Below are positions 1 to 64,000 of a stretch of 64,000 nucleotides of DNA, one piece after another. How positions within the stretch are numbered: the first letter of the stretch is position 1; each line of letters starts with the position of its first letter. The notes beneath the pieces were generated by a model. It worked only from the letters and a program-made list of their open reading frames with translations, was not told the DNA's origin and did no database searches. Where the stretch lies: contig JBFXGO010000001.1 in the NCBI GenBank assembly GCA_050239825.1, positions 64,001 to 128,000 of the forward strand, read 5' to 3'. The translations under genes were made by a program, and so were the position numbers. Source of the DNA: a bacterium (GTDB taxonomy: Bacteria; Hydrothermota; 32-111).

Positions 1-785
1 TTCTCCTCTCCGAGCGCTGCTTCGGCCTCCCTGATATTGTCAACCATAACTCTGAATGACTGCGGATTTAGAGAAAACTTATGGTCGGGGCCGGATAGCG
101 AGTTGTCGAGAGTAAAGTGCTTTTCAATGACAGAGGCTCCGCTCAAAAATGCCGCCACAGGAGCTATCAGCGAAGTAGTGTGGTCTGAAAATCCTGTCAG
201 ACAGCGGTATTTTAACCCCATGTATCTGATATATCTTAAATTCAAACTTTTAATGTCAGCCGGATACTCCGAAACGCAGTGCATAAGAATAACCTTCTTG
301 CTTTCCGATGAGAGAATCTCATAAGCCCTGTCAATTTCCTCCTCGGTTGAAGCTCCGGTGGACATGAGAATCACCTTTTTTGAGAGAGAAACCTTTTTAA
401 GAAGCTTCAGATTGTTGACCTCTCCTGAGCCTATCTTTATTGCAGGAAGGTTCAAAGTCAGAAGAAAATCCAATGACTCTTCCTCATCGGGAGTGGACAT
501 GAATATGATGTTATTTTTAACTGCACACTCTTTCAGTTCTTCAAACTGCCCGTATGAGAGTTCACACCTCTTTATCTCATTAAAAAATGAAATTGTCTTC
601 TGATTCTTTATTATCAGGTTCTCTGCCTTGTATGTCTGGAACTTTATGCAGTCGGCTCCGCTCTCCTTTGCTCTCTTGATAAGCTCCTTTGCCAGCTTCA
701 TATCTCCGTTGTGGTTTATTCCCGCCTCTGCTATAATGAAGGGCGACTGCTTTGAGATGACGCGATTCTTAATCTTTATTATCAA
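1..785 (-). CDS. neuB: N-acetylneuraminate synthase family protein (NeuB/PseI/SpsE), 3' end outside window
   Basis: Not in ORF track; manual translation from TTG (785) after AAGGAG gives MIIKIKNRVISKQSPFIIAEAGINHNGDMKLAKELIKRAKESGADCIKFQTY, the NeuB N-terminal signature. Confidence 0.9.
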   Translation of the reverse strand, partial: MIIKIKNRVISKQSPFIIAEAGINHNGDMKLAKELIKRAKESGADCIKFQTYKAENLIIKNQKTISFFNEIKRCELSYGQFEELKECAVKNNIIFMSTPDEEESLDFLLTLNLPAIKIGSGEVNNLKLLKKVSLSKKVILMSTGASTEEEIDRAYEILSSESKKVILMHCVSEYPADIKSLNLRYIRYMGLKYRCLTGFSDHTTSLIAPVAAFLSGASVIEKHFTLDNSLSGPDHKFSLNPQSFRVMVDNIREAEAALGEE

Positions 786-1059
786 TATACTCCTTTAAAA
801 CAAGTATAAAGAATTGTCGGATTAAGTAAAGAGGGAATATATAAAATGCTATTAAATATATTTATTTCCATTCCAAGTGATTTTCACCCTATAAAAATCT
901 TAATTTATACGTGAATTATCTATATGGATATGAATACTTAATTTTAAATTTGATTTTACTATTCTCACATTTTTAATACTGAGATAATAGTTATTCAGAT
1001 ATAATATATTGATTATTCAGAAAAATAGAAAGAATTGAAAAAAACAAAATGGGGGAAGA

Positions 1060-1644
1060 ATGAAAACTGCAAGTGTGATGTTTCTTGTAATCTGTACTTT
1101 GCTTTGGTTGGGAATTTCCGCAGAATTTATTCAGAGAGATGTAACTTTTCAATCCAATTCGCTTACCTTGAAAGATTCTCTAGGTTACATTTATCTTTCT
1201 CTAACCAGTTGTTCAGATATTAAGTTAACTGATGCCATTGGAAAGCCAATAGTGCCGATAAAGACAATTTCAATTTTAGTTCCGTCTGACGCAGAAAATA
1301 CTGAAATAAGTTATCAAGCGATTAAGAGTGAAACTATTCATATTGAAAATATTCCATTTCCAACACAACCGCCTAAACTTACTCTTGAAACAGAAGATAT
1401 TTTTATTGTTCCAGATTCATCAGTTTATTCATCAGGCGAATTGTATCCCGAGAATAATGGTAAAATGGCAAATATCAGTGAGAAAAATGGCTGGAAAGTA
1501 GTGAAGTCGGATGTTTATCCTATCCAATACATAATGGCTGATAGTCTATTAATATTCATCGAGTCAATTAGTTATAGTGTCTCATATTTAAGAGATGGAA
1601 GTATTACGGAGACTTGTCAAGGAAGTTGTGTAAAGATGGATTAG
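1060..1644 (+). pseudogene. Secreted protein with gingipain-propeptide (Propeptide_C25)-like N-terminus, apparently truncated by an IS256-type end
   Basis: Signal peptide; GKPIVPIKTISILVP, PTQPP, VYSSGELYP and VYPIQY resemble C25 propeptides; no catalytic domain; last 11 codons read through an IS-end-like sequence at 1609. Confidence 0.55.
1609..1635 (+). mobile_element. IS256-family terminal inverted repeat-like sequence
   Basis: GAGACTTGTCAAGGAAGTTGTGTAAAG shares AAGTTGTGTAAA with the IS256 end at 4225 and resembles IS256-family ends. Confidence 0.5.
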
Positions 1645-1859
1645 TATTCATAGGGGAGTTCTCCAAAGAGATTAACGAAGGATTGGCGGAGGTAATATAA
1701 TTTAGCAATGATTTTAGGGTAACCGTTTTTCCATTTAGGTAACGGATATAAATATTAATGAAGAGGATGTCTTCGGATTGGAAGAATCCGCCCTTTTGCT
1801 ATCGCAAAGTACGGTGTGAAATATAATCGTGACCATTACAATACTATTATGCGAACTTC

Positions 1860-1888
1860 TTGACAAAGTGGGCGCAGTACAATAAGAT
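1860..1888 (+). promoter_or_regulatory. sigma70-type promoter
   Basis: TTGACA-N17-TAAGAT about 70 nt upstream of the 1958 start (RBS AGGAGG). Confidence 0.55.
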
Positions 1889-1957
1889 TGAAATGATTAA
1901 TAAAAAGGAGATGGTTTTGAAAAAGAAATTAGAAGGAGTATTCATACAGGAGGAATT

Positions 1958-3820
1958 GTGAAAAAAGTTATTTTCATTATCATTATTATTGTTTCAGCAT
2001 TGTTTATTTTTGCTTCAAATGAGAGAGCATTCAGAGAAGAGGATATGCTTCTTGTTAACTTTGAACAACCTGAAGATTACAATCAACCCAATTGGGCGAC
2101 AGATAGTTTGAATGTAAGGGGAGTAGGGAAATATGATACACCGGGTTATGCATTGGGTGTCTATGTTTCAGGAGATTATGCCTATGTTGGTGATTATGAT
2201 TATGGTTTACAGATAATAGATATCTCAAATCCTTCAAGCCCAACCCTTAAAGGTAGCTATGTTACACCGAGTTATGCAAGGGGTGTCTATGTTTCAGGCA
2301 GTTATGCTTATGTTGCTGATGAGGATTCTGGTTTACAGATAATAGATATCTCAAATCCTTCAAGCCCAACCCTTGCAGGGAGCTATGATACACCGGGTTA
2401 TGCTTATGATGTCTATGTTTCAGGCAGTTATGCCTATGTTGCTGATGTTAATTATGGTTTACAGATAATAGATATCTCAAATCCGAAAAGCCCAACCCTT
2501 GCAGGGAGCTATGATACGGATTGTGCATTGGGAGTCTATGTATCAGGCAGTTATGCCTATGTTGCTGATGATGATTGTGGTTTACAGATAATAGATATCT
2601 CAAATCCTTCAAGCCCAACCCTTGCAGGAAGCTATGATACACCGGGTTATGCTTATGATGTCTATGTTTCAGGCAGTTATGCCTATGTTGCTGATGGTAG
2701 TTCTGGTTTACAGATAATAGATATCTCAAATCCGAAAAGCCCAACCCTTGCAGGTAGCTATGATACATCGGGGAGGGCTTATGGTGTCTATGTTTCAGGC
2801 AGTTATGCCTATGTTGCTGATGAGGGTGATGGTTTACAGATAATAGATATCTCAAATCCTTCAAGCCCAACCCTTGCAGGAAGCTATGATACACCGGGTC
2901 GTGCATTGGGTGTCTATATTTCAGGCGATTATGCCTATGTTGCTGATTATAGCGCATTATATATTTTAGAGTTTGTTCCCGACACTACTTTTCCAAGCGC
3001 ATTTAACCTCATCTCACCGATAGGCAATATAACAGATGACACACCCACATACCTATGGAATAAATCTTATGATGATTATTTTTCCAATTACAAACTCTAT
3101 GTAAACGACACATTGAAAGCGACGATAACAGATACGACATGGACTCAACCGGCGGGACTGACAGATGGCCAGTATGTGTGGTATGTAATTGCATCTGACT
3201 CTGCAGGCAACACAACACAATCAACGCAGAGAGATACATTCTATCTTGATGCAGTTTTACCTACACCACCTGTACTTTTGAGCCCTGCGAATGGCACTAA
3301 TGAAACAGTGCTGAACGCACTAATCTGGAGGAAGTCGACAGATGCGTATCCCGGAATAAGCGGATATAAGGTACAGATAGATGAGGACTCACTCTTTGGA
3401 AGCCCGGACAGTGTATTGACAGCTGACACGAGCTATACACCTGTGTTAACGGAGGGGAGATACTATTGGCGTGTGAAGGCGATAAACCTGTTCAGCCATG
3501 AGAGCGAATGGAGTGCGATGTGGAGCTTTGTTTATGACACTAATCCTACAGGAATAGCAGAGAAGTATCTTGATGAGAAGAGGGTAATACCTGATAGGAC
3601 TGAAGTGATAGTGACAATGACTGAGGTCAGATACACGAATACTGCAATGGAGAACATTTTTGCGGTTTATGACATCACGGGCAATGTTATGCATAGCGAA
3701 GTGAACATCAGGACAGGCAAGCACAGCTACTCAACAGAACACCTTTCATCAGGCATATACTTCATAAGATTCAGAGATGGAGAGGCACAGATAAACAGAA
3801 AGATGGTGATAATAAGGTAG
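1958..3820 (+). CDS. Secreted LVIVD-repeat beta-propeller protein with Ig/Fn3-like domains and T9SS-type C-terminal sorting domain
   Basis: Signal peptide; 7 repeats of about 42 aa (YDTPG..VYVSGSYAYVAD..GLQIIDISNP); C-terminus YDITG...LSSGIYFIR...KMVIIR. Confidence 0.85.
   Translation: MKKVIFIIIIIVSALFIFASNERAFREEDMLLVNFEQPEDYNQPNWATDSLNVRGVGKYDTPGYALGVYVSGDYAYVGDYDYGLQIIDISNPSSPTLKGSYVTPSYARGVYVSGSYAYVADEDSGLQIIDISNPSSPTLAGSYDTPGYAYDVYVSGSYAYVADVNYGLQIIDISNPKSPTLAGSYDTDCALGVYVSGSYAYVADDDCGLQIIDISNPSSPTLAGSYDTPGYAYDVYVSGSYAYVADGSSGLQIIDISNPKSPTLAGSYDTSGRAYGVYVSGSYAYVADEGDGLQIIDISNPSSPTLAGSYDTPGRALGVYISGDYAYVADYSALYILEFVPDTTFPSAFNLISPIGNITDDTPTYLWNKSYDDYFSNYKLYVNDTLKATITDTTWTQPAGLTDGQYVWYVIASDSAGNTTQSTQRDTFYLDAVLPTPPVLLSPANGTNETVLNALIWRKSTDAYPGISGYKVQIDEDSLFGSPDSVLTADTSYTPVLTEGRYYWRVKAINLFSHESEWSAMWSFVYDTNPTGIAEKYLDEKRVIPDRTEVIVTMTEVRYTNTAMENIFAVYDITGNVMHSEVNIRTGKHSYSTEHLSSGIYFIRFRDGEAQINRKMVIIR
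2132..2972 (+). repeat. Intragenic ~126-bp tandem repeat (7 LVIVD units, last one partial)
   Basis: Near-identical DNA blocks, e.g. ggtttacagataatagatatctcaaatcc recurs every 123-126 nt. Confidence 0.95.
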
Positions 3821-3856
3821 AACGGAAAAAGGTAAAAGAGAAAGCAGTTTTCCCGC

Positions 3857-3896
3857 AGAGGGCGGTTTAAGTTTAAAAGCCGCCCTCTCTCTTTTT
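3857..3896 (+). terminator. Intrinsic terminator
   Basis: AGAGGGCGGTTT/AAAGCCGCCCTCT hairpin followed by a pyrimidine/T tract after the 3820 stop. Confidence 0.65.
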
Positions 3897-4225
3897 CCCC
3901 CGAGTTGTTCCAAGTTCCCGCTCAATATACCCATTAGCATAATCATCATTGCTTGACAGATATATCTCTCGCTCACTCTTCATAATTCGGTTCAATGTCT
4001 CCCTCCAATAACAACCGCAAAGAACTGTTGCTTAATTCATTAATGTCAGCTATAATATCTTTTGGTAGGGACTCTTTAGGGTTCATTGGGTTCCTCCATG
4101 TAAAAGTTTTTGTTCGCTTTTTGGAGAGAGTCTGCATACTCTCTCCAAACCTCTTTCAGTCTCCTTCTCATTAATCTTATTATATTCCACTTCTATTAAT
4201 TTTACACAACTTTTATTATACTCCC
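3893..4225 (-). mobile_element. Truncated IS256-family element (left end plus frameshifted transposase N-terminus)
   Basis: Minus strand starts GGGAGTATAATAAAAGTTGTGTAAA at 4225; ATG at 4086 after GGAGG; with one frameshift reads ...LEETLNRIMKSEREIYLSSNDDYANGYIERELGTTRGK, matching the IS256 ER..YL...NGY..R.L.T..G motif. Confidence 0.75.
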
Positions 4226-4227
4226 GT

Positions 4228-4608
4228 ATTGAACTGGAGTGCAAGGTCGGCAAGGATACAAGAGTAGCCAGAGTTGAATGCTATGAATATGATGAGGTGG
4301 ACTCAGAAACCTTGACACAGCTTGGTAAAGGGAATAGAATAAAACTTAACGAAGAGAGAGAGAAGGAAGCGGTGAGCAATATTGCGAAGAACGGACTTGT
4401 ATCTTATGAGGTAATGCAGTCAGGAATAGGAGACATCGAAGTGATAGACATAACAGGCAGAGTAGTGCTGAAAGAGACAGAGAAAATAAAGAAGGGAAAG
4501 AATCAGATAAGAGTGTCAACAGAAGGAATAAGCAGTGGGATTTACTTTTACAGATTGAGAAAAGAGGGGACTGAAACAATGAGTGGAAAGATAACAGTAA
4601 TAAAGTAA
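4228..4608 (+). pseudogene. 3' fragment of a CTD-bearing secreted protein, 5' part lost at the IS256 end
   Basis: Frame is open back to the IS boundary (IELECKVGKDTRVARVECYEYDEV...); no signal peptide; ends IDITGR...SSGIYFY...GKITVIK. Confidence 0.7.
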
Positions 4609-4630
4609 AAAGCGACAGACAAAGTAGAGA

Positions 4631-6490
4631 ATGAAAAGATTAAAGGAATTAACAGTGCTGTTAGTACTACTGACAGCACTGGTTGTACAGACAGAAGATT
4701 TTCAGATAAGACAGACTCTTGATGTAGGAAATGGCAGTCCGTCAGATTTTATAAGCGTAAAGTATATGCAATTGAAAAATAATGAATTTGTGTTAAATTA
4801 TATGTTACCCCCTTTATATAGTTACAACTCAAACATATACTATTATGATACTACTTCAAATTGGTTTGACACAATAGCAACGTTTGCCGATGGTTATATT
4901 TTTTATTCAGGGGATTATGATCTAGATGGTAAATTGGATTTACTTGGTATGACAGTTATTGATTCAAGTGCAATATCAATAATTGAGCAGTCTGACACAG
5001 ATAGTATTCATAAAGAGATAACATGGACATGTGGCGATTCTACGTTTCCCGGGGAGTTTCACACGCTTGGTTCAACTAAGCTGATAAAGAATGACGGCGT
5101 AGACAGAATATACGGAGCCCCTAATCCATACACAACAGTAAGCGAGTCATACGGTTGGTTCTATATGGAGAGCGACAGCGATAACAGCTACTATTTTGCA
5201 TATGAGGATACATTCAATAGAAAAGTTTATGTAATGGATATCGGATACTTAGATAAAGACAGTATGCTTGATGTAATAACAATGACACATCTTGGACATA
5301 AAGTGTACGAATCAAAAGATATGAACCAAGATTCGTTTGTATCAGTATTTGACACAACAAAGGGTGGTTCACAATATTTAAAAATAATAGGTGATATAGA
5401 CAAAGATGGTAATACAGATTATATTACGGGTGGGTTGGCATTTGCCCAGTCACCTGCGGAGTGGGCACATATAATATTTGAAAATGATGCAGATAATCAT
5501 TATTATACGAAGTGGGATCACCGAATCCAGAAGGACTACGGACCAGAAAGCGCATCATTCAGCGGCTGCGGAGGGGACTATGGCGACATAGACGGAGACG
5601 GACAAGATGAATTGGTGCTTTGCGCGGGTAGCATAATAGAGGTGTTTGAGGTGGCAGGAGATGACAGCTTTGAGATGATATGGAGCATGGACAATGACAC
5701 ATTCTCAGGGAGCCATGTATTGGTATATGACTTCACGGGCAATGGCAGAGCTGAAATAATCTGGACAGGCCAGTCAGACCCCCAGCTGCCATTGACTTAT
5801 GATATGGAGGTAATGAAGACATACATAATAGAATGGGATACTTTGTATGATGAAAACAAACCCACACTTGACTCGGCAGTGGCTTATGAGGGGACAGTGG
5901 TGGGAGACGGGATAGATGAGGATGATATAGTGGGCCTGTATTTTAATAGAAGCATGGATACCTGCACAGTGAACAGAGGGAACATAGATGAAGTATTGAA
6001 ACTGAGCAATAGCCATACATGGCTTGACGGGATAGACAGCTTGGGAGCGGTGTGGTGGAACACAGCGAGGGACAGGATGTTTATAAAGTTTAAGACGAAT
6101 ACAGATAAACCTACGATAGCAGTAGGAGATACAATAAGCCCTGATAGTATAACCATAAACGGGAGCGAGCCATACAGATACCCTTGCTATAATGAGGTGA
6201 TACTCAGAGGCGACTTTGGGCCGACAGGGACGGAAGAAAGCCGTGAGATAAAAGATGTTGCAGAGTTACAGAGTATCAGAGTAACAGGTTGTAAGACAAT
6301 AGAGTGGAATACAAATGAAGAAGCAACATTAACAGTTTATGACATATCAGGAAGAGAATTAATTAAAGAGGAATCAGAGACAACAGGCGAACACAAGACA
6401 GACATCAAACACTTGAAGAATGGGATATACTTTATAAAATTGAAAACAGAAAAAAACACAATTACAACAAAACAATTAATAATAAGGTGA
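4631..6490 (+). CDS. Secreted FG-GAP/VCBS-like repeat protein with T9SS-type CTD
   Basis: Signal peptide; GDYDLDGKLDL, GDIDKDGNTDY, GDIDGDGQDEL, DFTGNGRAEI Ca-loops; C-terminus YDISGR...GIYFIK...KQLIIR. Confidence 0.8.
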   Translation: MKRLKELTVLLVLLTALVVQTEDFQIRQTLDVGNGSPSDFISVKYMQLKNNEFVLNYMLPPLYSYNSNIYYYDTTSNWFDTIATFADGYIFYSGDYDLDGKLDLLGMTVIDSSAISIIEQSDTDSIHKEITWTCGDSTFPGEFHTLGSTKLIKNDGVDRIYGAPNPYTTVSESYGWFYMESDSDNSYYFAYEDTFNRKVYVMDIGYLDKDSMLDVITMTHLGHKVYESKDMNQDSFVSVFDTTKGGSQYLKIIGDIDKDGNTDYITGGLAFAQSPAEWAHIIFENDADNHYYTKWDHRIQKDYGPESASFSGCGGDYGDIDGDGQDELVLCAGSIIEVFEVAGDDSFEMIWSMDNDTFSGSHVLVYDFTGNGRAEIIWTGQSDPQLPLTYDMEVMKTYIIEWDTLYDENKPTLDSAVAYEGTVVGDGIDEDDIVGLYFNRSMDTCTVNRGNIDEVLKLSNSHTWLDGIDSLGAVWWNTARDRMFIKFKTNTDKPTIAVGDTISPDSITINGSEPYRYPCYNEVILRGDFGPTGTEESREIKDVAELQSIRVTGCKTIEWNTNEEATLTVYDISGRELIKEESETTGEHKTDIKHLKNGIYFIKLKTEKNTITTKQLIIR

Positions 6491-6497
6491 TAAACAA

Positions 6498-6916
6498 ATG
6501 AAATGTCAATTAAAGAATTCAAGTGTTGTAGTAAGCATAGACAGGAAGATGGGCAACCCAGACAGGGTTGCAGAGATGGAGATACGGAAGTATGATGAAG
6601 TGACAAATGTGTCAATACTCGGAAGTGCCATGGTTAAAATGATTACAGAGAAGAAGGGAATAAAAGAGCATGTGAAGATAAAGACAATGAGCAAAGGCCT
6701 GATAGAGATGACAATAGAAGGAGACAGCGGCGGGAATCTTGAGATGGAGATATATGATTTCGCGGCAGAAGGACAATGAAAGAGGCTTTCAAAAATCTAA
6801 AAAACGGATATAATGAAATGAGTATGGATGCAAATGAATTGTCGGCGGGTATTTACTTTTATAAAGTAAGCACTGGAAACAGTATGTATGAAGGAAAAAT
6901 AACTTTGATTAAGTGA
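6498..6916 (+). pseudogene. Frameshifted fragment of a CTD-bearing protein, paralogous to 4228-4608
   Basis: Restoring one base near 6765 gives IYDFAGRRTMKEAFKNLKNGYNEMSMDANELSAGIYFYKVSTGNSMYEGKITLIK*; N-part DRVAEMEIRKYDEV resembles TRVARVECYEYDEV. Confidence 0.7.
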
Positions 6917-6950
6917 ATAATTATAAGCAGATGGAAAATAAATTATAAAA

Positions 6951-8735
6951 ATGAAAAGCAAAAACGGCATCATCATCATTATCGGATTTATTGTCCTCGC
7001 CCTTCTTACTCTTGCGCTTATGACGAGCATCATCCTCGATTACAAGGGCAGAATGAGGAACATTACAGATAACTACATACGGCTTGGCAATTCCTTGTCA
7101 CAAACCATATCCATGACATACTCTTTCAGCGACTCAATATCATACAAGCTTGAGGATTTCATCTATGAAAACATGACAAATGAACTTTTCACACACAAAG
7201 AGAAATACAGCATGGCCGAGGATATGCCGTTTATTGTTAATGACACACTCTCTCAGGGGTTTTACTTTTCACCAAAGAGCAATGACGAATATTATGCCGT
7301 GACTCTCTTTGAAAACAGGAATGTCTATGAAATAAAAAGGATAAAAAAGGATTTGACGGGAATATCTCTTGGAGGAGGCATCGGACAGTACATCAAAAAT
7401 CTTGAATGGCTCTCTTCTGTCGAGTATGTCGCGATACAGGACATGAATGGAATCCTGACAGCCACGGGAAATGTGTCGGAACTTTCAGCGATATATTTGG
7501 ACTCAATGCTCCTGTTTGCCATGGTCGAACATGAGCCGATTTTGAGGGAGAGTGATTTCAACGGGCAGACAATAAGAGAGTATGTGCATCCTATAGAGAA
7601 TACGGATAAACTATTAAGGATAGGCTTCAAGAATGCAGATATTGAAAGCGCAGTGAGGTCGCAGAAGAGAGTCCTATTTACAGGAATGCTTATGGTCATA
7701 CTCTTCTCTTCGTTTGCTTTTTTTATGTTTTTTTACTACTACAAGGCGCTTTCCCTTTCAGGCAAAATAATAGAGAGGGAGAGAAGACTCTCAAGCATCT
7801 TCAAAATAACAAAGGATCCCATGATAGTCAAAGGAAACGCAGGCATAGAGATGAATAAAGCCGCAGAAGAAATATTCAAAACCAAGGAAGAATTGATCGG
7901 AAATGAAAAGCTTATGGCCATTCTCTCATCAGAGAGAGAGAGAATAAACGAACCGGTGGTGATTGATAACAGAAAGATGCTGGCTTCCGCAGTACACTCC
8001 GATGACAAAATGGAATCAATACTTATACTAAACGATATTACGGAGATAGAGAACCTTAAAGAAGAGAATGAGAAAAAGGAGAGGCGCTCAATGCTTGGAG
8101 AGTTGTCATTTAAGATAGCGCACGAGCTTAAAAATCCGCTTAACGGAATTTCGATTATACTTCAGAGGATTTCAAGAAGAGATACAGTAACTGAAGAAGA
8201 GAAGGAGATGCTGAAAGAAGCATTCAATGAAGTTGAGAGGATGAACAAAAAAATAGTGGATTTCATGAGGTACTCTAAACCGGGCGAGTACAGGTTTGAA
8301 AAAGCAAAACTCGAATACTTGGCGCGCAATGCAGGCGAGCCTCTGAAGCCGATGCTTGACGAGAAGAATATTATTCTTGAAATAAAGCAATTTAATGAAG
8401 AGGAGACTGTCTGCGACATTGACTACATGATAATGGCAATAAGAAACATAATCCTGAATTCTATCGAGGCGTCAGAGAAAAATTCAAAAATTGAAGTGTA
8501 TCCCGCAGAAAACAAAAGAGGGATAACAGTAAGGGATTACGGCTGCGGCATCAAGAAAGAGAATCTGGAAAGAATCTTTGACCTTTATTTTACAACAAAG
8601 GAGAACGGAAGCGGAGTGGGGCTTGCCACGGCATTCAAGATAATAAAGGAGAATGGAGGCGGGATAGATATAGAATCAAGAGAAGGAGAGGGCACAAAGG
8701 CGACAGTATATTTCAAGGAGATGAATAATGGCTGA
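6951..8735 (+). CDS. Membrane sensor histidine kinase (ZraS/AtoS-like)
   Basis: Two TM segments; H-box IAHELKNPL; N-box NIILNSIEA; DYGCGI, FTTK, GSGVGL. Confidence 0.92.
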   Translation: MKSKNGIIIIIGFIVLALLTLALMTSIILDYKGRMRNITDNYIRLGNSLSQTISMTYSFSDSISYKLEDFIYENMTNELFTHKEKYSMAEDMPFIVNDTLSQGFYFSPKSNDEYYAVTLFENRNVYEIKRIKKDLTGISLGGGIGQYIKNLEWLSSVEYVAIQDMNGILTATGNVSELSAIYLDSMLLFAMVEHEPILRESDFNGQTIREYVHPIENTDKLLRIGFKNADIESAVRSQKRVLFTGMLMVILFSSFAFFMFFYYYKALSLSGKIIERERRLSSIFKITKDPMIVKGNAGIEMNKAAEEIFKTKEELIGNEKLMAILSSERERINEPVVIDNRKMLASAVHSDDKMESILILNDITEIENLKEENEKKERRSMLGELSFKIAHELKNPLNGISIILQRISRRDTVTEEEKEMLKEAFNEVERMNKKIVDFMRYSKPGEYRFEKAKLEYLARNAGEPLKPMLDEKNIILEIKQFNEEETVCDIDYMIMAIRNIILNSIEASEKNSKIEVYPAENKRGITVRDYGCGIKKENLERIFDLYFTTKENGSGVGLATAFKIIKENGGGIDIESREGEGTKATVYFKEMNNG

Positions 8736-10062
8736 TATCTTGGTGATTGATGATGAAAATGTGCAGAGAAAGAATATAGCGGAATTTTTAAAGTCCGTAG
8801 GACACAATGTCTCTCAATCTGACGGAGTCGCCCGGACAAAGGCGATACTGAAAGAGCAGGAGTTTGATATTGTAATTTCGGACATGAGGATGAAGGATGG
8901 GAGCGGAAAGGATATACTTGATTTTATGAAAGAGGTGAAATCAAAAGCATTCTTCATTCTCGTCACCGCATATGCCTCTGTCGAAGATTCAATCTATGTG
9001 CTTAAAAACGGAGGTTACGACTATATACAGAAACCGGTCAATTTGGATGACCTTGAAAGGAAGGTGACGAACATCAGCGGAATGATAACGGCAAATGACG
9101 AACTTTCGCTTCTTAAGAATGAAAAGAAAATTGAAGAGAGAGAAATTCTCTTTTTGTCCGAAAAGATGAAGAATGTCATCGATATGGCAGAGAGAGTCGC
9201 GGATACAAAAGCGCCTGTTATGATATTCGGAGAATCGGGAACGGGAAAGGAGCTTGTGGCTCGTCTTCTGCACGAAAAGAGTTCGAGAAAAAATAATATA
9301 TTTGTCGGTGTAAACTGCGGCGCATTGAATGAAAACCTGCTTGAGAGCGAACTTTTCGGATATGAGAAGGGAGCATTCACAGGAGCGCAGGAGAGGAGAA
9401 AGGGCAGATTCGAGATAGCCAACAAGGGAACGATATTCCTTGACGAAGTGGGAGACATCTCTCTTAACATGCAAGTCAAACTGCTCAGAGTGCTTCAAGA
9501 GGGAGAATTCGAAAGGGTAGGCGGCAACACACCCATCAAAACAGATGTAAGGATAATAACTGCGACCCACAGAAACATTGAGCAGATGATGAAGGATAAA
9601 TTGTTCAGAGAGGACCTTTACTTCCGTCTGAATGTGGTCAGCCTTGAAATCCCGAAGTTGTCTGAAAGAAAAGAAGACATAATGCTTCTGTCAGAGCATT
9701 TTTTGAAAGTATACTGCGCGGAAAATCAGAGGAAAATTTCCGGCTTTTCCAAGAGGGCAACAGAGAAACTTATGGAGTATGATTATCCGGGAAATGTGAG
9801 GGAGCTTCAGAATATAGTCCAGAGAGCCGTAATACTTTCTAAAGGAATTGAAATTGAAGATGATGATATTGTCATAAAACACATGCCGGCTCCAGTTGAA
9901 ACCGGTGAAGGCTCTCTTGAAGATATGGTGGAAAGAATGGAAAAGAAAAGGATAGCCGAATCACTGAAAAAGAATTTAAATTCGGTCAGAAAAACTGCGG
10001 AGGAATTGAAGGTCACAGAGAGAGTTTTAAGATATAAGATGGAAAAATACAATCTAAACTGA
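8728..10062 (+). CDS. Sigma-54-dependent response regulator (NtrC/ZraR/AtoC family)
   Basis: Receiver (VIDD...SDMRM), [42 protein letters not shown]-terminal HTH. Confidence 0.95.
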
Positions 10063-10071
10063 GAGGAGAAT

Positions 10072-10632
10072 ATGAAAATCGGCTTAACGGCTCTTGTTCT
10101 TGCAATTGTGTTTTATGTTGTTTATCTTTTCAACAAGCTTGTAAGGCAGAAGAATTTTGTTAAAGAGGCATGGAGCGGCATCGATGTTCAACTAAAGAGG
10201 CGATATAGTCTAATACCAAATCTTGTGGAGACAGTCAGAGCATACACAAAGTATGAGGGTACTGTTCTTGAAGAGATTACAAAGATTCGGCAGAAGTGCG
10301 TAGATGCTTCAAATGTAAAGGAGCAGAGCGAAGCGGAGGTGATGCTGTCATCCGGATTCAAACAGTTCTTCGCTCTTGCCGAGGCGTATCCCGACCTTAA
10401 AGCGAACAGCCAGTTTATAAACCTGCAGAAGAATCTTATTGAAATAGAGGATGCAATACAATATGCACGAAGATATTACAATGGCACTGTGAGGGATTTT
10501 AACATACTCACAGAATCGTTTCCTTCAAATATTATTGCATTATTGTTCAATTATAAAAGCAAAGATTACTTTGAAATTACTTCCTCGACAGAAAGGGAGA
10601 ATGTTTCAGCGGATGTAAAAGCGGGTAATTGA
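10072..10632 (+). CDS. lemA: LemA family protein
   Basis: AWSGIDVQLKRRYSLIPNLVETV, AEAYPDLKAN, ARRYYN..V..FN....FPSNIIA. Confidence 0.93.
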   Translation: MKIGLTALVLAIVFYVVYLFNKLVRQKNFVKEAWSGIDVQLKRRYSLIPNLVETVRAYTKYEGTVLEEITKIRQKCVDASNVKEQSEAEVMLSSGFKQFFALAEAYPDLKANSQFINLQKNLIEIEDAIQYARRYYNGTVRDFNILTESFPSNIIALLFNYKSKDYFEITSSTERENVSADVKAGN

Positions 10633-10810
10633 GAAGGTACGTTCTTCTTCTGATATTTGCTTCAGTTTTTCTTTTCTGTCAGGATTCACAGGATAGTTTG
10701 TCATTGCAGGAAGAGAGAATTACATCCTTCCTGTCCGATGTGGTAATAAGAGAGGACGGAGTGCTTGAGGTAACCGAAACAATACGAGTTTACGAGGCGG
10801 AGGATGGTGA
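10629..10810 (+). pseudogene. DUF2207-like membrane protein with a large internal deletion
   Basis: N-terminus ERITSFLSDVVIREDGVLEVTETIRV, in the usual position after lemA, is joined out of frame to GGC GGA GGA TGG TGA (GGGW*), the typical DUF2207 C-terminus. Confidence 0.65.
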
Positions 10811-10816
10811 GATGGT

Positions 10817-11960
10817 AAGACAAAATCTTACTCAACAGTGTCACCCTGAACTATTCAGTAGTTATGACTATCGTGAAGGGTCTATCAGTTTATTGTTAAT
10901 TGATTATTGAAGATTGAGCTGGGGCTACACGCGGGTGTAGCGTCGGCTCACACACTCCGCTTCGCCGCTTTATCAAGATGGGATAGCGGAGCAAGGGGAC
11001 AACCACTTGATGGGCGTCTGCGCAGAGCGTCCTCGCCGACTTGTAGCTTTCGTGTATCAATAAGTTATTTAATTGATTGAATCTTCACAAAGCATTGGCG
11101 CGGGTGTAATGTGCGCGAACGCACATGATAGACGCTTCGGGTTGCACCAGAACTTTGTGAAAATTATTGAAAAGGCAAAATCTTAATCAAAAGCTATCCC
11201 TAGTTCAAAATCACTAGTCGCAAATCAAGAAATATGAGGGGGCTGATGAATAGCATAGCGTCGGCTCGCACACTCCGCTTCGCCGCTTAATCAAAAGCTA
11301 TCCCTAGTCCAAAATCACTAGTCGCAAATCAAGAAATATGAGGAGGCTGATGAATAGCGTAGCGTCGGCTCGCACACTCCGCTTCGCCGCTTAATCAAGA
11401 TGGGTTAGCGGAGCAAGGGGAGAACCACTTGATGGGCGTCTGCGCGGAGCGTCCTCGCCGACTTGTAGCTTTCACTTTCAATAAGTTAATTAATTGATTG
11501 TCCTCATGAGAAGCATTGAAAAGACGAGCGCTGTGGACAGGCTTCTCATTCGGAATTGTAAAGACAAAATCTTACTCAACAGTGTCACCCTGAACTATTC
11601 AGTAGTTATGACTATCGTGAAGGGTCTATCAGTTTATTGTTAATTGATTATTGAAGATTGAGCTGGGGCTACACGCGGGTGTAGCGTCGGCTCACACACT
11701 CCGCTTCGCCGCTTAATCAAGATGGGATAGCGGAGCAAGGGGAGAACCACTTGATGGGCGTCTTCGCGGAGCGTCCTCGCCGACTTGTAGCTTACGTGTA
11801 TCAATAAGTTAATTAATTGATTGTCCTCATGAGAAGCATTGAAAAGACGAGCGCTGTGGACAGGCTTCTCATTCGGAACTGTAAAGACAAGTCATTTAAT
11901 CATCTGTCCTATTGTATTTAAACTCGCAACCCGTAACTAGAAATGGAATTATCTATCAGT
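10817..11960. repeat. Mosaic palindromic repeat array I (111-bp core at 10937, 11359, 11681; partial at 11255)
   Basis: Core gtagcgtcggctc..cactccgcttcgccgc..atcaagatggg..agcggagcaagg..ccacttgatgggcgtc..gagcgtcctcgccgacttgtagc; 10817-~11080 recurs 744 bp downstream; 104-bp tandem duplication inside. Confidence 0.95.
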
Positions 11961-12060
11961 TTATTGGTTATTCGCTGTAAAGTGTCAAAATGCTCTGTTT
12001 AAGCGGAGTTCGGATGATATGTGGCATTTTACCATATTTGAAAAAAAGATACCGCCCCCC

Positions 12061-12089
12061 TTGATTTTTGTAATACAATGGTGTATAAT
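12061..12089 (+). promoter_or_regulatory. sigma70-type promoter upstream of the small basic ORF
   Basis: TTGATT-N17-TATAAT. Confidence 0.55.
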
Positions 12090-12252
12090 TAAGTTATATG
12101 AATTATGAAGGTTACGGGAAATTAGTAAAAAAAGCGAAAAAATTATACTATATAAATATATATAAACACAGACAAAAGGATATAAACTGATGTTTAGCTA
12201 TTTTGAATCATCGTTAATTGAAAAGATCACAAATCTCAAGAAAGGAGGCACT

Positions 12253-12369
12253 ATGCCAACGAAAAAAGAGTGCACATGCGGATGCAAGACAGCGAAGAAA
12301 GCTGCAACGAAAAAAGCAGCAGCAAAGAAGACTGTAAAGAAAGCAGTCAAAAAGACCGCAAAGAAGTAA
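12253..12369 (+). CDS. 38-aa Lys/Ala-rich histone H1-like small protein with CxCxC
   Basis: MPTKKECTCGCKTAKKAATKKAAAKKTVKKAVKKTAKK*; strong RBS AAAGGAGG; own promoter and downstream hairpin; below ORF-track cutoff. Confidence 0.8.
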   Translation: MPTKKECTCGCKTAKKAATKKAAAKKTVKKAVKKTAKK

Positions 12370-12381
12370 GCAGATTCTTTT

Positions 12382-12412
12382 ATAGTCGGGGCTTTGAAAA
12401 GCCCCGCACTAT
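12382..12412 (+). terminator. Terminator-like hairpin after the small ORF
   Basis: ATAGT-CGGGGCTT...AAGCCCCG-C-ACTAT inverted repeat. Confidence 0.55.
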
Positions 12413-12477
12413 TCCCCAAAAAACAAAATATAAAAAAGACAGGTTGATTGAATTTACTTTTGTGATATAATCTCTGA

Positions 12478-15400
12478 ATGCTGAATTTGGTGCCTGAATT
12501 TATATTAAACAAACTAAATAAAAATGAGATGAGCGGTATTGCGGAGGGTTCTGCTTTATTTGTTGATATAAAAGGATTCACGCACATGACGGAAACTCTG
12601 ATGAAGGAAAATGACAAGGGAAGCGAAATCCTGTCTGAAATAATAAATGAAATATTCCACTCACTCATTTCTCCAATACACAAATATAACGGTTTCATAG
12701 CCACATTCGCCGGAGATGCATTCACCGCTATTTTCCCGGATGATACAGGGATAAACTCCGCCGGAGCTTCAATAGATATAGTTAGAGAGATTGAAAAGAA
12801 CAGAATCAAGAAGACAGTTTTGGGGGATTTCGAGATAGCTGTAAGAATCGGCGTTTCGGCTGGAGTCATAGAATGGGCAATCGTAGGAGATGATAGTAAT
12901 CTTTCATACTATTTCAAAGGGCAGACGATAGATGATGCCGCTGAGGCAGAGGCAGAGTCTCTTCCGAATGAAATCAACCTGCATGAGTCGGTTTTAAAAA
13001 ATCTGCCGGCAGATTTTTTCCAAGAAAAAGAAAATAAATATTTTCTTTTAAAGAGCAGTAAGATAAAGAAACCTTCCTTGAAGACAGAGATAATAGAGAA
13101 TGACCATTTAACCGGAAAATTTTTCAACATCAAGCTGATGCCCGAGAAGTTTACCGGAGAGTTCCGCGACGCTTCATCTCTCTTCGTTTCATTCAGGAAT
13201 TATGACGCATTTGAAAAAATAAACTCTCTTATGAAGATGATAATAAATTATACAAGAGAATATAAAGGCTACTTCAACATGATTGATTTCGGAGATAAGG
13301 GAGCGAAGGTTGTGATACTTTTCGGAGCTCCCGTATCATTCGAAAAAAACCTTGAGAGGTCTATTGAATGCGCAAAAGCGATTGTCTCTCTCGACGAAAA
13401 GAATATAAGAGCCGCTTTAACTTACGGTAGAGTATATGCCGGCTATATCGGCTCAAGAGAAAGATGTACATACACGATACTTGGCGATAAAGTAAACATG
13501 TCTGCAAGAATTATGAGCAGTTCGCCGTACGGCGCTCTCTGGACAGAGAAACATGTGGCAGAGGAAATGAAGTGGAAGTATGTTTTTTCTGAAATAGGAG
13601 AGATTCTCTTCAAAGGGAAATCAAGAAAAGAGATGGTGTATGAGATAAAGTCAAAAAAGAATCTGAGCAGGGAGGAGACGCTTTTTGAAAATGAAATTGT
13701 TGGAAGAGAACGAGAGGTCGGCAGAATCCAGCAAATCGTGGATGAAAAACTAATGAACGGAAAATTTGGAGGAGTTGTAAACATCTATGGCGATCCGGGA
13801 GTCGGAAAATCTCGTCTGATGTTTGAAATAATGCAGAAGAATTCCGAGGTATGCACCATTGCTCTTCTCAAAAATGACGACATTTACAATAAAAGTTTTT
13901 TACCATTTGAGATATTTCTAAAGAAGCTTTTTGGTCAGATAAACAATGAGAGCGAAAAGCAGAGGAAAGATGAGTTTGAAAATTCATGGAAGCGGGTGAT
14001 TTCTGCTTCGCCCGAATGTGAAAACAAATGGACGGATGAAGAAATCAGCCACACCAAGGATATGCTGAAAGGGTTTTTGAAAATAGCGGAAAAAGATTCA
14101 CAATGGGAATCAATGGATTCCAAGCTGAAATTTGAAAATGCTGTTTTTGCCATCAAACATCTGCTTAAGATAATCTCATTGGAAAAACCTCTTATTATCT
14201 GCGTAGAAGATATCCAGTGGCAGGATAAGGAATCAAATGAGGTGTTTAAAGTTCTTGCAAGAAAGATAGAGGATTATCCGATTCTTGTAGTTACTACCTC
14301 ACGATATTCGGATGACGGCTCAAAAATTACACTGCCTGTCGAAGCGGAGTGTCCTGTGAATGAAATTACAGTTGGCCTATTTGACCTTGAGCAGAGCAGG
14401 GATTATATTTCAAAACAGCTTATATTTTCGCCATCCGAAAATCTGATAGAGAAAATTTTTCAAAAGACAGAAGGCAATCCTTTCTACATAGAACAGATAT
14501 CTTTGTATCTTATCGAGAATGAAATCCTTGAAATAAAGAATGATGAGTATTGCCTGAAAAAGGATATTGAAGATATTCCGCAAGGGATAAATGCAATAAT
14601 CATTGCGAGAATTGACAGGCTAACGAGAGAACTGAAGGAGATGGTGCAGAGCGCCGCAGTGTTGGGCAGAGAGTTTGAAATAGATGTTCTTTCGAAAATG
14701 CTTTCGGGAAGGATGGATGAAAAATCCCTTTCTGAAGGCGTCGATGAGAAAATATGGCAACCCCTAAATCAGTTGAAATATATATTCAAGCACAACATGA
14801 TGAGAGATGCGGCATACAATATGCAGTTGAAAAACAAACTGAAAGAGCTTCATCTTGTAGCGGCGAATGCTCTTGAAAGAATCCACGGAAAGGAGATGGA
14901 AAAATATGCGGATATGGCTTATCACTATGAAAAAGGCGAAGTTTTCGACAAAGCCAAATACTATTATAAAGAAACAGGAATTGAATCCAAAAATAATTTT
15001 AGAAACTATGATGCGGAAAAATATCTTCTGGCGGCATTGAAATACTCTGATGACAGGAATGAATATTTTGATCTGAACCTTGCTCTGGGGGAGGTATACT
15101 ACCAAATGGGGGAATGGGAAAAAACGAAAATTATTTACGAGAATCTTGTTTCCGGCATGAAAGAAGCGGACGATGATATCAGGAAAGCCAGAACATTTCT
15201 TGCCTATGGAGAACTTTTGTTTGAAAGAGGCGAAATAGAGATGTCCAAAGAATCTTTTAAAAAGGCGGAAGTGATTTTCCAGACCGCTCAAAACAGAGAG
15301 GGCATGACAATGGTGCTGATGGGAAGAGCTCAGACATGTTGGAGAGCGGGCGATCTTGACATCAGCAGGGAGCTGTATCAAAAGGCGCTTGATATGGCTG

Positions 15401-16527
15401 AAGAGCTCAATAACAGCAAGTTGATAGCTGAAATACTTTTAACCATGGGCAACATCAACAAAGACAAGTGTGAATTTAATGAGGCGATGGAGTACTACGA
15501 AAAGTCAAAGAAGCTTTGCACGGAGAATAATCATAAAACAGGTCTCTGCGGAGTAATAGGCAACATGGGGTTGATAGAATGGATGAAGGGAAATTATGAA
15601 AAGGCTATGGATTATTTCAATGAAGAGATGGAGGTGGCAAAAACCATAGGTAGTAAATTCGTGCTTAGTTACATATACGGAAATATGGGTTCGGTCTATT
15701 TTCACATGAACCTCTTTGACAAGGCGGAAGAGCACTATCTAAAACAGATTGCAATTGCCGAGGAGCTGGGTGAGAAAAAAAATATCAGGATTGCGCTCAA
15801 CAATCTCGGCGGAGTATGCGAAATGAGAGGAGATTATGAAAAAGAGCTCGATTATTTCCAGAAGAGCCTGAAGATAGCGGAGGAGCTGAATGCGAAAATG
15901 GGAATAAGGATAGTGTTGAGCAATATAGGAAATGTGTATGGAAAGTGGGGTCAGCATGATAAATCTCTGGATTATTTCACAAGAAGCCTGAAGATCGCTG
16001 AGGAGCTGGGCGATAAAAGAGGAATTTCCATTTTGAAAATGAATCTTGCATGTTCATACAATCTTCTTGGAGATATTGAAAGGGCGGAAGAGAATATTGA
16101 TGAAGCATTGAAGATAATGATTGAATACAATCTAAATCCTAATATGGCAAAAGCGCTTTTAGAAAAATCGAAAATACTCTTTAAAAAAGAAAAGTATGAT
16201 GAAGCTTTAGTTAAAATTGAAGAGGGGTTAAAAGCTCTGGAAAAAGGTGAAGTGCTCCTATCGGAGAGTGAAAGAATAGGGCTCATTATTCTGAAGTGTC
16301 TCATGATTTCTAAAAGAAACAAGGAAGAGGGGAAAGAAAAACTTTTAGAATTGCTCAATGACGCCAAAGAAAAATCGGATATAGGCGATGTGTATAATGC
16401 ATTGCTTGAAATATCAGGAGACGATTCATACAGGATTAAGGCGATTGAATCTTATGAGCAGTACTACTCATCCCATCCGGTAAAAGAAATAGAAGACAAA
16501 ATAAAATCTCTCAGGAGAGAAAAATGA
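12478..16527 (+). CDS. Tandem class III nucleotidyl cyclase - STAND/AAA ATPase - TPR protein (sAC-like architecture)
   Basis: FVDIKGFT and FAGDA (C1); DKG, YTILGDKVNMSAR (C2); IVGRERE, GDPGVGKS, ICVEDIQW, GNPFYIEQ; long run of TPRs. Confidence 0.9.
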   Translation: MLNLVPEFILNKLNKNEMSGIAEGSALFVDIKGFTHMTETLMKENDKGSEILSEIINEIFHSLISPIHKYNGFIATFAGDAFTAIFPDDTGINSAGASIDIVREIEKNRIKKTVLGDFEIAVRIGVSAGVIEWAIVGDDSNLSYYFKGQTIDDAAEAEAESLPNEINLHESVLKNLPADFFQEKENKYFLLKSSKIKKPSLKTEIIENDHLTGKFFNIKLMPEKFTGEFRDASSLFVSFRNYDAFEKINSLMKMIINYTREYKGYFNMIDFGDKGAKVVILFGAPVSFEKNLERSIECAKAIVSLDEKNIRAALTYGRVYAGYIGSRERCTYTILGDKVNMSARIMSSSPYGALWTEKHVAEEMKWKYVFSEIGEILFKGKSRKEMVYEIKSKKNLSREETLFENEIVGREREVGRIQQIVDEKLMNGKFGGVVNIYGDPGVGKSRLMFEIMQKNSEVCTIALLKNDDIYNKSFLPFEIFLKKLFGQINNESEKQRKDEFENSWKRVISASPECENKWTDEEISHTKDMLKGFLKIAEKDSQWESMDSKLKFENAVFAIKHLLKIISLEKPLIICVEDIQWQDKESNEVFKVLARKIEDYPILVVTTSRYSDDGSKITLPVEAECPVNEITVGLFDLEQSRDYISKQLIFSPSENLIEKIFQKTEGNPFYIEQISLYLIENEILEIKNDEYCLKKDIEDIPQGINAIIIARIDRLTRELKEMVQSAAVLGREFEIDVLSKMLSGRMDEKSLSEGVDEKIWQPLNQLKYIFKHNMMRDAAYNMQLKNKLKELHLVAANALERIHGKEMEKYADMAYHYEKGEVFDKAKYYYKETGIESKNNFRNYDAEKYLLAALKYSDDRNEYFDLNLALGEVYYQMGEWEKTKIIYENLVSGMKEADDDIRKARTFLAYGELLFERGEIEMSKESFKKAEVIFQTAQNREGMTMVLMGRAQTCWRAGDLDISRELYQKALDMAEELNNSKLIAEILLTMGNINKDKCEFNEAMEYYEKSKKLCTENNHKTGLCGVIGNMGLIEWMKGNYEKAMDYFNEEMEVAKTIGSKFVLSYIYGNMGSVYFHMNLFDKAEEHYLKQIAIAEELGEKKNIRIALNNLGGVCEMRGDYEKELDYFQKSLKIAEELNAKMGIRIVLSNIGNVYGKWGQHDKSLDYFTRSLKIAEELGDKRGISILKMNLACSYNLLGDIERAEENIDEALKIMIEYNLNPNMAKALLEKSKILFKKEKYDEALVKIEEGLKALEKGEVLLSESERIGLIILKCLMISKRNKEEGKEKLLELLNDAKEKSDIGDVYNALLEISGDDSYRIKAIESYEQYYSSHPVKEIEDKIKSLRREK

Positions 16528-17039
16528 ACAGAGAGCAGAATTTCCTTCTTACGAGAAGAAGCACGAGAAAGTATTCTGACAAAGAGATTGAAAAAAAAAA
16601 GATTGAAGTTATTTTGAAAGCTGGAATGTATGCTCCGTCAGCCCACAACACTCAGCCGTGGCATTTCATTGTCATCAGAAATAAAAATCTTATGTGCGAA
16701 ATATCCAAAGTGCACAGATATGCCGGCATGACAAAGAATGCATCAGCGGTGATACTTGTATGTGCTGACACTGCAAGGCAGGATGACCCCGGATACTTTT
16801 CGCAGGACTGTTCGGCGGCGACAGAGAATATACTCCTTTCTGCACACATTGAGGGCATAGGGGCATGCTGGATTGGCATTTACCCGGTAAAGGAAAGGAT
16901 GGAGAAGATTTCCGCACTTCTAAAACTCAAAAAAAATCTCGCTCCTTTCTCACTGATTGCGCTGGGTTATCCGGGAGAAACAATCGCAGGCAAAGACCCC
17001 GAAAGGTATGATAAGAAAAAGATAGAATTCGTAGATTGA
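16524..17039 (+). CDS. Nitroreductase family protein
   Basis: RRSTRKY, APSAHNTQPWHFIVI, DCSAATENILLSA..GIGACWIG, IALGYP. Confidence 0.93.
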   Translation: MNREQNFLLTRRSTRKYSDKEIEKKKIEVILKAGMYAPSAHNTQPWHFIVIRNKNLMCEISKVHRYAGMTKNASAVILVCADTARQDDPGYFSQDCSAATENILLSAHIEGIGACWIGIYPVKERMEKISALLKLKKNLAPFSLIALGYPGETIAGKDPERYDKKKIEFVD

Positions 17040-17080
17040 AATAAAATCGGGGCGACCTGTTTTACTATCAAGCAAAAAAC

Positions 17081-17899
17081 TTAAAGAAGAAACATGCTGA
17101 ATATTATTATCACAAGGGAAATATACTAATGAGGACTCAGACGCTCTTTGAACATGAAGACGGATACTGTAGCAGTGACAGAAGGGCTTGAACAGAATAT
17201 CGGAGATGCCAGTGATATGGGAATTTTAACTGCCGAATAATAAAAAAGCATAAGACCCGAGGATACAAGAACGGCAAATCCAACTGCACGACTTCCGCAT
17301 TCTTTTCTCTTCTTACTGCTATTATAAATAAGGAGTCAAAAGAGAAAAAGAAAGAATTGAGTTAAAGAAAGAGAGTTCGTTAGGTTTGACTTCTAACAGC
17401 ATGACTTTCGATAGAAATGCCCAGATTCCCAAGAGTAGAGTAGCGGCAAGAGTCAGAGCGAGCCACAGATACCTCTTTTTTTTCTCCTCCGCGGACCTAT
17501 TGCCATCAAATGAAATTCCTATGCTTTCTGAAATTATAAGAAGCACTGCGATTCCCTGAACCACTGAAATCTTTTCTTTCAGAACAATTATTCCCAAAAC
17601 AACACAGAAAATTGATGATGCAGAGAGTATCGCCGTAAGTATGGATACATCTCCATGAAGAAACGCAATTATGCAGAGCAGATAGGCGAGAATTGAAACA
17701 ACCTGAACGGCAGAAAGTTTCAAAAGAAGATATTTATCCGGAAATTCGCCCCTCATGACATAAAAAAAGAGTCCATTGAGAATCAGTTGAATGATTCCGG
17801 AGATAACCATTAGACGCCCGGTTTTAGGCGCATCACTGCGTATTTTGAAAAGGCATCTGCAATACCTATAAACAATGCGGCAAGTAAGGCAAAAATCAT
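17081..17899 (-). pseudogene. EamA/DMT transporter pseudogene
   Basis: MIFALLAALFIGIADAFSK start; frameshift near 17820; KEKIS..Q motif; second frameshift near 17325; then ...LASPIF...FKERLSPH*YISLVII with an in-frame TAG. Confidence 0.75.
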
Positions 17900-17996
17900 T
17901 ACTTCAGTATCTTGATAAAAATCAAATTGTAAAGATGTGCATATTGACAACCGATGTCTAATCATTATTATTTTAGATAATAAAAAAGAGGAGATT

Positions 17997-20900
17997 ATGA
18001 TTGGAAAATTTTTTTTCGCGGACATATCAAATTTCACAAAGACAACTGAAATGTTTATCAAAAAGAGTCAATACGGTCAGGAGGTTATAAGGGATATCGT
18101 GGACTCGGTATTTTCCGGCGCAATTCAGAAAATATATGAGAAAGACGGGTATGTAATTCTATTTGCAGGCGACGGACTCCTATTCTATCTCTCTCCCGAG
18201 TTTTCAAATTCCGTCAGAAGCGAGTTTGAAAAAAACATAGATAAGTTCAACAGAAAAATGTCAACCGAGCTGGGCATAAAAATAGAAGAGATGACTGAAA
18301 ATCTATTTCCTCATATCGTAAAAGCAGAAAAAAGAGAGTTTATCTACTTTCATCCCCAGATATCTTCTTTCACCTATGAGGATATAAAAGAGAGTATCAA
18401 TCTCGATTTTCCTCCCGTAATAGGGGAGATGAGAAAAAAAAATTCTCTTGGCGAGCTGAGGGAGATACCTGCAGGTTTCATAAATATTGCAGAGGAGAAG
18501 AAACCCGAGGATTTGAGAGAGTTTTTCGAGCAGATGATTTCAGAGGCAGACAGAGAACAGGTTTATGTCAATAAAATAGAATGGGCGGATAAGGGATGGA
18601 TGGTTCTTGTTGCCTGTGGGATGCCTGTCTCCGTGGAGAATGCTCCGATGCGTCTTCTTTACTATATGAATTACCTGCTCAAAAAGGCTGAACAACTTGG
18701 AATAGAGATTAAAATCGGATGCACCCTGAAGAAGGGATATGCAGGAATAATAGGCGGAGAAGAGAGATGGGAATACACATTCATTGGGGGAAACATAAAT
18801 CTGGCGGCAAGAATTGCAGTCAAGGGGGAGAGTATGAAGATATTCTCCGACAAGAGTTTTGCGGATGCAGTATCGTCATCCGCTCTGTTTGACAAATACG
18901 GCGATTTTACTTTCAAAGGAATAAATGAACCGGTCGAAGTCATGTGTTTCAAAGAGTTTTCTGATTCATCAAAAAAGGATTTGTTTGTCGGCAGGCAGAA
19001 AGAGACCGCAGAGGCGATCTCTGCTCTCTCGAAAGATTCAACATGTCTTTTGGTCTCCGGAGAGGGGGGAATCGGAAAAACCCATTTTGTAAATTCAGTT
19101 TTGAAAAGTATTCCGTTTTCAACCATAAAGACTATCTGTTCACAGAGAAAAGAGCCATTCTTTCTTGCGATGAAAATTCTTTTGGAAATGGATAAAGCAA
19201 GAGACAGCATAGATTCCTATGAGTCCGTCTTTCTAAGATTATCAAAAATGCAAACAGTCAAAGAGAGATTCAAGCATCTTTTAAATTCATTCACCAAAAG
19301 TGTTTTGATAATTATTGACGATTCACAATATATTGATTCTGAGTCCCTAGAGCTTTTGAATTGGGTCTTTTTTGAGAGACCGGAGCATATCAGGTTCATA
19401 TTTATAGGAAGGGAAATGAAGAATCTTTCATTCATAAAATCAAAGCTCTCTAAATTTGCTTATACTGAAATAAATTTGATTGGTTTCAATGAGGAAGGCA
19501 TTTCGGATTTTCTCTTCAAAAGCACAATGCTAAAGCCAAAACCTGAGGATGTGCGCGAACTTTCCCGCATTTCTGGAGGAAATCCGCTCTATCTAAACCA
19601 GATTATCTCTTTCATGCTAAAGGAAAACAACATCGAATCAAAGGGAGGATATCTTAATTTCAAATCAAGAATTCAGGATTTTCCATATTCTCTTAAAGAG
19701 CTCATTCTGGTGAAGTTCGACAGATTCCCCGCTGTCACCAAGAATTTTGTGGAAACAGGCTCTGTGATAGGGGAAGAATTCGTAAACTCAATAGCTTTGA
19801 ATTCAACGGGATCGGAAGACAGCATAGAGAATGCAGTGACGCCTGCGGTGGAAAATAAAATTCTAAGCAGAAAATACGAAACAGTCTCAATGTTTTATCA
19901 TTCGATAGTCAAACAGACAATATTTGACAGAATGCTCAAAAAAAGAATTGATGAAATCTGCGTCAAAGTGGGTGATGAGATGGCAAGGAGCAGTGATAAT
20001 CCGTTTATGCTTCTTCAGGCTGGGGATTTTTACGCTTCAGCCGGACACAGCAGGGCATTCGATATGTTCATCTCCGCGGCGAGGCTTTTTAAGAATGACA
20101 GGAACTCAATTTATGCTTCTCACTCTCTTAATAAAGCTCTCTCACAGAGTGTGCCTCCGCAAAAACAGCTTGAAGCGGTCATTCTGTACCCGGAAATTTC
20201 CAGACAGCATGTCGATAAAGAGTTCTTAGAAAACGCATTTTCAGCTCTTATCAGAGTAAAAGAAAAGCTTAGCAAAGATGATGCATCCGTTTATGAGTCC
20301 ATAGCATACGGTTTTTTGAATATTCTAAGGGAAAACAAAAAGACAGAGCATGTACTGCGCCTTTATAAAGAGAAGTGCGGAGAGACATTCGGATACTGCA
20401 TGCTCAAGGGAAGATTGGAGAAGGAAAAAAAGTCGATAGCCGGAGCCTTGAAGGTTTATAAGGATATCAAAAAGAGATTTAAGATGAATTTTAACGAAGA
20501 ATTTGAATATTATCTTGCAGTTGCATCATTTTATTTTTTTAATACAACCGACAGGAAAAATCTCGCAGTTAATCTGAAGAAACTCGAACTTGCAAGCAGA
20601 AAATTAAAGGATTCTGCAAAGAAAGCTGCTTACTTTGATTTTATGACATCCGTTTTCCTGCACACCAATGAAATTAAAAAGGCAGAGGCGTTCGCAGATA
20701 AGAATCTTCTGTTTGCGAAAAAAAGCGGTCAGACAGACCTTTTGACATCTCTCTACAACACATTCGCAATAATCAACTCAAACAAATTCTTCAAAACGAA
20801 GAACCGCAAGTATGAAAAACTCTCATTGAAGTATCATAAAAAAATCTACGATATTTACAAAAAGGATATGAACCTCTCAGCTCTTCCGCTGATCACGACT

Positions 20901-21725
20901 AATTTGGGAATGGCATATCTAATGGCCGGTGACGCAAAAAAGAATTTTCACTACCTTTATGAAGGACTCCTCTACGGACTTGAAATAGACCACCCTGTCG
21001 AGGTTCCTTACAATTACATACTGCTCTCTCTCTACATGTATGAACGAGGTGCCGAAAAAGCGGCATTTAATCTTTCCGATTTCATAATAAATTACAAACA
21101 CAAAATCGATATATGCTCCACATCATTTTTCATGAAATATCTGCAGACCAGAGAAAGAAAATTTCTGAAGAGAGGATTGAACATTTCAGAGCGTTACCTG
21201 AAGAGACAGAATACACCGCCATATCAGATATACTATGATTTGATGTTTATGAAGCATTACAGAGACAAGAACACAGACGAAATGAAGAGATTGATGAAAC
21301 AGATATCCGAATTTGAAAAGAAGGCGAATCTGAGGCAAAATACGAAAAATAAGTTCAGGCAGATGAAACTGATTTCTAAACTGGAGTCAGGCTCTGCAGA
21401 TGCCGTTGAAGCAGAAAAATCGGTAAATGAGGCGATGAAGATGAAGCTTTACTCGGCGACTGCGATAATGCTGTTTTTTTCCTACGGAAAATTCCTTATC
21501 TCGAAAAATAAGATTGACGAAGGGTTGAAGAGCATTGCAGAAGGACGCAGACTTTCAAAAAAACTTCTGTTCTTCAACCACACCCTTGCGATTGATGAGT
21601 ATCTATCGGCAGAAATTAAAATGAACGCGGCTTCCATAAAGAGAACAGAAGAGAGCAGAAATACCCTGAAAATAATATCAAGCTTTGAAAATCTTGAGCA
21701 GTTCAAAGCATTCATCGAAGAGTAA
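17997..21725 (+). CDS. Second cyclase - STAND/AAA ATPase - TPR-like protein with shortened first cyclase domain
   Basis: ATG 17997 after GAGGAG; FADISNFT, FAGDG; NKIEWADKG, EYTFIGGNINLAAR; FVGRQKE, GEGGIGKT, IIDDSQY, GGNPLY; helical C-terminal half. Confidence 0.85.
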   Translation: MIGKFFFADISNFTKTTEMFIKKSQYGQEVIRDIVDSVFSGAIQKIYEKDGYVILFAGDGLLFYLSPEFSNSVRSEFEKNIDKFNRKMSTELGIKIEEMTENLFPHIVKAEKREFIYFHPQISSFTYEDIKESINLDFPPVIGEMRKKNSLGELREIPAGFINIAEEKKPEDLREFFEQMISEADREQVYVNKIEWADKGWMVLVACGMPVSVENAPMRLLYYMNYLLKKAEQLGIEIKIGCTLKKGYAGIIGGEERWEYTFIGGNINLAARIAVKGESMKIFSDKSFADAVSSSALFDKYGDFTFKGINEPVEVMCFKEFSDSSKKDLFVGRQKETAEAISALSKDSTCLLVSGEGGIGKTHFVNSVLKSIPFSTIKTICSQRKEPFFLAMKILLEMDKARDSIDSYESVFLRLSKMQTVKERFKHLLNSFTKSVLIIIDDSQYIDSESLELLNWVFFERPEHIRFIFIGREMKNLSFIKSKLSKFAYTEINLIGFNEEGISDFLFKSTMLKPKPEDVRELSRISGGNPLYLNQIISFMLKENNIESKGGYLNFKSRIQDFPYSLKELILVKFDRFPAVTKNFVETGSVIGEEFVNSIALNSTGSEDSIENAVTPAVENKILSRKYETVSMFYHSIVKQTIFDRMLKKRIDEICVKVGDEMARSSDNPFMLLQAGDFYASAGHSRAFDMFISAARLFKNDRNSIYASHSLNKALSQSVPPQKQLEAVILYPEISRQHVDKEFLENAFSALIRVKEKLSKDDASVYESIAYGFLNILRENKKTEHVLRLYKEKCGETFGYCMLKGRLEKEKKSIAGALKVYKDIKKRFKMNFNEEFEYYLAVASFYFFNTTDRKNLAVNLKKLELASRKLKDSAKKAAYFDFMTSVFLHTNEIKKAEAFADKNLLFAKKSGQTDLLTSLYNTFAIINSNKFFKTKNRKYEKLSLKYHKKIYDIYKKDMNLSALPLITTNLGMAYLMAGDAKKNFHYLYEGLLYGLEIDHPVEVPYNYILLSLYMYERGAEKAAFNLSDFIINYKHKIDICSTSFFMKYLQTRERKFLKRGLNISERYLKRQNTPPYQIYYDLMFMKHYRDKNTDEMKRLMKQISEFEKKANLRQNTKNKFRQMKLISKLESGSADAVEAEKSVNEAMKMKLYSATAIMLFFSYGKFLISKNKIDEGLKSIAEGRRLSKKLLFFNHTLAIDEYLSAEIKMNAASIKRTEESRNTLKIISSFENLEQFKAFIEE

Positions 21726-21727
21726 TT

Positions 21728-22672
21728 TCATTTCTTTTTGCAGTAGTAGATGTCAGCCTCTATTATATTGACTGAAGAATCCATATAATGATGAACGAAA
21801 TAAATATTGCCTTCGGAATCAATGGTAGGCTCTCCTGCGAAATTGGAAATTATCTCTTCCGGTTCGCTCCACACTCCATTTGTTTTCAAAGACCTGAACA
21901 CCGCCGGTCCTGTGTATCCGAGTTTGCTGTCAGAAGTGTACCAAAGTTCATTTCCGTTGTCTGCAAGGCATGGCTGATTTTCATTCTTTGAAGTGTTCAG
22001 CGCCGATACTGCGGCAGGATTCTTCCATTCACCGTTTACATTCGAAAGAACCCATAAGTCATAATCAGTACCATTGTATTTCCCATAGTATAGAGTCGAT
22101 TTGTCATCCGAGATATGGAATTCCCCAATGTCATAGGTTACATTCAGAGCTTCTCCGCAGTTTGTGACATCCGCATAGTCATCACCATTCCACACTGAAG
22201 TAAAGATGTCAATTTCACCGAGATTTCCGGTTCTGACTGAGGCAAAATAGAGAGTATCTCCGGCTGCAAAAGCGCATCCGTCAAGGCATTCTATTGATTC
22301 AAGATATACTCTTCTCGGTTCAGTCCAGGAAAGGCCGCTCTTTTCGCTCATCCATATTCCTGTGACAGTATCAACGAGCTGTTCAGTCAAAGGCACTCTC
22401 ACATCAGGAGTAAAAAAGAAGAAAAACCTGCTCATGTCATCAGTTATAAAAGGCGAGTCCTCAGCGCCGAGAGTGTTTACCTGTCCCTCCATAGGCATCG
22501 GAGTCTCCCATTCATCTGACTGCATCACAGGCTTGAAAATGTCATTTTCCGGTGTTCCCTTGACTATATCCGTTGGAAGTTTATCCTCTCGGGAGATATC
22601 AAAATCGAAATTGTTCTGAGAGCATGAGGCAAGCATAACCGTCAAAGCAAGCAAAAAAATTATTCTGTGCAT
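21728..22672 (-). CDS. Lipoprotein with PD40/TolB-like beta-propeller repeats
   Basis: Start MHRIIFLL..LASC lipobox; VNTLGAEDSPFIT, LYFASVR.G..G..DIF, LNTSKNENQP. Confidence 0.75.
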   Translation of the reverse strand: MHRIIFLLALTVMLASCSQNNFDFDISREDKLPTDIVKGTPENDIFKPVMQSDEWETPMPMEGQVNTLGAEDSPFITDDMSRFFFFFTPDVRVPLTEQLVDTVTGIWMSEKSGLSWTEPRRVYLESIECLDGCAFAAGDTLYFASVRTGNLGEIDIFTSVWNGDDYADVTNCGEALNVTYDIGEFHISDDKSTLYYGKYNGTDYDLWVLSNVNGEWKNPAAVSALNTSKNENQPCLADNGNELWYTSDSKLGYTGPAVFRSLKTNGVWSEPEEIISNFAGEPTIDSEGNIYFVHHYMDSSVNIIEADIYYCKKK

Positions 22673-22779
22673 TCTCTCTCCTTTTTGATTGATACTATCA
22701 GAAATTGTCGGATAAATCAATTGATTTTTCCATTGCTTGATTATTGACATTTTTTCTGTTAAAGGCATAATAATCAATT

Positions 22780-23718
22780 ATGAAAAGAGCGTCCCTTGTT
22801 ATTTTTATCATCTCTGTGACTGCAGTTCTCATCGCATGGTCTCTGCTTAACAGAAGCCTCATAAATAAAGCAATGACAATTCATGCCCCTGAAATAGGCG
22901 GCAATGTAAAGACTCTCATTATGGGAGATTCGCATGCGCAGACCGCTCTTGACCCTTCCCTGATGAAAGACGCTATAAGTCTTACATACAGCAATGAAAA
23001 TTATTTCTTTACTTACTATAAGCTGAAGTGGGCTCTTGAAAGAGGCAGGAATATTGAAAATGTCATAATTGGTTTTTCCATCCATAATCTTACGGATGCG
23101 CAGGAGAGAGTGATAAAGGAGAGAACATTCTTTCTTGAGCATGGATTCCTTCTTCTTGATGATTACGGAAAGAATATTGTCAAAAAAAAATCATCAGACC
23201 TCTACAACTATTTCAAACTCAAGTATGAGTTCGGAGCGCCTATGAATTTTTACAACAATGACCTTCTTCTGATCAATTTTGCGTCTGATAAGGAAGAATT
23301 CCGCGAAAAAATATGGGGTGGGTATAAAAAGATGTCATCTGCCAATATGACTGAAGAGCAGAAGCAGAAACTGATAAAAGAGAAGAACACCAAGGATTAC
23401 ATATCGTCGCCTCTGATGACCGAATATCTTCTGAAAATAGTCTCCCTCTGCGAAGAGAGGAAAATATCCCTCTACCTTCTGAACACTCCCATTCACAAAC
23501 TTTATTTTGAAAGATATACTGAGGAGACTGTGATAACATTTTTTAAAGACATAGAATTTTTAAAGGAGAACGTTGACTTCAGGTATCTCGACTATCAGTG
23601 GTTTATGCAGGATGATTCTTTCTTCTATGACGGAGAGCATTTGAATGAAAGGGGAGCGGAAATCTTTTCCCGCATTATTGACAGTATAGTATCTGGAGGA
23701 GAGAAAAGTGCTATTTAA
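22780..23718 (+). CDS. SGNH-hydrolase-like partner of the MBOAT (DltD/AlgJ-like)
   Basis: N-terminal TM; LIMGDSHA; C-terminal FYDGEHLNERGA; overlaps the MBOAT start. Confidence 0.7.
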   Translation: MKRASLVIFIISVTAVLIAWSLLNRSLINKAMTIHAPEIGGNVKTLIMGDSHAQTALDPSLMKDAISLTYSNENYFFTYYKLKWALERGRNIENVIIGFSIHNLTDAQERVIKERTFFLEHGFLLLDDYGKNIVKKKSSDLYNYFKLKYEFGAPMNFYNNDLLLINFASDKEEFREKIWGGYKKMSSANMTEEQKQKLIKEKNTKDYISSPLMTEYLLKIVSLCEERKISLYLLNTPIHKLYFERYTEETVITFFKDIEFLKENVDFRYLDYQWFMQDDSFFYDGEHLNERGAEIFSRIIDSIVSGGEKSAI

Positions 23719-25183
23719 TTCGTTGCAATACTTTATATTTTTCCCATTAGTAGCTGTTTTTTATTTTATAATCCCATTCAATTATCGCTGGATATGGCTT
23801 CTTTCAGCCAGTTTCTATTTTTATATGGCTTGGAAGCCGGAGTATGTTGTTCTTATGATTGCGGCGATTCTCATAAATTACTCTGCGGGAATAATGATTC
23901 AAAGAAGCAGAAAAAAAGAATGGAAAAAATTTCACATGCTGTTTGGAGTATGCGCCAGTTTCTTTATTCTTTTCGTTTTTAAATATTTCAATTTCATTAA
24001 CTCATCTGTGAGGGCTCTGTTTTCTTATTTCGGCATGGATTATCCCATAAGCGGCCACAGTCTGCTACTGCCCGTGGGCATATCTTTTTACACCTTCCAG
24101 ACTTTAAGCTATACTATTGATGTTTACAGGGGTAAAGAAAAAACGCAGAAGCATCTCGGAATATTTGCTCTTTATGTAACTTTCTTTCCCCAACTGGTTG
24201 CAGGACCGATAGAAAGATCCACAAATCTTTTGCCGCAATTCTTCAAAAAAAATGCCTTTGACCTGCAGAGGGTTCTTGACGGAGGAAAACTTATACTTTG
24301 GGGGCTTTTTAAGAAAATTGTAATTGCGGACAGACTTGCCGTTCTTGTCAATACGGTTTTCAACAACCCCCACGGTTATTCGGGGTTCCAATTTGTGACT
24401 GCAATAGTATTCTTTGCGTTTCAGATATACTGTGATTTTTCAGGTTACTCCGACATAGCCATAGGAAGCGCTCAGATAATGGGGTACAAGCTGATGGATA
24501 ATTTTAACAGGCCATACTTTTCCAAATCTATTTCAGAGTTTTGGAAACGATGGCACATATCGCTTTCAACATGGTTCAGGGATTATCTGTACATACCCAT
24601 GGGAGGAAGCAGAACCTCAATTCCCAAGTGGTATTTCAATCTGTTTGTCACATTTCTTGTCAGCGGAATATGGCACGGGGCAAACTGGACATTTGTGGCA
24701 TGGGGGGCATTGAACGGCCTTTACATTGTGCTTGAGACAGCGGGTATGAAGAGAATCAAGAGGATTGAAAATAAATTGAGATTGAATGAACATAAGACTT
24801 CGCTGAAAATCTTAAAAATCTCAACAACATTTTCCCTTGTTCTTTTCGCCTGGATTTTTTTCAGAGCGAATACAATTTCGGATGCTATATATGTGATATC
24901 AAATATCCCTAAAAATTTCATGGCGACATTCTGGGAAATCGCCACATTGAATGAACATGCACTTAAGAAAATGGGAATAGAGAGAGTGGATTTTGTGATT
25001 TCCATAGCTGTGATACTCTTCATGGAATCAGTGCATGCGCTTCAGAGGCACAGGGGCATTCGCTCAATGCTGAAAAAGAAGCCTCTGGCTTTGAGATATG
25101 TGGTTTATGCGGCATTTATCTTTGGAATAATTGTTTTCGGCACCTATATCAATTCCGCATCATTCATCTATTTCCAATTCTAA
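23708..25183 (+). CDS. MBOAT family O-acyltransferase (AlgI/DltB-like)
   Basis: MLFNS, LPVGISFYTFQ, FFPQLVAGPIER, DFSGYSDIA, FWKRWHISLSTWFRDYLYIP, GIWHGANWTF, FIYFQF. Confidence 0.95.
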   Translation: MLFNSLQYFIFFPLVAVFYFIIPFNYRWIWLLSASFYFYMAWKPEYVVLMIAAILINYSAGIMIQRSRKKEWKKFHMLFGVCASFFILFVFKYFNFINSSVRALFSYFGMDYPISGHSLLLPVGISFYTFQTLSYTIDVYRGKEKTQKHLGIFALYVTFFPQLVAGPIERSTNLLPQFFKKNAFDLQRVLDGGKLILWGLFKKIVIADRLAVLVNTVFNNPHGYSGFQFVTAIVFFAFQIYCDFSGYSDIAIGSAQIMGYKLMDNFNRPYFSKSISEFWKRWHISLSTWFRDYLYIPMGGSRTSIPKWYFNLFVTFLVSGIWHGANWTFVAWGALNGLYIVLETAGMKRIKRIENKLRLNEHKTSLKILKISTTFSLVLFAWIFFRANTISDAIYVISNIPKNFMATFWEIATLNEHALKKMGIERVDFVISIAVILFMESVHALQRHRGIRSMLKKKPLALRYVVYAAFIFGIIVFGTYINSASFIYFQF

Positions 25184-25234
25184 TACAATAAAAAATACTT
25201 TATTTTTTCTATTATTATGATATAATAACAAACT

Positions 25235-26572
25235 ATGAACTTGAGAATTTTTACTCTCATCCTGCTTCTGGCGGTTCTATCATCGTGCGCCTATTTTAAC
25301 ACATTCTATAATGCACGGAAATACTATGAAGACGGAGTGAGGCCTCTTGAAAATGGCGGGATAGTCAACAAATCCCTTCTCGACAGGTCGATAGAAAAAT
25401 CATCAAAAATTCTGCAGTTTCATTCAAAATCGGAATATGTCGACGATGCCCTTCTTCTGATAGGAAAATCATATATGTACACCGGCGAGTACACCAAAGC
25501 TATCAGGAAATTCACGGAGCTTCTTGATTATTTCCCGAATTCAAAATTTTCCGACGAGACGCTCTTTTTTATGGGCAAGACATATCTTCTTCAAGGTGAG
25601 AGCGAGGTGGCAAAGACGATCTTTAAGCAGGTTGTGGCGCGAAACAGGAAGTATCGCATAGAGGCCGTCTCCGAGTGCATAGAGATAATGCTTGAAAAAT
25701 CATCTCATGAAGAGGCAGACTCATTCATCAATCAGCTGTCAGACAGGGACAAAAAAAACAATAAGGTAAAATTTCTTTCCGGAAAGGTTAAGTGGACTTC
25801 CGGGCTTTATGATGAAGCATTGAGGTATCTGTTGAATGTGAATTCCGGAAAGCTTTCAAAGGACGATGGTTTCGACTACTATAGAATCATCACCGACCTC
25901 TATCTGAAAAAAAATGAGATAATAAAAGCTGAAAAATCAATAAACAATGGTATAAGAATTTTTCAGGATCATGCATACAAAAATTCCCTCTACCTGATGA
26001 AGGCAAAGATTCTAACTGCAAACAAAGAATATGAAAAAGCAGAGGAACTTCTCTCGGAAGTTCTCATACAACCGGGAGCAACCGCCAAGGATTCTCTTAT
26101 CTTTTTCAAAGGGATCCTATATGAAACTTATTTTTCGGATTATGAGAAGGCCCTTGAATCTTACAGGCAGATAGTGAATGAGGAAAAAAATTCAAAGCTC
26201 TTTGCAGAGGCAGAGATGAAGGTGAAATCTCTTGAACTCTTCATTTCTCTCTCAAATGATTCTCTGGGAGAAAATGTCGAACAAAATATCGAAAACAGAT
26301 TCCTTCTGGCGGAGATAAACTATCTGAATCTTGACAGAATCGATGAATCCATAATCAAATACAAGTCGATTGCCGATTCATTTCCCCAATCGGTTTATGC
26401 CCCCAAAAGTTTGTTTGCGCTTTCATATATTTATCTCAAGGATAAGAATGATTCTTTTTTGAGCGCTGAATACCTTAGCAGGATTACCGACAAATATCCG
26501 AATACGGAGTATTCTGTTTTAGCTGAAGAAAAACTAAAGGAGTTTAAACTTGCTCTCGACACTCTTAGATAA
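25235..26572 (+). CDS. TPR lipoprotein (SprE/PorW- or BamD-like)
   Basis: Lipobox LSSC followed by AYFNTFYNA; SEYVDDALLLIGKS; several TPRs. Confidence 0.7.
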   Translation: MNLRIFTLILLLAVLSSCAYFNTFYNARKYYEDGVRPLENGGIVNKSLLDRSIEKSSKILQFHSKSEYVDDALLLIGKSYMYTGEYTKAIRKFTELLDYFPNSKFSDETLFFMGKTYLLQGESEVAKTIFKQVVARNRKYRIEAVSECIEIMLEKSSHEEADSFINQLSDRDKKNNKVKFLSGKVKWTSGLYDEALRYLLNVNSGKLSKDDGFDYYRIITDLYLKKNEIIKAEKSINNGIRIFQDHAYKNSLYLMKAKILTANKEYEKAEELLSEVLIQPGATAKDSLIFFKGILYETYFSDYEKALESYRQIVNEEKNSKLFAEAEMKVKSLELFISLSNDSLGENVEQNIENRFLLAEINYLNLDRIDESIIKYKSIADSFPQSVYAPKSLFALSYIYLKDKNDSFLSAEYLSRITDKYPNTEYSVLAEEKLKEFKLALDTLR

Positions 26573-27266
26573 ACAGGAATTGACAGAAAATATTTTTCTG
26601 ATGACTTTCAGCAGGAACGATGACTCTGTTTTATATCCGGGTCAGTTTCTAAGTATTCTCCATTCAAGCAGGGAGAAGATATTGAGAAGGCCGTTCTCTG
26701 TTTTCAGCTACACCGATAGAAAGGTATCAATTCTTGTGAAGAGAGTCGGAGGAGGCACGGATGCCATAACACAGATGCAGGTTGGATGCTCCGCAGATAT
26801 CCTCTGTCCTCTGGGTAAGGGATTTACCGAAACTCTTGACAGTGAAAAAACCCTCTTCATAGCAGGAGGGATAGGTATAGCAGGCATTTATTCTTTCATA
26901 GGACAAAGAAAAAATTCCAAGATAATATTCGGAGACAGGGAGGGAGAATTCGGAAAGGTGATTGAGTTTTTGAAAATTCAATGCCTCTATGCTTCTGAAA
27001 AGCAAGGTAAAGGCAGAACAGGAAGGGTGACGGATTTCATAGAAGCTTTTGATTTTGACACCATAGTCGCATGCGGTCCCAAAAAGATGCTCAAAGCAGT
27101 TAAGGATAAGGCAAACGGAAAAAGATATCTTGCCGTGTGCGAGGAGATAATGGCATGCGGAGTCGGACTCTGCAACGGGTGCATGGTCAAATACGATGAC
27201 AACACATTTTGCAGAGTGTGCGCCGACGGACCGGTGCTTGACGGCAACAGGATAGTATATGATTAA
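26550..27266 (+). CDS. pyrK: Dihydroorotate dehydrogenase electron transfer subunit
   Basis: PGQF, RRPFS, GGIGIA, ACGP, MACGVGLCNGC..C.DGPV. Confidence 0.92.
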   Translation: MLSTLLDKQELTENIFLMTFSRNDDSVLYPGQFLSILHSSREKILRRPFSVFSYTDRKVSILVKRVGGGTDAITQMQVGCSADILCPLGKGFTETLDSEKTLFIAGGIGIAGIYSFIGQRKNSKIIFGDREGEFGKVIEFLKIQCLYASEKQGKGRTGRVTDFIEAFDFDTIVACGPKKMLKAVKDKANGKRYLAVCEEIMACGVGLCNGCMVKYDDNTFCRVCADGPVLDGNRIVYD

Positions 27267-28170
27267 TACTCAAATAAAGGTTGGAAAGACAATTCTCAAA
27301 AAACCGATTCTCGGCGCAAGCGGTTGTTCCGGCTGGGGAGAGGAGCTTGTCAGATTCAATGATTTTTCAAAAATAGGCGGTTTTGTCACAAAATCAATAA
27401 CACTAAATGAAAAGCGCGGCAATGAAATGCCGAGGATAATGGAGACATACGGAGGACTTCTCAATTCAATAGGGCTTGAGAACAAGGGAGTAGATTATTT
27501 CGTAAAAAACATTCTGCCGATTCTGAAGAATCTTCAATGCGCAAAATTCCTGAACATTGCGCCTTTTGAAAAAAACGAACTTGGAAAAATGATAGGAATT
27601 CTTGATTCTGAAGACGGATTCGACGGCTATGAGATAAACATCTCCTGTCCCAATGTTTCTCACGGAGGAATTTCTTTCAACGCATCGATTGAGGATGCCG
27701 TCTCTCTTATAAACGGGGCGCGGAAGATGACAGAGAGAACTCTTCTGTTAAAACTATCTCCCGCATATGAGAATTCTTTTCAGATCGGCAAGATAGCCGA
27801 AGACTGCGGATTTGACGGTCTGACATTCACCAACACTTATATTGGAACTGCGGTTGATATAAAAACAAAAAGCTTTGTCTTCAAAAACAAACAGGCGGGT
27901 TTGTCGGGTCCAGCAATAAAACCGCTCTCTCTTTTGAATGTCTTCAAAATGAAAAAAAGTGTGTCAATTCCCATTTTAGCCGCAGGGGGGGTCAGAACCG
28001 CAGATGATGTTTTGGAATTCTTAATTATAGGCGCATCAGCCGTACAGGTAGGAACTCAGCTTCTGATAGAGCCGGATATTCTTGAGAAGCTTTCCAATGG
28101 ACTTGAAGAGAGAATGAAAGAACTGAAGATTGAAGATATAAATAATCTTATCGGATCAATAAAGGAGTGA
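27259..28170 (+). CDS. pyrD: Dihydroorotate dehydrogenase catalytic subunit (class 1B)
   Basis: ASG, TKSIT, LNSIGLEN, EINISCPN, GLSGPAIKP, GASAVQVGT. Confidence 0.95.
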   Translation: MINTQIKVGKTILKKPILGASGCSGWGEELVRFNDFSKIGGFVTKSITLNEKRGNEMPRIMETYGGLLNSIGLENKGVDYFVKNILPILKNLQCAKFLNIAPFEKNELGKMIGILDSEDGFDGYEINISCPNVSHGGISFNASIEDAVSLINGARKMTERTLLLKLSPAYENSFQIGKIAEDCGFDGLTFTNTYIGTAVDIKTKSFVFKNKQAGLSGPAIKPLSLLNVFKMKKSVSIPILAAGGVRTADDVLEFLIIGASAVQVGTQLLIEPDILEKLSNGLEERMKELKIEDINNLIGSIKE

Positions 28171-28904
28171 TAATGAAGTTGAATGACAGACTGATAATCC
28201 CGCTTGATGTTGAGAAGTTGAGCGATGCTGAGAAGATTGTCCGTGAGCTTGAAGATTCCATAACCACTTACAAGGTGGGTCTTCAGCTGTACACAAGGGA
28301 AGGAAAAAAAGTAATTGAGATGCTTAAAAAATACGACAAATCTATTTTCCTTGACCTTAAGTTCCACGACATACCGAATACAGTAATGGGAGCAGTCAAA
28401 TCAGCGCTCGACCTTGGAGTCGACATGATGACAATTCACGCGATGGGCGGATTCGACATGATGGAGGGTGTTGCAAAGATGCTCTGGCAGAGAAAGAATG
28501 ACGGAAAACACACCCCCATAATTTTTGCCGTGACATTGCTGACATCTCTTGATTCGGCATTTCTTATGGATGTGATAGGCACTACGAATAGAACTGTGGA
28601 CGATGAGGTTGTCATACTCGCAGGCGCGGCGCAGTCTGCAGGTATAGCCGGAGTTGTGGCATCGCCTCAGGAGATAAAAAGCATCAGAAAGAAATATGGA
28701 AAAGAGCTTCTCATTCTGACACCGGGAATAAGACCGGCCGGAAGCGATAAAAATGACCAGCAGAGGACAGCCACTCCATTTTCTGCAATGAAGGATGGTG
28801 CGGATTTTATAGTGGTAGGCAGACCGATTCTTCAGGCAGAAGATAAGATAAAAGCTGTAAAAAACATACTAAGGGAGATGAAGGATGGACTTAAAGACTC
28901 TTGA
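28167..28904 (+). CDS. pyrF: Orotidine-5'-phosphate decarboxylase
   Basis: FLDLKFHDIPNTV, TPGIRP, DQQR, VVGRPI. Confidence 0.96.
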   Translation: MIMKLNDRLIIPLDVEKLSDAEKIVRELEDSITTYKVGLQLYTREGKKVIEMLKKYDKSIFLDLKFHDIPNTVMGAVKSALDLGVDMMTIHAMGGFDMMEGVAKMLWQRKNDGKHTPIIFAVTLLTSLDSAFLMDVIGTTNRTVDDEVVILAGAAQSAGIAGVVASPQEIKSIRKKYGKELLILTPGIRPAGSDKNDQQRTATPFSAMKDGADFIVVGRPILQAEDKIKAVKNILREMKDGLKDS

Positions 28905-29439
28905 AAAAGAGAATGTAATATTGAAGGGGCATTTCCTTCTGACAAGCGGGCTTCACTCTGACACCTATTTTGAGAAGTTCAGGCTTCTCGAAAATCCGAA
29001 GATTCTTGTTGAACTTGTCTCCAATGCGATAAAAAAAATGACATTCAGGGATATTGACTATGTGCTCGGACCGACCGTAGGAGGAATAGTCGTTGCTTAT
29101 GAATTTGCGCGCCAGCTAAAATGCAGGGCGGCGTATCTTGAAAAACGCGAAGACAAAATGGGTTTGTACAGGCAGACTCCGGTTTCGTCAAGTCACAGGC
29201 TTCTTTTAGTGGATGATGTTCTTACAACAGGAAAATCAATACATCAGATGATAGATGCGGTGAATGAAATGAAAGGAAACATAAAGGGAATAGCAGTTCT
29301 GATAGACAGAAGCAGAGACTCTAAATTCGACTGGCCTCTGTTTAGCGCCATGGCAGTTGAAGCAGAGATTTATGCACCGGAATCATGCAAACTGTGCGAC
29401 AAGAAAATTCCCATCGTGCGTCCCGGCGGAAAAAGATAA
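28885..29439 (+). CDS. pyrE: Orotate phosphoribosyltransferase
   Basis: GHFLLTSGLHS..Y, LVDDVLTTGKS; pyr operon context. Confidence 0.95.
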   Translation: MDLKTLEKENVILKGHFLLTSGLHSDTYFEKFRLLENPKILVELVSNAIKKMTFRDIDYVLGPTVGGIVVAYEFARQLKCRAAYLEKREDKMGLYRQTPVSSSHRLLLVDDVLTTGKSIHQMIDAVNEMKGNIKGIAVLIDRSRDSKFDWPLFSAMAVEAEIYAPESCKLCDKKIPIVRPGGKR

Positions 29440-29460
29440 AAATCAAAAAGGAGGATATAA

Positions 29461-30210
29461 ATGTCAGGACACAATAAGTGGAGCACAATCAAGAGAAAGA
29501 AGGCAGTGGAAGACAACAAGAGAGGCGCCATCTTTACAAAACTCATAAAGGAAATCACTCTTGCGGCAAGAGACGGCGGCGGAGACATTGAGAGCAACGC
29601 CAGACTCAGAGCGGCAGTAGCTTCGGCAAAGAAAGCCAACATGCCTGCGGACAATGTCGAGAGGGCAATAAAGAAGGGCACAGGAGAGCTTCCCGGCGTC
29701 ATTTATGAAGAGGTTACATACGGAGGCTATGGAGCAGGCGGAGCGGCCATTTTAGTTGATGTGGTCACAGATAACAAGAACAGAGCCACAAGCGAGATAC
29801 GTCACATATTCTCAAGATACGGGCGTGAGCTCGGCGATGTGAGCTCTGTTGCATGGATGTTCGACAGAAAGGGTCTCATAGAAGTCGACGGCACCAAGCA
29901 CAAGTTTGATGATATTCTGGAAGTCGCGATAGACGCAGGCGCCGAGGATGTTGTTGACGGCGGAGAAGTTATAAACATATATACGGCTCCCGAAGCCCTT
30001 TACAAGGTTAAAAAGATGCTGGATGAAAAGAAGATAGAATCTCATTCGGCAAATCTCACAAAGAAAGCCCAGTCCCTTGTTATTCTAAGCGAGAGCGATG
30101 CTTCAGTCATGATACGGCTAATGGATGCTCTTGAAGAGAATGATGATGTGCAGAATGTTTATTCAAACTTTGATGTGTCCGATGATGTTGCGGAGAAGCT
30201 CTCAAAGTGA
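29461..30210 (+). CDS. yebC: YebC/PmpR family protein
   Basis: MSGHNKWSTIKRKK, TDNKNR, DDVQNVYSN; precedes ruvCAB. Confidence 0.96.
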   Translation: MSGHNKWSTIKRKKAVEDNKRGAIFTKLIKEITLAARDGGGDIESNARLRAAVASAKKANMPADNVERAIKKGTGELPGVIYEEVTYGGYGAGGAAILVDVVTDNKNRATSEIRHIFSRYGRELGDVSSVAWMFDRKGLIEVDGTKHKFDDILEVAIDAGAEDVVDGGEVINIYTAPEALYKVKKMLDEKKIESHSANLTKKAQSLVILSESDASVMIRLMDALEENDDVQNVYSNFDVSDDVAEKLSK

Positions 30211-30665
30211 ATATAATCGGTTTTGACCCGAGCTTGAGGCAGACCGGATATGCCATTGTTGACGCGGAAAAGCAGAAGATTATAACTGCGGGAGTCATAA
30301 AGACAAATTCCGAAAAGGACCTCAATGAGAGAATCTTTGAGATATTCAGGAATGCCGGAGAAATTCTTGAAAAACATAATGTCTCCCACTCGGCTTTTGA
30401 AGAATCATTTTACCATAAAAATGTGCGCACCTCCAACATTCTCTCTCAGGTGAGAACCGCGCTTATCATCAGCTGTATGGAGCGGGGGCTTACCATCTCG
30501 GTCTTCTCCCCCAACAATATAAAAAAATGCGTCACAGGAAGAGGACACGCCTCAAAAGAGCAGGTTCTCTACATGATAAAACAGATATTTAAAATAACCG
30601 AGGATGTGCCTGACGATGTCTCGGATGCTCTTGCCATCGCATACACATTCCTTGCGAGGTCATAA
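30207..30665 (+). CDS. ruvC: Holliday junction resolvase
   Basis: IGFDPS..TGY, AFEE.FY, IKK.VTG.G.A.KEQV, DDVSDALAIA. Confidence 0.95.
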   Translation: MNIIGFDPSLRQTGYAIVDAEKQKIITAGVIKTNSEKDLNERIFEIFRNAGEILEKHNVSHSAFEESFYHKNVRTSNILSQVRTALIISCMERGLTISVFSPNNIKKCVTGRGHASKEQVLYMIKQIFKITEDVPDDVSDALAIAYTFLARS

Positions 30666-31225
30666 TGAACTCATTCATAAAGGGAACCCTTGTTCAGAAA
30701 ACCTTCTCATATATTGTGATTGAAAACAACGGAATAGGCTATATGATGAGAATTTCCCTCTCTTCTTATGACAAACTTCCGCCGACCGGCGAGGATGCAA
30801 TGCTACTAACATTCCTGTCGATAAAAAACGAAGAGGTGTCAATCTACGGTTTTTCTGATGAGAAGGAGAGGTCTCTTTTTTTAAAGCTTATTGATATACC
30901 CAAGATCGGCCCAAAGACTGCGCTTTCTATTTTCAATGCGATGACTCCTGAGGATTTTGAGGGATTTGTATTAATGAGAAACAGCGCATCAATCGCAAAG
31001 GCAAAGGGCATAAGCAGAAAGACGGCTGAAACGATAGTTCTGGAGCTTTCAGGAAAAATATCTGCTGATGGAGCGCGGATTGCCAATGACGCATACGATG
31101 CGCTTCTGGCATTGGGATTCACGGTCAAGGATATTGATGCGGTAATCAAAGATGTTATGGATTCTGTTGAAGACAAGACTGACACTGAAAACATTGTCAA
31201 AGAAGCATTGAAGAGGCTCAGATGA
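30665..31225 (+). CDS. ruvA: Holliday junction branch migration protein
   Basis: GIGY, IYGF...ER.LF..L, IGPKTAL, KTAETIVLEL, ALLALGF. Confidence 0.94.
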   Translation: MNSFIKGTLVQKTFSYIVIENNGIGYMMRISLSSYDKLPPTGEDAMLLTFLSIKNEEVSIYGFSDEKERSLFLKLIDIPKIGPKTALSIFNAMTPEDFEGFVLMRNSASIAKAKGISRKTAETIVLELSGKISADGARIANDAYDALLALGFTVKDIDAVIKDVMDSVEDKTDTENIVKEALKRLR

Positions 31226-32232
31226 ACAAAGAGATAATCACATCCTCAAAACTGATGGAGGATGCGGAGATAGAGGAATCCCTAAGACCGAAGAAACTTA
31301 GTAATTTTGTCGGTCAGAGCCGTTTAAAAGAGAATCTCGAAATAGCTATAGAATCCGCAAAAAGGAGAGATGACATTCTCGACCACATCCTTTTTTTCGG
31401 TCCTCCCGGTTTGGGAAAGACAACTCTTTCATACATTGTGGCAAATGAAATGAATGTAAAAATATACTCAACAAGCGGCCCTGTGCTTGAACGGCCTGGC
31501 GACCTTGCCGGAGTGCTTACAAAGCTTGAGAAGGGAGATATACTTTTCATAGATGAAATTCACAGGATAAACAGGGTGGTTGAAGAGTATCTTTATCCTG
31601 CAATGGAGGATTTTGCCATAGACATTCTTATTGATTCCGGTCCCTCTGCGAGGAGCGTCAAGCTGAAGCTGAAACCATTCACACTCATAGGCGCAACGAC
31701 AAGAAGCGGTCTTTTGACTGCTCCCATGAGGTCCAGATTCGGCATGTCGACCCGTCTTGACTTTTACAATGATTCGGATATTGCCGAGATTCTTAAACGG
31801 TCAGCAAAGATACTGAAAATTGAGTCGGATGAAGACGGATTTTTTGAAATAGCAAAAAGGTCCCGCGGGACTCCGAGAATCGCCAATCGTCTTTTAAAGA
31901 GAGTAAGAGACTATGCCGTGGTAAAGTCCGACGGAACAATAAACAAAGAGAAGGCAGAAAAGGCAATGGAGACCCTTGATGTTGACTCCCTCGGGCTCGA
32001 TGATATGAGCGTCTTGATACTAAAGACAGTAATCGAAAAATACGATGGAGGTCCGGTGGGGGTCTCCACTCTCGCCATATCCATAGGAGAGACATCCGAA
32101 ACGATAGAGGAGGTTTACGAGCCCTTTCTTATTATGAAAGGACTTATGAAGAGAACTCAGAGAGGAAGAGTCGCGACAAAACTGGCTTATGACCACCTCG
32201 GCATCAAGAGAGAGGGTCAGCTCTTCGAATAA
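31222..32232 (+). CDS. ruvB: Holliday junction branch migration ATPase
   Basis: SLRP, GPPGLGKTT, LFIDEIHR, LYPAMEDF, SRGTPRIANRLL.RVRD. Confidence 0.98.
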   Translation: MNKEIITSSKLMEDAEIEESLRPKKLSNFVGQSRLKENLEIAIESAKRRDDILDHILFFGPPGLGKTTLSYIVANEMNVKIYSTSGPVLERPGDLAGVLTKLEKGDILFIDEIHRINRVVEEYLYPAMEDFAIDILIDSGPSARSVKLKLKPFTLIGATTRSGLLTAPMRSRFGMSTRLDFYNDSDIAEILKRSAKILKIESDEDGFFEIAKRSRGTPRIANRLLKRVRDYAVVKSDGTINKEKAEKAMETLDVDSLGLDDMSVLILKTVIEKYDGGPVGVSTLAISIGETSETIEEVYEPFLIMKGLMKRTQRGRVATKLAYDHLGIKREGQLFE

Positions 32233-33254
32233 TGCCGCACCTGAAGGATTTTGATTATAAACTGCCAAACGAGCTCATTGCATACTCGCCAAAAGAGAGG
32301 GGAGAGAGCCGACTTTTGATAGTGGAAAGAAAGAGCGGATCTTTTAAGGAATCCGTGACAAGAGAGATCCCCTCGATTATAGAGTATCCTGCAGTTGTGG
32401 CGAGAAACATCACCAAAGTTGTCAAAACGAGATTCTACGGACAAAGAGAGAGCGGAGGCAGAATTGAGTTTCTTGTCTTAAATCCGTACCAGAGTTCAAA
32501 TGAATATTCATCACTCATAAAACGGTCGTCGAAACTGAAAATAGGCGATGCACTGCAGATAGCACCCGATGCAAAGGTTGAAATAATCGGAAGAGAGAGT
32601 AGCGTGTGGAGAATAAGAATAGAGACAAAGATGAGCAGTGCACAATTTTTTGAAAAATACGGGCATACGCCGCTTCCTCCCTACATAAAGAGAGCTGACG
32701 AGAGAATTGATGAAGAGAGCTATCAGACAGTCTATGCTTCGATTGATGGGTCTGCGGCCGCTCCTACGGCAGGGCTTCATTTTTCGGATAGCATGATTGA
32801 AGAAATCCGGAAAAGGGGGGGAGATTTTGCAGACATAATCCTTCATGTGGGACTCGGAACATTTGAGAGCGTGAAGGAGGAGGATGTAAGTAAGCACAAA
32901 ATGCACTCAGAATACTTCTCTGTGACAAAGAGCGCCGCTGAGAAGCTTAACAGAGCCAAGGTAAAGAATCAAAAAATTGTTTCAATAGGCACCACAACTC
33001 TGAGGGTGCTTGAAACAGTATTCAGCGAGTCGAAATTTTCAGAACAAAATGGAATGACCGACATTTTCATTTATCCACCCTACAAAATAGAGAGCGCCGA
33101 CATTCTGCTCACCAATTTTCATCTTCCGCAATCAACCCTTTTGATGCTTGTCTCGGCATTCGCCGGTAGAGAACTAATACTCGACGCATATAATTATGCA
33201 ATAGAACGAAGATTCAGATTCTTCTCATACGGGGATGCGATGCTTATATTATGA
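32232..33254 (+). CDS. queA: S-adenosylmethionine:tRNA ribosyltransferase-isomerase
   Basis: FDY.LP.ELIA, PLPPYIKR, YQTVYA, AAPTAGLHF, TNFHLP.STL, FFSYGDAM. Confidence 0.97.
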   Translation: MPHLKDFDYKLPNELIAYSPKERGESRLLIVERKSGSFKESVTREIPSIIEYPAVVARNITKVVKTRFYGQRESGGRIEFLVLNPYQSSNEYSSLIKRSSKLKIGDALQIAPDAKVEIIGRESSVWRIRIETKMSSAQFFEKYGHTPLPPYIKRADERIDEESYQTVYASIDGSAAAPTAGLHFSDSMIEEIRKRGGDFADIILHVGLGTFESVKEEDVSKHKMHSEYFSVTKSAAEKLNRAKVKNQKIVSIGTTTLRVLETVFSESKFSEQNGMTDIFIYPPYKIESADILLTNFHLPQSTLLMLVSAFAGRELILDAYNYAIERRFRFFSYGDAMLIL

Positions 33255-34315
33255 ATATTTTCAAGATAAAAAAATCATCAGGAAAGAAGAGGCGCGGAGT
33301 GATAGAGACCGCGCATGGAACTGTGGAGACACCCAATCTTATGGTTGTGGCAACTCAGGGCTCTGTCAAAGCCGTCTCGGCAGTAGACCTTAGGGAATGG
33401 GGAAGCGAATTCATAATAGCAAATACATACCATCTCTATCTTAGACCCGGGCTTGAGATTCTTAATGAAGCCGGCGGTCTTCACAGGTTTATGAATTGGG
33501 ATAAAACAATTTTTACAGATTCAGGAGGATTTCAGGTATTCTCTCTCTCAAAACTAAGAAAATTCAAAGATGACGGCATAATATTTCAGTCCCACATTGA
33601 CGGGTCATACCATACATTCACTCCGGAAAACAATGTGAGGATGCAGAGGTCGATAGGAGGAGATGTGATGATGGTGCTTGATGAGTGTATGGAGTTCCCT
33701 GTCACTCACGCCTATGCGAAACATTCTGTGGAGCGAACTGTAAAGTGGGCTGAGAGGGCGCGCAGGGAGTTTGAGGAAAGTTCTCCTCTCTACGGCTATA
33801 ATCAGAGTCAGTTCGGCATTATCCAGGGGTCTACATTTCACGACCTAAGAAAAATGTGCGCCGAAAAACTATCTGAGATTGATTTTGAAGGTTATGCAAT
33901 GGGCGGTGTCGCAATTGGAGAATCGAAAGACTACATCAGGAAGGTTATAGACATGGCTGATGAGATAATGCCGAGAGAAAAATGCAGATATCTCATGGGA
34001 GTCGGAGAGGAGGATGATGTAAGATATGCTGTGGAAAACGGGTTTGATATTTTTGATTGCGTCATTCCTACGAGGAATGCGAGGAACGGGGCTTTATTCA
34101 CGAAGAACGGAAGGATGCTGATAAAGAATGCAAAATTCAAAAAGGATTTTGCTCCGGTGGAAGAGGGGTGCGATTGCCATCTTTGCAGAAATTATTCAAG
34201 GTCATATCTGCATCATCTGTTCAAAGCGGGAGAGATGCTTGGAGGGATTCTTGCGACAGAGCATAATGTAAATTATTATCTGCGTCTTATGAAAGAGATA
34301 AGGGATTCTATTTGA
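33251..34315 (+). CDS. tgt: tRNA-guanine transglycosylase
   Basis: NTYHLYLRPG, TDSGGFQVFSL, RYLMGVG, DCVIPTRNARNG, C.C..C zinc site. Confidence 0.97.
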   Translation: MNIFKIKKSSGKKRRGVIETAHGTVETPNLMVVATQGSVKAVSAVDLREWGSEFIIANTYHLYLRPGLEILNEAGGLHRFMNWDKTIFTDSGGFQVFSLSKLRKFKDDGIIFQSHIDGSYHTFTPENNVRMQRSIGGDVMMVLDECMEFPVTHAYAKHSVERTVKWAERARREFEESSPLYGYNQSQFGIIQGSTFHDLRKMCAEKLSEIDFEGYAMGGVAIGESKDYIRKVIDMADEIMPREKCRYLMGVGEEDDVRYAVENGFDIFDCVIPTRNARNGALFTKNGRMLIKNAKFKKDFAPVEEGCDCHLCRNYSRSYLHHLFKAGEMLGGILATEHNVNYYLRLMKEIRDSI

Positions 34316-34339
34316 GAAAAGATTATTATTTGTTATTCG

Positions 34340-35370
34340 CTGATGGCAGGCGTAGCGTCGGCTCGCACACTCCGCTTCGCCGCTTTATCAAGATGGGATA
34401 GCGGAGCAAGGAGAGAACCACTTGATGGGCGTCTGCGCGGAGCGTCCTCGCCGACTTGTAGCTTTCACTTTCAATAAGTTAATTAATTGAATGAATCTTC
34501 TAAAACCATTGGCGCGGGTGTAATGTGCGCGAACGTCCATGATAGAAAGAACGGGTTGCACCAGAAGTTTTAGAAGATTACTGAAAAGACTAAATATTAA
34601 TCAACTCCCCGTATTAAGCTCATGGCACACGGCACACGGCTCAGGGCTGATTTAGTGGCTGCACGCGGGCATAGCATCGGCTCGCACACTCCGCTTCGCC
34701 GCTATATCAAGATGGGATAGCGGAGCAAGGGGAGAACCACTTGATGGGCGTCTGCGCGGAGCGTCCTCGCCGACTTGTAGCTTTCACTTTCAATAAGTTA
34801 TTTAATTGATTGAATCTTCTAAAACCATTGGCGCGGGTGTAATGTGCGCGAACGTCCATGATAGAGGTATCGGGTTGCACCAGAAGTTTTAGAAGATTAC
34901 TGTAAAGAATAAATATTAATCAGCTCCACGTATTGTATTTAAACTCGCAACTCGTAACCCGTAACTCGAAACTGAATTATCTTTTAATATTGATGACTGC
35001 ACTGGAATTTTTCCTCGGAACTGTAAAGGCAAGTCATTTACTCATCTCTCCGTATTTTGCTCATGGCACATGGCTCAAGGCTCAGGGCTGATTTTGGGGG
35101 CTGCTGGCAGGCGTGCGTCAGCTCACACACTCCGCTTCGCCGCTTTATCAAGATGGGATAGCGGAGCAAGGGGTCGCCCACTTGATGGGCGTCTTCGCGG
35201 AGCGTCCTCGCCGACTTGTAGCTTTCACTTTCAATAAGAACCTGTTGTGGGGACACACCGAAGGAATGTCCCCAAACATTGAATAGCAGTGCGGAGATGC
35301 ACTGGAATTTTTCCTCGGAACTGTAAAGCCAAGTCATTTACTTAATTCTCCGTATTATGTTTAAACTCGT
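34340..35370. repeat. Mosaic palindromic repeat array II (core copies at 34352, 34671, 35113)
   Basis: Same 110-111-bp core and AT-rich linkers as array I, same orientation; 86-bp module at 34494 and 34813; heptamer runs (ggcacac; ctcgtaa). Confidence 0.95.
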
Positions 35371-35490
35371 ATTCAGCACCTCTTTGCCTTTTAACCTTTT
35401 TACTTTTTTTACCCAGTACATATTATATTGTAATTGTAATTTAGAGACATTATCTATTGACTCTGATTCATTTTATTGTAAAATTAAAAT

Positions 35491-37170
35491 ATGAAGAGAT
35501 TGAATGAAAAGAATTTTTTTATTATTTTTCTACTTATATGTTTCATAATTCTTACGCTGATAGGCATTGCGCATTTGATATCAGTCTATTATGTCAATAA
35601 TACTATTTATGAAAACCACAGAAATCTCACAGAAAGACTCTTAAAGACAGCAGAAAACGGAATAACCTATTACATAAATGAAATTCAAAATGACATGACT
35701 GTCTTATCAAAGGCTGAGGATATAAAGTATTTCAGCAGGGGGGGAGAGAATCATGTGGAGCAATTTCAGCAGAGCAACAAAGATATATACACGAATGTGT
35801 CAAGATTGGATAAGTATGGCAAATTAAAGTATACTTTTCCAAAGAATCCCGCGTCACTGGGAAAGGACCTGCTTTTTCAGGAACACAACAAAAAGCTCTT
35901 TGAAGAAAAAATAGCTGTTATATCAAGGCCATTCATGGCTGTTCAGGGATATAAAGCCATAGCAATTGCCATTCCGGTTTTTCAGGGAGATTCTTTTGAC
36001 GGGTGTATTTCCGGACTAATTCCTTTTGACAGAATGTGGGAGCTGTATGTGAAGCATATAAAACCCACGGATAATTCTTTTGTCATACTTGCAAATCAAG
36101 AGGGAGGCATAATATATTCACCTGAATATATGTGCCAGTATGACAATGTCAGGCAGATGATGGATATATTCAGATTTGACGATTCTCTGTCATTTGATAC
36201 GACATCGGACTATGCTCTTCAAAGAATTTCCGTTATTAAAGACCAAAACAACAAGCTTAAAAACAGCAGGTACTCTCTTATAAAATCCTCTCTCAGAATA
36301 GGAGACGACATCTGGTATCTGCTTGTTTACACGCCTGACAATGACATAAAATCTATATATCAGCTTGTCTTTAAGAGCCAAACTGTCTTTGCCTACCTGA
36401 TAATTTTCCTGCTCGTTTTTACTGCCATTTCATTTATCAAGATACTAAATCAAAGGATCGAAGAGAAGAACAAACTGGTGCAGGAGATTTTTGAGGAGAA
36501 GCGTTTCTCAGAGGGAGAGAAGGAGTTTCTTGAAAATATCATAAAATCAATAATAAAAGTCAACGGACTCTATCTATTTGTTCTGAAATCATCGGGAGAA
36601 ATTGTCTTTCACAATCAGCAGGTTCTTGATGCTAAAAACTTCTACGAACTGACTGATTCCGCAAAAAAGAAGCATGTAAAGGAGTCCTTTGATTTTATTT
36701 ACGAAAAGAACAGAGTGACTGCCATGATGATAGAGTTGGAGCTCTCTTCAAAGTATATAAATATTCTTTTCAACATTTCATCATTCACATTTAAGGAGGA
36801 GAGGTTCATTGTTCTTATGGGATTTGAATATTCAAAAATAAAGGATGTAAGCATAATTTCGGACATTTTTGCAGATTCTTTCAAGAAATGGTATACCAAT
36901 GATAAGATGCTCTGCTTCATTGAAAGTTCGGGCAGGATTATCGCGGCGAACAGGATGTTTCAGAGGAGGTTTAACAGCCCCGAGTCGATTCTGTCGATAA
37001 AGAACTCCGATGAAAATCCACCTCTGGAAAAGGTTATAGCTGAAGTGTATGAGAATGTGAACGAGGTTGTGATTGACCTGCGGCTTGACGGGAATAACAA
37101 TAAAATGACCCTCATACCCATTGTAAACGAATTCCTCAAAGTGGAATACATAGCCGTAGAGATAAGCTGA
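35491..37170 (+). CDS. Membrane sensor with dCache-like extracytoplasmic domain and PAS-like cytoplasmic region, no output domain seen
   Basis: TM - LGKDLLFQEH..VISRPFMAVQGYKAIAIAIPVF - TM; cytoplasmic GEIVFHN and GRIIAAN PAS-like starts; no H-box or GGDEF. Confidence 0.65.
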   Translation: MKRLNEKNFFIIFLLICFIILTLIGIAHLISVYYVNNTIYENHRNLTERLLKTAENGITYYINEIQNDMTVLSKAEDIKYFSRGGENHVEQFQQSNKDIYTNVSRLDKYGKLKYTFPKNPASLGKDLLFQEHNKKLFEEKIAVISRPFMAVQGYKAIAIAIPVFQGDSFDGCISGLIPFDRMWELYVKHIKPTDNSFVILANQEGGIIYSPEYMCQYDNVRQMMDIFRFDDSLSFDTTSDYALQRISVIKDQNNKLKNSRYSLIKSSLRIGDDIWYLLVYTPDNDIKSIYQLVFKSQTVFAYLIIFLLVFTAISFIKILNQRIEEKNKLVQEIFEEKRFSEGEKEFLENIIKSIIKVNGLYLFVLKSSGEIVFHNQQVLDAKNFYELTDSAKKKHVKESFDFIYEKNRVTAMMIELELSSKYINILFNISSFTFKEERFIVLMGFEYSKIKDVSIISDIFADSFKKWYTNDKMLCFIESSGRIIAANRMFQRRFNSPESILSIKNSDENPPLEKVIAEVYENVNEVVIDLRLDGNNNKMTLIPIVNEFLKVEYIAVEIS

Positions 37171-37172
37171 AT

Positions 37173-38189
37173 ATGAAGGGCGTCCTTATGGGTGTGTCCG
37201 GAGGAATCGACTCTCTCGCGGCATCGCTTTATTTCAAGGAGAACAAATACAATGTAATTCCGGCATATATAATTCTGACAGATATGCACTCTAATAAAGC
37301 TGACTCAGTTAGAAAGCTTTATGATTCATTTGGCATGAAAGTCGAAGTTAAGGATGAGCGCAGACTTTTCAAAGAGAAGGTAATCGACTACTTTTCAAAT
37401 GCGTATAGAGTGGGCATCACTCCGAACCCCTGTGCCATGTGCAACAGAATGATAAAATTCCCACTTCTAAAAAAATACTCTGAGGAATTTGAGTGCGACT
37501 TCTTTTCCACAGGGCACTATGTGAGAATTCTCAACAGAAGAATATTCAAAGCCAAAGACGAATCGAAAGACCAGTCGTATTTTTTGTCAACAGTAAAAAA
37601 GGAAGACCTTGATAAATTCATCAATACTCCTTTGGCAGATGCCAAAAAAAAGGATATCAGAGAAAGACTGATTGATAAGATTGAAATCACAGAGAAAGAA
37701 TCTCAGGAGATATGCTTCATAGACAACAATGATTATGCTGACTTCCTTGAAACTTATAGAGGGTTTAAGGAGCAGAGAGGCAGTTTCATAGATGATGAAG
37801 GAATGAAAATCGGAGAACATCGCGGATACTACAGGTACACTGTCGGAGAGAGAAGAAACCTCGGGATGGGATTTAACAGGAGAATGTATGTAAAGTCAGT
37901 TGACAGTGAAAAAAATGAAGTTCACTTGACTGACAGGGAGAATCTCAAGAGTAAGAGATTTTCCATTGAAATTATTGAGATGTTTGAAAAACTCTCGGAC
38001 AAAGAGTATTTAGTAAAAACAAGGTACAGGCAAAAAGAAGTTCCGGGCAGAGCCTCTTTGACAAGTGAAAATTCAGCGGATATAATTCTGAATGAAGATA
38101 TGGAGGCAATCACACCCGGCCAGATATGCGCAGTTTATGAAAAAGATATGGTTGTCGCATCGGGATTTATCACTAAAGAAACATGGTAA
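37173..38189 (+). CDS. mnmA: tRNA 2-thiouridylase
   Basis: SGGIDS, G.TPNPC..CN..IKF, TGHY, KDQSYFL, ESQEICFI, ITPGQ. Confidence 0.95.
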   Translation: MKGVLMGVSGGIDSLAASLYFKENKYNVIPAYIILTDMHSNKADSVRKLYDSFGMKVEVKDERRLFKEKVIDYFSNAYRVGITPNPCAMCNRMIKFPLLKKYSEEFECDFFSTGHYVRILNRRIFKAKDESKDQSYFLSTVKKEDLDKFINTPLADAKKKDIRERLIDKIEITEKESQEICFIDNNDYADFLETYRGFKEQRGSFIDDEGMKIGEHRGYYRYTVGERRNLGMGFNRRMYVKSVDSEKNEVHLTDRENLKSKRFSIEIIEMFEKLSDKEYLVKTRYRQKEVPGRASLTSENSADIILNEDMEAITPGQICAVYEKDMVVASGFITKETW

Positions 38190-38192
38190 GAA

Positions 38193-38273
38193 TGCCGGGG
38201 AAGGGACTTGAACCCTTACGGGAATCCCACACGCCCCTTAAACGTGCGCGTCTGCCAGTTTCGCCACCCCGGC
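38193..38273 (-). tRNA. tRNA-Leu, anticodon AAG (CCA not encoded)
   Basis: GCCGGGG/CCCCGGC+A acceptor; TGGCAGACGC D arm; anticodon stem CACGT/GCGTG with loop TT-AAG-GG; short variable stem; AAGGG-TTCAAGT-CCCTT T arm. Confidence 0.9.
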
Positions 38274-38285
38274 ATGTAAAAGAAG

Positions 38286-38358
<73 letters not shown>

Positions 38359-38549
38359 GTGAATTGAATATAATACATATTACCGAAAAAAAGTCAAGAG
38401 GAAACAAAAAAAAGAAACAGATTGTTCGTCAAAAACAAAACTTTTTTGTTTTGCTGTTTTCTCTTCATGTCGGCTTTTTCTTAATTAGGTATTGAAATAA
38501 TTATAATAATTATTATAATATAAAACTCAAATTACAAATTGGAGGTCTT

Positions 38550-39638
38550 GTGATAAAGAAAACCGCATTTTTCGATATGCATGTTCAGAACAAAGGCAAG
38601 ATAGTACCCTTTGCCGGTTTTGAAATGCCGGTTCAGTTCAAGGGCGTCATTGATGAGATAAAAAGAGTGCGCTCAACAGTGGGAGTCTTCGATGTATCCC
38701 ACATGGGGGAATTCATAGTGACAGGAGAGAGAAGGAAGGAGTTTGTTGATTATATCACCACCAACTCTGTCGCCTCTATGGAGGACCATCAGGTTCAGTA
38801 TTCAAACTTTCTCTATGAGAACGGAGGAATAGTCGACGACCTTCTTGTCTACAACCTTAAGGATAAGATAATGCTTGTGGTGAATGCATCAAACTGCGAG
38901 AAAGATTTCGATTGGGTCATGAAAAACAGGTGGGATGATGTCATTGTCGAAAATATTTCCGACAAAATTTCACAACTGGCGGTTCAGGGTCCGGTCGCTG
39001 AAAAGGTTATTCAAAAACTAACGGACTATCCGCTTGAAAAGATGCCCTTCTACTACTGCGCCGAAACAAAGGTGTGCGGAATTGAAATGGTCATATCCCG
39101 CACCGGATACACGGGAGAGGACGGGTTTGAGCTTTACTTCTACAATGAAAACGCAAAGAAGATGTGGGACGAAATATTCAGCGCAGGCAAAGAGTTTGAC
39201 ATAGAGCCGATAGGACTGGCGGCGCGCGACACTCTGCGCCTTGAAATGAGGTATATGCTCTACGGGAATGATATAAACCAGGATACAACTCCCCTTGAAG
39301 CAGGCACAGGCTGGGCTGTCAAAATGGAGAAGGGCAAATTCATAGGAAGGGATGCTCTGATAAGGCAAAAGGAAGATGGCCTCAAGAGAAAGCTTGTTTG
39401 TTTTGAAATGCTTGATAAGGCTATACCGAGGCACGGATACGAAATATTTGCAGAAGACAAAAAAGTGGGAGAGGTGACAAGCGGAAACTTCTCACCTTCC
39501 ACCGATAAATACATAGGTCTGGGGTATGTCGATTCACCTTACAACAAACCCGGGCAGGATCTATTCATAGAGATTAGAGGAAAGAAAAAAGCAGTGGTTG
39601 TAAAACCGCCTTTCTATAAAAATGCAACACACAAATAA
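38550..39638 (+). CDS. gcvT: Glycine cleavage system aminomethyltransferase T
   Basis: FAGFEMPVQF, FDVSHMGE, SRTGYTGEDGFE, GLAARDTLRLE. Confidence 0.97.
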   Translation: MIKKTAFFDMHVQNKGKIVPFAGFEMPVQFKGVIDEIKRVRSTVGVFDVSHMGEFIVTGERRKEFVDYITTNSVASMEDHQVQYSNFLYENGGIVDDLLVYNLKDKIMLVVNASNCEKDFDWVMKNRWDDVIVENISDKISQLAVQGPVAEKVIQKLTDYPLEKMPFYYCAETKVCGIEMVISRTGYTGEDGFELYFYNENAKKMWDEIFSAGKEFDIEPIGLAARDTLRLEMRYMLYGNDINQDTTPLEAGTGWAVKMEKGKFIGRDALIRQKEDGLKRKLVCFEMLDKAIPRHGYEIFAEDKKVGEVTSGNFSPSTDKYIGLGYVDSPYNKPGQDLFIEIRGKKKAVVVKPPFYKNATHK

Positions 39639-39654
39639 CAAATGAGGAGGAACA

Positions 39655-40044
39655 ATGAATACGCCCAATAATCTTAAATACACAAAAACCCACGAATGGG
39701 TTAAAATAGAGAATGACACGGCAATTGAGGGAATAACCGATTTTGCCCAGTCGGAGCTTTCCGACATAGCATTTGTAGAGTTTCCTGAAAAGGGAAGAAA
39801 AATCGCGCAGGGTGATGTTATAGGAACGATAGAGGCGGTAAAGGCTGTCTCAGACCTTGTAGCGGCTGTATCAGGAGAGATAATCGAAGTCAACGAAGCT
39901 CTGAAAAGCTCCCCGGATAAGATAAACACAAGCGCATTTGAAGAGGGCTGGATAGTCAAAATCAAGATTTCAAATCCTGATGATGTGAAAAAGCTGATGA
40001 ACGCCGATGAGTATGCCAAGCATTGCGAAACAAGCCACCACTGA
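39655..40044 (+). CDS. gcvH: Glycine cleavage system H protein
   Basis: YTKTHEWV, GITDFAQSEL, IEAVKAVSD lipoyl lysine, GW. Confidence 0.96.
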   Translation: MNTPNNLKYTKTHEWVKIENDTAIEGITDFAQSELSDIAFVEFPEKGRKIAQGDVIGTIEAVKAVSDLVAAVSGEIIEVNEALKSSPDKINTSAFEEGWIVKIKISNPDDVKKLMNADEYAKHCETSHH

Positions 40045-40051
40045 GGGAAAA

Positions 40052-41386
40052 ATGAAATATATTCCGGCAAATGAGGCAGAGAAAGAGAGACTATTAAAAG
40101 AAATTGGAGTTTCTTCTTTTGAGAAACTTATAGATTACATTCCGAAGAGTGTGCGCGAGTGCTGTCTTAACCTTGAAAACGGGAAAAGCGAACATGAACT
40201 TTTGAGGGAGTTCAAAAAACTTGCAGACCAAAATATCACAACCGATGACAAAATCTCTTTTATGGGATGCGGCATATACGACCACTATATTCCGCCGGTG
40301 ATAAAGCATATAATCTCTCGTCCGGAGTTTTACACAGCGTATACTCCATACCAGCCGGAGGTATCGCAGGGCACCCTGCAATCAATCTATGAATACCAAT
40401 CGATGGCCTGTGAACTCTTCTCTATGGAGATAGCAAATGCTTCAATGTATGACGGAGCAACCGCAACAGCAGAAGCCTGTCACATGGCAATGTCTATCAA
40501 AAACAAACACAGGGTTCTTTTAAGCGACGGTCTTCATCCTGTCATAAAAGAGGTAATACACACCTATCTGAAAGGTCAAAATATTGAATGCGAGAGCGTG
40601 AATCTTAAAGACGGGGCTCTTGATATTGAAGATCTTAAAAATAAAGCTGGAGATGCCTATGCGGCATTCGTACTTCAGACACCCAACTTTTTTGGAGTCA
40701 TAGAGGACGGAGAAGCGATAGGAAGCATAGTGAAAGAGAAGGGAATGATGTATATAGTAAACCAGAATCCCATGTCTCTTCCTATACTTAAACCGGCTGG
40801 AAAGATGGGAGCAGACATTGCAGTGGGAGAGGCGCAGGTCTTTGGAATAAGCCAGTCATACGGCGGACCGCTTCTTGGAATGTTTACTTCAAAGAAAGAG
40901 TTTTCAAGGAGCATGCCGGGAAGAATAATCGCCAGAACAGTCGATAAAAACCAAAAGCAGGGCTTTGTGATGACTCTTCAGACAAGAGAACAGCACATCA
41001 GAAGAGAGAAGGCAACATCCAATATATGCACAAATGAGGGGCTATGCATGCTTATGGCGACAGTATATCTGGAATCAATGGGAAAAGCAGGTTTAAAGCA
41101 GGTTGCGGCAGATTCACTTCTATCAGCTCATTATCTTGCGGAACAATTGTCGAAAACAAAGGCAGAGCTTCTTCATCCCTCTCAGGAATTTTTCAATGAG
41201 TTTGCAATCAGATTAGACAATCTTGATGAAGTCTACGGGAAGATGAAAGAGAGAGGTTTTTTAATGGGCGTCAAGCTCGAAAGGTTTTCGAAGGACTACA
41301 AGAACATTCTGCTTATTGCTTCCACTGAGACTAAGAGCAAAGACGACATAGACAGTTTCATTAAAAATATGAAAGAGGTAATATGA
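40052..41386 (+). CDS. gcvPA: Glycine dehydrogenase subunit 1
   Basis: Start MKYIP at 40052; FYTAYTPYQPEVSQGTLQ, NASMYDG, LQTREQHIRREKATSNICTN. Confidence 0.96.
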   Translation: MKYIPANEAEKERLLKEIGVSSFEKLIDYIPKSVRECCLNLENGKSEHELLREFKKLADQNITTDDKISFMGCGIYDHYIPPVIKHIISRPEFYTAYTPYQPEVSQGTLQSIYEYQSMACELFSMEIANASMYDGATATAEACHMAMSIKNKHRVLLSDGLHPVIKEVIHTYLKGQNIECESVNLKDGALDIEDLKNKAGDAYAAFVLQTPNFFGVIEDGEAIGSIVKEKGMMYIVNQNPMSLPILKPAGKMGADIAVGEAQVFGISQSYGGPLLGMFTSKKEFSRSMPGRIIARTVDKNQKQGFVMTLQTREQHIRREKATSNICTNEGLCMLMATVYLESMGKAGLKQVAADSLLSAHYLAEQLSKTKAELLHPSQEFFNEFAIRLDNLDEVYGKMKERGFLMGVKLERFSKDYKNILLIASTETKSKDDIDSFIKNMKEVI

Positions 41387-41625
41387 TATTTGTTTCAACT
41401 CTTGAAATAATTACCGGTAAAACAGATGAGGCGCTTGACCTTGTAAAACATGTTAAGCCGTCGGAAGAAGTCAAGGTACTCCATTTCCTGCAGATGTTCG
41501 GCAAGCCTGATTTCTTTTTAATATTTGAAGCTCCGAATGAGGAGGTTGCCATGGATTTTGTTTTGAATTTCTCGACAGCTATGGAATCCTCAACCCAGCT
41601 TGGCGTATCGGTAGATGAGCTGTGA
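41383..41625 (+). CDS. Small GYD-like/ferredoxin-fold protein
   Basis: 80 aa; FGKPDFFLIFEAPNEE resembles GYD-domain proteins; translationally coupled on both sides. Confidence 0.55.
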   Translation: MIFVSTLEIITGKTDEALDLVKHVKPSEEVKVLHFLQMFGKPDFFLIFEAPNEEVAMDFVLNFSTAMESSTQLGVSVDEL

Positions 41626-42140
41626 TGGCTAAAGGATACATACACATATATACAGGCAGTGGCAAGGGAAAGACCACTGCGGCGTTTGGACTTGCGGTAA
41701 GGTCGCTTGGACATTCAAAGAGAGTCGCCGTCATTCAGTTTCTCAAGAACGATGTGAATTACGGAGAAGTTAAGTTCCTCTCCAACTCTGCGGCGATTTT
41801 CCAGTTCGGCTCAAAAAAATTCGTTGACCCGAAGAATCCCACCAAAGACGACATTGATCTTGCGAAAGAGGCGCTTTTGAAGAGCAGGGAAATTCTTTCT
41901 TCAGAGAGTTATGATTTGGTTATTCTGGATGAAATTATTGTTGCCGCATCATTGAAACTGATATCCGAAAATGATGTGCTTTCACTGATGAAGGGCAAGT
42001 CCGAGAGCATTGAGCTTGTTTTGACAGGCAGGGGTGCGACTGAGAGAATGATAAATGAAGCAGACCTTGTCACTGAGATGAAGGAGGTTAAGCATTATTT
42101 CAAGCAGAAAGTCAATGCGCGGGAAGGAGTTGAATATTGA
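41625..42140 (+). CDS. cobO: Cob(I)alamin adenosyltransferase (CobO/BtuR type)
   Basis: IYTGSGKGKTTAAFGLA.R, QFLK, LVILDE, ELVLTGR, ADLVTEM..VKHYF. Confidence 0.93.
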   Translation: MAKGYIHIYTGSGKGKTTAAFGLAVRSLGHSKRVAVIQFLKNDVNYGEVKFLSNSAAIFQFGSKKFVDPKNPTKDDIDLAKEALLKSREILSSESYDLVILDEIIVAASLKLISENDVLSLMKGKSESIELVLTGRGATERMINEADLVTEMKEVKHYFKQKVNAREGVEY

Positions 42141-43084
42141 ACCATCAGACTCTGCTTGTTGATTTCAAAGCAGGAAAAAGGTCTGCCCTCGCGAGAATGA
42201 TAACTCTTGTCGATAATGAAGAGCATGAAGGTCTTGAATTTTTAAAAGAGAATTACGACAAAAGAAATGATTCTTTCCGTCTCGGAATCACCGGCCCTCC
42301 GGGTGTCGGTAAATCCTCACTTATGAATCATCTTATAGAAAAGTTTGCTCAAAAATATGGAAAAGTAGGGGTTATAGCAATTGACCCTTCAAGTCCCTTC
42401 ACCGGAGGCGCGCTTCTTGGAGATAGGCTCAGAATGAACAAACTTTATGATTATGAAAATGTCTTTGTGCGTTCTCTGGCATCAAGAGGTTCTCTCGGCG
42501 GACTCTCTACATCAACCGAAAATGTCGCGCAGGTCATGGAGATTTACGGAATGGATATTGTTTTGATCGAAACAGTTGGAGTGGGGCAGTCTGAGCTTGA
42601 TGTGATGGAGATAACAGATGCTGTGGCAGTTGTATTGGTTCCTGAATCCGGAGATTCCATTCAGGCGATGAAGGCCGGATTGATGGAGATAGGAGACATC
42701 TTCATAGTAAATAAATCAGACAGAGAGGGCTCCGACAGGGCTGTTGAATTTATAAAATCATCTCTCTCCTTCAAAAAAGCAAATGAAGCAAGAGATGTTC
42801 CGGTAATAAAAACCAGCTCGCTTAAAGATGAAAACATAGACCTTTTAGTTTCAGAGATAGAGAAGACAAAGGAATACCTTACGGAATCGGGAAAGATAAC
42901 AGAGAAAAGAAAAAACAGAAGAGAGAAAGAGGTAAGGGACCTTATCAGGGATATGTTTATTAAATCTATTGACAAATACATAAAAAATATGGAAAATATA
43001 GATGCCTCTCCCTATGAGAAGGCAAAGAGCATTATGGAAAAAACAGGATTAAATATTACGGAGGATTTATGGAAAGAAAAATAA
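42137..43084 (+). CDS. meaB: MeaB/ArgK mutase-associated GTPase
   Basis: [49 protein letters not shown]. Confidence 0.95.
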
Positions 43085-43503
43085 GAGTTTTAGTGGCTAA
43101 GCCGGGTCTCGACGGGCATGACCGCGGCGCAAAAGTCATTGCGGCCGCCTTGACCGATGCGGGAATGGAGGTTATCTATACGGGGCTTCACCAGACTCCG
43201 GAGAAGATAGTCAGAACAGCTATTGAAGAGGATGTTGATGTTATAGGCCTCTCGGTTCTTTCCGGAGCCCACATGTCGATATTTCCCAAAGTGATGGAGC
43301 TTCTGAAGAAGGAAGAAAAGAGAGACATTCTTCTCACCGGAGGCGGAATAATTCCGGCAGAGGATATGGAGGCGCTTCAAAAGATCGGAGTCGGAAAATT
43401 GTTCGGTCCCGGTTCGAAGACTCAGGACATTGCCGACTATATAGTCAACTGGCACAGTAAAAACCGAAAAAAGGAGAACACAGATGCACCTGCTTCTCAG
43501 TGA
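43069..43503 (+). CDS. Cobalamin-binding small subunit of a methylmalonyl-CoA-mutase-family enzyme
   Basis: [13 protein letters not shown] (DxHxxG), [19 protein letters not shown]. Confidence 0.93.
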
Positions 43504-44650
43504 AGAATTGATAGAAGTCAAAAAACTTTCCCGTCAGATTGCTGAAGAGAAAGTTAAGCCTGTCAGGGAGGAGTTTGATGAGAAGAAGGAATTTCCCTAT
43601 GAGATAATGAAATACTTGGGAAAATCAGACCTTTTCAGAGTATTTATACCTGAAGAGTATGACGGCATGGGTCTCGGAATCTCCGGTATGTCAATTGCAA
43701 CAGAGGAACTTTCGCGCGTCTGCGCGGGTATAGCCCTCGGATATGCAGGCACCGGCCTCGGCACAATGCCGATAATTTTATTTGGAAGCGAAGAACAGAA
43801 GAAGAAGTATCTTCCTCAGATTGCTTCAGGTGAGAAGCTTGCGGCATTCGGCCTAACGGAGGCAAATGCCGGGAGCGATGCTTCAAATATCCAGACGATA
43901 GCAAAAAAAGACGGTGACTATTTTGTTCTTTCCGGAACCAAGCAGTTCATAACCAATGGCGAGGTTGCTGGAATATATACTGTCATTGCAAACACCGACC
44001 CTTCAAAGGGGATAAGAGGCCTCTCCGCATTCATAGTTGAAAAGGGAAGAGAGGGATTCACATTCGGAAAGCATGAAAACAAAATGGGAATAAGGGCATC
44101 CGCAACTTCAGAGCTTGTCTTTGACAATTGCAGGGTTCATAAATCAGATATGCTTTCATCTGAGGGGCAGGGATTCAAGGTTGCAATGAAGACTCTGGAA
44201 TATTCAAGGCTCGGAGTGGGATCGCAAGCCCTCGGAATAGCACAGGGTGCATTTGAAGAGGCGGTTAAGTACGCCAATGAAAGAGTGCAGTTCAATCAGA
44301 AGATAATATCCTTCCAGATGATCCAGCAGATGATTGCTGACATGGCAATTGCAATTGAAGCGGGCAGGGCTCTTGCATACACAGGAATGAGGTATGTAGA
44401 CGGAGGCGGAGCAGATGTTGCAAAGATAGGGTCAATGATAAAAACATACTGTTCGGATATGGCGATGAAGGTCACCACCGATGCGGTTCAAGTTCTGGGC
44501 GGATACGGATACATAAAGGAGTACCCCGTGGAAAAGATGATGCGCGATGCTAAAATCACGCAGATCTATGAGGGGACAAACCAGATTCAGAGACTGGTGC
44601 TTGCACAGGAGATATTAAAAAAGGGTTGTGAGATAAACGATATGTATTAA
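43484..44650 (+). CDS. Acyl-CoA dehydrogenase
   Basis: [53 protein letters not shown]. Confidence 0.96.
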
Positions 44651-44662
44651 TTGGAGGTAAAG

Positions 44663-45262
44663 ATGAAAAAGGTTGTTTCAATGATTGTTTTCGGGGTTAT
44701 TCTTGTTTTTGCGGGATGCACCCTTCTTCCGTGGGTAAAGGATGCCAACAATATCTATGACTGGTTTAAAAAACCGACAGAGGATGTTGTCTATTTATAC
44801 AGAACCATAACTTATATTGACAATATAAATTTTAGCGATACAGAGAACTACCAGTTGAAATTCACCGATGTGGATGAAAATGATGATAATATCACAGTTC
44901 TTGTCAATGACGACGGCACAAACAGATACCTTGTGGCTGACAGGGATGAGAATATTATATTCTACGGAAGAGACCAGTACTTCACAGATTATGACGAAGA
45001 TGAAGTTTATCTTGAAGCGCCGGTCAATCTTGACAACTCATGGCCATGCAAAAAAGAGACAAGGTCTGTTGTTTCAATAGACACAACTGTAACTGTTGAT
45101 GCAGGGACTTTTTCAGATGTGGTGAAGGTCAAGATAATAGAGGAGGATGCCGATTATATAGGATACTACTACTGGTCTATTTCAAGAGGACTCATATATT
45201 ATGAAATAACATATGAGGATGGCTCTTATGTTAAGACGGAACTGACAGACATAGACGAGTAA
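44663..45262 (+). CDS. Hypothetical lipoprotein
   Basis: ATG 44663 after GGAGG; lipobox FAGC; TVTVDAGTFSDVVKV beta-rich motif. Confidence 0.7.
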   Translation: MKKVVSMIVFGVILVFAGCTLLPWVKDANNIYDWFKKPTEDVVYLYRTITYIDNINFSDTENYQLKFTDVDENDDNITVLVNDDGTNRYLVADRDENIIFYGRDQYFTDYDEDEVYLEAPVNLDNSWPCKKETRSVVSIDTTVTVDAGTFSDVVKVKIIEEDADYIGYYYWSISRGLIYYEITYEDGSYVKTELTDIDE

Positions 45263-45266
45263 AAAA

Positions 45267-46985
45267 ATGGAACTCTTCAATATAAGGGACCTGCCTGAAG
45301 CTTCGGCAAAAAAATTCGGAAGCAAGATAGCTCTGCAGATAAAATCCGGCTACTCATTCTCATCAGTGACTTACGAACAGCTCAACATAAAGACATCACA
45401 GCTTGCGGAGTATCTGATGAGCATTGGAATAAAAAAAGGCGACGCCTTTGCTGTATATGGAGAGAACAGGCCGGAATGGGCGATAGCATATCTCTCAATA
45501 GCCCGCACCGGAGCATACATAATTCCGATAGACTCAATGCTGAAAGAGCAGGAGATAAAACTTATACTCCATTTCATAGGAGCAAAGGGAATTATTGTCT
45601 CTCCCAGATACAATGATATTATAAGGGAAATAAAAGAGGATCTGCCGGAGCTGAAAAGCGTAATTTCAATGGACGAAGCAAAACATCCCTATGAAATGCC
45701 GTTTAATGAAGCTCTTGAAAAGGGGCGGATTCTCATTGAAAATGGTTCATTGAAGCACAGAGAAGTTAAAATGGAGCTTGACGACCCTTATGTAATACTC
45801 TTCACATCAGGGACCACAGGCCAGTCAAAAGGAGTTATGCTCACCAACAGAAATGTTTCGCATGACATCGTAAAAGCGACAAAACTCATAGAATTCAGCG
45901 AAAGCGACAGATTCATTTCAATGCTACCGCTTCACCACACATTTGAAGCGACAGCGGGTTTTCTCGTGCCTCTCTTTTCCGGTTGCACAATAACATACGC
46001 TCGTTCTTTGAAGCCGGTTGAAATAATTGAGGACATAAAGGATTCCCAGTCAACCATAATGCTGGGTGTGCCCCTCCTCTTTGAAAAACTAATATTGGGG
46101 ATAAAGAGAGCGATAAAAGCCTCTCTTGTTAAATCAACGGTTGTGAACGGAATGCTTGCAGTTGAAAAAGGCTCAAAATTTCTCTTGGGAGTAAAGCTCG
46201 CAGGTCCGATCTTCAAGAGCCTCAGAGACCAGTCGGGATTATCTACAATAAATCTCATGATATCGGGCGGCTCTGCATTAAAACCTGAGGTTGCTCAGGC
46301 ATTTGAGGATTTCGGATTCACTCTCTTTCAGGGTTACGGATTAACCGAGACATCGCCTATTGTAACAATAAATCCGAGAAATAAATACAAACACGCATCC
46401 ATAGGGGTGGCTATTGAAGGAGTCGAAGTTGAAATAGATTCTCCAAATGAAAACGGAGAGGGCGAGATAAAGGTTAAGGGACCAATAGTGATGAAAGGAT
46501 ATTACAATAACAAGACAGCTACGGACGAGGTCATAAAAGACAACTGGTTCTATACAGGAGATGTCGGTTACAAAGACAAAGAGGGATATTTCTACATCTC
46601 CGGCAGGAAGAAGGCGATAATAGTCACGGAGGCTGGGAAGAATGTCTATCCGGAGGAGCTTGAAGAGAGACTCTGTGAAAGCAACATGATTGAGGAGGCT
46701 CTTGTGCTTCCGGTCATAAACAATCAATCGAAGCGCGAGGAGGTGGGAGCCATAATCTATCCGAATCCGGAGCTTATAGAATCGGTGCTGAAGAAAAACA
46801 TGAGCGAAGAGGAGAATGAAAAAGAGCTGAGACAAATCATTAAAGAGGTCATCAATTCTGTCTCCGAAGAGGTCGCGGATTACAAGAGAATCAAGCATTT
46901 TGAGTTAAGGTATGAAGAGTTTCCAAAGACAACCACAAAAAAGATCAAGCGCTATCTTTTTATCAATAAGCATATTAACGGTTAG
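45267..46985 (+). CDS. Long-chain fatty acid-CoA ligase (AMP-binding)
   Basis: FTSGTTGQSKGVML, QGYGLTETSP, WFYTGD.G, ISGRKK, GKNVYPEE. Confidence 0.94.
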   Translation: MELFNIRDLPEASAKKFGSKIALQIKSGYSFSSVTYEQLNIKTSQLAEYLMSIGIKKGDAFAVYGENRPEWAIAYLSIARTGAYIIPIDSMLKEQEIKLILHFIGAKGIIVSPRYNDIIREIKEDLPELKSVISMDEAKHPYEMPFNEALEKGRILIENGSLKHREVKMELDDPYVILFTSGTTGQSKGVMLTNRNVSHDIVKATKLIEFSESDRFISMLPLHHTFEATAGFLVPLFSGCTITYARSLKPVEIIEDIKDSQSTIMLGVPLLFEKLILGIKRAIKASLVKSTVVNGMLAVEKGSKFLLGVKLAGPIFKSLRDQSGLSTINLMISGGSALKPEVAQAFEDFGFTLFQGYGLTETSPIVTINPRNKYKHASIGVAIEGVEVEIDSPNENGEGEIKVKGPIVMKGYYNNKTATDEVIKDNWFYTGDVGYKDKEGYFYISGRKKAIIVTEAGKNVYPEELEERLCESNMIEEALVLPVINNQSKREEVGAIIYPNPELIESVLKKNMSEEENEKELRQIIKEVINSVSEEVADYKRIKHFELRYEEFPKTTTKKIKRYLFINKHING

Positions 46986-47406
46986 CCTCTTTTTGTCAGG
47001 CTGCGTTTACTCTTTTGTAAAGGGAACAATCTCTATAAAGGAGTATTATTTGGGTTCTATTCAAAACAGTTCGCTCAATGCCGAATTACAACCTCTGATT
47101 TATGATGCTCTTCAAAAACAGATGCCCCAATATGGCAATATTGAAATTCTTGAAACAGGGGATGCGAAGGACACTCTATCTGTTGAAATAAAGGAGTATT
47201 CAAGAAAGGAGGATGCCTATGACGGGAAAGGCAACATCCTTTCATACAGGTATTCTTTGTTTGTCGAGTATATTGCCTCAAATAAAAAAATGCTGGTAAG
47301 CTCTATAAAAACATTTGATTCCTCTTTAAGCGAAGAAGAGTGCAAGGATTCCATTGCAAATGAATCTGTAAAAGGATTCATAGATAAATTGAGAGGTGAT
47401 TTTTGA
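46912..47406 (+). CDS. LptE-like lipoprotein (start uncertain)
   Basis: Lipobox LSGC followed by VYSF..G; about 160 aa; resembles FCB-type LptE. Confidence 0.55.
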   Translation: MKSFQRQPQKRSSAIFLSISILTVSLFLSGCVYSFVKGTISIKEYYLGSIQNSSLNAELQPLIYDALQKQMPQYGNIEILETGDAKDTLSVEIKEYSRKEDAYDGKGNILSYRYSLFVEYIASNKKMLVSSIKTFDSSLSEEECKDSIANESVKGFIDKLRGDF

Positions 47407-47490
47407 ATAAGTGTATGAAAATAAAACACTTGACTTTTAAAAGATTTGTTATAAAATCTAAAAACTGAAATAATAACACAAGGGGGAACA

Positions 47491-47778
47491 ATGACTGTAA
47501 CCAAAGCTGATGTTATTGACATTATAGCGGAGAAGACAGGAGTAATGAGAAAAGATGTTGAAATGTGCTTTCAGGCACTCATTGATGTAATATCTGAAAC
47601 TCTTGAAAAAAAAGACAGAATTGAGATAAGAGGACTCGGTGTCTTCAAGACAAAAAAGAGAAGCAAGAGAATAGCGCGCCATCCTAAGACAGGCGCAAAG
47701 GTTGAGGTGCCGGAGAGGTATGTGCCTGCATTTAAACCTTCCAAACTTCTAAAAGAAAGAATGGAAAAGGTAAAGTAA
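47491..47778 (+). CDS. HU/IHF family DNA-binding protein
   Basis: VTKADVID.IA, RIEIRGLGVF, RIARHPKTG, VPAFKPSK.LK. Confidence 0.95.
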   Translation: MTVTKADVIDIIAEKTGVMRKDVEMCFQALIDVISETLEKKDRIEIRGLGVFKTKKRSKRIARHPKTGAKVEVPERYVPAFKPSKLLKERMEKVK

Positions 47779-47790
47779 GAAAAATAATAA

Positions 47791-47818
47791 GGTACCGGGT
47801 ACTAGGTACTGGGTACTA
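47791..47818. repeat. Heptamer tandem repeat (GGTACYR x4)
   Basis: ggtaccg ggtacta ggtactg ggtacta between the HU gene and bS22. Confidence 0.85.
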
Positions 47819-47837
47819 TAAACACAGGAGGTAAAAA

Positions 47838-47927
47838 GTGCCGTGCGGTAGAAAAAGAAAGAGAAAAAAGATAGCGACCCACAAGAGGAAGAAGAGAAGA
47901 AAAGCAATGCGTCATAAGAAGAAGTAA
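47838..47927 (+). CDS. Small ribosomal protein bS22 (AURKAIP1/COX24-like), 29 aa
   Basis: GTG after AGGAGG: MPCGRKRKRKKIATHKRKKRRKAMRHKKK*, closely resembling Bacteroidota bS22; not in ORF track. Confidence 0.88.
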   Translation: MPCGRKRKRKKIATHKRKKRRKAMRHKKK

Positions 47928-47928
47928 T

Positions 47929-48002
47929 GCACCCGTAGCTCAACTGGACAGAGCGGCGGATTCCGGTTCCGCAGGTTGAAGGTTCGAATCCTTTCGGGTG
48001 TA
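47929..48002 (+). tRNA. tRNA-Arg(CCG) (CCA not encoded)
   Basis: GCACCCG/CGGGTGT acceptor; GCGGA-TT CCG GT-TCCGC anticodon arm; GGTTCGAATCC T arm. Confidence 0.95.
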
Positions 48003-48132
48003 AAATAAGGTATTGACTTTTTTATAATTCTGTATAATAATATATAAAAAAGAAGGAGGAAAAATTAATAAGAGCGGTCTTGTTAAAAAATCAGTTTTCA
48101 AAGGAAACATGTTAAACCAAATAGGAGGTACA

Positions 48133-50061
48133 ATGAAAAAAGTATTCGTTGTAACGATTCTTTTGGTATTTGCAGTACTATCAGTATTTGCAATGCCCAA
48201 AGATGAGGCAGTCAAGAAGTTTGATCTCATGACATCAGTGACACAGGATGGAAAGCTTCCCGAAATCGCGGCTGTGAAAGACTCATTTGCGCAGGCGGCT
48301 GGATTCAAGGGAATTCTATTCCTTGACGGCGATTTCAGAGGATTTGCGCCGACACCTTCAAACAGTTCGGTCTCATCAAAAGACGGAGATACAATTCAGG
48401 TTATCTCAGGTCTTTCAGATCACGGAGACCTTGTGGGAATGCTCGGTGTTTATTACACAGTTTCATTTGATGGCGGAGCAACATGGACAGCCCCTCTTCT
48501 TATAACCTCAGCAGGTCCATTCTCAAGAAATTACAATGAAATAGCAGTTGCAGACGGACAGTATCCTTATGTTTTAGTTAATTACAGAACACCTGCTTAC
48601 TTTGGCAATTGGTTCACAACAGACCCGCTCGGACCAAACGGCGGCGGATGGACATCACCTCTTCTCGTAACAGACACGGCAAACTTTGCGGCTTATATGC
48701 CTACAATTTCTGTGAATGCGGCGGGAGACAAGGTCTGCATGCTTGCTTATGATGCAGTCGGCGGAATAGGTTCGAACTATTCAACAGATTACGGCGCCAC
48801 ATGGTCAACATACGACCTTCCTGCAGAGCTCAATGATTCAATATGGGGACCTGATGTATGCGCATCAAGGTGGGGTCAGGGCGATGTAGTTCATGCAATA
48901 GTCGGAATGTCATGGTACGATGAAGTTCGTTATGACATTGCAGGAGCAAGCGCGGCATTCTATGAAGGATATTCAAAATCAATTGACGGCGGAGCGACAT
49001 GGTCAGTTCCTATAGGAATTTACAATGGCGAGAGAAGGACAAATATTCCTTCAATCAACGGAGATACATTTACCTATTACATAGACACCATTGACAATGA
49101 GGCAGTTGATTCAACAGCAGTCTTGGCATACCTTGACGAAGCAACAGGATACTGGGCAGATGACCAGGGCATCATTGATGGCGGTGCTTTCGGCTTCGGA
49201 ACATGGTGGTACTGGTGGGATGCAGAGTATTTCGCAGAGGAAGACAGATTCTTCTACGCAATACCTATGGCAGACCTCTTCATAGATTATTATGTTTCAG
49301 GCGACCTCTACACATACCAGTGGCAGGGTCAGTCAATCCTCTTCGGTTTCAAGGATGACGCAGATGCAGAATTTACATACGATTACATTGACATACATGA
49401 TGCGGCAATCATAGACACATTAGGAGCGTCAGCTACATGGAGAGGAAATGCCTACTCGGCAAGTGTTACTTATGACAAGGCAGATGGTTCAATCTACATT
49501 ATATACAATGATTATGTTGACACAACTACAGGAGAGGGTTCTGTTGAAGCATTAAGGATAAACAACTTTGAAATACACAGAGCAACACTCTCACTCAATG
49601 CGGCTCCATACTCGGTTGAAGCATCGGCATACATCTCAGATGACCACTTTGTGCATGTAGTAATGGCACCCGGCACACTTGATTCAATCTACTACAAAGC
49701 GATTGATGTTACTGATGCAGGACTTGTCTGGGAGTATCTCGGAGTTTCAAGCTATGATTCAAAATTTGACGGAGTCAACACAGGCAGAGTTATTGCAAAT
49801 GCAGAAAACAGCATATTCAGCATGCCGTCAATAGTGAAGAATGACTCAAAGATTTCATTCACTCTCAAGTCAAACATGGAAGTCAACATTTCACTCTATG
49901 ATGTCACGGGAAGAATCGTGAAGAACCTTGCAAACAATTCATTCACAAAGGGAACCCACACTATCAACATGAATTCAAATGATTTCAATCAGGGCGTCTA
50001 TTTTGTGAAAATCAATGCAGGCGACACGAGCGTTTCAAAGAAAGTGATTGTTGTCAAATAA
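48133..50061 (+). CDS. Secreted BNR/Asp-box (sialidase-like propeller) protein with T9SS-type CTD
   Basis: ATG 48133 after AGGAGG; signal peptide; SFDGGATW, STDYGATW, SIDGGATW; C-terminus YDVTGR...GVYFVK...KKVIVVK. Confidence 0.85.
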   Translation: MKKVFVVTILLVFAVLSVFAMPKDEAVKKFDLMTSVTQDGKLPEIAAVKDSFAQAAGFKGILFLDGDFRGFAPTPSNSSVSSKDGDTIQVISGLSDHGDLVGMLGVYYTVSFDGGATWTAPLLITSAGPFSRNYNEIAVADGQYPYVLVNYRTPAYFGNWFTTDPLGPNGGGWTSPLLVTDTANFAAYMPTISVNAAGDKVCMLAYDAVGGIGSNYSTDYGATWSTYDLPAELNDSIWGPDVCASRWGQGDVVHAIVGMSWYDEVRYDIAGASAAFYEGYSKSIDGGATWSVPIGIYNGERRTNIPSINGDTFTYYIDTIDNEAVDSTAVLAYLDEATGYWADDQGIIDGGAFGFGTWWYWWDAEYFAEEDRFFYAIPMADLFIDYYVSGDLYTYQWQGQSILFGFKDDADAEFTYDYIDIHDAAIIDTLGASATWRGNAYSASVTYDKADGSIYIIYNDYVDTTTGEGSVEALRINNFEIHRATLSLNAAPYSVEASAYISDDHFVHVVMAPGTLDSIYYKAIDVTDAGLVWEYLGVSSYDSKFDGVNTGRVIANAENSIFSMPSIVKNDSKISFTLKSNMEVNISLYDVTGRIVKNLANNSFTKGTHTINMNSNDFNQGVYFVKINAGDTSVSKKVIVVK

Positions 50062-50076
50062 CAGAAGCGCAGTCTT

Positions 50077-50107
50077 AAAAAGGGGAAACTTAGTTTCCCC
50101 TTTTTTT
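50077..50107 (+). terminator. Intrinsic terminator
   Basis: AAAAAGGGGAAAC-TTA-GTTTCCCCTTTTTTT. Confidence 0.85.
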
Positions 50108-50135
50108 ATATTCATGATAAAAAAGGAGAGTAGGT

Positions 50136-53100
50136 ATGTTCTTTAAAAGAGGGCTAATCTACCTTGCAGTCCTGACTCTGATTTTGGCATTCTCATTTAA
50201 TGTTTTTGCCGGAGTCACAGGAAAGATTACAGGTAGAGTCATTGACAAACAAACTAAAGAGGGTATCCCGGGCGTGAACGTGATAGTGCCTGAACTAGGC
50301 ATTGGAGCGGCCACAGACCTTGACGGATACTACTTTATTTTGAATGTTCCTGTAGGAGAATATTCCGTACAGGCTCAGATCATTTCATATCAGACGCAGA
50401 CAAAATCAGGTGTCTCTGTCTCAGCTGATATCAACACTACGGTCAATTTTGACCTTTCTCTCGGCGCTATCGAGTATGATACTGTGATAGTTGAGGCGAA
50501 AGAGTCAAAGATACAGACAAATGTGACTCAGAAAGAGAGAACGATGAATCAGGAACTGCTCAACGAAGCAGTTTCAAGCAATATCATGGCGGCAGTGGCT
50601 AACAATGCCGGAGTAGTCGGGTCAGGCAACAACCTCCATGTTAGGGGCGGCAGAACCGATGAAGTCGGATACATGGTTGACGGTATGTCAATCGTTGACC
50701 CTGTCACAAAGGGTCTCGGAGCCACAATCAACAAAAACGCTGTCTCCGAAGTAAAATTCATCTCAGGCGGTTTCAATGCCGAATACGGGGAAGCCATGTC
50801 CGGAGTTCTCAACATAGTCACCAGAGAAGGCGCAGGCAAATATGAAGGTACTGTCAAGTATGAAGGCAATTCTTTCCTTCCGAGCGCCTTCAACTATGGA
50901 GATAACAGGATAGAGCTTTCATTGGGCGGACCGATATATAAGGACAAAGCCCGTTTCTTTTTCTCAGGCGATGTTTACACTACAAATGATTGGAGTCCAA
51001 TGTTCATTACAACCCCTGATTTCATCTATGTCAATGACAGCAATGACATAGCATTTGAATACGATCTTTACGATTATGTTTTGAATTATGACAGCACGGG
51101 AGCATATCTGGATTCAGTGCCGAGTCATATAACCTACAACGATGATTCTGTGCCGTATTTCACATACGACCTTGACACTGTCTTTGATTCCACTGGAGCT
51201 ATATACGGAATTTATAACAGAGTTATTGTTGATACCGTGTTATGGAACAGGTACGGGCCCTCATACTGGGAGAATCTCGGTATAGTTGCTCCTCATCACA
51301 AGAGGCACGAATATCACGGACAGGCAAAGTTCACATTCAAACCGACCAACAACATCAAGCTGAATATCGGAGGCTTTGTCTCTCACTCTTCATATCAGCA
51401 GTTTAACAATGATTTGAAATATAATCTTGAAAGATTTGTTTCAAGAAATACTGATGGATATCAGTTGAATTCAACAATGAACTGGATGTTCAATCAGTCC
51501 AATTTCATCACATTGACGGCGAGCTATTTCCACACTCAGACATACCTAGGACCTGAGTTTGATGATACTATTATTACAACTGTAGGTAAAACTCTGAATC
51601 CTCCGGAGACAATCATACCGGAGTGGTATGCAGTGTGGCAGCCATACGGAATAATGGATACGACTGCATTCAAGAATCTTCCTTCAATAAATGACAAATG
51701 GGCATCCAATTCGCCATGGGGCTGGTGGAATGACCCTCAGCTCATCTATCCCAATTGGTACGGTTCTGCTTCATACAGGTATTCAAATTACCTTGCATTG
51801 AAGGGCGACTGGACAAGCCAGGTGGGAAGATATCATGAAGTCAAATCTGGTATCGAATACAAAGCATACGAACTCTATCTATGGGACCTCTATCTGCCCT
51901 GGTCTCCGAATCCATTTGCAGACTATTACCATGTCTATCCTCAGCAGATAGCGGCGTATGTTCAGGACAAGATGGAGTTTGAGGGAATGGTCGTAAACCT
52001 TGGTATCAGGCTTGACTATCTTGATGCAAATACGCCATACTACAGCGATGCGACCAACAGAAACTTCCCCCTGTACAAAGACACTGTAATAAATGAAGAC
52101 ACTGTCTTGGTTCCCAATATCGTAAAGCCGGCAACACCGCTTGAAGGCTACACTCAGGCTGACTGGGACTCTCTTGTTTGGCCCATCTCAATGGCATCAA
52201 AGAAGTATAAAGTATCGCCCCGTCTCGGAATATCCCACCCGATTTCCGAAACATCAGTACTGCATTTCAATTACGGACACTTCTTCCAGACGCCTCAGAT
52301 GGATTACCTCTTCACAGGACTTGGAATTGATTTCTCAAAGAGAGGCAATTCAAACATCGGTTCTCCCAATCTTGAAGCAGAGAGAACCGTCTCCTATGAA
52401 TTCGGTATAGCAACTCAGGTCGGCGCAGACATGGCTATCGACTTTACAACATACTATAAGGACATATATGGACTCATAGGTTCGAGAAAGGTCTATGCAC
52501 TTCCCAGCGCATACTATGCTCTTCAGAATGTTGAGTATGGAAATGTGAAGGGATTTGAAGTTGCATTCTCAAAATCTTCAAAGTACTTCTCTACGGATAT
52601 TGCATACACACTCTCCTTTGCAAAGGGTACTGCATCCGATGCATGGGACGGCTACTATGACACATACTCGCAGAGGGACCCTGTAACAGGCGGAGATGTC
52701 ATAATGCCTAAGATTCCATACTACCTTGATTTTGACCAGAGGCACACAATCAATGTCGGATTCGTCTTCAGAATGCCTGCAAAGGAGCTTCCTATCTATG
52801 CAGACAATTGGACAATTGCTGTTGACAATGCTATAAGCTCAGGCCAGCCCTACACCCCTGTCAATGAAAAGGGTGTAAAGACCGGAGTTACGAACAGCGA
52901 AAGGAAACCCTGGTCATTCAACACAGACATGAAGTTCAGAAAGGGATTTTTGTTCGGAACATTTGAACCGAATCTATATATTTCTGTCTTCAATGTCTTA
53001 AATATAAAGAATGTTGTTGATGTTTATGCTTCAACAGGGCTTCCTGACAGAAATGCCGCAATAGGCAGTTACAGCGTGACTGATTTCCCGACAAACCACA

Positions 53101-53267
53101 TTGGTGAGCCCGGGTATGATGTCAGAAGAGACACAAATCAGGACGGAACAGTAACACCGCAGGAATACTATGATGTATTCATAGCGGCTTACACTGATTA
53201 TCTTAATGATCCGACAAATTACTCGACACCGAGAACAGTTACAGTCGGTATTGAGTTCTCATTCTAA
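50136..53267 (+). CDS. TonB-dependent receptor with N-terminal CarboxypepD_reg-like domain
   Basis: GVTGKITGRVID..T.EGIPGVNV; plug LHVRGGR..E..YMVDG, SGGFNAEYG.AMSGVLN; SPRLGISHP; DQRHTIN; terminal Phe. Confidence 0.92.
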   Translation: MFFKRGLIYLAVLTLILAFSFNVFAGVTGKITGRVIDKQTKEGIPGVNVIVPELGIGAATDLDGYYFILNVPVGEYSVQAQIISYQTQTKSGVSVSADINTTVNFDLSLGAIEYDTVIVEAKESKIQTNVTQKERTMNQELLNEAVSSNIMAAVANNAGVVGSGNNLHVRGGRTDEVGYMVDGMSIVDPVTKGLGATINKNAVSEVKFISGGFNAEYGEAMSGVLNIVTREGAGKYEGTVKYEGNSFLPSAFNYGDNRIELSLGGPIYKDKARFFFSGDVYTTNDWSPMFITTPDFIYVNDSNDIAFEYDLYDYVLNYDSTGAYLDSVPSHITYNDDSVPYFTYDLDTVFDSTGAIYGIYNRVIVDTVLWNRYGPSYWENLGIVAPHHKRHEYHGQAKFTFKPTNNIKLNIGGFVSHSSYQQFNNDLKYNLERFVSRNTDGYQLNSTMNWMFNQSNFITLTASYFHTQTYLGPEFDDTIITTVGKTLNPPETIIPEWYAVWQPYGIMDTTAFKNLPSINDKWASNSPWGWWNDPQLIYPNWYGSASYRYSNYLALKGDWTSQVGRYHEVKSGIEYKAYELYLWDLYLPWSPNPFADYYHVYPQQIAAYVQDKMEFEGMVVNLGIRLDYLDANTPYYSDATNRNFPLYKDTVINEDTVLVPNIVKPATPLEGYTQADWDSLVWPISMASKKYKVSPRLGISHPISETSVLHFNYGHFFQTPQMDYLFTGLGIDFSKRGNSNIGSPNLEAERTVSYEFGIATQVGADMAIDFTTYYKDIYGLIGSRKVYALPSAYYALQNVEYGNVKGFEVAFSKSSKYFSTDIAYTLSFAKGTASDAWDGYYDTYSQRDPVTGGDVIMPKIPYYLDFDQRHTINVGFVFRMPAKELPIYADNWTIAVDNAISSGQPYTPVNEKGVKTGVTNSERKPWSFNTDMKFRKGFLFGTFEPNLYISVFNVLNIKNVVDVYASTGLPDRNAAIGSYSVTDFPTNHIGEPGYDVRRDTNQDGTVTPQEYYDVFIAAYTDYLNDPTNYSTPRTVTVGIEFSF

Positions 53268-53278
53268 GGTATGGAGGA

Positions 53279-56200
53279 ATGTTTATGAATAAATTTATGA
53301 AGAGATTCCTTATAACCTTCCTCGCACTTGTTCTTGTAATGCCAATTATGGCAAGAACAGCAGTTGAAAACGACGGTTCAAGAATAATGGACCAGCAGCT
53401 GCTAAACATGAATGAAATGAATATGTACATCTCCAACTTCGGTATTTACGGACAGAACAACTGGACAGGAAATTCCGGAGGATGGTGGCCCAGGGCGTAT
53501 CCTTCAGAGACATACATATTCGGAGCAGGTGTGTGGGTGGGTGCATTGGTTGACACTGGATTTACAGTTGACGGTACAGACACGACATGGCTTACCGATA
53601 CTCTTGTAACATGCGGATACGATGCTAATTCGGGAACGACAGAGTTTGTTCCCGGAGATATTGATCCGAATGCTCCAGACAGGCCGTCACCATGGACAAA
53701 TGCATGGGACATTGTTTATGTCTCGACAGAAGAGAATGGCGGACAGCCGTGGCCAATAAAGACCACAACAGGCGCAGATTCCGTTGTCTCAATGCAGGAT
53801 TCATACTGCGAATACAATGACAAAGACTCTGCAGCGCATATAGCTATTGAAAATAAACCCCTTGAAATAGAGGTGATGCAGACATCATACGCATGGGTCG
53901 GACCTCTAAAGGAGGACATTGTATTCCTGAAGTTCGACATAAGAAATGACAGAACAGACGGCGAGGATTTAAAGAAGTGCTTTATAGGCCTTGCGGCAGA
54001 CAATGACATAGGAAATGAAGCAGATGATGCGGCTAATGACCTTCTCGGTTTCATAGACACAATGACTGTCGATTACAATGGAGTTGAAGACACTTTGATG
54101 CAGATCAATGTCGGCTATCAATTCCAGCTTGAATCTGAAGCCGGATGGCATGATACCCCTGGAATAATAGCTTACAAGTATATGCAGTCGCCAATAGCAA
54201 CTGAGAGAGTTGATTTATATCACGACGAATCAGTAGTCATTGAACCCGGACTTGACACTATTTACACTGATTCGACAAGAACGGTCATTGACACAATTCT
54301 TCCGAGGCAGATCGGAATGACAACATTCAATTACTTTACGATTGCCACAGACCCTTCAACAAAACAGGCAAGGTATGTCACTCTTGCCGGCTATGACCAT
54401 ACAGCATTCAATCCTCTCGATCCTGATGTATCATTCAGACCATTCCCTGTATGGGGAACAGGAGTAGCGGGATTTCCTGGACAGACACAGGACCCCTCAC
54501 TTGCCGCTGACAAGCGCTTTGTGATGAGCTCAGGTCCCTTCACACTCTTCAATGATTCAACTGTAACAGTCATCATAGCAATAATCATGTCAAAAAATTC
54601 AGACGAGATGCTTGACAAAATGCTGATAGCGCAGTCAATCTATGACGGCGGATGGCTCGGTCCGGTTGCTCCGGGACAGGTCAACTTTGACCTTGTCGGT
54701 CTTGACAAAAAAGTTCAGATATATTGGGACAATGCACAGGAGCTGAAGGCAGACAAATACTACACCATAGTTTCTGACCCGGGTTCACCTTCCTATAACC
54801 CTGCTTACAGGGATTTTGACATTGAAGGATACAATATCTATAGGTCAAAGACCGGAGCAGTGTGGGAACTTTTGGCGAAATATGACAAAATCAATGAATA
54901 TACAGCAATAGTAATGGATTCGCTTATCTATGTTGACAATCTGACCGGAGCGTGGGAGACTACATACTACTATGAGACTCTCGGCACAAACACGGGAATA
55001 CCATACTATTTCGTAGATTCAAATCTTGTCAACGGAGTAACCTATTACTACACAATCAAGGCGTATGATTTCAATTACAATGACTTTGACACAATCACCC
55101 TTGAAGGAAAATCACCCATAATACTTGAAGGAGCAGGCAAGACAAAGGCGGTCGTTCCGAGAAGTTTGACATCAAATTACACTGCAGGAACCCATAACAT
55201 AGAGTTCATTTCAGGCAACATTGATACAAATGCAATAGAGATGGACATTGTGCAGGTTCTTGACACTCTTGTGCAGGATATGGCAAAGGACACATTCACT
55301 CTTACCTTCGGACTTGCTGACAGCTCAATCCTCAATACAATGCTTCCCGCATACAACTATGTAATTACAAACAAAGCAGGAACAATTGTCGGAGAGGATA
55401 AAATTTCAATGGACACTCTATGGAGGTTTGATGAAGAGGCAAATGCCCAGATAAAGGTAATCTCAAACATTGTAGAGAATGCCAATGCCCACAGCGGTTT
55501 TGTATTCAAGATTAATAAGTATGAACTTGATACATTAAACTGGCCTACGGGTGCAAACAGCGCTCTTGATGTCAGCATTATCGAAGGCACATACAATGAT
55601 TCAATACTTAGGGCAGAGATGGCCGCAGCGGGACGCCAGTTCTATCACGCAAGCAAACTCTATCGCTTGACTTGGAGTGAGGTGGTTTATTCAACTCTTA
55701 CAGTTATCGGCACAGATACATTCCTGCCGAATGACACAAATCTCACACTCACAATACTTGATGTTGATAACAACATTGAGATACCCTATAACAGCAGAGT
55801 TATAGGCGATAACTGGCACTTTAATTATTCAACGACAGCTACACCGGCACAGTGCGGCCAGTATCTCAATACAACCTCTTTGGCAACAGAAAAAACCGGT
55901 ATTTACTTCTCCAACATGAAGCTTTCATTCAATTATACAGACAGACCAAGAGCTATAGTGTGGACCGCCAGACCAAAGGACGGAGATGTGTGGGAAATAG
56001 AAATTACACCAAATGACACTACATTGACTTATGTCTATCCTCCTTATAATTCCGTTTACAAATTCACGGTTACACCCTCTTCATTCACTGAACTTAATGA
56101 TTCAATACTTGACAATATTAAGGTTGTGCCGAATCCTTATGTAGTGCGCTCAGAGCTTGACCTTGATTACAATTACAGAAGGATTCTCTTCACAAATCTT

Positions 56201-56446
56201 CCGAAGGCCTGCACAATAACAATCTACACTCTTGCGGGAGAGCTTATAAAGACAATAGAGCATAATACGGATTATTATGTCTATTCAGGCACGGATTCAA
56301 CTTTGGTTTATGACAATACCAACGGTTATGCGGAATGGGATGTTTTGACTCAGAATGATCAGATACCGGCACCCGGAATCTACATCTATCATATCAATAC
56401 ACCTGCAGGTATAACCAAAATCGGCAAATTTGCTATTATTAAGTAG
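53279..56446 (+). CDS. Large secreted protein with Fn3-like region and C-terminal sorting-type domain
   Basis: Signal peptide; DFDIEGYNIYRS, LVNGVTYYYTIKAYD; C-terminus IKVVPNPY...FTNLP..CTITIYTLAGELIK...WD..T...APGIYIY...GKFAIIK. Confidence 0.8.
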   Translation: MFMNKFMKRFLITFLALVLVMPIMARTAVENDGSRIMDQQLLNMNEMNMYISNFGIYGQNNWTGNSGGWWPRAYPSETYIFGAGVWVGALVDTGFTVDGTDTTWLTDTLVTCGYDANSGTTEFVPGDIDPNAPDRPSPWTNAWDIVYVSTEENGGQPWPIKTTTGADSVVSMQDSYCEYNDKDSAAHIAIENKPLEIEVMQTSYAWVGPLKEDIVFLKFDIRNDRTDGEDLKKCFIGLAADNDIGNEADDAANDLLGFIDTMTVDYNGVEDTLMQINVGYQFQLESEAGWHDTPGIIAYKYMQSPIATERVDLYHDESVVIEPGLDTIYTDSTRTVIDTILPRQIGMTTFNYFTIATDPSTKQARYVTLAGYDHTAFNPLDPDVSFRPFPVWGTGVAGFPGQTQDPSLAADKRFVMSSGPFTLFNDSTVTVIIAIIMSKNSDEMLDKMLIAQSIYDGGWLGPVAPGQVNFDLVGLDKKVQIYWDNAQELKADKYYTIVSDPGSPSYNPAYRDFDIEGYNIYRSKTGAVWELLAKYDKINEYTAIVMDSLIYVDNLTGAWETTYYYETLGTNTGIPYYFVDSNLVNGVTYYYTIKAYDFNYNDFDTITLEGKSPIILEGAGKTKAVVPRSLTSNYTAGTHNIEFISGNIDTNAIEMDIVQVLDTLVQDMAKDTFTLTFGLADSSILNTMLPAYNYVITNKAGTIVGEDKISMDTLWRFDEEANAQIKVISNIVENANAHSGFVFKINKYELDTLNWPTGANSALDVSIIEGTYNDSILRAEMAAAGRQFYHASKLYRLTWSEVVYSTLTVIGTDTFLPNDTNLTLTILDVDNNIEIPYNSRVIGDNWHFNYSTTATPAQCGQYLNTTSLATEKTGIYFSNMKLSFNYTDRPRAIVWTARPKDGDVWEIEITPNDTTLTYVYPPYNSVYKFTVTPSSFTELNDSILDNIKVVPNPYVVRSELDLDYNYRRILFTNLPKACTITIYTLAGELIKTIEHNTDYYVYSGTDSTLVYDNTNGYAEWDVLTQNDQIPAPGIYIYHINTPAGITKIGKFAIIK

Positions 56447-56454
56447 GAGGCAAA

Positions 56455-57507
56455 ATGAAAAGATTAGTAATAATACTCATATCATTGCTCCTTCTTGCAA
56501 ACTTTGCCTATTCAGCAAATGAGGGAACAACAGGCGCTCAATTCCTTAAGATTCTTGTCGGCTCAAAAGCATCAGGAATGGGAGGCGCATTTGTGGCAAA
56601 CGGAGACGACCCGTCAGTTCTTTACTACAACCCGGCAGGGATGGCCAACATGAACAAGATGGGAATTCTCTTCAACTATGTCAAATGGCCTGCAGAGATA
56701 AGCTACTCATATCTTGCATTTGTAATGCCTATGGGCATTACGGGAAGCTTCGGTCTTCAGGCAGGTCTCATGTCAATGCCTTCAATGGAAGTGACTACAA
56801 TAGAACAGCCTGAGGGCACTGGAGAGTACTTTTCCGCAATGAGCTATCAGGTGGGAGTCTCTTACGCGAAGCCGTTTACAGACAAACTCTCAGCAGGATT
56901 GACATTCAAGTACATTTCAGAGATGATTGTTGATGCAAATTCTACAATCATGGCATTTGACGCAGGAGCCACATACAAGACAGGATTCAAATCCCTCAGG
57001 ATAGGCATGGCAATTAGGAACTTTGGATCAGAGGGCGAGTTCACAGGCGGCACTGTTCTTACCGATAAGTACCAGAGATGGACTGACGGACAGACAGAGC
57101 TGAATATTTACTATAAGACAGACCCGTATCCGATACCGATGAACTTCAATTTCGGAGTGGCCTATGACTTCCTTGAAGGTCCGACCAATTTCCTCACAGG
57201 CGCTCTTGAGTTCCAGAATCCAAATGACGGAACAGAGAATGTGCGCATGGGCTTTGAATACAATTTTGCAAAAATTGTGTCTCTCCGCCTCGGCTACATT
57301 TTCAACTATGACAGATTTAAGGCAGTGCTTGACGGCTTTGACGATCTGACTGCAAACGAGAAATCAGAAAACCTCACAGCAGGACTGGGCTTCAAGTACG
57401 GATTCTCAGGAGTGGATGTCGGAATTGACTATTCATACACTGAGATGGGTCTTCTCTCTGATTCATACATGAATGGACACAGAGTGACTTTAACCGTTGC
57501 TTTCTAA
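56455..57507 (+). CDS. PorV/PorQ family (FadL-like) outer-membrane barrel
   Basis: GTTGAQFLKI.VG..A.GMGGA.VA...D.S..YYNPAG; DYSY; terminal Phe. Confidence 0.88.
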   Translation: MKRLVIILISLLLLANFAYSANEGTTGAQFLKILVGSKASGMGGAFVANGDDPSVLYYNPAGMANMNKMGILFNYVKWPAEISYSYLAFVMPMGITGSFGLQAGLMSMPSMEVTTIEQPEGTGEYFSAMSYQVGVSYAKPFTDKLSAGLTFKYISEMIVDANSTIMAFDAGATYKTGFKSLRIGMAIRNFGSEGEFTGGTVLTDKYQRWTDGQTELNIYYKTDPYPIPMNFNFGVAYDFLEGPTNFLTGALEFQNPNDGTENVRMGFEYNFAKIVSLRLGYIFNYDRFKAVLDGFDDLTANEKSENLTAGLGFKYGFSGVDVGIDYSYTEMGLLSDSYMNGHRVTLTVAF

Positions 57508-57525
57508 AGAGGCAACTCTCAAAAT

Positions 57526-57557
57526 AAAAGAGGGGTTTTTTAACCCCTCTTTTTTTT
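57526..57557 (+). terminator. Intrinsic terminator
   Basis: AAAAGAGGGGTT...AACCCCTCTTTTTTTT. Confidence 0.85.
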
Positions 57558-57561
57558 ACTT

Positions 57562-59433
57562 ATGAAAAAACTTTGTTTGATTTTATTGCTTATAACAGCA
57601 TACAGTTTATCGGGGGATGTTGTATTTGCAGTGTATATGGCTACGGACAACAGCATGTACTCTGCCTACTGCCAAAATATTGAGCAGATGAAACTTGGTT
57701 CGGCAACCGTTGAAAATACCAAAATACATGTTTTTGCGGACACGCCTCTGGAATCATACAAATTCATAATCCATGATTCTCTGATAGATACTGTGAGTGT
57801 TGTCTCCAATGTCAATTCAGGAGACCCTAAAGTAATATCTGATTTTTTTTCCGATGTATTCGTCAGGTATCCGAATGATATAAAAATAGCGGTAATATGG
57901 GACCATGGAAACGGCTGGTATAATTTTAAATCATCAAAATCAGTTCTTTTTGACAGCAATCCGGATGATTTCATCTCAGTCACTGAAGGTGAGCTTAGAG
58001 AGATATTTTACAAAATAATGAATAGAGTGTCTGAGAGAACCGACATTGTTGTTTTTGACGCCTGTAAAATGCAGACCCTTGAAGTTGCTTATGAGTTAAC
58101 GGGTCTTGTAGATTATATAGTCGCCTCCGAGGATTCTGTTCCTTATTTAGGAATGCCTTATGCAGATGTTCTAAAGGCGGTTGATTCATCAAAAAGCTCT
58201 GAAGACGCCGGTAGAAGAATGTGCGAAGAGTACTATTCCCACTATGAGAGCCTTGATGCGCATCCTGTAATATCTCTGATGAAGCTCAGCTCTCTTGAGG
58301 ATGAATTGAAAGGCATATCATTTGAAGAGAGGGAATCATTCACTGAAATTGATTCAATTGATGTCTCTGTCTCTCTTCAGAAAAGCATTATACTCAACAA
58401 ATCATACAGCGATAAGTTCAAGGGGGCAAAGCTCTTTTATCCTGTTTATTTTGAAATGCTGAATGAGCTCTACCCTGAATACATAAAACTGAAATTAGAC
58501 ATAGATTTCGACATAGTAAGAAAAGAGTTTATCTGGCACGCTATGCCGGATACATTCAAACCCCTGCCTGTTGAAACCTGCACGCTTTTATTTATAGGCA
58601 ATGAAAATTACAGGGTGTTTTTTAATGAATCTTTTGATTTTTCAAAGATAGCGGAATACAACTTTCGCCATTCTGCCGACTTCTCCAAGAGAAACGAGAA
58701 TTTTAATTCACTGCCTCCCGAAGTCTCCGGAACAGTAATCCTCTCCGACTTTCAGCCTAATTCAAAACCATACTCTCTCTATGCAAAATCTCTTACAATG
58801 AACATGGAAATGAGCAGTGAAAGTAATTTGGTGGAGTTTTACCTGAGAGGCATCTTTGCTGAGAATCCATTCACAGTAAAAAATAACGGAGAAGTCATCT
58901 ACTCCAATAACAGGTACACTCCTTTATGGAAACCTGTGAGATTTCTTGCTGAAAAAGGAGTGTTGACATTTGAATTCAATACAACAGAATCACCATCTCA
59001 GGATTACCTTTATCTGGATGATCTGTCAATATACGGATTCACATCACTCAATACGACAGTCCTAAAAGACACAACGGGTATATGCCATAAGATGTTTTCA
59101 GGAGAGAATACAGTCTTTGTCACCGCTGTCGATGAATTCGGAAATGTATCGGACATAGGCGAAATATTTGCTTTTGCTATTATAGACAGCGTAAAAGCAG
59201 TCATCTATCCAAATCCTGCAAAAGACCGCTTCAAAATAAAAACAGAGTATGAGGGAGATTACATACTTAAAATATTCACAGCTTCAGGCGGTCTTGCGGC
59301 TGAATTTGAAGGAAGGCAGACGAATAGAGAAATAAATGTTGAGCTTGAAAATCCTCTAAAGCCCGGCATCTACTTCTATGTTTTGATTATAGGTGGAAAA
59401 TCAATGAAAGGGAAAATCGGCATCATAAAATGA
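57562..59433 (+). CDS. Clostripain-family (C11) peptidase with T9SS-type CTD
   Basis: VYMATDN, IWDHGNGW (His), FDACKMQTLEVAYEL (Cys), ASED; C-terminus YPNP...PGIYFY...GKIGIIK. Confidence 0.85.
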   Translation: MKKLCLILLLITAYSLSGDVVFAVYMATDNSMYSAYCQNIEQMKLGSATVENTKIHVFADTPLESYKFIIHDSLIDTVSVVSNVNSGDPKVISDFFSDVFVRYPNDIKIAVIWDHGNGWYNFKSSKSVLFDSNPDDFISVTEGELREIFYKIMNRVSERTDIVVFDACKMQTLEVAYELTGLVDYIVASEDSVPYLGMPYADVLKAVDSSKSSEDAGRRMCEEYYSHYESLDAHPVISLMKLSSLEDELKGISFEERESFTEIDSIDVSVSLQKSIILNKSYSDKFKGAKLFYPVYFEMLNELYPEYIKLKLDIDFDIVRKEFIWHAMPDTFKPLPVETCTLLFIGNENYRVFFNESFDFSKIAEYNFRHSADFSKRNENFNSLPPEVSGTVILSDFQPNSKPYSLYAKSLTMNMEMSSESNLVEFYLRGIFAENPFTVKNNGEVIYSNNRYTPLWKPVRFLAEKGVLTFEFNTTESPSQDYLYLDDLSIYGFTSLNTTVLKDTTGICHKMFSGENTVFVTAVDEFGNVSDIGEIFAFAIIDSVKAVIYPNPAKDRFKIKTEYEGDYILKIFTASGGLAAEFEGRQTNREINVELENPLKPGIYFYVLIIGGKSMKGKIGIIK

Positions 59434-60293
59434 TAAGTGCAATAATAATAAATTATAACGGAAAGAGATTTGTTGACAAACTTGCAGATTCTTTGAATTC
59501 GCAGTCATCTCCTTATGATGAAGTTGTGATTGTTGACAACAACAGCACGGACGGAAGCGGAGAACTGCTCTTCAAGGAACTTCGAAATTGCGTTCTCTTG
59601 AAAATGAGTGTCAATAAGGGCTTTGCCTCTGCGGTCAATTTGGCGGTAAATCAATGCTCTGGAGAAAACATAATGCTTCTGAACAATGACCTTTACATTG
59701 ATGTCTGCTTCATAGAGAGAGCGTTGAAAAATATTGATGAAAATGATAAAACATTCTTCGCCCCTTTGGTGATGGATTACAGCGGAGAGAGAATAGATTC
59801 TGCCGGAGATGAAATATCTGCCGGATTCAGGCCAGTAAAAAGATTTTCCGGGCAGAAGAGAGAAAACATCAAGAGAGAGATGGTTAAGGGATTTTCAATG
59901 TCAGCCGCCTATTTCAGAAAGAAAGATTTTATCTCTCTTTGCGGTCTTGATGAGAAATTCTTCATGTATTTTGAGGATGTTGATTTTTCAATAAGGGCAT
60001 CTCAGAGAGGTTATACCATTCTGTTTACTCCCGAGTGCGTCGCTTATCACTATGTCTCCGCGGGCACAAAGAGCATAGGCAAGGGACTCTACTCTCCACA
60101 AAAAACATATTGGGAGGCAAGAAACCGAGTGTGGGCTTTCTTTAAATCATCTTATGCAAAGAATCCGCTTAAAGTAATGGAATTCATTTTTGGAACAGCT
60201 TCATCAATGAGGTTTCATGCAGTCAAATCAAAGTATATTCTGGAATACATGGAAGGTCTTATTGCCTCATTGAATCCTGGAAGAAGAAAATGA
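59430..60293 (+). CDS. GT2 glycosyltransferase
   Basis: IIINYNG, VDNNSTDGS, N.GFA..VN, LLNND, DEKFFMYFEDVDFS.R. Confidence 0.93.
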   Translation: MISAIIINYNGKRFVDKLADSLNSQSSPYDEVVIVDNNSTDGSGELLFKELRNCVLLKMSVNKGFASAVNLAVNQCSGENIMLLNNDLYIDVCFIERALKNIDENDKTFFAPLVMDYSGERIDSAGDEISAGFRPVKRFSGQKRENIKREMVKGFSMSAAYFRKKDFISLCGLDEKFFMYFEDVDFSIRASQRGYTILFTPECVAYHYVSAGTKSIGKGLYSPQKTYWEARNRVWAFFKSSYAKNPLKVMEFIFGTASSMRFHAVKSKYILEYMEGLIASLNPGRRK

Positions 60294-61096
60294 AATATTC
60301 CATTATAGTGCCATTTTACTCTCACCCTATAGATTCTGTTTTGGCAGTTGCAGAGGGAAGAAACGATACTGAGGTCATAATCTCCTTAACCGGAGAGAAA
60401 GAACTAAATTCACAATCATCGATGCTGATAATAGTGCAGTGCAGAGGTTGTGGTTATGGGGAAGCTGTAAACAGAGCAGTTGAGATATCAAGAGGAGATG
60501 TTCTGATAGTGATGAATGATGACATAATACTCGAAAATGATTTCATAGACAAGATTGATGTTCTTGACTTTGATATTCTCATTCCGCATGTGATTGACAT
60601 TAAGAGCGGAAATACCGAATCATACTATGCAGTTTTAAATTCTTTTTGGTATTCCAAATTAAGAACCAAAATATCAAATAAGGATGATAAATACATTCCC
60701 GGGTCGATTTTTGCTGTTAAGAGAGAAATTTTCATGAAGAGCGGAATGTTTGACAAAGATTATTTTATGTACTATGAGGACATTGATTTATCAAAGAGAA
60801 TTAAGAAAACAGCAAAGGTTTCTCTCGCTCCCGAAATAAAGGCATTTCACAAACACTCATTCTCGGACGGAGGAATGAAAAGATACTATCTGCAGAGAAA
60901 CCGGCTTCTGATGATATTGAAAAATTGCGCATCATGGATGCTCATACCTTTTGTCTTATATGCGATGACTTTTGAGAATCTGATAATGGTTGTTCAGATT
61001 GTAAGGCAAAAAAATCTTCTTCCGCTTAAAGCAAGGTATGACTTTTTCAGAATGTTCCCCAAGTTTTTCAGGAAGAGACATGAAAATACTCGTTGA
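60290..61096 (+). CDS. GT2 glycosyltransferase
   Basis: GYGEAVN, VMNDD, FDKDYFMYYEDIDLS.R, YYLQRNR. Confidence 0.88.
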   Translation: MKYSIIVPFYSHPIDSVLAVAEGRNDTEVIISLTGEKELNSQSSMLIIVQCRGCGYGEAVNRAVEISRGDVLIVMNDDIILENDFIDKIDVLDFDILIPHVIDIKSGNTESYYAVLNSFWYSKLRTKISNKDDKYIPGSIFAVKREIFMKSGMFDKDYFMYYEDIDLSKRIKKTAKVSLAPEIKAFHKHSFSDGGMKRYYLQRNRLLMILKNCASWMLIPFVLYAMTFENLIMVVQIVRQKNLLPLKARYDFFRMFPKFFRKRHENTR

Positions 61097-62111
61097 TGGA
61101 GCGACTCTCTCAAAGGGCGGCGGAGTGGCAGTATATTTGGAGAACATATTGAAAAATTTTACTGAGAGGAATATTATTATTCTTCTTGTGAGAGAAGAAA
61201 AGGATGGCTTGAAGTTTAAAGACAAGAAGAATGTTGAGTGCAGGAGAATGCCTTTTTACAATCTTTTAACGAGACTCTTTTATGAGCACCTTCTGATTCC
61301 TCTCTATGCATTTGTTAGAGGTGCGGATGCGATTTTTCTTCCTAAACAGTATGCGCCTCTTTTAAGAACAGTCAAGATAATAACCACAATACATGATTTC
61401 ATACCCGATAAGAAGGAGAGCGGTGAAAATCTTATAACCCGCATCTATTGGTCATTGCAGTATAATTTAATCAGCTTAAAGAGCGATGCTATAATATTTC
61501 CTGCAAGAACGGTGATTGATGAATACAGAAATAGATTCAAAAACTTGAACAGCAAAAAGCATGTTTTCATACCTGACGGTTTTGATAATTATGAGAAGAG
61601 AGCGGAGCAGAAGAAGATGTATATTTTGATACCTTCAACAATAAAGAAGAGAAAAAACATAGAGATTTCATTGAAACTTGCAAATAGGATAAAAGAGGAT
61701 TACAGTGACAAAGAGATTGTGATAACGGGAAGAGTGGATTCAATGGATATTATGGAGAAACTGAAAAAAGAGTGCGTTAAATGCACTCTGCTTGGATACG
61801 TGTCAAAGGAGAAAATGGAGGAGCTGTTCAATGACGCCTTTGTGATTCTTTATCTCTCTGAGCAAGAGGGATACGGACTTCCAATTGCGGAAGCGATATC
61901 TTTGGGCAAATATGTAGTTGCGGCGGAGACAGCTTTGAATAAGAGTATTTACGGGGATTTACCGATTTACTATAATCTTTCAGAGAGTCTTGATAAAAAT
62001 TACGAAAAAATAATGAAAAAACTAAAGGAAGGCATTAAATATGAAGAAAAGACAAGAACCTGGAAAGAAGCAGGAAGAGAGACGGAAATTTTCATTGAAT
62101 CTCTTATCTGA
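61080..62111 (+). CDS. GT4 glycosyltransferase
   Basis: Start MKILVD at 61080; GGVAVY, TIHD, RKN, EGYGLPIAEA. Confidence 0.88.
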   Translation: MKILVDGATLSKGGGVAVYLENILKNFTERNIIILLVREEKDGLKFKDKKNVECRRMPFYNLLTRLFYEHLLIPLYAFVRGADAIFLPKQYAPLLRTVKIITTIHDFIPDKKESGENLITRIYWSLQYNLISLKSDAIIFPARTVIDEYRNRFKNLNSKKHVFIPDGFDNYEKRAEQKKMYILIPSTIKKRKNIEISLKLANRIKEDYSDKEIVITGRVDSMDIMEKLKKECVKCTLLGYVSKEKMEELFNDAFVILYLSEQEGYGLPIAEAISLGKYVVAAETALNKSIYGDLPIYYNLSESLDKNYEKIMKKLKEGIKYEEKTRTWKEAGRETEIFIESLI

Positions 62112-63816
62112 CAAGAGATTCCTCCTTCTGCTCGCCGTTCTTTCTCTGTTATCGGTTCTGCCTCTTTTAACGACCTTAAACTATCCCTTCCAGTTCGATG
62201 ATTATCCCACAATATTTGAAGACCCCAATGTTGACAGTTTTAATGATATTTTTTCTCTGAAACTCTCCGAAAGGCCGATAAGGAAGATATCAATAATATT
62301 CGACAGAATGCTCTTCAAAGATAATGTATCTCTTTACAGAGGAGAGAATATCCTGCTTTATTTTATTACCATACTGCTGACCGCTCTTCTTGTTTACAGG
62401 ATGACGAAGGATAGAGCTTTTGTCGTCTTAACTCTCTTCATCTTCGCTTTTCATCCCGTGCACATGGAAAATGTGCTGATAATAACGCACAGAAAGGAAC
62501 TCTTTCTTTACATATTCTCAATGCTCTCTTTCTATGCCCATATTGAGAAAAAGAACATCTTGTCTGTTGTTTTCTTTTTTCTTGCGCTCTTCTCAAAGGA
62601 GGTCGCAGTTGTTCTTCCCTTGATATATTTTCTCTACGACAGATTGTTTAAAGTGCAGATAAACAAAAAACTCTACTATGTGTATTCCGGAATATATCTA
62701 ACTGGAATAATATCTGTAACACTTCTCTCGGATTTGACAGGTTTTTACCTGCCGTCTTTGACAAATATGAAGGAGTATTTCAGTGTCAACAGGATGCTGA
62801 GAAATGCGGATTATTTTGATATCATTAAGATTCAGCCGATACTTTTTGTGCAGTATATCAAAAACCTTATTGTTCCATTCAATCTCAATGTAGATTACTA
62901 TATCCCAGTCACAGAAGACATAAATTTGAAGTGGGCAGTCATGACCATTCTCTCTGCTGCATTTTTTGCGGGATTGTATTTTGCCAGAAAAAACAAGATA
63001 CTTTTGTTCTCAATGCTCTTTTTTGTCATATCTTATGCGCCTCTCTCAAATTTCATACCCGTACTAAATCTCTTTGCCGACAGGTATCTCTTTTTCCCCT
63101 CCTTTGCTTTAATTCTGTCTCTTTTTGTTGTCTTTAAAAATCTTGGCAGATACAGGTACGTTATCTATCTTCTTGCTCTTTACTATCTTGTCGTCTCTCT
63201 CTCCTACATTCCTTTTTTCAAAAGCGAGAAGAGCTTATGGGAGTATGTGGTGTCAAAGAATGGGAAATCCGTTGTAGGGCTGAACAATCTCGGTCTTTTC
63301 TCTTTAAAAGAGGGTGATTTTGACAATGCAGAGAAGTATCTCATAAAGGCGGTGGAGACGGATTCTATGTACGGAAATGCATACATCAATTTGGGAACCC
63401 TATACGCACAGAGAAGGGATTTTCGAAAAGCACTTATCTTTCTTGAAAAGGCAAACGAAGTAGAGCCTGACAATGTGAAGGCGCTGTACAATCTCGGCCT
63501 CACATATATGAATTTGGGAATGGCTCAGAAGGCTCAGGAGACAATGAAGAATATAATTAGAATATCTCCTGAATCCTCTCTTGCTTACAACAATCTCGGT
63601 GCGTCCCATTTTGAAGAGGGAGTTATGTACGAGAGCGCCATGAAGCTATTTTACACAACAATGTGCTATGGACTCTTTCCGTTTTTTATTGAGAATGCTC
63701 TTGAAAGTTATATTACTGCAAAGGGGTATTTTGAAGAGGGATTAAAGATGGACAAGTCCTATGAAAAACTCAAACAGAATGTTGAAAGGATAAATAAGAA
63801 AGTGCGCGGAGAGTAG
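62041..63816 (+). CDS. TMTC-like GT-C glycosyltransferase with C-terminal TPRs (start uncertain)
   Basis: FQFDD..I..DP.V, RP, FAFHPVHMENV..I..R.EL, ALFSKE, P..L..DY, ADRYLFFPS, then TPRs. Confidence 0.8.
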   Translation: MKKRQEPGKKQEERRKFSLNLLSDKRFLLLLAVLSLLSVLPLLTTLNYPFQFDDYPTIFEDPNVDSFNDIFSLKLSERPIRKISIIFDRMLFKDNVSLYRGENILLYFITILLTALLVYRMTKDRAFVVLTLFIFAFHPVHMENVLIITHRKELFLYIFSMLSFYAHIEKKNILSVVFFFLALFSKEVAVVLPLIYFLYDRLFKVQINKKLYYVYSGIYLTGIISVTLLSDLTGFYLPSLTNMKEYFSVNRMLRNADYFDIIKIQPILFVQYIKNLIVPFNLNVDYYIPVTEDINLKWAVMTILSAAFFAGLYFARKNKILLFSMLFFVISYAPLSNFIPVLNLFADRYLFFPSFALILSLFVVFKNLGRYRYVIYLLALYYLVVSLSYIPFFKSEKSLWEYVVSKNGKSVVGLNNLGLFSLKEGDFDNAEKYLIKAVETDSMYGNAYINLGTLYAQRRDFRKALIFLEKANEVEPDNVKALYNLGLTYMNLGMAQKAQETMKNIIRISPESSLAYNNLGASHFEEGVMYESAMKLFYTTMCYGLFPFFIENALESYITAKGYFEEGLKMDKSYEKLKQNVERINKKVRGE

Positions 63817-63843
63817 AACCCTCCGCGCTAATAAAAGAAAAAG
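63804..63843 (-). terminator. Terminator hairpin between convergent genes
   Basis: GCGCGGAG...CTCCGCGC hairpin overlapping the 63816 stop, between convergent genes; adjacent A-rich run; working strand uncertain. Confidence 0.5.
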
Positions 63844-63848
63844 TTGTA

Positions 63849-64000
63849 TTACTTTATTGCAATTACACCGAAATCAAATGATTCAGAACAGGTTTTGTTG
63901 TATCCGTAGTTGTCCTTTCCGTGAAGAAAGACTCTCAGAGTGACTCCTTCCCAATCATTTTCAACCATTTTATCCCAAACTTCATCAGGCAGAGGAAAAG
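63849..64000 (-). CDS. Hypothetical protein, C-terminal part only
   Basis: Open frame ...FPLPDEVWDKMVENDWEGVTLRVFLHGKDNYGYNKTCSESFDFGVIAIK* convergent on a hairpin. Confidence 0.55.
   Translation of the reverse strand, partial: FPLPDEVWDKMVENDWEGVTLRVFLHGKDNYGYNKTCSESFDFGVIAIK

Follow-up and report, generated by a model that had tools for sequence, protein, structure and literature searches.

Module A, an 86-nt hairpin element found three times in the window (the whole 64,000-nt stretch of DNA analyzed here), is probably one of three exchangeable CATTG hairpin cassettes in a genus-specific, non-coding mosaic repeat that forms intergenic arrays. The family is best read as a new mosaic repeat, limited to this lineage, of the general type of REP, BIME and BOX elements. 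It behaves as a population of DNA elements, with high copy number, restriction to one genus, gain and loss of arrays and mosaic copies, and the pairing of its hairpins has been maintained through changes on both sides. Compensatory changes and a "hypervariable" patch can arise from recombining hairpin repeats, selfish or semi-domesticated, rather than from an RNA gene, and comparing the linkage of paired arms with that of nearer unpaired blocks offers a simple check. The arrays reshape the DNA between genes, one gene having been lost at an array, and the family breaks the genome assembly at many contig ends.

Module A in the window

A 19-mer of the module matched exactly three sites in the window at up to three mismatches, against an expectation of 0.01. 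These are as follows.

11080-11165, + strand: module A copy 1; closing stem of type CACAAAG/CTTTGTG with one C.A mismatch; score 110.8 bits
34494-34579, + strand: module A copy 2; closing stem CTAAAAC/GTTTTAG; pentamer AAGAA
34813-34898, + strand: module A copy 3; matches copy 2 apart from the pentamer, GGTAT

The original prediction had placed three copies at these positions, and all three were confirmed. It had also described compensatory changes in the closing stem, which we recovered (AATCTTCACAAAG/CTTTGTGAAAATT in copy 1 and AATCTTCTAAAAC/GTTTTAGAAGATT in copies 2 and 3); three pairs are altered on both sides between copy 1 and the other two, in addition to the C.A mismatch of copy 1. The variable pentamers lie between GATAGA and CGGG as described, that of copy 1 being CGCTT, and copies 2 and 3 differ over 86 nt at four of the five pentamer bases and nowhere else. 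The inner hairpin of copy 1 is ATGTGCG-CGAA-CGCACAT, and that of copies 2 and 3 is chimeric and mismatched (GTG...TCC). The two strands of the proposed inner stem, GGTGTAAT and GTTGCACC, are present and do need two U.G pairs on the + strand, but the 8-bp helix that they would form is one possible pairing.

The proposal of a free-standing 86-nt module did not hold. The 5' arm is missing from 23 of 64 copies, and 65 of 66 matches lie at a fixed place inside composite arrays. The repeated unit goes on for ~160 nt on the upstream side and ~25 nt on the downstream side (mean identity of 88% per column across 342 columns), so the 86 nt is a sub-module. A MITE was also considered and rejected: the 13-bp closing stem could represent terminal inverted repeats, but the same two counts, of missing arms and of fixed placement within units, speak against it, and no duplication was found at the tgt junction.

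A composite unit in intergenic arrays

Module A is the second hairpin of a composite non-coding unit and not a free-standing gene. The unit recurs at a spacing of about 290-440 nt and consists, in order, of a GTAG-tagged core hairpin of ~100 nt, an AT-rich linker, one CATTG hairpin (A, B or D), a tail (YTGTAAAGA...TTAATCA) and a spacer of one of a few types. The window holds two arrays of such units, with the following parts besides module A.

10629-10910, + strand: 93-aa ORF, N-terminal remnant of a gene 515 aa long in the congener G002
10917-11960, + strand: array 1, whole, four core matches; between the remnant ORF and a downstream 59-aa ORF and cyclase gene
10937-11079, + strand: core hairpin and AT-rich linker, unit 1 of array 1; unpaired GTAG-C tag, then nested helices
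11255-11297, + strand: truncated core, array 1 (model positions 2-43), within a 104-nt duplicated filler (family D7)
11359-11500, + strand: core and linker, array 1
11501-11560, + strand: module B, array 1; alternative CATTG hairpin TCCTCATGAGAAG-CATTG...CTTCTCATTCGGA in the slot used by module A elsewhere
11681-11823, + strand: core and linker, array 1
11824-11883, + strand: second copy of module B, array 1; 99% identity to the first
34335-35400, + strand: array 2, whole, three units; between the tgt stop (34315) and a promoter-like site (35457-35484) of the dCache gene
34352-34493, + strand: core and linker, array 2
34671-34812, + strand: core and linker, array 2
35115-35238, + strand: core, last unit of array 2
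35249-35273, + strand: hairpin C, array 2; small palindrome GGGGACACACCGAAGGAATGTCCCC
35287-35314, + strand: inner hairpin and T-run of module D, array 2; terminator-like, CAGTGCGGAGATGCACTG GAATTTTTCC

In the whole genome carrying the window (G000), the family amounts to 124 core matches and 64 module A copies (64 by the covariance model as well) in 45 intergenic arrays of 1-6 units each, which together cover ~39.5 kb, or ~1.9% of the 2.1-Mb assembly, a small genome from an uncultured lineage. Judged by the core matches, all units run head to tail in 44 of the 45 arrays. For 35 arrays an ORF was placed on each side, and both window arrays lie between ORFs. Module A begins 1-4 nt after the core-linker segment in 38 matches and 21-25 nt after it in 18. 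The core has at its 5' foot an unpaired (G/A)TAG-C directly before the stem GTCGGC, with T2, A3 and G4 conserved at 90% or more over 113 cores, and the nested helices that follow are GTCGGC/GCCGAC, CTCCGC/GCGGAG, CGCC/GGCG and ATCAAG/CTTGAT. This REP-like tag is a feature of the core and is absent from module A.

Units are assembled from these parts in many combinations, with heads A, B, D or C joined to A, B or D, and with alternative spacers. Hairpin C takes the place of the 5' arm in the 23 armless copies of module A and does the same in B and D modules; in other units it is located in the core apex. Among the 41 two-armed copies of module A, five are chimeric or mismatched. The blocks are joined at fixed short junction motifs (CATTG, CGGGTTG, TAATCA and GGGGACA). 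Contig depth in one public run was ~23 in the flanks and climbed into the thousands within the repeats, and the contigs of three DNA runs break in the repeats, where they carry the summed depth and mixed variants of many copies; none bridges the array.

At gathering thresholds, Rfam returned three tRNAs and nothing else for the whole window, and at E up to 10 it gave only weak, chance-level matches of 13-20 bits in the two array regions. A self-cleaving ribozyme carried by the tandem units, as in satellite or retrozyme-like repeats, is extremely unlikely. Nothing speaks for it except that the units stand in tandem, head to tail, and that junction nucleotides (GATAGA, CGGGTTG) are conserved, whereas no ribozyme family was among the matches in the array regions, one third of module A copies lack an arm, and in congeners the cassette between CATTG and CGGGTTG is swapped for unrelated sequence. 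A CRISPR-associated transposon or tracrRNA, suggested by gene sizes, was discarded when Pfam gave ordinary housekeeping and signaling genes. Scanning a contig collection with a 16-base core pattern produced 120 single chance matches in GC-rich genomes, the pattern being too short and GC-rich to be informative.

Base-pairing, covariation and linkage

The original prediction held that selection acts on structure. This stands for the closing stem and for a 7-bp inner hairpin, but not for the 8-bp helix with G.U pairs. Among 74 aligned sequences drawn from three species, both sides have changed in 9 of the 13 pairs of the closing stem and in 4 of the 7 pairs of the inner hairpin, counts that reflect few independent events (two closing-stem types within G000 and about four across species) and an alignment by covariance model, which leans towards its own model. 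The observed covariation was reached in none of 500 shuffles, and slid controls collapsed. One further closing-stem form, AGATTTTCAAAC/GTTTGAAAATCT, was found at five loci, all in G001. Pairing in the core rod has likewise been kept through changes on both sides; the folding z of the core (-0.13) is uninformative for such a GC-rich sequence.

Linkage within module A peaks between the paired arms (r2 of 0.87 at 69 nt and 0.68 at 12 nt), with all unpaired block pairs at 0.03-0.55, and for most block pairs three or four of the four possible combinations are present. Module A copies are clearly a repeat population that recombines.

In the 8-bp helix, no pair has changed on both sides, and 18 of the 66 rows scored leave its fifth pair open. 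Two other pairings compete with this helix, the 7-bp inner hairpin and a TTGG/CCAR helix (97.8% paired), and it is missing from centroid folds. The G.U pairs had been taken as a sign of a + strand RNA. We do not retain this argument: the wobble helix lacks covariation, and the - strand folds better (z of -4.5 to -5.7, against -2.5 to -2.8 for the + strand). The leading strand, on which the arrays lie, is rich in G and T and favors G.T anyway.

These data bear on the main rival, a multicopy structured RNA family in which module A would be an RNA domain and the pentamer loop would give each copy its own target, ligand or partner. Changes on both sides in the closing stem, inner hairpin and core rod are what such a family would show, as is the strongest linkage between paired arms. 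We nevertheless regard it as unlikely. More than a third of copies would lack the 5' arm of the domain, five of those with both arms would be chimeric or mismatched, and two of the three copies in the window have a mismatched inner hairpin; the better folding of the - strand and the failure to match Rfam point the same way.

The pentamer

The pentamer had been proposed to be either a free loop or a guide- or anticodon-like specificity element. It is indeed the most variable patch, as would suit an RNA with copy-specific partners: its column entropies are 0.9-1.9 bits, those of the hairpin loop are 0.3-1.0 bits, and in the AGAA junction none exceeds the 0.3-bit threshold for listing. A weakly constrained bulge or loop fits these values; guide- or anticodon-like behavior does not emerge. 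Only 16 pentamers occur in the 64 copies, and they fall into three classes linked to the stem and hairpin haplotypes of subfamilies; the commonest, GGTAT (19), AAGAA (12) and CGCCT (10), account for 41 copies. Five nucleotides are also too short to specify a target alone.

The suggested correlation with flanking sequence amounted to a weak one with the downstream spacer (permutation p 0.03) and no more; the effects of head type (p 0.07) and array position were weak. Neighboring units carry like pentamer classes in 8 of 22 cases versus 32% expected, and with this chance-level sharing we dropped local tandem duplication as the source of arrays. Pairing of the pentamer with the other hypervariable patch, GGC-NNN-GG, was also rejected, there being no association (r2 0.11). 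The pattern fits a weakly constrained bulge or loop whose classes mark subfamilies, and it does not look like a targeting code.

Array orientation and transcription

Where arrays lie between co-directional genes, 15 run along the gene direction and one against it, a bias that would also be expected of an RNA family. Array orientation agrees with the sign of the local GC skew in 39 of 45 arrays. As genes and skew agree nearly everywhere and discordant loci are few, transcription and replication are inseparable as the cause of this orientation. Of the 45 arrays, 22 contain the module D motif, with 27 occurrences in all, each on the array sense strand. Co-orientation with genes and a terminator-like hairpin in half of the arrays suggest that the arrays are probably transcribed with the upstream operon. 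If they act at all, they would probably do so as 3'-end hairpins in termination or mRNA protection. Neither window array has a sigma-70-like promoter site inside its units, a result that counts against independent RNA genes, with the caveat that the promoter type of this lineage may differ.

The skew bias also accords with a reading in which a host protein recognizes the arrays as duplex or cruciform DNA (nucleoid, gyrase or IHF-type binding, or replication or segregation signals), the symmetry of the hairpins being that of protein-binding palindromes. BIMEs bind IHF, gyrase and Pol I, and in the present arrays GC-rich palindromes alternate regularly with AT-rich linkers that carry a repeated TTAATTGATT motif. 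We hold this to be very unlikely. Stems change their sequence wholly between subfamilies with pairing kept, which argues against sequence-specific recognition of a duplex, and units that strictly follow head to tail, with a T-run on just one side of module D, point to strand-specific reading.

Distribution and turnover among relatives

A DNA search of 40 relatives found the family in G000 and in both of its congeners, and in none of the 38 others. The covariance model gave 64, 7 and 4 matches in the three congeneric genomes and none in 16 other genomes of the class. Copies are more alike within a genome than between species.

At the site of array 2, G002 has tgt followed 65 nt later by the dCache ortholog (81% identity), and the array is missing; comparison of the tgt junction in G000 and G002 yielded no definable target-site duplication and no clean empty/filled pair. 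After LemA, G002 has the 515-aa gene; in G000 a match of 33 aa to this gene survives in front of array 1, which starts a few bases past the remnant ORF. Array 1 sits where a gene was lost, and arrays have been gained and lost between species. Among the congener loci examined, six lie at the same site as an array in G000, at least three (L008, L015 and L018) have none nearby, and the others are ambiguous. The six shared sites and the strongly kept pairing would also fit a host function, and persistence at the same site in two species is compatible with an RNA family, but restriction to one genus and absence from syntenic sites in a congener count against such a family.

RAYT-like transposases and a model for spread

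G000 encodes four Y1 genes that match best, among NCBIfam models, the one for REP-associated tyrosine transposases (57-73 bits). All four have inverted repeats of their own on either side, TAGGGACGG... or AGCGGCGGGG..., which are also found elsewhere as singlets and as inverted doublets of ~210 nt; neither the core nor module A flanks any of the four genes. One Y1 repeat type has 14 copies; 12 do not flank its Y1 gene, and 10 of these are found on the array strand, either within an array or at its 5' edge. Relatives without the repeat family also have similar Y1 genes (four matches in G003 and one in G006), and the link to the transposases is therefore circumstantial. An IS605 omega-RNA was considered and dropped, the TnpB-type nuclease domain PF07282 exceeding its cut-off in none of five genomes.

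For the mosaic repeat that we favor, the spread and homogenization of copies may come from recombination between them, short-patch conversion or template switching, and RAYT-like Y1 (HUH) transposases may act on single-stranded hairpin DNA. Pentamer classes would be carried along by conversion as subfamily markers.

A more elaborate version invokes an undescribed exchange of single-strand hairpin cassettes by RAYT/TIRYT-like Y1 enzymes, creating combinatorial structured 3'-UTR RNAs at 45 loci that tune operon transcripts. Hairpin C, the inner cassette and even the 5-nt patch would be swapped at the fixed junction motifs. We give this little credence; if true, variants of module A, pentamer included, would tune the fate of different operon transcripts.

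Comparison with known repeat families

BIMEs are bacterial interspersed mosaic elements of Enterobacteria built from REP sequences. Our family resembles them in forming extragenic clusters that combine a tagged palindrome with a few other conserved motifs in many ways, mostly between unidirectional or convergent genes, in a genome with Y1 (RAYT-type) genes. It differs in the size of the tagged palindrome (~100 nt, not 20-40 bp) and of the unit (~290-440 nt), in its strict head-to-tail order where BIME palindromes alternate in orientation, and in having Y1 genes flanked by another repeat and not by the core.

BOX elements of Streptococcus pneumoniae have the structure boxA-boxB(n)-boxC, as one composite element. 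A few alternative sub-elements, hairpins, intergenic location and high copy number are common to both families; there is no sequence relation, and here composite units with exchangeable second hairpins are arrayed 1-6 times at 45 loci. NIMEs (neisserial intergenic mosaic elements) and Correia elements are arrays of repeat blocks with short conserved motifs and dRS3-like inverted repeats. The present arrays are likewise intergenic, lineage-specific, composed of repeat blocks bounded by short motifs and mosaic by recombination, but their boundaries are short direct junctions (CATTG, CGGGTTG, TAATCA) instead of inverted dRS3-like repeats, and every block is itself a hairpin with covariation.

A REP is an imperfect palindrome of 20-40 bp with an unpaired GTAG or CGTC tag at one end, and its cognate RAYT gene lies between inverted copies (PMC3733652). 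The core has such a tag, its TAG being conserved at 90% or more as in GTAG-tagged REPs (PMC3733652); module A has none. Module A (86 nt) and the core (~100 nt) are too large for a REP, and only hairpin C (25 nt) is in range. Unlike in REPINs, inverted doublets are not the main form, 44 of 45 arrays being head to tail. As in REPIN/RAYT and TIRtron/TIRYT systems, there are four RAYT-like genes, each with flanking inverted repeats, and hairpin C begins with GGGGACAC, which fits the GGGGWSAS motif reported for TIRYT repeats (PMC3733652). Module A and the core differ from the repeats of those systems in that they flank no Y1 gene and form no inverted doublets; the link consists of adjacency (10 of 12 copies) and the motif only. 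This physical tie to RAYT-like genes and their repeats makes the family a tractable case in which to ask how REP-like families arise and how mosaic clusters form outside Proteobacteria.

Composite repeat units and their position in the window

The original prediction described three copies of an 86-nt element, here called module A. Their positions, all on the + strand, were borne out:

Copies of module A in the window
11080-11165, + strand, copy 1
34494-34579, + strand, copy 2
34813-34898, + strand, copy 3

A 19-mer of the module, allowed up to three mismatches, matched these three places alone (0.01 expected). The strings GGTGTAAT and GTTGCACC, both versions of the closing stem with their three doubly changed pairs, and the pentamers CGCTT, AAGAA and GGTAT are present as described, and copies 2 and 3 differ in the pentamer only.

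The 86 nt are a portion of a larger repeated unit. When the surroundings were aligned, similarity extended from approximately 160 nt upstream to approximately 25 nt downstream of the module, and a repeat finder located six window copies of a GC-rich core of 124 nt (10940, 11362, 11684, 34355, 34674 and 35115), followed by module A or by module B, an alternative hairpin present at 11478 and 11801. The unit is built as follows:

Parts of the composite unit, in order
Part 1, core: a (G/A)TAG-C tag left unpaired, followed by nested helices that form a rod (GTCGGC/GCCGAC, CTCCGC/GCGGAG, CGCC/GGCG and ATCAAG/CTTGAT)
Part 2, AT-rich linker: TCAATAAGTTAATTAATTGATTG
Part 3, one 'CATTG' hairpin: module A, B or D
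Part 4, tail: YTGTAAAGA...TTAATCA
Part 5, spacer: one out of a few kinds, some with heptamer microsatellites

Modules A, B and D follow one plan, in which a 5' arm, CATTG and an inner hairpin are succeeded by a 3' arm; their arm sequences are very unlike. Module D carries a terminator-like hairpin and T-run, a motif found 27 times, in 22 of the 45 arrays of the source genome and on the sense strand every time. A 25-nt palindrome, hairpin C, can take the place of the 5' arm in modules A, B and D, or else occupies the core apex, and the final unit of each array has a characteristic end piece.

Hairpin C (GGGGACACACCGWAGGAATGTCCCC; window copy 35249-35273) occurs in approximately 53 copies, 44 of them inside arrays. 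Outside arrays it adjoins tRNA-like 3' ends (C7:59640, C7:59803 and C27:45379 of the source genome), where its 5' arm seemingly overlaps the end of the acceptor stem, which hints at the origin of the palindrome. The spacer microsatellites, (GGCWCAN) in two to four copies and (CYCGNAA) in two to five, vary in copy number among units and lie at 34610-34650, 35050-35090, 34935-34975 and 11915-11945. A 104-nt piece, tandemly duplicated at 11182-11389 with 97% identity, combines the initial 43 nt of a core with a filler that contains a small CTAGT/ACTAG hairpin, the junction being TAATCA.

Both window arrays are intergenic. Array 1 (10917-11960) is downstream of a histidine kinase / sigma-54 activator / LemA operon, and array 2 (34335-35400) is between tgt and a dCache gene. 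Directly after array 1 is a 59-aa Lys/Ala-rich ORF (12190-12369) with KKAAxKK-type repeats and a GC hairpin past its stop; its product is possibly a small basic protein that binds DNA or RNA. Elsewhere in the window, the ORF at 1958-3820 encodes LVIVD beta-propeller repeats, corresponding to a 126-nt repeat present seven times in frame (2016-3068), and a T9SS sorting domain.

Conserved pairing in module A

The structural constraint on module A is real. A covariance model (CM) was built from the three window copies, and 74 matches from three species were aligned to it. In this alignment, which is biased towards its own model, changes on both sides affect 9 of the 13 pairs in the closing stem and 4 of the 7 in the inner hairpin, and 92.7% of cells are paired. 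None of 500 shuffles attained any of five covariation measures, and sliding the partner by one to three columns reduced pairing to 30-50%. The number of independent covariation events is small because the forms are few. Within the source genome the closing stem has only two, CACAAAG/CTTTGTG (26 copies) and CTAAAAC/GTTTTAG (9 copies), with 5 of 41 two-armed copies chimeric or mismatched; congeners add AGATTTTCAAAC/GTTTGAAAATCT and CGCAAAG/CTTTGCG. At least five paired versions of the inner hairpin occur.

Linkage among alternative blocks of the 64 source-genome copies served as a check independent of the tree. The two closing-stem arms, 69 nt apart, have an r2 of 0.87 and the two inner-hairpin arms 0.68, vs 0.03-0.55 for all unpaired block pairs, even those 10-12 nt apart. 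For most block pairs at least three of the four possible combinations were seen, so the copies recombine and complementarity is nonetheless retained. In the core rod, 14 of 22 pairs are changed on both sides and 97.6% are paired, the covariation coming from a divergent subfamily with entire helices rewritten (GCTCAT/ATGAGC, TCAGCC/GGCTGA and GGCAGC/GCTGCC).

Selection on structure, as originally proposed, is thus supported for the closing stem and inner hairpin but not for the 8-bp inner helix, in which no pair is changed on both sides and the fifth pair fails to form in 18 rows. That helix overlaps the inner hairpin, and a rival TTGG/CCAR helix, 97.8% paired, is favored by the folding program. 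The G.U pairs taken as a sign of a + strand RNA are a weak argument, as the - strand folds better in all three copies (z-scores of -4.5 to -5.7 vs -2.5 to -2.8 for the + strand). In sense orientation the arrays lie on the leading strand, rich in G and T (GC skew +0.06, AT skew -0.04; orientation agrees with local skew in 39 of 45 arrays), a composition that by itself yields G.T rather than A.C mismatches.

Variation of the pentamer

The pentamer is the most variable patch of module A (column entropies 1.71, 1.22, 1.88, 1.02 and 0.91 bits), comparable entropy occurring elsewhere only in a single column of the GGC-NNN-GG patch. It is not copy-specific: 16 forms occur in 64 copies (GGTAT 19, AAGAA 12, CGCCT 10, AAAAA 6, the rest 1-3 each). 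This sharing of forms, which sort into three classes following subfamily blocks, does not support a guide- or anticodon-like role. The A-rich class goes with the GTTTTAG arm, the GGA...TCC hairpin and GTACC (r2 0.4-0.55). Among the 61 of 64 copies that could be parsed, pentamer class was weakly related to the downstream spacer (p 0.03) and not significantly to head type (p 0.07), and neighboring units shared a class in 8 of 22 cases, vs 32% expected. Since the classes are tied to subfamily haplotypes, the pentamer-only difference of copies 2 and 3 is most readily explained by a short patch carried between subfamilies by conversion or template switching; their mismatched inner hairpin (GTG...TCC) is a putative second such patch.

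Distribution, gain and loss of arrays

The source assembly (2.1 Mb, 67 contigs, 40% G+C) gave 124 matches in a core profile search, 108 of them near full length. These cores group into 45 arrays of one to six units, mostly spaced 288-420 nt and head-to-tail at all but one locus. A module A profile gave 66 matches, 64 of them usable, and the CM likewise gave 64; 65 of the 66 are within arrays, starting 1-4 nt or 21-25 nt past the core-linker. Arrays account for approximately 1.9% of the assembly and array sequence lies at the ends of many contigs; in a public DNA run, the summed depth of contigs is approximately 23 in flanks and reaches thousands inside repeats. By DNA search the family is present in both other species of the genus and was not found in 38 further relatives. 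The CM matched 64, 7 and 4 times in the three congeners (source genome included) and not at all in 16 other genomes of the class.

In the congener G002, whose Tgt is 88% identical, the dCache ortholog (81% identity) with its promoter-like TTGACT lies just 65 nt past tgt, vs 1.18 kb of array at this junction in the source genome. LemA is followed in G002 by a 515-aa gene. Its remnant in the source genome is a 33-aa match (73% identity) within a 93-aa ORF (window 10629-10910), an N-terminal remnant; the rest of the gene is gone, and array 1 starts a few bases on. Among the congener loci compared, six (L005, L006, L012, L013, L017 and L019) have a source-genome array at the same site with differing unit numbers, and at least three (L008, L015 and L018) have none nearby; others are ambiguous, the matching site being at a contig end (L011 and L014) or several kb off an array. 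Copies are 90-97% identical inside the source genome and approximately 70-85% across species, and one closing-stem form occurs at five loci, all in the congener G001. This pattern indicates homogenization or recent spread within each genome.

Orientation of the arrays

With both flanks known for 35 arrays, 15 run along co-directional genes and one against; the other 19 are in divergent or convergent gaps, which carry no information on orientation. The source genome has a strong GC skew (approximately +/-0.1) and gene-strand bias (1409 co-directional vs 325 opposed neighboring ORF pairs), and co-transcription and replication-strand-dependent insertion therefore fit the bias equally well. Genes in the 64-kb window are nearly all on the + strand.

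Y1 transposases and comparison with known repeats

Four source-genome genes encode an IS200-type Y1 domain, some with a C-terminal HTH:

Y1 genes of the source genome (loci L032 and L046-L048)
C14:64115-64453, Y1 gene
C5:4741-5079, Y1 gene
C56:11573-11872, Y1 gene
C18:43162-43449, Y1 gene

Their top NCBIfam match is the REP-associated tyrosine transposase model, at 57-73 bits, below the cut-off of 80 bits. Each has inverted repeats of its own on both sides (TAGGGACGGTGGTT..., TAGGGACGGAGTATGG..., AGCGGCGGGGGGTGAAAA...), which elsewhere in the genome form singlets and inverted doublets approximately 210 nt apart. Repeats of the C5 gene's type number 14, and 10 of the 12 non-flanking ones are within arrays or at the 5' edge of one, on the array strand. 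Di Nocera et al. (PMC3733652) describe a GTAG tag for REPs and a GGGGWSAS motif for TIRYT repeats, which the TAG tag of the core and hairpin C (GGGGACAC), respectively, recall. Y1 transposases are a possible driver of the family. A direct link is disfavored, since neither the core nor module A flanks any of the four genes and Y1-type genes also occur in relatives without the family. No TnpB-type domain was found.

Module A is best read as one sub-module within a lineage-specific family of mosaic hairpin repeats and not as a guide-bearing RNA gene; the arrays may additionally act at operon ends as RNA hairpins useful to the host. Among the papers listed by a full-text search on Stahlbacteria / WOR-3, none concerns such repeats, judged by title or abstract. 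Mosaic extragenic repeats of other bacteria include BIME, NIME and BOX. From these, and from the REP/TIR families (PMC3733652), the family differs in lacking several defining features of each (size, orientation, transposase-gene flanking, solitary insertion), and it resembles all of them in its working.
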